Counted from the first letter of the stretch, positions 1-32,000 are shown. The stretch: 32,000 nucleotides of DNA from Polynucleobacter necessarius (GCF_900095195.1 NZ_LT606950.1:180001-212000); one strand, 5' to 3'. Made by a program: numbers and translations. Notes: generated by a model from the sequence alone, not told the origin.

Positions 1-358
1 TTGACATTTTCATCAAGATGAATGGCTGAAGGTTCGTAATCGCGATTAGTAAATATCGTTTGAACACCCAATTCTTTTGCAATTAGCGGAATGCACTCTG
101 TGGGTTTGCCATATTGAACGATAAGACCGCCGCCTAGTTTTCTCAGTTCATCAGCAATCTGCTGGATGCCCTGCCAAATAAAGTCGACTCTTCGATCATG
201 TTTCAGGCCATTGGCATCAAGTTCGCCCCGTATTAAGGGTTCAAGAATCTCGGAGTCAAAAAATAAAGGTTAACCAGACCTGTTTGCTCGCTTTTAGGGC
301 GTGATGAAGGGCCGCATTGTCATAAAGGCGAAGGTCGCGCGAAGCCAAACGAGTGCAT
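1..358 (-). pseudogene. phrB: deoxyribodipyrimidine photolyase, 5' part, multiply frameshifted; continues past the left edge
   Basis: Minus-strand translation gives the photolyase N-terminal domain spread over three frames: NALVWLR / RDLRLYDNAALHHALKASKQVWLTFIF / FDSEILEPLIRGELDANGLKHDRRVDFIWQGIQQIADELRKLGGGLIVQYGKPTECIPLIAKELGVQTIFTNRDYEP. The frame breaks near the CGCGCG tract (about 336-341) and in the A6/T6 run at 258-263. The candidate ATG (356-358) is in yet another frame. No ORF of 60 aa or more appears here in the track. Confidence 0.6.
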
Positions 359-366
359 TTTGTATG

Positions 367-382
367 GCCCTAATATTAGGGC
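367..382. repeat. 16-bp perfect palindrome GCCCTAATATTAGGGC in the divergent intergenic region; function unknown
   Basis: Read directly. It lies between the photolyase remnant start (minus) and the DUF218 gene start (plus). Confidence 0.9.
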
Positions 383-440
383 TTATTGAGGAAATTTGTT
401 GGAGGGCTCTACATTAAAAGGGTTAAGATCGACGGTAATC

Positions 441-1259
441 ATGGATACGATCTTTTTTACTCTCTCGAAGATAGTTCAGTTTTGCATTGAGCCCCTGAAT
501 TGGGCGATTGTTTTTGTTTTTCTAGCCCTTCTATTTCTTTCCCTCAGAAAACTACAAATATGTAAGCGGTTTTTACTATTGGCCCTGATTGATTTTTTGA
601 TTGTCGGATGGTTGCCGGCCTCAGAGTTTGGGTTGCAAATTCTGGAAGATGCTATTCCTAAAGCATCTTTATCAAGTTACTCTGAGAGTGATATTGGGGG
701 AATCATTATCTTGGGTGGAGCGGTCGAAGGGGGTCAAATTGCTCAAGATCGTGAAGAGGTTTCTATTTACTCATCAGCAGAAAGAGTGACAAAAGCTTTT
801 GAGTTGATTCGTCAGTATCCAAGCCCCCACTTTATTTTTAGTGGGTTTTCTGGGCGCATTAATCCAACAGGCATCTCCGAGGCTGACGCTTTTAAGCAAC
901 TCATTGCTGAGCAAGGGTTGACTCAAATGACTGATAAAACAGCTCATTATGAAAAGCAATCCCGAAATACCTATGAGAACGTTTTGTATATGAAGCCCAT
1001 GATTCAAGAGTACGGACTGAAGAATGAGGCGGGTTCTTTGAAGCCTTGGTTATTGATTACATCAGCAAGCCACATGTATCGATCGATCAAAATTTTCGAA
1101 AAGCAAGGAATTTCCGTCATTCCCGTTCCCGTCGATTATCAAACGGCAAACAGTCTTCAGTGGAGAGCATTTGATTTAGAAAATGGCATGCAAAATTGGA
1201 ATAAGCTAGTGCATGAAGCTATTGGAACATTGGCGTACTGGTCTACTGGAAAAATCTAG
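441..1259 (+). CDS. DUF218 / YdcF-ElyC-SanA family membrane-anchored protein
   Basis: ORF 396..1259. N-terminal hydrophobic helices are followed by IIILGGAVEGG and LLITSASHMYRSIKIFEKQGISVIPVPVDY, typical of the DUF218 fold. The ATG at 441 (MDTIFF) is a more likely start than the TTG at 396. Confidence 0.7.
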   Translation: MDTIFFTLSKIVQFCIEPLNWAIVFVFLALLFLSLRKLQICKRFLLLALIDFLIVGWLPASEFGLQILEDAIPKASLSSYSESDIGGIIILGGAVEGGQIAQDREEVSIYSSAERVTKAFELIRQYPSPHFIFSGFSGRINPTGISEADAFKQLIAEQGLTQMTDKTAHYEKQSRNTYENVLYMKPMIQEYGLKNEAGSLKPWLLITSASHMYRSIKIFEKQGISVIPVPVDYQTANSLQWRAFDLENGMQNWNKLVHEAIGTLAYWSTGKI

Positions 1260-1324
1260 ATATTCGTTAAAATAGGGAATATGACTAAGGTCAACAAAGC
1301 CCCCAAGATTCCGACCCTGGGTCT

Positions 1325-1912
1325 TTGATCTCTTATTCCGCGAATCATTTGGCTAATCAGTTTTTGATTTCGATGCCAGGGATGGTGGATCCTAATTTTG
1401 CCAATTCAGTTATTTATCTGTTTGAGCATAATGAGCGTGGCGCGATGGGTTTGGTAGTTAATAAACCTACCGAAGTTGATCTGGCTACGTTATTCGACAA
1501 GATCGAATTTAAGCTCGAGATTGCTCCATTGCTGGAGCAATCTGTGTACTTTGGTGGGCCAGTACAAGTAGAGCGCGGTTTTGTTCTTCACGAGTCTAAT
1601 CCACAACTCTCTTACAGCTCTTCGCTCATTATTCCGGGTGGATTGACGATGACTACGTCAAAAGACGTCCTTGAGGCAGTTGCTTTGGGGAATGGCCCAA
1701 GGAAATTCTTGATGACCTTGGGTTATGCGGGATGGGGTGCTGGCCAACTCGAAGAAGAAATTACCTTAAATGGCTGGATGAATGTACCCCTATCGCGCGA
1801 GCAAATGATGGACATTATTTTCAATACACCCTACAGTCGGCGTTACGAAAAGATTATGAGTTACCTTGGGTTTGATTTATCTGCGCTGTCTGGTGAGGCG
1901 GGGCACGCTTAG
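1325..1912 (+). CDS. yqgE: YqgE/AlgH family protein (UPF0301)
   Basis: NQFLISMPGMVDPNFANSVIYLFEHNERGAMGLVVNKP is the family signature. TTG start. Conserved yqgE-ruvX pairing. Confidence 0.85.
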   Translation: MISYSANHLANQFLISMPGMVDPNFANSVIYLFEHNERGAMGLVVNKPTEVDLATLFDKIEFKLEIAPLLEQSVYFGGPVQVERGFVLHESNPQLSYSSSLIIPGGLTMTTSKDVLEAVALGNGPRKFLMTLGYAGWGAGQLEEEITLNGWMNVPLSREQMMDIIFNTPYSRRYEKIMSYLGFDLSALSGEAGHA

Positions 1913-2341
1913 ATGACGGATGCGTTCGTTCATATGCCAATTACTGTAATAGCATTTGATTATGGAACTAAGCGTGTAGGTGTAGCGGTTGGAAATTCAG
2001 TAACAAAAATAGGGCAAGCGCTCAAGGCAATCGTGGCCCCTAGTAGTGACGCTCTTTTTCGGGAGATTCAGGGCTTGGTAAAGGAGTGGCAACCAAATGT
2101 TTTAGTCGTCGGCCGCCCAGTCCATCCTGATGGGGGAGAGCATGAAATGACTGTGAAGGCAACCCGTTTTGGCAATCAATTGCAAGGGCGCCTAAATTTG
2201 CCAGTAGCATGGGTCGATGAACGTTATAGCTCAGTAATTTTGGAGGGTAACACCAAGATGCGAGACAATCTAGATGCGCATACTGCCGCCCTCCTATTGG
2301 AGCAGTATTTTGCAGAGATGCCACCATCTGAAATCGATTGA
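1913..2341 (+). CDS. ruvX: Holliday junction resolvase-like protein RuvX (YqgF)
   Basis: VIAFDYGTKRVGVAVGN N-terminal motif. 142 aa. Its start overlaps the yqgE stop (TAGATG). Confidence 0.9.
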   Translation: MTDAFVHMPITVIAFDYGTKRVGVAVGNSVTKIGQALKAIVAPSSDALFREIQGLVKEWQPNVLVVGRPVHPDGGEHEMTVKATRFGNQLQGRLNLPVAWVDERYSSVILEGNTKMRDNLDAHTAALLLEQYFAEMPPSEID

Positions 2342-2361
2342 ATTTGAGTGTTAGAACATTG

Positions 2362-2862
2362 ATGAACGCTGAATTGCTGTATCAAAAATTACTGGATGCC
2401 TTGCAGAAAAAAATGCAGCAGGGCTCTTTCGAGCTTGCGGGGTTAGCTATGGGCGGAGCCTGGATTGCTGAACGCTTAGCTAGGGATTTGGGTTTGCCGC
2501 ATTATGGAATAATTAATGTTGCCTTTCATCGAGATGATTATGCGGAGAAAGGGATGACAGCATTGCGTACCGCCAGCACGATGACAACCCATTTGCCCTA
2601 TGAAGTAAATGGTGCAAATATTATTTTGGTTGATGATGTTTTATTGACCGGTAGAACAGTACGCGCAGCCTTAAACGAATTATTTGATTTTGGAAGACCG
2701 GTGCATGTTGAGCTCATGGTGCTTGCAGATCGTGACAAGCGTGAATTACCCGTTTACGCAAATTTTGTCGGAGAGCATGCGCAAATTCCTGAGAATCAAA
2801 TTCTCGTTTTAGAGAGGGATGAGCAAGGAAGATTTAGCTTTGTGCTGGAGGATCGAGAATAA
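2362..2862 (+). CDS. pyrR: bifunctional pyr operon regulator / uracil phosphoribosyltransferase PyrR
   Basis: PRTase motif [21 protein letters not shown]. Located directly upstream of pyrB. The ORF opens at 2338 (TTG); the ATG at 2362 is preferred. Confidence 0.85.
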
Positions 2863-3845
2863 TGAGTTCCGAAACCAACTCGAGGGCTAATGTGGTGAAT
2901 CAATTTAATTCTGCTGGCGAGCTTACCCACCTATTGACTCTTGAGGGATTGCCAAAAGAGCATATTCTTCACATTTTAGATACCGCTAAGCAATTTGTAA
3001 GCGTTACGGATCCGGCCAGAGAGGTAAAAAAGGTTCCGCTGCTGCGGGGTAAGAGTGTATTCAATCTCTTTTTTGAAAACTCTACGCGCACTCGAACAAC
3101 TTTTGAGATTGCAGCAAAACGCTTGTCGGCCGATGTAATCAATCTGGATATTTCGACTTCTTCTACTGCTAAGGGAGAGAGTCTTCTCGATACCATTGAT
3201 AACTTGGTTGCAATGCAAGCTGATATTTTTGTGGTGCGTCATAGCGTTTCCAAGGCGCTAATTGAAATTGCAAATCACGTACCGGCACGTGTGCACGTTG
3301 TTAACGCGGGTGATGGCAGTCATCAGCATCCAACACAAGGTCTGTTGGATATGTATACGATGCGTCACTTTAAACAGAACTTCAAGGGTTTAAAGGTAGC
3401 CATTGTTGGCGATATTGTGCACAGTCGTGTAGCTAAATCCAATATTCATGCGTTGACAACGCTAGGGTGTGAGGATATACGGGCTATTGGCCCAGAAAGT
3501 TTATTGCCGAGTGATTTGGACTTAATGGGTGTAAAAGTGTTCCATATCATGGAAGAGGGTCTAAAAGATGTCGATGTAGTGATGACATTGCGTATTCAGA
3601 AAGAGCGGATGGAAGCTGGACAAGTGCCGGAGGGTGATGCGTTCTTCAGGCAGTATGGCCTGTATGGAAACAGGCTTGCCCTTGCAAAACCAGATGCCAT
3701 TGTGATGCATCCAGGCCCTATGAACCGTGGGGTGGAAATTGACTCCTTAGTTGCTGATGGGCCGCAGTCAGTGATTCTGAATCAAGTTACTTTTGGCATC
3801 GCAGTCCGGATGGCAGTGATGTCAATTGTTGCTGGAAATAATTAA
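2862..3845 (+). CDS. pyrB: aspartate carbamoyltransferase catalytic subunit
   Basis: [19 protein letters not shown] carbamoyl-phosphate binding motif, plus HPTQGLLD and HPGPMNRG motifs. 327 aa. Confidence 0.95.
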
Positions 3846-3860
3846 GCTAATGGGAATTTA

Positions 3861-5222
3861 GTGAAAGTTGAAATTCCAAACGCTATTGAAAAGAAGCGCT
3901 GGTTAATTCTTTCGCATGCTTTCAACATGGATGGTCGTGCTGCTAGCCTGACCATTACCGATAAGATTCCCTATTTCCTAGAGTCCGGAATTCAACCAAT
4001 CGTTTTTAGTGCTATTACTGGTAGTAAAGACGAACGTTTTCCACACCAACAATTCTTGGCATGGGGGCCTGCAGCATTCCGATTTGATTTTCGACATTGG
4101 GTTGCCAATAAGTATGGGCGCGGATCTCTTTATAAGGCACTCACTCGAACAGTTTCCATTCTTCTGGCGCCACTCATTGCTATCGAAAAACTGCTTTTAG
4201 GTTACTCAAGTCAGTGGTCTTGGTCTTTACCCGCTTTTATTCGAGGTTATTTTCTGATCCGTAGCGGTAAGGTAGATGTCATATATTCAACAGGAAGCGC
4301 GTGGTCTGCACATCTGGCGGGAGTATGGTTAAAGCGCGCAACGGGCCTGCCCTTAATTTCCGAGGTGCATGATCCATTGGTGATTCGCAAAAACCCAACT
4401 GATCAGGGGTTTGAAAGGCCTAAAAATCGAGATGCTCGTTTTAGGCATTATTTAGAAAGCCAATTGTGCAAATATTCTGATTATGTGTGGTGGTTTACGG
4501 GTGGCGCTCTTCATTACGCAAAAGTTCGAAACCCGAATCTCAATACCGCAAATAATGCCGTCGGATTTGTAGTGATGCCAGGAGCAAATCCTCCAGGAGA
4601 AGTGCGGGAGGTTTCTCAGCATCAATATGGAGAGCATTTAAATTTATGCCATTTTGGATCGCTAGCGAATGATCGCTCTCTTTCTATAATTCTTAGGGCG
4701 GCTACTGAGCTATTTAAAAAATACCCAGAGGCAAGAAAATGTCTTAGAGTTCATGCTTATGGAGCACCATTAGACTCGTTGACTGTAGAAAGCATTCAGA
4801 ACAACGGGTACTCTGATGTCCTTATTGCACATGGCAGATTAGAAAGGGATTCAGTTACTGGCATGTCTGGTCGAGAGCGTGTAGCTCAAAAAATGCGAGA
4901 GGCTGATGTATTAATATTGCTGCACGGCAATGATGAGTGGTGCGCAGAGTACATTCCCTCAAAATTCTATGATTACCTCTGGTCGGGGAGGCCCATTTGG
5001 GGCATAACTCACCGTAACCCTCAGCTTGATCAAATGCTTTTGGATCGAAAATCGTATCTCAGTGCCGATGGTTATGAGGAAGAGATTGCAATGGCGCTTG
5101 AGAGAATTTGGTTGGACTGGAAGCAGAAAAGATTACTTCAACCGATTTTGCAGCCGATTGGTGTCGATCAAGCTGTTCATAGTATTCTTTCGCATATTAC
5201 GCAATCAAGGCTTATATCTTGA
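3861..5222 (+). CDS. putative GT-B fold glycosyltransferase (uncharacterised family)
   Basis: 453-aa ORF with GTG start. The N-terminal half has DVIYSTGSAWSAHLAGVWLKRATGLPLISEVHDP. The C-terminal half has ADVLILLHG...EYIPSKFYDYLWSGRPIWGI, resembling the GT4-type sugar-nucleotide binding region. No closer assignment is possible by eye. Confidence 0.45.
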   Translation: MKVEIPNAIEKKRWLILSHAFNMDGRAASLTITDKIPYFLESGIQPIVFSAITGSKDERFPHQQFLAWGPAAFRFDFRHWVANKYGRGSLYKALTRTVSILLAPLIAIEKLLLGYSSQWSWSLPAFIRGYFLIRSGKVDVIYSTGSAWSAHLAGVWLKRATGLPLISEVHDPLVIRKNPTDQGFERPKNRDARFRHYLESQLCKYSDYVWWFTGGALHYAKVRNPNLNTANNAVGFVVMPGANPPGEVREVSQHQYGEHLNLCHFGSLANDRSLSIILRAATELFKKYPEARKCLRVHAYGAPLDSLTVESIQNNGYSDVLIAHGRLERDSVTGMSGRERVAQKMREADVLILLHGNDEWCAEYIPSKFYDYLWSGRPIWGITHRNPQLDQMLLDRKSYLSADGYEEEIAMALERIWLDWKQKRLLQPILQPIGVDQAVHSILSHITQSRLIS

Positions 5223-6118
5223 AAGATATTGTTCTTTACGGTAAGTCATACCGCAAAGATTTTCTGCGTTTAAAACGATTATTGCAATCGATTAATCAAT
5301 TTAATGTTGATGCCATTCCCTTTTATATTTCTACACCAAATGCAGACAAAGATCTGCTGATCGAGTTGGTTGGTTCTGAGGGGTATTTGTGGGTTTCAGA
5401 TGAGTCAATTATTCAAGCGAACCCGAGCGCTCCAGCTGGAATTGTAGAAAACAAAACAGGTAGCCTAACACAGCAGATTATTAAATCTGAATTTTGGCGT
5501 CTTGGTTTATGTGAGAACTACATTTGCCTAGATTCAGACTGTGTTTTCATAAAAGAATTTTCACGGTCTGATTTTCTATCTTCCGACGGCAATCCCTACA
5601 CAGTTATTTATCAAAATAAAGAATATTTTCAGCTTGCCGTGGATCGGGGGTTCGCTAAAGCACCTGATCATCTGGTTGCTGAAGGAAATAGAGTTAAAAA
5701 ATTATTCGAACGTCAGGGGCCCAATTACTATTGCCCATGCCCTCCATTTATTTGGTCAACTAAGGTATGGAAATCTCTTGAAGAATGCTTCATGAAGCCA
5801 AGGGGGCTAACTTTTTGGGACGTTTGCACACGGGAGCACCCTGAAACGCTGATCTATTTAGAGGCTTTGCTAAATTTCAAAGCCATTCCCCTGCATCCTA
5901 TTGAACAGTTATTCCGAGTCTATTACTACGATTGGCACTATTATCTTCTTCGTAGAATTGGTGAATCCCCTGCCAAACTCAAGGCGAATTATCTAGGGGT
6001 GATTTATCAATCAAGCTGGGATCTCGGTCTTGACTATGGCGCTAGTCAGAAATCGATCTTCTCTAGATCTTTGAAAAAAATAAAGCGGTGCACGCGCTAC
6101 ATACAAAGTTTTATCTAA
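5219..6118 (+). CDS. putative GT-A-like glycosyltransferase with DxD motif (DUF6492-like), uncharacterised
   Basis: 299-aa ORF. Its TTG start overlaps the upstream stop (cTTGA). LTQQIIKSEFWRLGLCENYICLDSDCVFIKEF resembles the QQ-x-K ... DSD core of nucleotide-diphospho-sugar transferases. Confidence 0.4.
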   Translation: MKDIVLYGKSYRKDFLRLKRLLQSINQFNVDAIPFYISTPNADKDLLIELVGSEGYLWVSDESIIQANPSAPAGIVENKTGSLTQQIIKSEFWRLGLCENYICLDSDCVFIKEFSRSDFLSSDGNPYTVIYQNKEYFQLAVDRGFAKAPDHLVAEGNRVKKLFERQGPNYYCPCPPFIWSTKVWKSLEECFMKPRGLTFWDVCTREHPETLIYLEALLNFKAIPLHPIEQLFRVYYYDWHYYLLRRIGESPAKLKANYLGVIYQSSWDLGLDYGASQKSIFSRSLKKIKRCTRYIQSFI

Positions 6119-6141
6119 CTTCATAACGGAAATGATTTGAA

Positions 6142-7206
6142 ATGATTCTGATAACCGGGGGCGCCGGATTCATAGGTGCAAACTTTGTTTTAGATTGGTT
6201 CCGTTCTGGTGAGGATGAGGGAATTGTTACTCTAGATAAGTTAACGTATGCAGGCAATTTAGAAAATTTGCGTGACTTACAACATGACCCTAGACATATT
6301 TTTGTGCGGGGCGATATTGGGGATAAAGTCTTAGTTGCTAACTTGTTGTCTAAATACCGACCTCGTGCCATTGTGAACTTTGCCGCAGAGAGTCATGTCG
6401 ATCGTTCCATTCATGGGCCGACTGAGTTTATTCAGACCAATGTTGTTGGCACTTTCAATTTATTAGAGTGTGCGCGCGAATATTGGGGTGGTTTAGGGGA
6501 TGGTGATAAGGGCCGTTTTCGCTTGCATCATGTCTCCACCGACGAAGTTTATGGATCTCTGGGTTTATCAGACCCAGCCTTCAAGGAGACGAATCCTTAC
6601 GAGCCAAATAGTCCATATTCAGCTTCAAAGGCAGCTTCAGATCACTTGGTGCGCGCTTGGTTCCACACCTATGGATTCCCTGTGGTCACTACAAATTGCT
6701 CGAATAACTACGGCCCTTATCACTTTCCGGAAAAATTAATTCCTTTAGTTATTTTGAATGCGCTAAACAGTAAGCCATTACCAATCTATGGTGACGGACA
6801 GCAAATTCGCGATTGGCTTTATGTGGGCGATCACTGTTCTGCGATTCGTGAGGTTTTGGCCAATGGGCGTCTTGGGGAAACCTACAATATTGGCGGCTGG
6901 AATGAGAAGACCAATATAGAGGCGGTAAAAACCATATGCTCTGTTTTGGATAAATTGCGTCCCCGAGATGACCGTAAATCATATGCAGATCAAATTACAT
7001 TTGTTAAAGATCGGCCAGGTCACGACCGACGCTACGCAATCGATGCAAGTAAGGTTGAACAAGAGTTGGGCTGGAGACCTGCAGAAACCTTTGATACCGG
7101 AATTCGGAAAACGATTCAGTGGTACCTAGATAACTCAGATTGGGTTAAAGGAGTAGTGACAGGCGCATATCGCGAATGGCTTGAAAAGCAATATCAAAAA
7201 CAATAA
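6142..7206 (+). CDS. rfbB: dTDP-glucose 4,6-dehydratase
   Basis: [15 protein letters not shown] Rossmann motif, [15 protein letters not shown] catalytic YxxxK, C-terminal [11 protein letters not shown]. 354 aa. Confidence 0.95.
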
Positions 7207-7213
7207 ATAACGC

Positions 7214-8152
7214 ATGAATATCCTTGTTTTTGGGAAAGATGGTCAATTGGGGGGAGCTTTGCAAAAGCAATTGCTCCAACCAAGCATGCAACACAATCAC
7301 CTTAGTTTTGTCGGGCGCTCTGAATGTGATCTAGGTAATTTGGATCAATTGACATACACATTAAATGCACATAAGCCTGATCTCATCATCAATGCTGCCG
7401 CCTACACTGCAGTAGACAAGGCTGAAGTCGAGCCTGATCTCGCGTTTTCAATTAATGCAGTTGCACCAAGCATCATGGCTAACTATGCAGTTCAGCATCG
7501 CTGTGCGTTACTCCATTTTTCTACGGATTATATTTTTGATGGATCCAAGCAGGGCACCTATACCGAAAATGATGTGGTGAATCCATTGGGTATCTATGGA
7601 AAGTCAAAGCAGGCTGGGGAGGACGCCATAGTGACCGTTTTTGCCCAACATTCAACCGCCCAATATGCAATTTTTCGAACAAGCTGGGTTTATGGTGACG
7701 GTGGAAATTTTATTCGAACGATTTTGCGATTAGCAAAAGAGCGCCCAGCGCTAAAAGTGATTGATGATCAGTTTGGAGTCCCGACCAATGCGGAGTGGTT
7801 GGCTGATGTTGCCATGCACTTCGTTTTAGATCGCGACCATGTCAGGCCATTTAATTCTGGCATTTACCATGCAGCTCCTGTTGGTGAAACGAGCTGGTAT
7901 GGTTTAGCTTGTTTGGCAGCTCAAGTGGCGTTGGAAAGTGGGCAACAACTTCAAATGTTGCCTGCCGAGATCACTCCGATTCCCGCATCTGAGTATCCAT
8001 TACCAGCACCAAGACCCATGAATTCCCGTTTGTCTAGAGATAAGCTACAAATGGAGTTGGAACGTTTGGCTATTGTGTCAAAATTACCCCATTGGAACAC
8101 TCCATGGAGTGATCAGGTTGCAGCTTATGTCAAGAAATTATCCGAGCAATAG
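7214..8152 (+). CDS. rfbD: dTDP-4-dehydrorhamnose reductase
   Basis: MNILVFGKDGQLG start, INAAAYTAVDKAE, STDYIFDG, YGKSKQAGE. Positioned between rfbB and rfbA. Confidence 0.9.
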   Translation: MNILVFGKDGQLGGALQKQLLQPSMQHNHLSFVGRSECDLGNLDQLTYTLNAHKPDLIINAAAYTAVDKAEVEPDLAFSINAVAPSIMANYAVQHRCALLHFSTDYIFDGSKQGTYTENDVVNPLGIYGKSKQAGEDAIVTVFAQHSTAQYAIFRTSWVYGDGGNFIRTILRLAKERPALKVIDDQFGVPTNAEWLADVAMHFVLDRDHVRPFNSGIYHAAPVGETSWYGLACLAAQVALESGQQLQMLPAEITPIPASEYPLPAPRPMNSRLSRDKLQMELERLAIVSKLPHWNTPWSDQVAAYVKKLSEQ

Positions 8153-8186
8153 TTTCTTGACTTCTTATTTTGGACTAGCATAAAAA

Positions 8187-9092
8187 ATGCCAAAGAGTGT
8201 TACTAATAACCGCAAGGGAATTATCTTGGCTGGCGGGACCGGCACCCGCTTGTACCCAGTCACGCAAGCGGTGTCGAAGCAATTAATGCCTGTATATGAC
8301 AAGCCGATGGTGTATTACCCTCTGACAACCTTGATGTTGGCAGGAATTCGTGACATCTTGTTAATTTCAACCCCACATGACACGCCACGATTTACTGAGT
8401 TGCTTGGAGATGGCTCTCAATGGGGGTTAAACATTGAGTATTGCGTACAACCATCTCCTGATGGACTTGCACAAGCCTTTATCTTGGGGAAGTCATTTAT
8501 CGGCAACAATCCCAGCGCACTGGTATTAGGAGACAATATTTTCTATGGGCATGAATTAGTTACTAATCTTGAAAGTGCTAATCAACGCGAAATGGGGGCG
8601 ACCGTTTTTGCTTACCATGTAACCGATCCTAAACGCTATGGAGTGGTTGAGTTTGATAAAAATCATCAGGCGAGTTCTATTGAAGAAAAACCAGCTCAAC
8701 CCAAAAGTAATTATGCGGTCACCGGACTCTATTTTTATGACAATCAAGTATATGACATTGCGGCCTCAATTAAGCCCAGTGCACGGGGCGAGTTGGAGAT
8801 AACCGATGTCAATCGAGTCTATCTTGAAAAAAATCAACTCAGCGTGGAGATCATGGGTCGTGGGTTCGCGTGGTTAGATACGGGGACTCACGACTCTTTG
8901 CTCGATGCAGCGGGTTTTATTGCGACTCTCCAAAAACGCCAGGGGCTGATGGTTGCTTGTCCTGAAGAGATTGCATTTCGCCAGGATTGGATTAGTGCTG
9001 AGAAGGTAGCAAAAATGGCGTCCCAGCTTAGCAAAAATAGTTATGGTCAATATTTAAACAAAATCTTGAATGAAATAAATGAAGGCAAATAG
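8187..9092 (+). CDS. rfbA: glucose-1-phosphate thymidylyltransferase
   Basis: [32 protein letters not shown] signature. 301 aa. Confidence 0.95.
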
Positions 9093-9124
9093 TTTGATTG
9101 AATATTGCCATAAAAAGTTATCTG

Positions 9125-9700
9125 ATGAGTGAATTGAAGGCGCATCCTAAAATTTCAGCGACAACTACTACCATAGAGGGCATTTTAGTACTTGAGCCAA
9201 AAGTATTTGGGGATGAGCGCGGTTGGTTCATGGAGTCATTTAATAACCAGGATTTTTTTCATGCAACTGGCCTTAAAGTTGAATTTGTGCAAGACAACCA
9301 TTCTTTTTCTCGTCAAGCAACGCTCCGCGGTATGCATTACCAGCTTGAAAAAACGCAGGGTAAGTTGGTGCGAGTTATTTCGGGGGCGGTTTTTGATGTG
9401 TCTGTAGACCTGCGAAAAAGCACCTCCACTTTTGGAAAATGGTTTGGGATCGAGCTAACTGCAGATAATCGTAAGCAACTGTGGATTCCACCGGGTTTAG
9501 CCCATGGTTTCCTGGTGCTCTCACCAACCGCTGAATTTTTGTATAAAACGACCGATTATTACGACCCCCAAAGCGAAGTTTGTTTGGTATGGAATGACCC
9601 TACGGTCGCAATCCAATGGCCTTTATCAAGCGGCGCCATCCCGAATCTGAATGTGAGAGACTCGGCAGGCCTTTCTTGGATAAATGCCCCCAAGTTTTAA
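9125..9700 (+). CDS. rfbC: dTDP-4-dehydrorhamnose 3,5-epimerase
   Basis: GDERGWFMESFN and LRGMHYQ motifs, and the cupin core WIPPGLAHGF. The ORF opens at 9098; the ATG at 9125 is the likely start. Confidence 0.9.
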   Translation: MSELKAHPKISATTTTIEGILVLEPKVFGDERGWFMESFNNQDFFHATGLKVEFVQDNHSFSRQATLRGMHYQLEKTQGKLVRVISGAVFDVSVDLRKSTSTFGKWFGIELTADNRKQLWIPPGLAHGFLVLSPTAEFLYKTTDYYDPQSEVCLVWNDPTVAIQWPLSSGAIPNLNVRDSAGLSWINAPKF

Positions 9701-10746
9701 TGACTATTTCAACCAATTCCTCAAAAATATTGTTAGTGAAATTGTCTTCTTTGGGAGACGTTCTCCATAATTTGCCAATAGTTTGGGATATTCGCAAGCG
9801 TTTTCCAAATGCACAGATTGATTGGGTTGTTGAAGAGGGATATGTTCACTTATTAACCCCATTGCTTACTAATCGTGACTTTAGGGGGATTGACCGAATC
9901 ATTCCCTTTGGTCTGAGGCGTTGGAAGAAATCGATATTGAAACGGAAAGCCTGGCGCGAATTTTTTGCATTTAAGAAAGACCTTCAGCGCGTTGAATACA
10001 ATATCATCATTGAGACCCAGGGACTATTAAAGTCCGCGATAGTTTGCGCGCTTGCTAAAAAAACCTCTAACGCAGTTGTGGCAGGGCTTGCAAATGCTAC
10101 TCAATATTCTGGGTATGAGCCGCTAGCTCGAATGTTTTATAGCCAATCTGTTCGAGTGCCTTCGCAGTGCCATGCAGTGGACCGTTCTCGGTATATCGCT
10201 TGTTCGGCTTTGGATTTGCCATTAATTGGACGAGCCGAAAGGGTCGATTTTTACTCTCCTACGGGCATCCATCAAGTTGGTGCTCATGAGGCATTTGGTC
10301 TGAAAAGTCCGTATGTGATTTTTTTTCACTCTACTGCTAGAGAGGCTAAGCGTTGGGCGCAATCGAACTGGATTACGCTTGGACAAGAGATTGCAAAACT
10401 CGGTTATCAAATTGTTTTGCCATGGGGAAGCGACTCCGAGAAACTCATTAGCCAAAAACTTGCTTTGCACATTCCCGGATCGATTGTTCCTCAGGCGTTT
10501 TCAATTGAAGAGGCTTTTTCTATTATTGAGAGAGCAGCCCTAGTCGTTGGTGTAGACACTGGGCTCGCTCACCTTGCGGCCGTATTGGAGGTTCCCACTG
10601 TGGAAATTTATTGCGACTCACCAAAATGGAAAACAGAAGGCTATTGGTCGGAAAAAATTCGCAATGTGGGTGATATAAATCAACCGCCACCGATGAATGA
10701 AGTTTTAGCCACTTCTTTAGAGCTTATTAGCGGAGTAAAGAATTAA
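9700..10746 (+). CDS. waaC: lipopolysaccharide heptosyltransferase I
   Basis: KILLVKLSSLGDVLHNLPIVWDIRKRFPNAQIDWVVEE (GT9 N-terminus) and C-terminal VGVDTGLAHLAAVLEVPTV. The start overlaps the rfbC stop (TAATG). The ORF track opens earlier, at 9616. Confidence 0.85.
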   Translation: MTISTNSSKILLVKLSSLGDVLHNLPIVWDIRKRFPNAQIDWVVEEGYVHLLTPLLTNRDFRGIDRIIPFGLRRWKKSILKRKAWREFFAFKKDLQRVEYNIIIETQGLLKSAIVCALAKKTSNAVVAGLANATQYSGYEPLARMFYSQSVRVPSQCHAVDRSRYIACSALDLPLIGRAERVDFYSPTGIHQVGAHEAFGLKSPYVIFFHSTAREAKRWAQSNWITLGQEIAKLGYQIVLPWGSDSEKLISQKLALHIPGSIVPQAFSIEEAFSIIERAALVVGVDTGLAHLAAVLEVPTVEIYCDSPKWKTEGYWSEKIRNVGDINQPPPMNEVLATSLELISGVKN

Positions 10747-12290
10747 TAGCAATCAGATCTTCGTCTGTAAGTGCTGCAACATGAGCCTTTAGTTTGATCA
10801 CGTTCAATATTGTGCTGTAGTGAGCCCGCTGTAACTGTGATCTAGTGGTGATGAGGGTGTCTAACGCAATTAGGACATCGATATTGATTAAGGTGCCAAC
10901 CTGAAACCCTAGCTTGCTAGACTCCAGTGCAGAACTTGATAACGTTCGGCTGCCTCATAGGCTTTGTCACTAGCGAGACCACCATAGAATCCTGTAAAAG
11001 CCGCCCGAGTATTTTGGGCAGCAGTTCGGCGAGCGTTATCGTAATTTGCTCTAGCTGTATCGACTAGCGCGGCATTTTGACGAATCACGGAACTGCTAAA
11101 TCCTCCCAAAACTAATGGGATAGTCATCTGCAATGCAACAGTGTTTTTATATACGTTGGTATTAGCAGGGGTGTAGCTATTCGACGTGCCGTTAGATGTG
11201 TTGTAACCAGCCGTTCCAACAAAGTTCACTGTTGGATAATTTAATGCTTGAGCGGCGCGAATACATTAAAGTTTGCCGCTTCTGCTTGATTGATCCAGTC
11301 CTCTAGGGTCTGACCAGGAGGCAGCTGTGGATTGACGCTATCGGCAATCGGATTACCTTTGGCATCTTTATTTTTTGAGCGTGGATCCTTAAGGACCCCA
11401 TCAATCTTTGCCTCTTTTACCAGGGGCCTTAAGGGGCCAACAGGGCGTCCAACAAGCTGCTCCAAGACGCCCGTTTGACAATCAGGTCAGCTTGAGCAGC
11501 TATCTCCTGAGGGTTTGCTAAGTCCAGTGCTGCCTGCGCAGTGTTGACATCAACGATTGTGGCCAATCCAGCATCAAATTTTGCCTGTGCCGCCTCTAAT
11601 TGCTGTTTGATTAACCCTTTTTTATTGTTGTACAAGGCAACATTATCTTGACTCGTTAAAGCATCAAAATAGGCTTGTGACACTCGAATAATTAAGTCTT
11701 ATTGCGCTGAATAGAAGCGCATGTCGGCAATCTTCGTGTTTAAGTCACCTTGTTTAAAAGCTTCAAGCGCACTGAGATTAAAAACTGGTTGGGTTAATGT
11801 GACCGTATAACTCTTTTGATCGAAAACCCTGGAATTTCCTGGTCCGGTTGCAACCACGGTAGTTCCAGCACCGTGCTGATAGTAACGGGTTCCAGTTGGC
11901 GTTGCATTAGCTTGTGGCAAGAGTAGGGATAGGCCTTGCCAATACAGCTCTTTACTTGCTTGGTAATTAAATCTTGCCGCGTTTAGCACGGGATCACTAA
12001 ATGCTGCCTCTTGGTAGAGCTGGATTAAATCAGCCAACTTTCTCTGTTGTTCGGCGGCACTGGGAATAACAGAGGATGGTGCAAATGCATTGGGTAAAGC
12101 GGTTTTGCTTGGTCGTGGTGCAATCTGTGGTGGCTGATCTAAGCCGATCTGGTGTTGGTAGAGCTGGTCTTGGTGCCGCATTTGGGCTTTGGGCAAACGC
12201 AGGCGATGTAAAAAGATTTAGGCTGAGAGCTTGGCTCAGGATCATGCCAAAAATGGCCGATCTAGAAAGGCGAAAGCGGGCTGGTCTCAT
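10727..12290 (-). pseudogene. TolC-family outer membrane efflux protein, decayed (4 frameshifts plus 1 in-frame stop)
   Basis: The signal peptide MRPARFRLSRSAIFGMILSQALSLNLFTSPAFAQ starts at 12290 in one frame. TolC-like repeats then follow in ORF fragments 11699..12196, 11429..11683, 11241..11465 and 10909..11229, plus an untracked tail (SSKLGFQVGTLINIDVLIALDTLITTRSQLQRAHYSTILNVIKLKAHVAALTDEDLIAINSLLR, stop at 10727..10729). The codon phase changes 2>1>1>2>0>1. An in-frame TAA sits at 11699..11701 (..YSAQ*DLIIRVSQAYFDAL..). Confidence 0.75.
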
Positions 12291-12408
12291 TACGTTCATA
12301 TACTTTTTTGGGTGCATGAAGTTTAGGGCTAAATGCGTTTTTGTGGGTATTTGCATCCCATTTTGCCAAATATGCTGGAGATGCCTTCTAACCCTATAAA
12401 ATCTCTGG

Positions 12409-13254
12409 ATGGATCTTATCTTGCTTCTAAAAGCGGTTATTTTGGGTGTTGTTGAAGGCCTGACAGAGTTTTTGCCTATCTCCAGCACTGGTCATCTGAT
12501 TTTGGTTGGGGATTTGCTGGATTTTAATGATGAGCGTGGCAAGGCCTTTGAGGTCATTATCCAGTTCGGCGCCATCTTGGCTGTTTGCTGGGAATTTCGT
12601 GAAAAGCTGTTAAAGGTTGCCTCTTCAGTTGTCAGTAGTGCGAGTTCCCGACGTTTCATTTTGAATCTGTTGATTGCTTCGGCGCCCGCTATGGGGCTAG
12701 GGTTTATTTTTGGTAAACACATCAAAGCGGTTTTATTTTCACCTATCCCCGTTGCTAGTGCTTTTATTGTGGGAGCGTTGATTATTTTTTGGGTCGAGCA
12801 GCGTCAAGAAACTGCGGGCTCTGTAAATGGCCATATCCACTCCGTGGATGATCTATCGTACCTGGATGCATTAAAGGTGGGCATTGCTCAATGCGCCGCT
12901 TTAATTCCTGGAACATCGCGCTCAGGAGCCACCATTATTGGGGGGATGATGTTTGGGTTGCCCAGAGCGGTCGCCACGGAGTTTTCATTTTTTCTTGCGA
13001 TTCCCGTTATTGGTGGGGCAACCGCTTATGAGTTGCTCAAGCTTTGGAAGAATCCAGTAGCCATCTCCGGAGACTATAGTATTGCGATTGCCATAGGGTT
13101 TATTGCGGCATTTATTTCGGCCTTTGTCTGCGTACGCTGGCTGATTCACTATGTTGCACATCACAATTTCATTCCATTTGCCTGGTATCGCATTGTGTTC
13201 GGGCTATTGGTTTTGATCACTTCCTATAGCGGTTTGATCGCTTGGTCGCATTAA
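12409..13254 (+). CDS. uppP: undecaprenyl-diphosphate phosphatase
   Basis: [21 protein letters not shown] and [13 protein letters not shown] motifs. 281 aa, polytopic membrane protein. Confidence 0.95.
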
Positions 13255-13278
13255 TCAATTATCAAGTAGAGGGATCCT

Positions 13279-13737
13279 ATGGATGTATCAATCGATGCGA
13301 TTGCCAATAATATTCAACTCGCCTTAGCGCCAGTTTTTCTATTGACAGCGGTGGCAACATTATTAAATGCCATTTCTATTCGGCTAGCTCGGAATGTTGA
13401 CAGAATGCGTGCAATACAAAATGCACTTTACTCTGGTGACCCAAAAGAAGATAAAACAATCAGACATATGCAACAAGAGGCCAATGAATTTAAGACTCGG
13501 GGCCGCCTTTGTACTATCGCCATATTTTTTGACGTACTCAGCGGGATATTGATTTCGCTAACGGTCCTCGAACTCTTTTTCTTCCAAGCGGGCGCAGTCC
13601 GATCGTTGCAAACAACATACGTCATTTGGACCTTCGTATTTGGTCTGTTATCCTTCATGACGTCCTTATCCGTTGTTTTGGCTGAAGTGGTATTTGCATA
13701 CCGATCTGCTGGCTGGAATTTCCCAAAACAGTATTGA
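13279..13737 (+). CDS. DUF2721-like small membrane protein
   Basis: 152-aa ORF. N-terminal helix IQLALAPVFLLTAVATLLNAISIRLARNVDRMRAI, followed by two C-terminal hydrophobic helices. The family call is from memory only. Confidence 0.5.
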   Translation: MDVSIDAIANNIQLALAPVFLLTAVATLLNAISIRLARNVDRMRAIQNALYSGDPKEDKTIRHMQQEANEFKTRGRLCTIAIFFDVLSGILISLTVLELFFFQAGAVRSLQTTYVIWTFVFGLLSFMTSLSVVLAEVVFAYRSAGWNFPKQY

Positions 13738-13760
13738 GTTTTATAGAGCTTTAGTCTGAA

Positions 13761-14700
13761 ATGACTATGAACAAAATCCTCATCACCGGTGGCGCAGGTT
13801 TTCTGGGCTCTCATCTCACAGAAAAATTACTAAAAGAGGGTAATGACGTTTTGGTGGTGGATAACTACTTCACCGGCTCTAAAGCAAACTTGGCCCATTT
13901 ACTACCTAATCCGCGTTTAGAGCTCATGCGTCACGATGTGACCTTTCCACTCTATGTAGAAACCAACCAGATCTATAACTTAGCCTGTCCAGCATCCCCA
14001 GTGCATTATCAATATGACCCGGTGCAAACCACGAAGACCAGTGTGCATGGTGCGATCAATATGCTGGGGCTTGCAAAAGAACCCGAGCACGTATCTTGCA
14101 AGCATCTACTAGCGAGGTCTATGGCGATCCTGAAGTACATCCTCAGCTAGAAGGGTATTGGGGTAAGGTTAATCCGATTGGGATTCGCTCTTGCTACGAC
14201 GAAGGCAAACGCTGTGCCGAAACCCTTTTCTTTGACTACCACCGTCAACACAATCTCGATATCAAAGTTGTGCGTATTTTTAATACCTATGGCCCACGCA
14301 TGCACCCTAATAATGGGCGCGTGGTCAGCAACTTCATTGTTCAGGCATTGCAAGGCAAAGACACCACGATTTATGGCGATGGTCAGCAAACGCGAAACTT
14401 TTGCTATGTGGATGATTTGATTGAGCGATGGTCAAAATGATGAACTCTGAGCAGGGCTTTACTGGACCCGTCAATATTGGCAATCCCGGTGAGTTCACTA
14501 TGCGCCAATTGGCGGAAACCGTGCCCAGGCTCTCCGGCAGTAACTCCAAGATCGTGCACCAGCCTTTGCCGTCCGATGATCCAAAACAGCGTCAGCCCAA
14601 TATTGAGTTGGCTAAGGCCAAGCTTGGTTGGGAGCCTAAAGTCAATCTCGAGGATGGTCTGAAAGAGACGATTGCTTACTTTAAAAAAGTTGTAGCGTAA
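13761..14700 (+). pseudogene. UDP-glucuronate decarboxylase (UXS-type SDR), two 1-nt frameshifts
   Basis: Three consecutive ORFs in phases 0>2>1: 13761..14150, 14096..14440 and 14428..14700. Together they spell one enzyme: [14 protein letters not shown]...[34 protein letters not shown] / [41 protein letters not shown] / [24 protein letters not shown]. The first break is at the A4 run 14075..14078 and the second near 14420. Confidence 0.8.
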
Positions 14701-14701
14701 G

Positions 14702-15517
14702 TTGAGTCAAGGCGTTGTAGAAAAGACTGGCCAACATTTTGAGCGTATCCGTTCGTTTGTATTGCGTGCTGGGCGGACTACAGCTGGGCAGCAACGAGCG
14801 CTTGATGAGCTTGGTCCACACTTTTTGATACCGTTTCAGGAGGGGCAGCTCGATTTAGTTGGCGCTTTCGCGGGATCAACTCGGCCGAAGATCTTGGAGA
14901 TTGGTTTTGGCATGGGCGAGACGACCGCCACAATTGCCGCCTTACGAAATCAAGACGACTTTTTAGCAATTGAAGTGCATTTGCCGGGCGTTGGCGCATT
15001 GCTAAAGCGAATTGGGGGAGGCAAACTTTCAAACATACGTTTGATTCGCCATGATGCTGTTGAAGTCTTAGAAAAAATGATTGCCCCAGAATCTCTGGAT
15101 GGAATTCATATTTACTTTGCAGACCCATGGCATAAACGACGCCATCACAAACGTCGCTTAATTCAAGGGGCTTTTGCCAAACTACTCGCCTCCCGTTTGA
15201 AATCTGGCGGATATTTACATCTTGCAACGGATTGGCATAACTATGCCGAGCAAATACTTTTGGTATTGAATGCTGAGAGTAGTCTTCAAAATACATCAAC
15301 GCAACTGATACCGCTAGAGACCTATGCCGCCGATGATGTAGTGGATCTACGAGCGGTTGGAAAAGAGATGGATGAATTTAAGCCCACAGCCGAGCAATTG
15401 GCTAAGCAGCATTTAGGTTATGTGGAGCGACCAAGCTATCGTCCAGTAACCAAGTTTGAGAATCGCGGTCTCAAGCTAGGTCACGGCGTTTGGGATCTTC
15501 TTTATAAAAAGAAGTAA
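14702..15517 (+). CDS. trmB: tRNA (guanine46-N7)-methyltransferase
   Basis: [30 protein letters not shown] (SAM binding), [17 protein letters not shown] start. 271 aa. Confidence 0.9.
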
Positions 15518-15538
15518 GTAGTAGTTTTGGGCTATGGT

Positions 15539-16439
15539 CTATAGACCAACGCAGACATATTTCATCTCAAGGTATTCATCCATTCCATAGACGCTACCCT
15601 CACGACCAAGACGAGAGTGCGCCACTGACTGCGGCATCAATATCAGCATCGTCAAAGACGATGAACGGGGCATGACCACCCAGTTCCAGGGCTAATTTCT
15701 TAATGGTTGGGGCGCATTGTGCCATTAAGTTGCGACCAACCTCAGTAGATCCAATGAACGAGAGGTGACGAACGGTGGGCGAAGCGCAAAGTACCTTACC
15801 AATTTCAATGGAGCGGTTGGCGTCCGGTGATGATATTGATCACACCATCTGGAATTCCTGCACGTTTTGCAAGTTCTGCCAAAGCTAGGGTAGATAGCGG
15901 CGTCAGTTCTGCTGGCTTGATGCCAATAGTGCAGCCAGCCGCTAGCGCTCGAGCAATTTTGCGGGTAATCATGGCAATTGGAAAGTTCCAAGGCGTAATC
16001 GCTACGCAAACACCAATCGGTTGCTTGAGAACCATCAAGCGTTTATCGCTCCAAGTGGTTGTTAGAGCCGAGCCTGCAATCCGCTTGCCTCTTCTGCAAA
16101 CCACTCTACAAAAGAAGCGCCATAAACCACCTCTCCTGCAGCCTCAGGAAAGGGTTTGCCTTGCTCGAGCGTCATGAGCGTAGCAAGATCTTGAGTATTT
16201 TGAATAATGAGATCAAACCACTTGCGCATGATTTGCGCGCGGTATTTTCCGAGTTTATTGCGCCATGTTGGCAATGCTGCTTCGGCTGCATTGATGGCTG
16301 CATTGATGGCTGCAGTAGCATCAGCAATCGCAAGATTTCTAACCGATGCTATCAGCTCATCTGTGGCTGGATTGGTAACCGCAAACGTTTCTGAAGATCG
16401 AATCCATTCTCCATTAACAAAAGCCTCCTCTTTGAACAA
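15539..16439 (-). pseudogene. gabD: succinate-semialdehyde dehydrogenase (aldehyde dehydrogenase family), frameshifted and internally deleted
   Basis: The pieces align colinearly with GabD. Piece 1 is AFVNGEWI...[30 protein letters not shown] (16062..16439). Piece 2 is [45 protein letters not shown] (15805..16104). Piece 3, in a third frame, is [69 protein letters not shown]. Piece 3 is joined near 15602-15620 directly to the extreme C-terminus [23 protein letters not shown] (stop at 15539..15541). Roughly 170 codons, including the catalytic Cys region, are missing. Confidence 0.75.
16284..16314. repeat. 12-bp tandem duplication (GGCTGCATTGAT x2 plus a partial third copy) inside the gabD remnant
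   Basis: Read directly: 16284..16295 equals 16296..16307, followed by GGCTGCA. It encodes the doubled peptide AINAAINAA. Confidence 0.9.
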
Positions 16440-16553
16440 GCTAGGATCTTTTAAAAGACTGCGAATATCAATTTTTCATGATGAGCTATTCCAATTCGAG
16501 AGGGCGCATATCGTAGAACAATTTTATCTCCATCAGGAATAGCCCCCCTCTTA

Positions 16554-16588
16554 GGAAAAAAGCCCTATAAGGCAATTCTTATAGGGCT
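16554..16588 (-). terminator. Rho-independent terminator downstream of nusB
   Basis: The minus strand reads AGCCCTATAAG-aattgc-CTTATAGGGCT followed by TTTTTT. That is a 10-11 bp perfect stem, a 6-nt loop and a U6 tail, about 25 nt after the nusB stop. Confidence 0.65.
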
Positions 16589-16613
16589 CTATGGTCGAGG
16601 CTAGGAAATGAAA

Positions 16614-17141
16614 TTAGCCGGCCTGCGTTTCAGCGGCGCGCAATGTTTGCGCTAATAGGTCTAGCACGCCGTTGACATACTTGTGACCATCGGTTCCCCC
16701 AAAGGTTTTGGCGAGTTCAACAGCCTCATTGATGGCTACTTTATAGGGAACGGATATGTCTGCGGCTAATTCGTAGGTGCCAATCAGAAGGGCGGCATGC
16801 TCTACTGGTGAGAGTTCATTAATGGGTCGATCAAGTGCAGGGGTAATAAGCGCCTCTAATTCGTCAGCGCGCTCGAGGACGCCCTGAAAAATACTGTTGA
16901 ATAAATCCAGTTGGCAGCGTTTAAAGGCCGGATCTTCGGATAATTGCCTGGCAATCGCTGCGCTGCTAGGTAAACTTCCTGCGCGACGCACTACCAAGCT
17001 TTGATATACCCCTTGGAGCGCGTATTTGCGTGCACGACGACGCGGTGTTAATGAGCGCTTTGGTGCGGTAGATTTAGCCTCATCGCCATCAGGGGCAGCG
17101 GATCCAATGAAAGAATTTAGAGTAGAAGTAGATTTAGCCAT
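16614..17141 (-). CDS. nusB: transcription antitermination factor NusB
   Basis: [14 protein letters not shown] motif and C-terminal [15 protein letters not shown]. Conserved ribH-nusB pairing. The ATG at 17141 is 2 nt after the ribH stop. Confidence 0.9.
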
Positions 17142-17142
17142 A

Positions 17143-17661
17143 TCAAAAGTCCTCTTGCCCATCATTCATTTCAAAATCAATGTCTGGTGTGAGCGCTAGC
17201 GCTAGATTTGCCATTTCAACGACTGCTTTAGCGCCGTCCGCACCTTTAATCTTGACACGTACCTGTGCTTGCTCATCGGTATCGCAGGTCAGTACACCGC
17301 TAGCAATGGGTAAGCTAGAGTCAATCGAGATACGCGTAATCCCTGCAGCAGATTCATTCGAGACCAATTCAAAATGGTAGGTCTCACCGCGAATGACTGC
17401 GCCTAGTGCTACCAGACCATCAAATTCACCTGTTTCAGCCAGCTTTTGAAGGGCAAACGGAATTTCTAATGCGCCTGGGACGGTGACCAGTTTGATATCC
17501 GATTGCGATTCATCCAAAGCAATCAGTTCGTGAATAGGGGCTTCCGTTAGTGCGACGCAATGATCTTCATTAAAGCGGGCTTGTACGATACCGAACCGCA
17601 AATCTTGACCGTTGAGATCTGCTTCTAATATGCCTACAAAATCATTGTTTGAATTGGTCAT
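17143..17661 (-). CDS. ribH: 6,7-dimethyl-8-ribityllumazine synthase
   Basis: [55 protein letters not shown]. Intact, 172 aa. Confidence 0.95.
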
Positions 17662-17697
17662 GATGACCTTTTAAGAAAGTAAATCTTGCTGTATTTT

Positions 17698-17894
17698 TTA
17701 CTTTGGTTGAAAAGGGAGATATCCAGTTACTTCGAGTTTATATCCAGAGAGGTTTGGTACTGGCTTGGGTTTGCAAGCAAACGCATCTTACCGACACCAA
17801 GATCTTTCAAGATTTGAGCACTAATACCGTAACTACGCAAATCGGTTTTGCGAGCCAATGGTTTTTGGGTGGCGTCGTTTGATCGGTTCAGTTT
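17698..17894 (-). pseudogene. ribA: severed 3' tail of ribBA (end of the GTP cyclohydrolase II-like domain)
   Basis: Reading through the TAA at 17895..17897 gives KLNRSNDATQKPLARKTDLRSYGISAQILKDLGVGKMRLLANPSQ. After a frameshift near 17750, it continues LSGYKLEVTGYLPFQPK, with the stop at 17698..17700. This is the conserved RibA C-terminus. Confidence 0.65.
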
Positions 17895-18830
17895 TTAAAA
17901 TTGGGCTAACCAGTCAGCATCTCCAGGAGCGGCAATTCCGGAGGAATTTAATAGAACGGCAACTCCCGCTGGAGCAGCAGCAATTTGTTGCAGCGCCTGT
18001 CCTAGTGGCCATGAATGGGTGCTGATTTGGGAGTCTAAAAAATCGAGTACGGTGACAGGCTCATGAACACGAACTAGGGTTTCCGTTGCTTCAGAAGGTT
18101 TGCCATGAACCAGGGCAATGTGGATGCATGAGCTTGGAGTATCTCGATAGATGATGCCATTAAATTGACCACAAGGAGTAGTGAATTCACGTACACCTTC
18201 ACGTACAACAATGCTTTCGTTTTGACTACGGTACTTGATCAAGTCTGCAATACTGCCAATTTTGAGTTGATGTTCTTTGGCAAACTCTAATAGGTCTGGA
18301 AGGCGCGCCATACTGCCATCATCTTTCATGATTTCGCAAATAACGGCAGTTGGTGAACAACCAGCCATGGCAGCAAGGTCACAGCCTGCTTCAGTATGAC
18401 CCGAACGAACGAGTACGCCACCAGGTTGTGCCATTATCGGAAAAATATGGCCTGACTGAACTAGGTCATTGGGTTTGGCATTTGGTGCTACAGCCGTCTT
18501 AATCGTATGCGCACGATCAGCCGCTGAGATTCCAGTCGTGACTCCGCTAGCAGCTTCGATAGAGGCAGTGAAATTGGTTCCCATGGATGTGCCGTTATCG
18601 CGCACCATCAATGGCAGATTTAGCTGTTGGCAGCGCTCACGAGTCAAGGTTAAGCAAATAAGGCCACGACCATGCTTTGCCATGAAATTGACAGCTTCAG
18701 CGCTGATATGGTCAGCGGCTAGGACTAAATCACCTTCATTTTCGCGATCTTCCTTATCGACCAGAATGACCATCCGACCAGCGCGCAGCTCGGCGGCAAT
18801 TTCTTCTGTAGGGGAAATGGTGTTTAGCAT
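17895..18830 (-). CDS. ribB: 3,4-dihydroxy-2-butanone-4-phosphate synthase; RibBA truncated by a premature stop
   Basis: RMVILVDKEDRENEGDLVLAA, GLICLTLT and SGHTEAGCDLA form a complete DHBP synthase domain, followed by most of a GCHII-like domain. The ORF ends at an in-frame TAA at codon 312, about 65 codons short of the conserved end. Confidence 0.8.
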   Translation of the reverse strand: MLNTISPTEEIAAELRAGRMVILVDKEDRENEGDLVLAADHISAEAVNFMAKHGRGLICLTLTRERCQQLNLPLMVRDNGTSMGTNFTASIEAASGVTTGISAADRAHTIKTAVAPNAKPNDLVQSGHIFPIMAQPGGVLVRSGHTEAGCDLAAMAGCSPTAVICEIMKDDGSMARLPDLLEFAKEHQLKIGSIADLIKYRSQNESIVVREGVREFTTPCGQFNGIIYRDTPSSCIHIALVHGKPSEATETLVRVHEPVTVLDFLDSQISTHSWPLGQALQQIAAAPAGVAVLLNSSGIAAPGDADWLAQF

Positions 18831-18964
18831 AGCGCTCTATTTTAAGCTCAGCGAGCTATTAACGTTGTCTTTGCGGCGAATCCCGACAGCGACATTCCTT
18901 TTTTCAGACGGTATATGCCAACAGCCCCTATTTCAACGGCTTTGAATGCCTCAGAAAATACCGT

Positions 18965-19219
18965 ATGCGATTCTGTTATCGGGAGATTTCGTCGATTCCC
19001 AATGGATTTATTTTGTGAGAGGCTTTAGTGGCAATGACATTGGTCGTGGGAGTTTATTTAAGCTCAGTTGGTGCTTATCAAAAGCTCGTTTTAAAATGGC
19101 CCAGTAAGAAGCCAGATACGCGCAACTGGGAGAAGATTCTGATACTTTTGAGCTTACGCAGCTGGTTGGGACCGAGATCGGTGGAGCAATGCCACATGGA
19201 ATTTCAAATACCACAGTGA
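18965..19219 (+). pseudogene. prepilin-type (class III signal peptide) protein, in-frame TGA at mature position +4
   Basis: The frame from ATG 18965 reads MRFCYREISSIPNG|FIL*EALVAMTLVVGVYLSSVGAYQKL. It has G at -1, F at +1, E at +5, and then a hydrophobic helix of about 20 aa. The TGA at 19016..19018 could derive from a Leu TTA codon. The ORF track only shows the part after the stop (19028..19219). Confidence 0.5.
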
Positions 19220-19231
19220 AAGGGGCAAAGC

Positions 19232-19489
19232 ATGAATCTTCTCGAGTGCTTAATCGTATTGACCCTGTGCGCACTATTAATAAATCCGCTAATAAAACTA
19301 GTGCCGATTTAGTTGCAAAACAAATCACTTATGTAAAATTACATATCTTAGGTTCAGAGGCTGAGCGTGCGTTCCAGTTAATTGGTAGAGCGATTCGAAT
19401 GGCGGGTTATGAACATGCTGAATCAATTGACAAAATGATAACCAAGACAAATACCAATAATCCGATTGAGATCCGCAAAGGGAGTGGTT
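19232..19489 (+). pseudogene. pseudopilin remnant (GspH/FimU-like), frameshifted
   Basis: An AAGGGG Shine-Dalgarno precedes ATG 19232, which opens MNLLECLIVLTLCALLINPLIKLVPI* (E at position 5, hydrophobic helix, stop at 19310..19312). The likely continuation (..AKQITYVKLHILGSEAERAFQLIGRAIRMAG..) lies in the frame of the 257-aa ORF. Confidence 0.3.
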
Positions 19490-19859
19490 ATGAAAAATCG
19501 GATGCATTGGTGATCAAACATGGGCTATCTTCCGGAGTCGATTTTGATTGCGCTGGCAATGTTTTGTCGAAAGAGCGAACAACAAATCATTTAGCCATGC
19601 AGGGATTTTTAGTCAATAAATCAAATCACTTATTAGCGAGCGTGAAAAATCATAGCGGCTCATTGGTTTGTCAGTCTTTGGATCGTCAAAGTCGTATACA
19701 AAACACTGTTCTGATGAATGGAGTTCAGATATTTAATGTGGAGGAGCTAAACCAATCCACAAAACAGGGGCAGAGGGCGTTTCGAGTCAAGTTGGGATTG
19801 ACCGATGGAGCCTCTGTTCTAAGAGTGTACGAGCACACCTTTACTACCCGAAATTTGCC
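19490..19859 (+). pseudogene. pseudopilin remnant (PilV/GspI-like), in-frame TGA plus frameshift
   Basis: An AAAGGGAG Shine-Dalgarno (19477..19484) precedes ATG 19490, which opens MKNRMHW*SNMGYLPESILIALAMFC. This is a basic leader, Gly, then ESILIALAMF resembling the GFSLLEVLIALAI consensus. The body (..VQIFNVEELNQSTKQGQRAFRVKLGLTDGASVLRVYE..) is again in the 257-aa ORF frame. Confidence 0.3.
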
Positions 19860-20188
19860 ATGTTTTTTCATGGGTAATTTCTTTGCTTTTGGTTTGCTCA
19901 TCGAGCATTGTGTATTTAGAGCGCTTGACGACATTGCGTGCGATGGAATTACAAACAATTGAATAAATGCAAAAGCAATTTATCGCCGCAGAGAAATCCA
20001 TTCTGGAGTGTGAGCAAAATATCCACAAATTATCAGCTCTAGAAAACATTCCGTGTTTTATTCAGCCCACAGAAAATCATCACTGGCTCATTTCCAGTAA
20101 AGCAAAGCCCACACTTCAGGTACGCGTGTATGTCAATGAAAAAACGGGTGCTGTGACAACGTTAAATTGGCGCCAAGCTTTTGAATGA
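19860..20188 (+). pseudogene. PilX-like minor pilin remnant, T-run frameshift plus in-frame TAA
   Basis: ATG 19860 is followed by a T6 run (19863..19868). With T7 the frame would read MFFSWVISLLLVCSSSIVYLERLTTLRAMELQTIE*MQKQFIAAEKSILECEQNI.. This is a hydrophobic helix, then a spacer, then the AAE..L..E pattern of PilX N-terminal domains. The in-frame TAA is at 19964..19966. The track shows only 19967..20188. Confidence 0.4.
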
Positions 20189-20746
20189 GGTTATCGCTCA
20201 AGACAGTGGCGCGAGCTTATTGGAATTATTGGCGGTTGTTTTAATCGTAGCAATATCCGCAACAATCACCATGCCGCTATTGCAGCAACAAATTGCCGCT
20301 CGCGAAATAGATGCGATTGCAAGAAGATTTATTGCCCATGCTCATTTTGCTCGACAGCAAGCATTGCATTTGAGTGAGTCAGTCAAGCTTGAGCCCAGAT
20401 TGGAAGGTAATTGGAATGAGGGGTGGATTATTCAAGCCGGCTGCACTGAACGTCTTGGTCAATCTCATTGCATGCCAAAAATTTGGCTAGCCCATTCAAA
20501 ATTCGACCCGGTTTTTATCAAAGACGGCGCTAGGCACTTTATTGACCAGCATACCAAAAGAGTGGGTATTGTATTTAATGCGGCTGGCGCTGCTAAAACT
20601 GCTCATGGGGCTTTGTAGCCAATCGTCTTATCTTTGGTCATCAGCGTGCCTCAGATTTAGAGCAGCGCCTCATTTTGGGCAGTGGAGGGCGTTGGCGCAT
20701 CTGTGATCCTAAGAGGGATGTGAAGCGCTGCCATTGCATGGTTTAA
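20181..20746 (+). pseudogene. fimT: GspH/FimT-family pseudopilin, 1-nt frameshift near the 3' end
   Basis: ORF 20181..20618 begins (TTG)NEVIAQDSG|ASLLELLAVVLIVAISATITMPLL, a prepilin cleavage/methylation motif with E at +5. After the ORF stop the conserved C-terminus continues in phase 2: GFVANRLIFGHQRASDLEQRLILGSGGRWRICDPKRDVKRCHCMV, with the stop at 20744..20746. Confidence 0.65.
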
Positions 20747-20753
20747 TAGGCAC

Positions 20754-21868
20754 ATGTATACCGCTGTTGATCACCAATGGATGGGCGAGGCACTCGCTGA
20801 ATCCCAGAAAGCGTTGTATTTATCCAACCCCAACCCTCGGGTGGGCTGCGTCATTGTTCGAAATGGACAAGTTATCGGACGTGGGTTTACACAACCTGCT
20901 GGTGCGCCCCATGCTGGGTTCAAGCGCTTCATGACGTCCAAGCAAATGGTCAGGATCCAGCCGGGTCGACCATTTATGTCACCTTGGAGCCATGTAATCA
21001 CACAGGACGAACGCCTCCCTGCGTTGATGCATTAATTGCTGCTAAGCCAGCAAAAGTGATTGCTGTAATGGTTGACCCCAACCCCTTGGTTGCGGGTAAG
21101 GGTTTAGAAAGATTAAGAGCGGCAGGTATTGAGGTCCACGTCGGTTTATTGGAGTCAGAGGCTCAAGCATTAAATTGCGGCTTTATATCGAGGATGACCC
21201 GCGGTCTGCCATGGGTGCGCTTGAAAATTGCGGCTACTCTGGATGGAAAAACGGCTTTACCAAATGGCGAGAGTCAGTGGATTACTGGGTCATCAGCGAG
21301 AGCGGATGGCCACCATTGGCGTGCGCAAGCCTGTGCGATCGTCACGGGGGTTGGGACCGTTAAAGAAGATGATCCTATTCTCAATGTGCGTGATGTTGCT
21401 ATCCAGCGACAACCTTGGCGCATTATTGTGGATTCGAAACTAGAGACACCGATAACCGCAAAAATTCTGAGTAATCTCGATCAATCCGGCGTCACGATTG
21501 TGTGTGCGAATCTCGATAGCCCTGAACGTTTGCAAAAAGCAAAAGAATTCGAGGCAAAAGGTGTCGAGGTTATTGCATTCGAAAATGGCTCGGGAAAAGT
21601 TGATCTGTCAAAGCTCTTTGCCTATCTAGCTCAAGAACGTGAAATGAATGAAATCCATGTTGAGGCTGGCTTTAAGCTCAATGGCTCAATGCTCCGAGAG
21701 GGTTGTGTTGATGAGTTATTAATCTATTACGCCCCATTCTTTATGGGAGACGGCATTGGAATGGCCAATCTACCAACCTTAGAGTTTGTAAACGTCCGTG
21801 AGAGCTGGATGCTCACTGACCAGCAGATTATTGGCGAGGACTTGAGACTCAGATTAATTAGACGTTAA
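20754..21868 (+). pseudogene. ribD: bifunctional riboflavin deaminase/reductase RibD, 1-nt frameshift in the deaminase zinc-binding region
   Basis: ORF 20754..21035 (MGEALAESQKALYLSNPNPRVGCVIV..GFTQPAGAPHA) loses homology after 20916. Phase 2 continues VQALHDVQANGQDPAGSTIYVTLEPCNHTGRTPPCVDALI into ORF 20984..21868. The site CAT GCT GGG TTC appears to be the expected CAT GCT GAG GTT minus one base. Confidence 0.85.
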
Positions 21869-21886
21869 ACAAACTAAAATCACTTT

Positions 21887-22503
21887 ATGTTTACTGGAAT
21901 CATTACTGCTGTTGGTCAGATTAAGCGTGCAGAAGCCAAAGGCGATGGCTTGCATCTAATTGTTGAGGTGCCTCAGGATATTTAGATGATGTAGCCCTAG
22001 GAGATAGCATCGCTATTCAGGGTGCTTGCATGACTGCTACCAATTTTGAAGGCAATACGTTTGCTTTAGATATTTCGCGTGAGTCACTCAATAAAACGGT
22101 TGGTCTTGATAAAGTGGGGCCAGTCAATTTGGAAAAAGCACTGCGCTTGAATGATCGACTTGGCGGTCATTTGGTAAGTGGTCATGTGGATGGAATGGAC
22201 AAAGTAGTCCATTTTGCGCAAGTCGCTCAAGATGCCTATGGATCTTGGTTGTTGCGCATTGCCGCCCCTAAAAAGTTGGCTCCATTTTTGGCATACAAGG
22301 GATCGATTGTGGTTAATGGTGTCTCGCTGACCGTCAATCAAACTGAAGATAGTGCCGATTTTTGTGTTGTGGACATCAATTTAATACCACATACACTGCA
22401 CAGTACAACGTTGGGAAATTTGCAGTCAGGCGATGCTGTCAATCTAGAGGTTGATTTTATTGCGCGTTACGTAACGCGCATGCTTGAATCTCAAGCAAAG
22501 TAA
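21887..22503 (+). pseudogene. ribE: riboflavin synthase (alpha chain), 1-nt frameshift
   Basis: ATG 21887 gives MFTGIITAVGQIKRAEAKGDGLHLIVEVPQDI*. Phase -1 continues LDDVALGDSIAIQGACMTATNFEGNTFALDISRESL into ORF 22030..22503. The break is near 21980-21984 (GATATTTAG versus the expected GAT TAT TTA G). Confidence 0.85.
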
Positions 22504-22512
22504 AATCCACTT

Positions 22513-22801
22513 CATTTTCGTTTGGAAGCTTGGCGATAAACTTCATCGCGCTCTCTTTTGCCTACCGTAATAACAATAATGACTAGGCGATGATCAATGA
22601 CTTCGTAGACCAGTCTATAGCCGAGAGATCTAAGTTTAACTTTAAAAAGTTAGTCAATTCGCCGCTAAGTTTTGCTGAAACAACTCTGGGGCTAATGATG
22701 CGTTTTTCTAGCTGCTTTTTAAATTGCTCTCGTACGGAATTGTCTAATTTTTGCCATTCTTTAAGTGCAAGTACGTGAAACTCAACGCTAAATCTGGTCA
22801 A
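22513..22801 (-). pseudogene. relE: RelE/ParE-superfamily toxin, 1-nt frameshift
   Basis: ORF 22583..22801 reads (TTG)TRFSVEFHVLALKEWQKLDNSVREQFKKQLEKRIISPRVVSAKLSGELTNFLKLNL. It then shifts near 22630 to GYRLVYEVIDHRLVIIVITVGKRERDEVYRQASKRK, with the stop at 22513..22515. Together these form a canonical RelE fold pattern. Confidence 0.7.
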
Positions 22802-23039
22802 GTTTTACCTTGATAGTTTTGCCGCCTTTGCGCTCTTTAACTGTTTTGATGAGATAAGATATCTATGCGCTCAAGGAGAGTTTCATATGCTTTTGCTGAC
22901 AAGAGATAGGCTTCTGGTTTGTATGGTTTAAGACGGCAACCGGCAGATCCCCTGCTATCTCCATAATTTTGCTGGGATTTTTTCTTAAATCTGTCATGCT
23001 GACAGTGGTTTTTGCATGAATAGTTTGCGTGAGGCTCAT
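22788..23039 (-). pseudogene. Phd/YefM-type antitoxin, two frameshifts
   Basis: ATG 23039 gives MSLTQTIHAKTTVSMTDLRKNPSKIMEIAGDLPVAVLNHT. It shifts at the T3/A3 run 22919..22921 to PEAYLLSAKAYETLLERIDILS, then shifts again to IKTVKERKGGKTIKVKLDQI, with the stop at 22788..22790. The stop overlaps the relE start, as is typical of type II TA operons. Confidence 0.6.
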
Positions 23040-23094
23040 ATAAATTTGAGCATAATTTAGTGCATTATTATGGCTTTTTTTGTAGAAGTCAACC

Positions 23095-23120
23095 TTAAAA
23101 AATAAGGGCCTATAAGCCCT
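23095..23120 (-). terminator. possible weak Rho-independent terminator after the queC remnant
   Basis: The minus strand reads AGGGC-ttatag-GCCCT followed by TATTTTTT. The stem is short (5 bp), so confidence is modest. Confidence 0.35.
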
Positions 23121-23144
23121 CTATTCTGGTTAATTTATATTGGG

Positions 23145-23441
23145 TTATCGACGATAGCGCGTAGGATCGATCACATTGGCTTGTTTAAAGCCTGCTTGTC
23201 GTAGATTCACATTCTCCATAAGCTTCCCCAGCATCATTTGCTTGGCGATGTGTTTTGCTGCAGCCAATTCAGAGGAGTGGCGCTGACCATAGCCAACAGA
23301 GAGGGCATACGGTGTATAGCCAAAATCCTTTGCTAATGCCAAAACCGTAGTGGAATCCAGGCCGCCAGAAAATAGAATCACTGCGGGTGCACCCGCAGTG
23401 CGTGGCGCTATATTTTGAAAAGCCGCTGACAACTTGGACAT
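23145..23441 (-). pseudogene. queC: 7-cyano-7-deazaguanine synthase, 3'-truncated remnant (about 95 of about 230 codons)
   Basis: [49 protein letters not shown] is the QueC PP-loop N-terminus. The reading frame ends at 23145, and no zinc-binding C-terminal half follows in any frame. Confidence 0.7.
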
Positions 23442-23457
23442 GAAATGCGGCCAAGAA

Positions 23458-24189
23458 CTACTTGATTGCGGCAAGCAATTGTTGCGCGTCCTTAGCTGCC
23501 TCGGTATCGGGATACTTCACAACAATATCGCCGAAGGTTTTCTTGGCAGATGCTTTATTCCCACTTTCCAATTGCGAATTACCCAATGTCACCATCGCTG
23601 CAGGAACACGAAGATGATTCGGATATTTCTTAATCAGAGCTTGTAGTTGATTGATTGCACCTACGTAATCTTTGTTGGCATATTTACTGTTGCCACTCCA
23701 ATAGAGTGCCAGTGGTAAATAGGGGCTCTTAGGGTATTTGGTAGTAAATGCTGCAAAGCCATCCTCCGCCTTTTTTAAGTTCCCCGCCTGAAACACTTTT
23801 AATGCATCGTCATATGCTTTCTTCTCGCCAGGTTGGATGGTGCCGCTGACGCCTTCAATAGTGACGGCACGAGGCTCAAAATTACCCAGACGGGTATCCA
23901 AATCTTGGTAATACGTTTTTTGACTAGAAGAAATATCTTCGCCTTGCTTTTCAAGCTCCTCAACTTTGCCGCGCAGTTCTGCGTTTTCTGACTTCAGCTT
24001 GTCAATTCGGCTTTGGAGTTCAAGTTGCGTTGTAGCTAAGGATTTACGCAAATCCAAAATAGCCTTACGGGCCTCATCATCTGAGAAGAGTGCCCATGCG
24101 TTACTGGATGCGCCGATGCAAATGAGTGCGGCACTTAAACAAAACGCTCGTGAGAGCGTTTGTTTATAGGGGTTTAAAGAGAACTGCAT
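23458..24189 (-). CDS. cpoB: Tol-Pal system protein CpoB/YbgF
   Basis: Signal peptide, a coiled-coil N-terminal domain, and C-terminal TPR repeats ([30 protein letters not shown]). Located downstream of pal. Confidence 0.9.
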
Positions 24190-24693
24190 TTAGTTTGTGA
24201 TGTAAACAATATCAGCGCGACGGTTCTCTGCCCAAGCCACTTCGTTATCACCTTCTGCTTTTGGTTTTTCTTTACCAAAACTGACTGCTTCCATTTGCGC
24301 GTCAGAAACGCCCATCAAGTTCAATGATTTACGCACTGCATCGGAGCGACGTTGACCGAGGGCTAAGTTGTATTCAGCAGTACCGCGATCATCGGTATTG
24401 CCTTGAATAATGATCTTTTGTTTTGGATTTGCTTTTAAGTAGCTTGCATGAGCAGACAACATCTTTTGGTATTTCGTTTGGACGGTGTACTCATCAAAAC
24501 CAAAGTAAACACTTTTCTCAAACAGTGGGCTCTTTGGAGAATTCCATGGTTGTGAGCCGAAGCTTCCACTGCCACCGCTGCCGTTAGCGCCATCGGTGTC
24601 ATCTAATTTCACGCTGGAACAAGCAGCCATTAAAAATGCGGTTGCTCCAATAAGGGCAAATGTCGCTGCGCGGCGTGCGATCGAAACTGTCAT
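24190..24693 (-). CDS. pal: peptidoglycan-associated lipoprotein Pal
   Basis: Lipobox LMAAC|SS. OmpA-like domain: VYFGFDEYTV..IIIQGNTDDRGTAEYNLALGQRRSDAV. Confidence 0.95.
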   Translation of the reverse strand: MTVSIARRAATFALIGATAFLMAACSSVKLDDTDGANGSGGSGSFGSQPWNSPKSPLFEKSVYFGFDEYTVQTKYQKMLSAHASYLKANPKQKIIIQGNTDDRGTAEYNLALGQRRSDAVRKSLNLMGVSDAQMEAVSFGKEKPKAEGDNEVAWAENRRADIVYITN

Positions 24694-24815
24694 GATTTTC
24701 CTTTTCCTGCAAATTCAGTGGTGAAATTGAAACCTAAATGAGGGGCACAAACCCTTTAGCAATATTATGCCCTCAAGAGTGTCAAAAGTACCCATTTCAG
24801 TCATAAAAAAGGGAT

Positions 24816-26093
24816 TTAGTCCATAAATGGGCCCCAAGAGGGCTGACGCACATCCGGGCCGGGAATGCTCAGCACTTGCTTAGAGTTTCCATCGACAGAA
24901 ACGGCTGCAAGGACACGTTTACCACCCGCTTTGGTGGAGTAGAGGACGTAACGACCATTTGCGGCGAATGACGGGGATTCATCGCTTGTGCCATCCGTTA
25001 ATGCTTGGGCATCACCGGTAGCCAGATTGAGAATATAAAGGCGATAAGCTCCGCCAACGTTGGCAATGTACGCTAAATATTTACCATCGGGAGAAATTCT
25101 GGGTGATGTGACGAAGCCTTGTTTAAAGGTAATGCGCTTTGCGCCTTCCGCCTGCTCTCCATCAGCACTCATGCGATAAATTTGCGGGCTACCACCACGA
25201 TCACTCGTGAAATAAATATAGCGACCGTCCGGAGAGTATTGGGGTTCAGTATCAATGGTGCTGCCACGGGTCAGACGTTGTAACCCACTACCATCAGCAT
25301 TGATGCTGTAGATTTGGGTATTGCCATCTTTTGACAGGGACACCGCTAACTTTTTGCCATCGGGTGACCATGCGGGTGCGCTATTGTTCCCTTTCTGATT
25401 AGAAAGGGAAATGCGCCGACCCGTTGCCAACTCATGAACGTAGATCACAGGCTTGCGATCTTCAAAGGAGACATAAGCTACTTTCTTGCCATCGGGTGAC
25501 CATGAAGGCGAAATGATGGGTTCACCGCTATTCATCGCATTGCGAATATTTTGACCATCCGCATCTGAAATAACCAGGCGATATCGTTTGTCATCCTTGA
25601 TGACATAGGACAAGCGGGTAGAGAACACATCGCGCTCGCCAAGGAGTTTGTAAATAATGTCATCGGCAACTTTGTGCGCTGCTGCACGTAAATTATCGGC
25701 GCTCGAATTGATATTTAAGCCACCAAGGCTTTGTGATTTACGAATATCAAACAGCTTGTACCGAATTTCATATTGATCGTTACCCGTTTGCACTACAGAG
25801 CCCACTGCTAATGCATCTGCACCTCGCGCAGCCCAAGATTTGAGGTTTGGCGTACCATCATCCCCCTCAACGGCATTCCCATTCTCAGTATTTTTGAAGT
25901 AACCGCTACGCGCTAAATCTTGGCGAATAATTTCGGTGACGCCGATTGGAAGCTTGGTTTCGTCTTTGAAGCGCATCACAGCAATCGGATACAGAGATTG
26001 GCCCACACCGGTGATCTCAATATTCATCTGTGCAAATGCAGGGCTGGAAACACCTAAAGCAAGCGAGGTTAGCGCGACACCAATCCAGTGCAA
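24816..26093 (-). CDS. tolB: Tol-Pal system beta-propeller protein TolB (start region anomalous)
   Basis: 425-aa ORF with repeated SPDG(K/R) propeller motifs (SWSPDGKKVAYVS, AWSPDGKKLAV, QYSPDGRYIYF, RISPDGKYLAY). It can only open at TTG 26093, because the upstream ATGs are out of frame (see findings). Confidence 0.9.
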   Translation of the reverse strand: MHWIGVALTSLALGVSSPAFAQMNIEITGVGQSLYPIAVMRFKDETKLPIGVTEIIRQDLARSGYFKNTENGNAVEGDDGTPNLKSWAARGADALAVGSVVQTGNDQYEIRYKLFDIRKSQSLGGLNINSSADNLRAAAHKVADDIIYKLLGERDVFSTRLSYVIKDDKRYRLVISDADGQNIRNAMNSGEPIISPSWSPDGKKVAYVSFEDRKPVIYVHELATGRRISLSNQKGNNSAPAWSPDGKKLAVSLSKDGNTQIYSINADGSGLQRLTRGSTIDTEPQYSPDGRYIYFTSDRGGSPQIYRMSADGEQAEGAKRITFKQGFVTSPRISPDGKYLAYIANVGGAYRLYILNLATGDAQALTDGTSDESPSFAANGRYVLYSTKAGGKRVLAAVSVDGNSKQVLSIPGPDVRQPSWGPFMD

Positions 26094-26106
26094 TTGATAA
26101 ATTATT

Positions 26107-26136
26107 TTTTAGCAAACTGCATTTTAGCAAACTGCA
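26107..26136. repeat. 15-bp perfect tandem duplication (TTTTAGCAAACTGCA x2) spanning the presumed ancestral tolB start codon
   Basis: Read directly: 26107..26121 equals 26122..26136. On the minus strand each copy carries ATG..CAGTTTGCTAAA. Confidence 0.95.
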
Positions 26137-26143
26137 ACATGCT

Positions 26144-26968
26144 TTAGTCCTTTGGTTTAAAGGTCAATTTCACTTCTCGTTGAGGAATTTTGCCATTGTC
26201 ATCTTTGGGCAAACTTTCTGCACGAGACAGGGCTAACAATACAGCGCGATCCCAGTTTGGGTTGCCGCTTGAAGTGAGAACGCTCGTACTCAAGATGGCG
26301 CCATCTGGTGCCAGATTCACCTGAATCACCGCCGCAGGATTGCCGCTAACGGATTCGGGATTAAAGACGATCAATGGCTTTACCTTTTTGATCACTTTGT
26401 CGGTCCAGCCCGGAGGCGCATTACCGCCACCGCCAACACCGCTGCCAACGGTGCCGCCGCTACCGCCCTCGGCACCCGCAGCGGCACGTAGTCTTGCCAG
26501 CTGATTTGCGCGAACTTTTTCTGCGGCAGCATTCGCTTTGGTCTCAGCTGGAGACTGGGCTTTGGGGGTGTCCGCTTTCTTGGGCTCTTCCTTTTTTGGC
26601 TTTTCTTTTTCTTTTGGTGGTGGAGGTTTTGCCGATTTAGGAACCTCTACCTTCTTAGGTTCTTCTTTTTTTGGAGGTTCTTTTTCTACCATTTTCTTCT
26701 TAACGGCGATATCTGCTGCTTCCTCTTTCATTACCGTTTTAAGTTCTGGCTCGGGTTTGATATCTACTTGAGGGGCAGAATCCCACAACTCCACTTCAAC
26801 CCCAGACGGGGTTGAGTTATTCCAACTGATTCCAATCACTAGAAAAACAAGCAAACCGAAATGGGCAATGAGTGAATACGTAAATGCACGTTTTGTGCTC
26901 TCTTCCTTTGAAGGTCTACCGCGCTGAAATGGGGAAAGAGGTGATGAATAAGTTGATGCGCTATTCAT
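26144..26968 (-). CDS. tolA: cell envelope integrity protein TolA
   Basis: N-terminal TM anchor (LIAHFGLLVFLVIGISW), a long Lys/Pro/Glu-rich domain II, and a C-terminal TonB-C-like domain. Located between tolR and tolB. Confidence 0.85.
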   Translation of the reverse strand: MNSASTYSSPLSPFQRGRPSKEESTKRAFTYSLIAHFGLLVFLVIGISWNNSTPSGVEVELWDSAPQVDIKPEPELKTVMKEEAADIAVKKKMVEKEPPKKEEPKKVEVPKSAKPPPPKEKEKPKKEEPKKADTPKAQSPAETKANAAAEKVRANQLARLRAAAGAEGGSGGTVGSGVGGGGNAPPGWTDKVIKKVKPLIVFNPESVSGNPAAVIQVNLAPDGAILSTSVLTSSGNPNWDRAVLLALSRAESLPKDDNGKIPQREVKLTFKPKD

Positions 26969-27016
26969 AAGTAACTATCGACGTGATCAACCATTTTGTT
27001 TTTGGATATGAAACGC

Positions 27017-27436
27017 TTATTGACTCTTGACTGCGAGTCCTACGCGCTTCACACCATTCTCTTTGAGTTTGGACATCACATTCATTACCGTTTCGTATTT
27101 GATGGATTTATCAGCTGCCAGAACGACGGGTTGGTCAGCAGACTTTTCTGCTTGCGCCCTGGCAAATGCTCCCAGCTCAAATGGGTTCAGGGTTTGAACA
27201 GGTTCACCCTCTTTACGAACGATGACATTTTCATTGGCATCAATTGTTAAAAAGACTGGCGGGAGTGATTGCACCTTGGCACCCACAACCGTGGGCAGAT
27301 TGACTACACCAGGGTTGACCATTGGTGCGGTGACCATAAATATCACCAGCAACACCAACATTACGTCGATGTAGGGAACCACGTTGATGTCGGCCATTGC
27401 CCGACGTTTTGATTTTCGTAAAGTAGATCCAGCCAT
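27017..27436 (-). CDS. tolR: Tol-Pal system protein TolR (ExbD family)
   Basis: ADINVVPYIDVMLVLLVIFMVTAPM signature. 139 aa. Confidence 0.9.
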   Translation of the reverse strand: MAGSTLRKSKRRAMADINVVPYIDVMLVLLVIFMVTAPMVNPGVVNLPTVVGAKVQSLPPVFLTIDANENVIVRKEGEPVQTLNPFELGAFARAQAEKSADQPVVLAADKSIKYETVMNVMSKLKENGVKRVGLAVKSQ

Positions 27437-27447
27437 AACGTTTGCGC

Positions 27448-28101
27448 TTAGCGGCCTGTTTGACGTTGCAAGATATTGGTGAACTCTTCAATGAAGGTTT
27501 CAAAACGAATCGCCAAACGATCCACATCGGTTGCTGCGTGGTTATAAGCCACTACCGCAGAAATTGCTGCAAACAAGCCGATGGCAGTTGCAATCAATGC
27601 TTCTGCAATACCAGGGGCCACTGCTGAGAGAGTGGCATTTTGCACATTAGCTAAACCGCGAAATGAATGCATGATTCCCCACACGGTTCCGAAAAGGCCG
27701 ATGTAGGGTGAAACCGAACCAACAGAAGCTAAAAACGGCAGATTCGCTTCCAGGGCATCCATCTCTCGTTGATAGGTTGCTTTCATGGCTCTGCGCGCAG
27801 CATCAATTTCACGAACTTTCATGAACTCTTGCATGCCCGCTTCAAAGATGTGCTCCAAAACAGCGTCGCTACGAGTATTGCGTTGAGCGGACTCTAAAAG
27901 GGTATTGAGGTCGCCCCCAGACCAAAAATCACGCTCAAAACGGTCTGTATCTTGGCGAACGCCCCGCAAAATGGCTGTTTTCTTAAAAATGATGGTCCAA
28001 GAGGCGATAGACATGCCCAGCAATAACACCATTGCTAACTGGACTAATAGGCTGGCATTGAGGGCTAGGGAGAGGAATGAGAGGTCTTGAGTGGTAGTCA
28101 T
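27448..28101 (-). CDS. tolQ: Tol-Pal system protein TolQ (MotA/ExbB family)
   Basis: LASVGSVSPYIGLFGTVWGIMHSF and APGIAEALIATAIGLFAAI motifs. The ORF opens at 28149; the ATG at 28101 (MTTTQDLSFL) is the likely start. Confidence 0.9.
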   Translation of the reverse strand: MTTTQDLSFLSLALNASLLVQLAMVLLLGMSIASWTIIFKKTAILRGVRQDTDRFERDFWSGGDLNTLLESAQRNTRSDAVLEHIFEAGMQEFMKVREIDAARRAMKATYQREMDALEANLPFLASVGSVSPYIGLFGTVWGIMHSFRGLANVQNATLSAVAPGIAEALIATAIGLFAAISAVVAYNHAATDVDRLAIRFETFIEEFTNILQRQTGR

Positions 28102-28172
28102 GGTGGATTTTGTATGATGTAGGTTAATTTTACTTACTTCATTACGCAATCCAACCCCCTAGGATTTTTACC

Positions 28173-29417
28173 ATGTTTGACCGTCAGAACACTCTAGCCA
28201 AAACCGATCCCCAATTATGGGAAGCCATTCAGAAAGAAAATCAGCGTCAGGAAGACCATATTGAGCTGATTGCCTCCGAAAACTACACTTCACCAGCAGT
28301 GATGGCTGCTCAAGGGTCGCAATTGACCAATAAATATGCGGAAGGATATCCAGGCAAGCGTTATTACAATGGCTGTGAATTTGTTGACGTTGCTGAGCAG
28401 TTGGCGATTGATCGCGTAAAGGCTCTGTTTGGTGCGGAGGCGGCTAATGTGCAGCCTCATTGCGGAGCATCTGCAAATCAGGCAGTGTTCTTGGCATTCT
28501 TAAAACCAGGCGACACATTCATGGGGATGAGTTTGGCTGAGGGTGGTCACTTAACACACGGCATGGCATTGAACATGAGTGGCAAATGGTTTAACCTGAT
28601 TGCATACGGTCTCGATAAAAATGAAGAAATCGATTACGAGCAAATGGGACGTTTAGCTCGTGAGCACAAACCGAAACTCATTATTGCTGGTGCATCTGCA
28701 TACTCTAAGAAAATTGATTTCGAGCGAATTGGCAAATTGGCCAAAGAAGTGGGCGCGATTTTTATGGTGGATATGGCGCACTATGCAGGCTTGGTCGCGG
28801 CGGGTGTTTACCCAAACCCTGTACCTCATGCAGACATTGTCACCTCTACAACCCATAAGAGCTTGCGTGGCCCGCGCGGCGGCATCATTCTGATGAAAGC
28901 CGAGCATGAGAAAGCGATTAACTCAGCAGTCTTCCCAGGCTTGCAGGGCGGCCCTTTAATGCATGTGATCGCTGCCAAAGCAGTAGCGTTCAAAGAAGCG
29001 CAAGAGCCAGCATTTAAAGACTACCAAAAGCAAGTAGTTGCCAATGCCAAAGCGTTAGCAGAGACATTGATTTCTCGTGGCTTACGGATTGTCTCTGGCG
29101 GAACAGATTCGCATGTGATGTTGGTAGATTTGCGCGCTAAGAAAATGACAGGTAAAGAAGCGGAGCGCGTTTTGGGTGAAGCGCATATTACTTGTAATAA
29201 AAACGGCATTCCAAATGACTCAGAAAAACCGATGGTGACCAGCGGTATTCGTTTGGGTTCACCTGCCATGACAACGCGCGGCTTTAAGGAAGCAGAAGCA
29301 AGACAGGTCGGCAATTTTATTGCGGATGTATTGGATAACCCGAATGATCCAGACAGTATTGCTAAAGTGCGCGCACAAGTTGCTGAGCTAACGAAACGTT
29401 TTCCTGTTTACGGCTAA
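28173..29417 (+). CDS. glyA: serine hydroxymethyltransferase
   Basis: [36 protein letters not shown] and [15 protein letters not shown] (PLP lysine) motifs. 414 aa. Confidence 0.97.
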
Positions 29418-29458
29418 GTAGTCACCGCACCGAAGAATAAAAACGAAGCGAGCTCATC

Positions 29459-29905
29459 TTGCGCTGCCCTTTTTGCCATAACGACGATACCCAGGTTTTA
29501 GATACCAGGGTATCGGATGAGGGTGACACCATTCGTCGTCGCCGCCGTTGTGCAAAATGCGATAAGCGTTTTACTACCTATGAGCGCGTCGAGCTTCTTT
29601 TGCCGGCTATTGTTAAGAAAAACGGTAGTCGGGTCGAATATAGCCATGACAAGCTGGCTAGCTCACTGAAGCTGGCTCTGCGCAAGCGTCCGGTCTCTTC
29701 GGATTCGGTGGATGAGTCCATTGCTCGGATTGAAGAAAAGTTGCTTAGCTTAGGTGAAAAAGAAATTCCGAGTGAGCGTGTAGGTGAGTTGGTCATGCGC
29801 GAATTAAAGCGCCTTGATAAGGTGGCTTATATCCGTTTTGCTTCCGTCTATCGGAGCTTTGCTGACATTGAGTCTTTTGAGAGTGCCCTCAAAGAGTTGA
29901 AGTAG
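29459..29905 (+). CDS. nrdR: transcriptional repressor NrdR
   Basis: (TTG)[41 protein letters not shown] zinc ribbon plus ATP-cone. Conserved glyA-nrdR pairing. Confidence 0.95.
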
Positions 29906-29940
29906 TTCAGTAAGCAAATAACGGCGCGTTGTCGAACGCT

Positions 29941-30912
29941 TTATTGTGAATATTTCTTCGCTTGCTCGGCGCACATCATCGTAATCACGCCATCTACGTC
30001 GGCTGGCTTATTCCATTTCAAAGTTTTGATTGCCTTATCAGGATTGCCTACGCTCGTAATAATTTCATTTGGTCGAAAGAAGCTCGGCTCAATCTCAACA
30101 TATTGCTGCCAGTCAAGGTCAAAGTATTCGAATGCTTTCGCGACAAAATATTTCAGGGATTCTTGTCTTCCAGTGGCAATCACAAAATCATCAGGCTGAT
30201 CCAGTTGCATCATCAGCCACATTGCCTCAATGTACTCTGGTGCCCAGCCCCAATCTCGGGAAATATCTAAATTACCAAGCTGTAAGGTACTTAGCTGGCC
30301 CGCTTTGATTCGAGCTGCACCAGCGACGATCTTTTGCGTAACGAAACGTTCTGGACGCAAAGGGGACTCATGATTAAACAAGATCCCAGTGCACGCATGT
30401 AATCCATACGATTCGCGATAACTATTAATGAGCCACTTGGCGGTCGATTTTGCGACTGCATAGGGGCTGCGTGGTGCAAAGGGTGTTTGTTCGTTCGCTG
30501 GAGCGCTGCCAGTATCGCCAAAGCATTCACTGGAGCCCGCATTGTAAAAACGTACGGGTTTATTCAATAGTCGAATGACTTCTAGAATATTGAGGGCTCC
30601 AATGGCAATGCTCTCGATAGCCTCAACTGGCTGGTCAAATGACAGCCCTACAGAAGTTTGCCCAGCAAGGTTATAAATCTCATCGGGATCCACTTGCTGA
30701 ATCGCGTTAAAGACGCTTCGAAAGTCGTTAATCGATACCGAAAGAAGTTTGACTTGGGCGCGAATGCCCAATGCATTCAGATTTTCAAAAGAAGAGGCCA
30801 TCACATCGCGTGATGAACCTGTTACTTCATATCCTTTAGATAAGAGGTGCTTTGCTAAGTAAGCACCATCTTGTCCGGTAATGCCGATGATTAATGCTTT
30901 TTTGACAGCCAA
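29941..30912 (-). CDS. gmd: GDP-mannose 4,6-dehydratase (short form)
   Basis: ALIIGITGQDGAYLAKHLLSKGYEV, SSECFG, YAVAK (YxxxK), GILFNHESPLRPERFVTQKI. 323 aa. TTG start 1 nt after the adk stop. Confidence 0.85.
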   Translation of the reverse strand: MAVKKALIIGITGQDGAYLAKHLLSKGYEVTGSSRDVMASSFENLNALGIRAQVKLLSVSINDFRSVFNAIQQVDPDEIYNLAGQTSVGLSFDQPVEAIESIAIGALNILEVIRLLNKPVRFYNAGSSECFGDTGSAPANEQTPFAPRSPYAVAKSTAKWLINSYRESYGLHACTGILFNHESPLRPERFVTQKIVAGAARIKAGQLSTLQLGNLDISRDWGWAPEYIEAMWLMMQLDQPDDFVIATGRQESLKYFVAKAFEYFDLDWQQYVEIEPSFFRPNEIITSVGNPDKAIKTLKWNKPADVDGVITMMCAEQAKKYSQ

Positions 30913-30913
30913 T

Positions 30914-31642
<729 letters not shown>

Positions 31643-31682
31643 TTAGGATTATCCCCGAGAACCCTCAAATTCTTTGAAAAAT

Positions 31683-32000
31683 TCAGGGGTTTTTGAAAAG
31701 GCTGCGGATGCGTTCAAGATCTTCTGGTGTGTCTACCGCTGCAGGAGGGGCTATTGGCGTGGTATGAACTGCGATTCGGTAGCCATTCCAGAGCGCGCGT
31801 AGCTGCTCTAGGGCTTCCGCTTGCTCGGGCGGAGCCACCTCTAGTCCGGTGTAAGCCTCTAAAAAATCGGCTCGATAGGCATAGATGCCGAGGTGGCGGA
31901 AATAAACAGTTTTATCTGCTTGTTGCAAGCCACGCACAAAAGGGATTGGTGCTCTCGAAAAATAGAGCGCCTCACCGGATCGATTGAGCACCACCTTAAC
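31683..32000 (-). CDS. kdsB: 3-deoxy-manno-octulosonate cytidylyltransferase, 3' part (continues past the right edge)
   Basis: [14 protein letters not shown]...[17 protein letters not shown]...[20 protein letters not shown] is the KdsB C-terminal region. Conserved kdsB-adk adjacency. Confidence 0.85.

Follow-up and report, generated by a model that had tools for sequence, protein, structure and literature searches.

The window, that is, the whole 32,000-nucleotide stretch of Polynucleobacter necessarius DNA that was analysed, contains four genes of riboflavin synthesis together with nusB and a group of pilin genes, arranged as follows:

16614 to 17141, minus strand: nusB, intact; the ATG at 17141 opens a frame of 175 aa, and a longer one starts at 17165
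17143 to 17661, minus strand: ribH (6,7-dimethyl-8-ribityllumazine synthase), an intact open reading frame of 172 aa, free of indels and internal stops
17698 to 18830, minus strand: ribBX pseudogene, with a TAA at codon 312 and a 1-nt deletion; the ancestral stop is at 17700-17698
19001 to 20737, plus strand: a decayed minor-pilin / GspH-like gene cluster, between ribBX and ribD
20754 to 21868, plus strand: ribD (deaminase/reductase) pseudogene, with one nucleotide deleted between 20916 and 20917
21887 to 22503, plus strand: ribE (riboflavin synthase) pseudogene, with one nucleotide deleted in codon 30 (21975/21976)

The region was compared with that of seven relatives: five free-living Polynucleobacter (L001-L005), a closer MAG (L081), and PPGSP2 (L006), an independent ciliate symbiont of the species P. 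necessarius. Gene order was shared over approximately 20 kb.

The gene at 17698-18830 had been annotated as ribBA, but its C-terminal domain lacks the zinc-binding cysteines of GTP cyclohydrolase II. A true RibBA was defined by the three zinc-binding cysteines (C54, C65 and C67 of E. coli RibA) and a score above the TIGR00505 cutoff. The cysteines were missing from this domain in every Polynucleobacter examined; they were absent from 'RVHEPVTVLDFLDSQVSTHSWPL', the C-terminal segment that aligns with the equivalent part of E. coli RibA and M. tuberculosis RibA2, and a motif scan for the GTP cyclohydrolase II zinc motif found none in any of 81 loci. Even the intact L003 orthologue scored only 48.7 bits against TIGR00505 (ribA; cutoff 205.85). 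The DHBP-synthase domain scored above its family cutoff (TIGR00506, ribB, cutoff 177.45: window gene 234 bits, L003 orthologue 248.6 bits), the RibA-like domain was degenerate, and the gene adjoined ribH-nusB in the riboflavin cluster. Judged by these sequence features, the gene is of the RibBX type, and a ribA function was never encoded at this locus. RibBX, the work of Brutinel, Dean & Gralnick (2013 J Bacteriol) as summarized in PMC10012899, joins a functional-type DHBP-synthase domain to a degenerate RibA-like domain. The two cases agree in that the RibA-like domain is without the zinc-binding and ring-opening residues and the gene adjoins ribH in a rib cluster; they differ in that the X domain in the window is truncated by the TAA at codon 312 and frameshifted, and in that the activity of the Polynucleobacter RibBX is predicted. 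The RibBX of the window was 85-89% identical to that of Polynucleobacter species, the closest other RibBX among the matches listed was 93% identical, and among solved structures the closest was 6mnz, which its depositors named plainly as a DHBP synthase.

The ribBX reading frame starts at the ATG at 18830, and codons 1 to approximately 205, which encode the DHBP-synthase domain, were intact. Codon 312 had changed from CAA to TAA (17897-17895), where five relatives have CAA or CAG (Gln) and L001 and L006 have CAT (His). The second lesion was a 1-nt deletion at approximately 17763-17766 (AGCCCAGTA to AGCCAGTA). The last 66 codons of the X domain were lost, giving a product of 311 aa encoded on a contig of 1,550,368 bp; all 119 of the other database homologues listed were 376-394 aa. 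The full-length model NF010626 matched the window gene at profile positions 1-294 of 364, with 501.8 bits against a cutoff of 513. Because the C-terminal domain has no GTP cyclohydrolase II zinc cysteines, the two lesions lie in a domain without catalytic function, and from the sequence they may leave DHBP-synthase activity in place.

In ribD, which starts at the ATG at 20754, the lesion was located in the active site itself. After H53 (CAT) and A54 (GCT) comes G-G, whereas all relatives continue with GAR (Glu); codon Glu55, part of the catalytic HAE motif, thus lacks one base, and the frame passes from 3 to 2. PCxxC and the entire reductase domain are still encoded in the downstream frame (20984-21868). 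A full-length RibD-type match in a single frame was absent from the window: the fragments corresponded to positions 1-47 and 66-341 of the 343 positions of the RibD profile (TIGR00326), in different frames, with the zinc/catalytic motifs H-A-E and PCxxC no longer together, which identifies a pseudogene of a RibD orthologue. RibD orthologues scored 332 bits against a cutoff of 156.

In ribE, which starts at the ATG at 21887, the frame shifted by the deletion meets a TAG at 21983-21985, after codon 32, and the remainder can be read in frame +1 to the normal stop. RibE was defined as a contiguous two-barrel protein of approximately 200 aa that starts with MFTG and matches NF006767/TIGR00187 from end to end. 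The window contained instead two fragments in different frames, at profile positions 1-30 and 49-192 of 192; the L003 orthologue covered positions 1-192 with 227 bits.

The earlier note had placed these lesions close to where they were found. Its 1-nt ribD frameshift near 20916 and its TAA at 17895 were confirmed, its ribBX frameshift "near 17750" lies at approximately 17763-17766, and its ribE frameshift "near 21982, after codon 32" is the shifted-frame TAG rather than the deletion. It had also described ribH and nusB as intact, and both were full length and free of lesions. By sequence, ribH scored as a RibH open reading frame (126.8 bits against TIGR00114; cutoff 84.6), and nusB scored 112.9 bits against a cutoff of 88.35, with a window-specific in-frame insertion of 15 nt near the N-terminus.

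The earlier note had suggested that the DHBP-synthase domain and ribH would be retained either transiently or for polarity reasons (nusB). The other three riboflavin genes carried 1.38 lesions per kb, and at that density the 519-nt ribH would escape with P of approximately 0.49, so no polarity argument is needed. A scan of 16400-22700 for promoters and terminators found 4 promoter-like sites, compared with 10.7 in shuffled sequence, and none upstream of ribH, and thus neither supported nor opposed polarity. As for nusB, it lies outside the riboflavin pathway and would be expected to persist. That the DHBP-synthase domain and ribH are kept not by chance but for some purpose besides riboflavin synthesis, such as safeguarding expression of a co-transcribed nusB or a lumazine-related role, is conceivable but unlikely. 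Specially relaxed constraint on ribH was considered and not accepted: private substitutions had occurred at 8 of 126 residues invariant in relatives (including C to P, G to D, V to E, and N to S in the ANGVLT motif) compared with 66 of 1909 in pooled intact genes (approximately 0.035), a difference that is suggestive, not significant, and ribH of L006, the symbiont with an intact pathway, had 10 of 128.

Comparison with the relatives showed that the riboflavin lesions are specific to the lineage of the window. RibBX, ribH, nusB, ribD and ribE were intact in all seven. An intact locus in every relative suggests that it is their working copy, which bears on whether riboflavin could still be made from ribD and ribE paralogues, or from a laterally acquired rib cluster, elsewhere in the genome. 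Organisms of the RibBX type necessarily carry ribA at another locus. Duplicated ribB and ribE2 genes outside the main operon are found in Aeromonas and Shewanella (PMC10012899). However, no true GTP cyclohydrolase II and no ribD or ribE duplicate was found within ±10 kb in 81 loci, and this genome is reduced (1.55 Mb), losing genes rather than gaining them. Such redundancy is therefore considered unlikely.

Gene decay was widespread in the window. At least 12 of approximately 39 genes were pseudogenes. Besides the three riboflavin genes, they comprised tolC, a sugar epimerase gene, SSADH, three pilin genes, both members of a toxin-antitoxin pair, and queC. Outside the riboflavin genes the proportion was 8-9 of 34-35. 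There were deletions of 17, 1, 40 and 1 nt and a TAA in tolC, two 1-nt deletions in the NAD-epimerase, deletions of 1, 2 and 539 nt in SSADH, and a 444-nt deletion in queC; relE and its antitoxin were both broken. The pilin cluster between ribBX and ribD had also decayed, with three genes broken (1-nt deletion at 19294, TAA at 19964, 1-nt deletion at 20609), which indicates that the riboflavin genes were not singled out for decay. These regional lesions were absent from the free-living L001 and L004. Lesions were thus found only in the window and in many unrelated genes, with L001-L005 and L081 intact, the pattern that defines pseudogenes of reductive evolution. The housekeeping genes pyrB, glyA, adk, tolQRA, pal and rfb, in contrast, were free of lesions, and lesion-free housekeeping coding sequence amounted to approximately 21 kb. 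The 19 lesions were confined to 11 genes, compared with 14.7 genes expected under a uniform spread (P = 0.017).

This distribution also bears on whether the one-base losses seen in ribD, ribE and ribBX could be consensus errors of sequencing or assembly in genes that are really intact. The ribD and ribE lesions each rest on one missing base, several deletions occurred in runs of 2-3 nt (AGCCCA to AGCCA in ribBX, for example), and all 12 single-base indels in the window were deletions. Bacterial mutation has a known deletional bias, with which the last observation is consistent, but some sequencing chemistries could yield the same. Errors of this kind do not account for the three nonsense substitutions of the window (CAA to TAA in ribBX among them) or for its deletions of 2, 17, 40, 444 and 539 nt. 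In ribD the lost base is the A of GAR, which stands between G's and so outside any homopolymer, and the lesions are grouped in 11-12 dispensable genes while the housekeeping sequence is spared. An artefact is for these reasons very unlikely. Programmed frameshifting or readthrough was rejected, as there was no shared slippery motif and similar lesions occurred in a dozen unrelated genes beside large deletions.

The earlier note had read independent hits in three genes of one pathway as a sign of relaxed selection on riboflavin synthesis. The hits are real and lineage-specific, but they are only weakly unusual against the background of the window. At a background of 0.18-0.25 per gene, the probability that at least three of the four riboflavin genes would be hit was 0.02-0.05; with the truncated ribBX scored as functional, the probability of at least two of four was 0.15-0.26. 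With about one third of the window genes broken, three hits in one pathway are weak statistical evidence, and once one step is dead, later hits on other steps are not independent evidence. The riboflavin genes might then have been hit at the background rate, their clustering in one pathway being coincidental: at approximately 0.24 per gene, P was 0.04 for at least three and 0.24 for at least two of four, and the ribBX lesions may spare DHBP-synthase activity. However, the frameshift at the catalytic Glu of RibD and the truncation of RibE at codon 30 are losses of function in single-copy steps. The organism survived both, which indicates that this lineage can do without making riboflavin de novo, and a reading as coincidence, which differs from the explanation preferred here in emphasis alone, is highly improbable. 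The claim of relaxed selection thus stands to the extent that ribD and ribE are dead and dispensable, but the relaxation is not specific to riboflavin; the riboflavin lesions are one ordinary part of a window rich in young pseudogenes.

The inactivations were recent. Dating by dN/dS was abandoned, since synonymous sites were saturated against every relative (dS could not be defined for the window and was 1.5-4.9 between other sequences); in its place, ratios of amino-acid divergence were used, together with private changes at otherwise invariant positions. The ratios were 1.19-1.49 for the restored riboflavin genes and 1.0-1.52 for intact genes. Private changes at invariant sites were 0.036-0.042 in the riboflavin genes, close to the pooled value for intact genes, compared with 0.21 in the older queC remnant. 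Decay of an FMN riboswitch was unusable as additional evidence because there was none to compare: Rfam model RF00050 had no match at the gathering score in the window or five relatives, and a search of 16500-23000 for an FMN-like element returned nothing at E ≤ 5.

The source is a Polynucleobacter (Burkholderiaceae), most probably an obligate cytoplasmic symbiont of Euplotes, an identity suggested by its genus, by the contig size of 1.55 Mb and by the many pseudogenes. The data are probably best explained by recent reductive decay in a host-restricted Polynucleobacter, with loss of de novo riboflavin synthesis. Deletions both small and large, together with nonsense mutations, would be disabling genes that are not needed inside a host, those for riboflavin synthesis among them. 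The frameshifts in the ribD Glu codon and in ribE codon 30 would remove the deaminase and riboflavin-synthase steps and so abolish de novo synthesis, only the non-catalytic X domain of RibBX would be shortened, and ribH, being small, would not yet have been hit. Flavins would then come from the host cytoplasm by an uptake route not encoded in the window, where no flavin transporter gene was found. On sequence grounds the organism would be a riboflavin auxotroph supplied by its host. The more specific proposal, that an 'essential' ciliate symbiont has become auxotrophic and receives vitamin B2 from the host through a putative flavin importer new for Polynucleobacter, is unlikely.

The decay follows the textbook course of reductive evolution and reveals no new mechanism. 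Genomes of symbiotic Polynucleobacter are 1.5-1.9 Mb with 45.6% GC (PMC9539572), and for those from Euplotes, P. necessarius STIR1 and other symbionts, reductive evolution is reported by Boscaro et al. in PNAS (2013) and Nat Ecol Evol (2017), both summarized in PMC5632650, PMC9539572 and PMC11253213. The window (GC 0.41-0.50) resembles them in genus, in GC (approximately 45-46%), in genome size range, in abundant recent pseudogenization without mobile elements and in the loss of metabolic, efflux and pilus genes with synteny to free-living relatives kept. Host supply, suggested in the earlier note, fits a Polynucleobacter with pervasive pseudogenes of this kind, but PPGSP2 has all five genes intact, which indicates that the loss is not general to symbiosis and that host supply does not necessarily cause it. 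Sodalis glossinidius and Serratia symbiotica, recently host-restricted bacteria with massive pseudogene loads in the accounts that cite them (PMC4285135, PMC9837558), are also similar in having many young pseudogenes with one or few small lesions each, a deletion bias, and decay of entire pathways after one step is lost. Their hosts are insects and here the host is a ciliate; moreover, insect symbionts often supply B vitamins, including riboflavin, to the host, and here the direction would be reversed. 'Ca. Cyrtobacter zanobii', another Euplotes endosymbiont, relies on host riboflavin in the same host genus and encodes the riboflavin importer RibN (PMC9837558), whereas the window has no transporter gene and dependence on the host is inferred.

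The 'ribBA' of Polynucleobacter and related Burkholderiales is RibBX-type and should not be counted as a source of GTP cyclohydrolase II. The comparison of PPGSP2 with the lineage of the window could help to establish in what sequence a pathway is lost once a symbiont is confined to its host. P. necessarius was described as prototrophic for all vitamins by Kostygov et al. 2017 (PMC5632650), a statement that refers to strain STIR1, and the accessible literature contained no statement that riboflavin synthesis is lost in symbiotic Polynucleobacter. STIR1 (1560 kb, compared with 1,550,368 bp here) and the source of the window appear to be different genomes. If the organism is an auxotroph, the published view would be contradicted. 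If the lesions are confirmed, with no paralogues genome-wide, this lineage would depend on its ciliate host for flavins, which would add one concrete dependency to the metabolic basis of the symbiosis and correct the view that P. necessarius makes all vitamins.

Gene identities at the riboflavin locus were confirmed by NCBIfam models on the window's own fragments:

18830 to 17698, minus strand: ribBA-type gene (called ribBX here), TIGR00506 match in a 311-aa ORF
17661 to 17143, minus strand: ribH (NCBIfam, 126.8 bits; cutoff 84.6)
17141 to 16614, minus strand: nusB (NCBIfam, 112.9 bits; cutoff 88.35)
20754 to 21868, plus strand: ribD, NCBIfam match in two pieces
21887 to 22503, plus strand: ribE, NCBIfam match in two pieces

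A small cluster of minor-pilin/GspH-like genes sits upstream of ribD-ribE on the plus strand. NusB is a transcription factor, and nusB is merely in the same operon as ribH. No FMN riboswitch was found at the rib locus in any strain scanned (the window and five relatives).

Lesions were placed by aligning each gene at the nucleotide level to its orthologues in five free-living Polynucleobacter strains (L001-L005), in P. necessarius PPGSP2, an independent ciliate symbiont (L006), and in a closer MAG (L081). In ribD, the window has CAT GCT G-G GTT where all relatives compared have CAT GCN GAR GTN; the one missing nucleotide, between 20916 and 20917, is the second base of the codon for the catalytic Glu in the HAE zinc/catalytic motif. 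Codon 30 of ribE is short of one base (21975/21976), and the shifted frame ends at a stop at 21983-21985. The pieces matched profile positions 1-47 and 66-341 of 343 for RibD, and 1-30 and 49-192 of 192 for RibE, and neither the RibD deaminase active site nor the RibE N-terminal barrel can be read in frame. In ribBX, a TAA (17897-17895) stands at codon 312, a position that encodes Gln in five relatives and His in two, and a second lesion, AGCCCAGTA to AGCCAGTA, lies at about 17763-17766; all 119 other RibBA homologues among the database matches listed are 376-394 aa. An earlier note had reported these four lesions from the sequence, with the correct positions for the ribD frameshift (near 20916) and the ribBA stop codon (17895); the ribE frameshift that it put near 21982 and the ribBA frameshift that it put near 17750 are present within about 7-15 nt of those positions. 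It had also described the ribH and nusB reading frames as clean, and the alignment with orthologues contained no frameshift or stop in either gene. The rib lesions were absent elsewhere: in the comparison with free-living relatives that the note had proposed, ribBX, ribH, nusB, ribD, and ribE were intact in all five strains, as they were in the MAG and in PPGSP2.

The gene annotated ribBA encodes a DHBP-synthase (RibB) domain and a RibA-like X domain. The C-terminal domain of all Polynucleobacter examined aligned to GTP cyclohydrolase II (GCH-II) without its three zinc cysteines (RVHEPVTVLDFLDSQVSTHSWPL is the Polynucleobacter stretch aligned opposite the E. coli zinc-cysteine region), and the RibA model scored 48.7 bits on this domain against a cutoff of 205.85. 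For the best solved relative, 6mnz, the deposited name is DHBP synthase. A RibBX variant, in which an X domain without GCH-II activity modulates the RibB domain, has been described (Brutinel 2013, as summarized in PMC10012899). The Polynucleobacter gene fits RibBX in having a RibB domain and an X domain without zinc cysteines, and these comparisons identify it as a predicted RibBX, so that what the two lesions remove would be 66 residues from a domain without catalytic function. Neither lesion reaches the catalytic DHBP-synthase domain; it was complete in the 311-aa ORF (TIGR00506, 234 bits; cutoff 177.45), which spans just positions 1-294 of the 364 in the full-length model. A zinc-motif scan of 81 loci, covering 10 kb around ribBX, found no true GCH-II, and ribA function appears never to have been encoded at this locus. 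The motif is absent from all 81 loci, yet many of these Burkholderiales ribBX proteins carry the source name "bifunctional DHBP synthase/GTP cyclohydrolase II", which looks like widespread over-annotation.

All 12 of the window-specific single-base indels were deletions and none were insertions, a pattern that could favor the reading of the single-base lesions as sequencing error or artefact rather than true decay. However, the same region also has nonsense substitutions and multi-base deletions, the ribD deletion is outside any homopolymer, and the lesions are clustered, with 19 in only 11 genes where 14.7 genes were expected under uniform placement (P = 0.017) and none in the roughly 21 kb that encode housekeeping genes. 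The larger events in the window (2, 17, 40, 444, and 539 nt) were likewise all deletions, and the deletional bias across the window is strong. Bacterial mutation has a well-known deletional bias, which the single-base indels fit, yet their uniformity is the one feature that leaves a small probability of artefact; genuine mutation is much the better reading.

The age of the lesions was estimated as well. Synonymous sites were saturated, so amino-acid divergence was compared instead. With frames restored, the distance of ribD, ribE, and ribBX to the free-living strains was 1.19-1.49 times the distance among those strains, and the same ratio for intact genes was 1.0-1.52. Where all relatives share the same residue, the rate of private substitutions was 0.036-0.042 in ribD, ribE, and ribBX, about 0.035 in the pooled intact genes, and 0.18-0.21 in two clearly older remnants, pil213 and queC; the ribH rate of 0.063 (8/126) was not significant. 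The likeness of the rib genes to intact genes in both measures indicates that they were under purifying selection until recently.

Compared with intact orthologues, at least 12 of the approximately 39 genes in the window are pseudogenes. In addition to the rib genes, three pilin-like genes are broken, as are the following:

10727 to 12290, minus strand: tolC (outer-membrane channel of the TolC family), heavily decayed, deletions of 17, 1, 40, and 1 nt and TAA at 11701
13767 to 14700, plus strand: NAD-dependent sugar epimerase/dehydratase, two separate 1-nt deletions (14074 and 14425)
15539 to 16481, minus strand: succinate-semialdehyde dehydrogenase remnant, deletions of 1, 2, and 539 nt and several stops
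22512 to 23039, minus strand: RelE/StbE toxin and Phd/YefM-like antitoxin, both frameshifted
23148 to 23441, minus strand: queC (7-cyano-7-deazaguanine synthase), 98-codon remnant with a 444-nt in-frame deletion

In the toxin gene relE one nucleotide is missing at 22644, and the antitoxin changes frame after "...VLNH". The queC remnant, much more divergent than any other gene (private-change rate 0.21), is an older loss, implying that queuosine precursor synthesis is probably gone too. In PPGSP2, tolC was frameshifted independently (L006, 17103-18714) at other positions than in the window, which points to parallel loss of one gene in two symbiont lineages. The sugar epimerase/dehydratase is highly conserved among relatives (94-98% amino-acid identity), and its neighbours rfbBDAC and waaC are still intact. 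Also intact were pyrR/pyrB, uppP, trmB, tolQRAB-pal-ybgF, glyA, nrdR, and adk. None of the window's lesions was found in the free-living strains. The rib genes do not stand out within the window; their lesions are lineage-specific and share in a general decay.

Three further observations concern genes outside this set. At the tolB N-terminus (26090-26135, minus strand) one frame reads MLQFAK-MQFAKK*, resembling a short tandem duplication, and the signal peptide and mature protein run on from a TTG at 26093 that lies in a different frame; this may represent rescue by an alternative start or an impaired signal peptide. The nusB N-terminus (about 17118, minus strand) has a window-specific in-frame insertion of 15 nt, and private substitutions at invariant residues are elevated in this still intact gene (5/123; relatives' mean 0.006). 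In the MAG, the closest relative (L081, GCA_964466495.1), the two alignable parts of trmB (13109-13727) are not in the same frame, the stretch between them is missing and the locus has no gene call, suggesting either an assembly problem or real loss.

The background pseudogene rate in the window was 8/34 (0.24), and the published rate for P. necessarius is approximately 0.18. At these rates, the probability that at least three of the four rib genes are hit is 0.02-0.05, and that of at least two is 0.15-0.26 when ribBX is counted as not inactivated. The riboflavin enrichment of lesions is weak, and hits inside one linear pathway lose independence after the first dead step. Retention of the DHBP-synthase domain and ribH had been attributed to a transient state or to polarity on nusB. 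At the lesion density of ribD, ribE, and ribBX (4 in 2889 nt), however, the 519-nt ribH would escape with a probability of 0.49, so intact ribH is consistent with chance and needs no special explanation.

The N-terminal RibBA ORF had 85-89% amino-acid identity to Polynucleobacter species, and gene order was shared with them over about 20 kb. The ribBX product is encoded on one contig, 1,550,368 bp long, and GC in the window is 0.41-0.50. Genomes of Euplotes-symbiotic Polynucleobacter are 1.5-1.9 Mb, with 45.6% GC and abundant pseudogenes, and those of free-living relatives are about 2-2.5 Mb (PMC9539572, PMC11253213, PMC5632650). We infer that the source is probably one of the Euplotes symbionts. 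Widespread recent pseudogenisation is well documented in these symbionts, and the window shows the same kind of event. The lesions that the earlier note described are confirmed, and its interpretation has partial support. Selection relaxed by life in a host is likely, but the signal is not riboflavin-specific, with at least 12 of about 39 genes broken, the gene called ribBA is a predicted RibBX, and the retention of ribH fits chance.

In riboflavin synthesis, GTP is processed by RibA and then RibD, and the product is joined through RibH with DHBP from RibB before RibE acts. Without RibD, RibH would get no pyrimidine substrate, and without RibE no riboflavin would be made; given this established pathway, the ribD and ribE lesions predict riboflavin auxotrophy for the lineage, barring paralogues. 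The window contained no transporter, ribA, or ribF. Flavin supply by the host is plausible by analogy; another Euplotes endosymbiont encodes the riboflavin importer RibN (PMC9837558). P. necessarius has been described as prototrophic for all vitamins (PMC5632650), PPGSP2 keeps the pathway, and no statement that riboflavin synthesis is lost in Euplotes-symbiotic Polynucleobacter was found in the accessible literature. Together these make the predicted loss of riboflavin synthesis, an ordinary finding of modest interest, look like a late, lineage-specific step of a known process.
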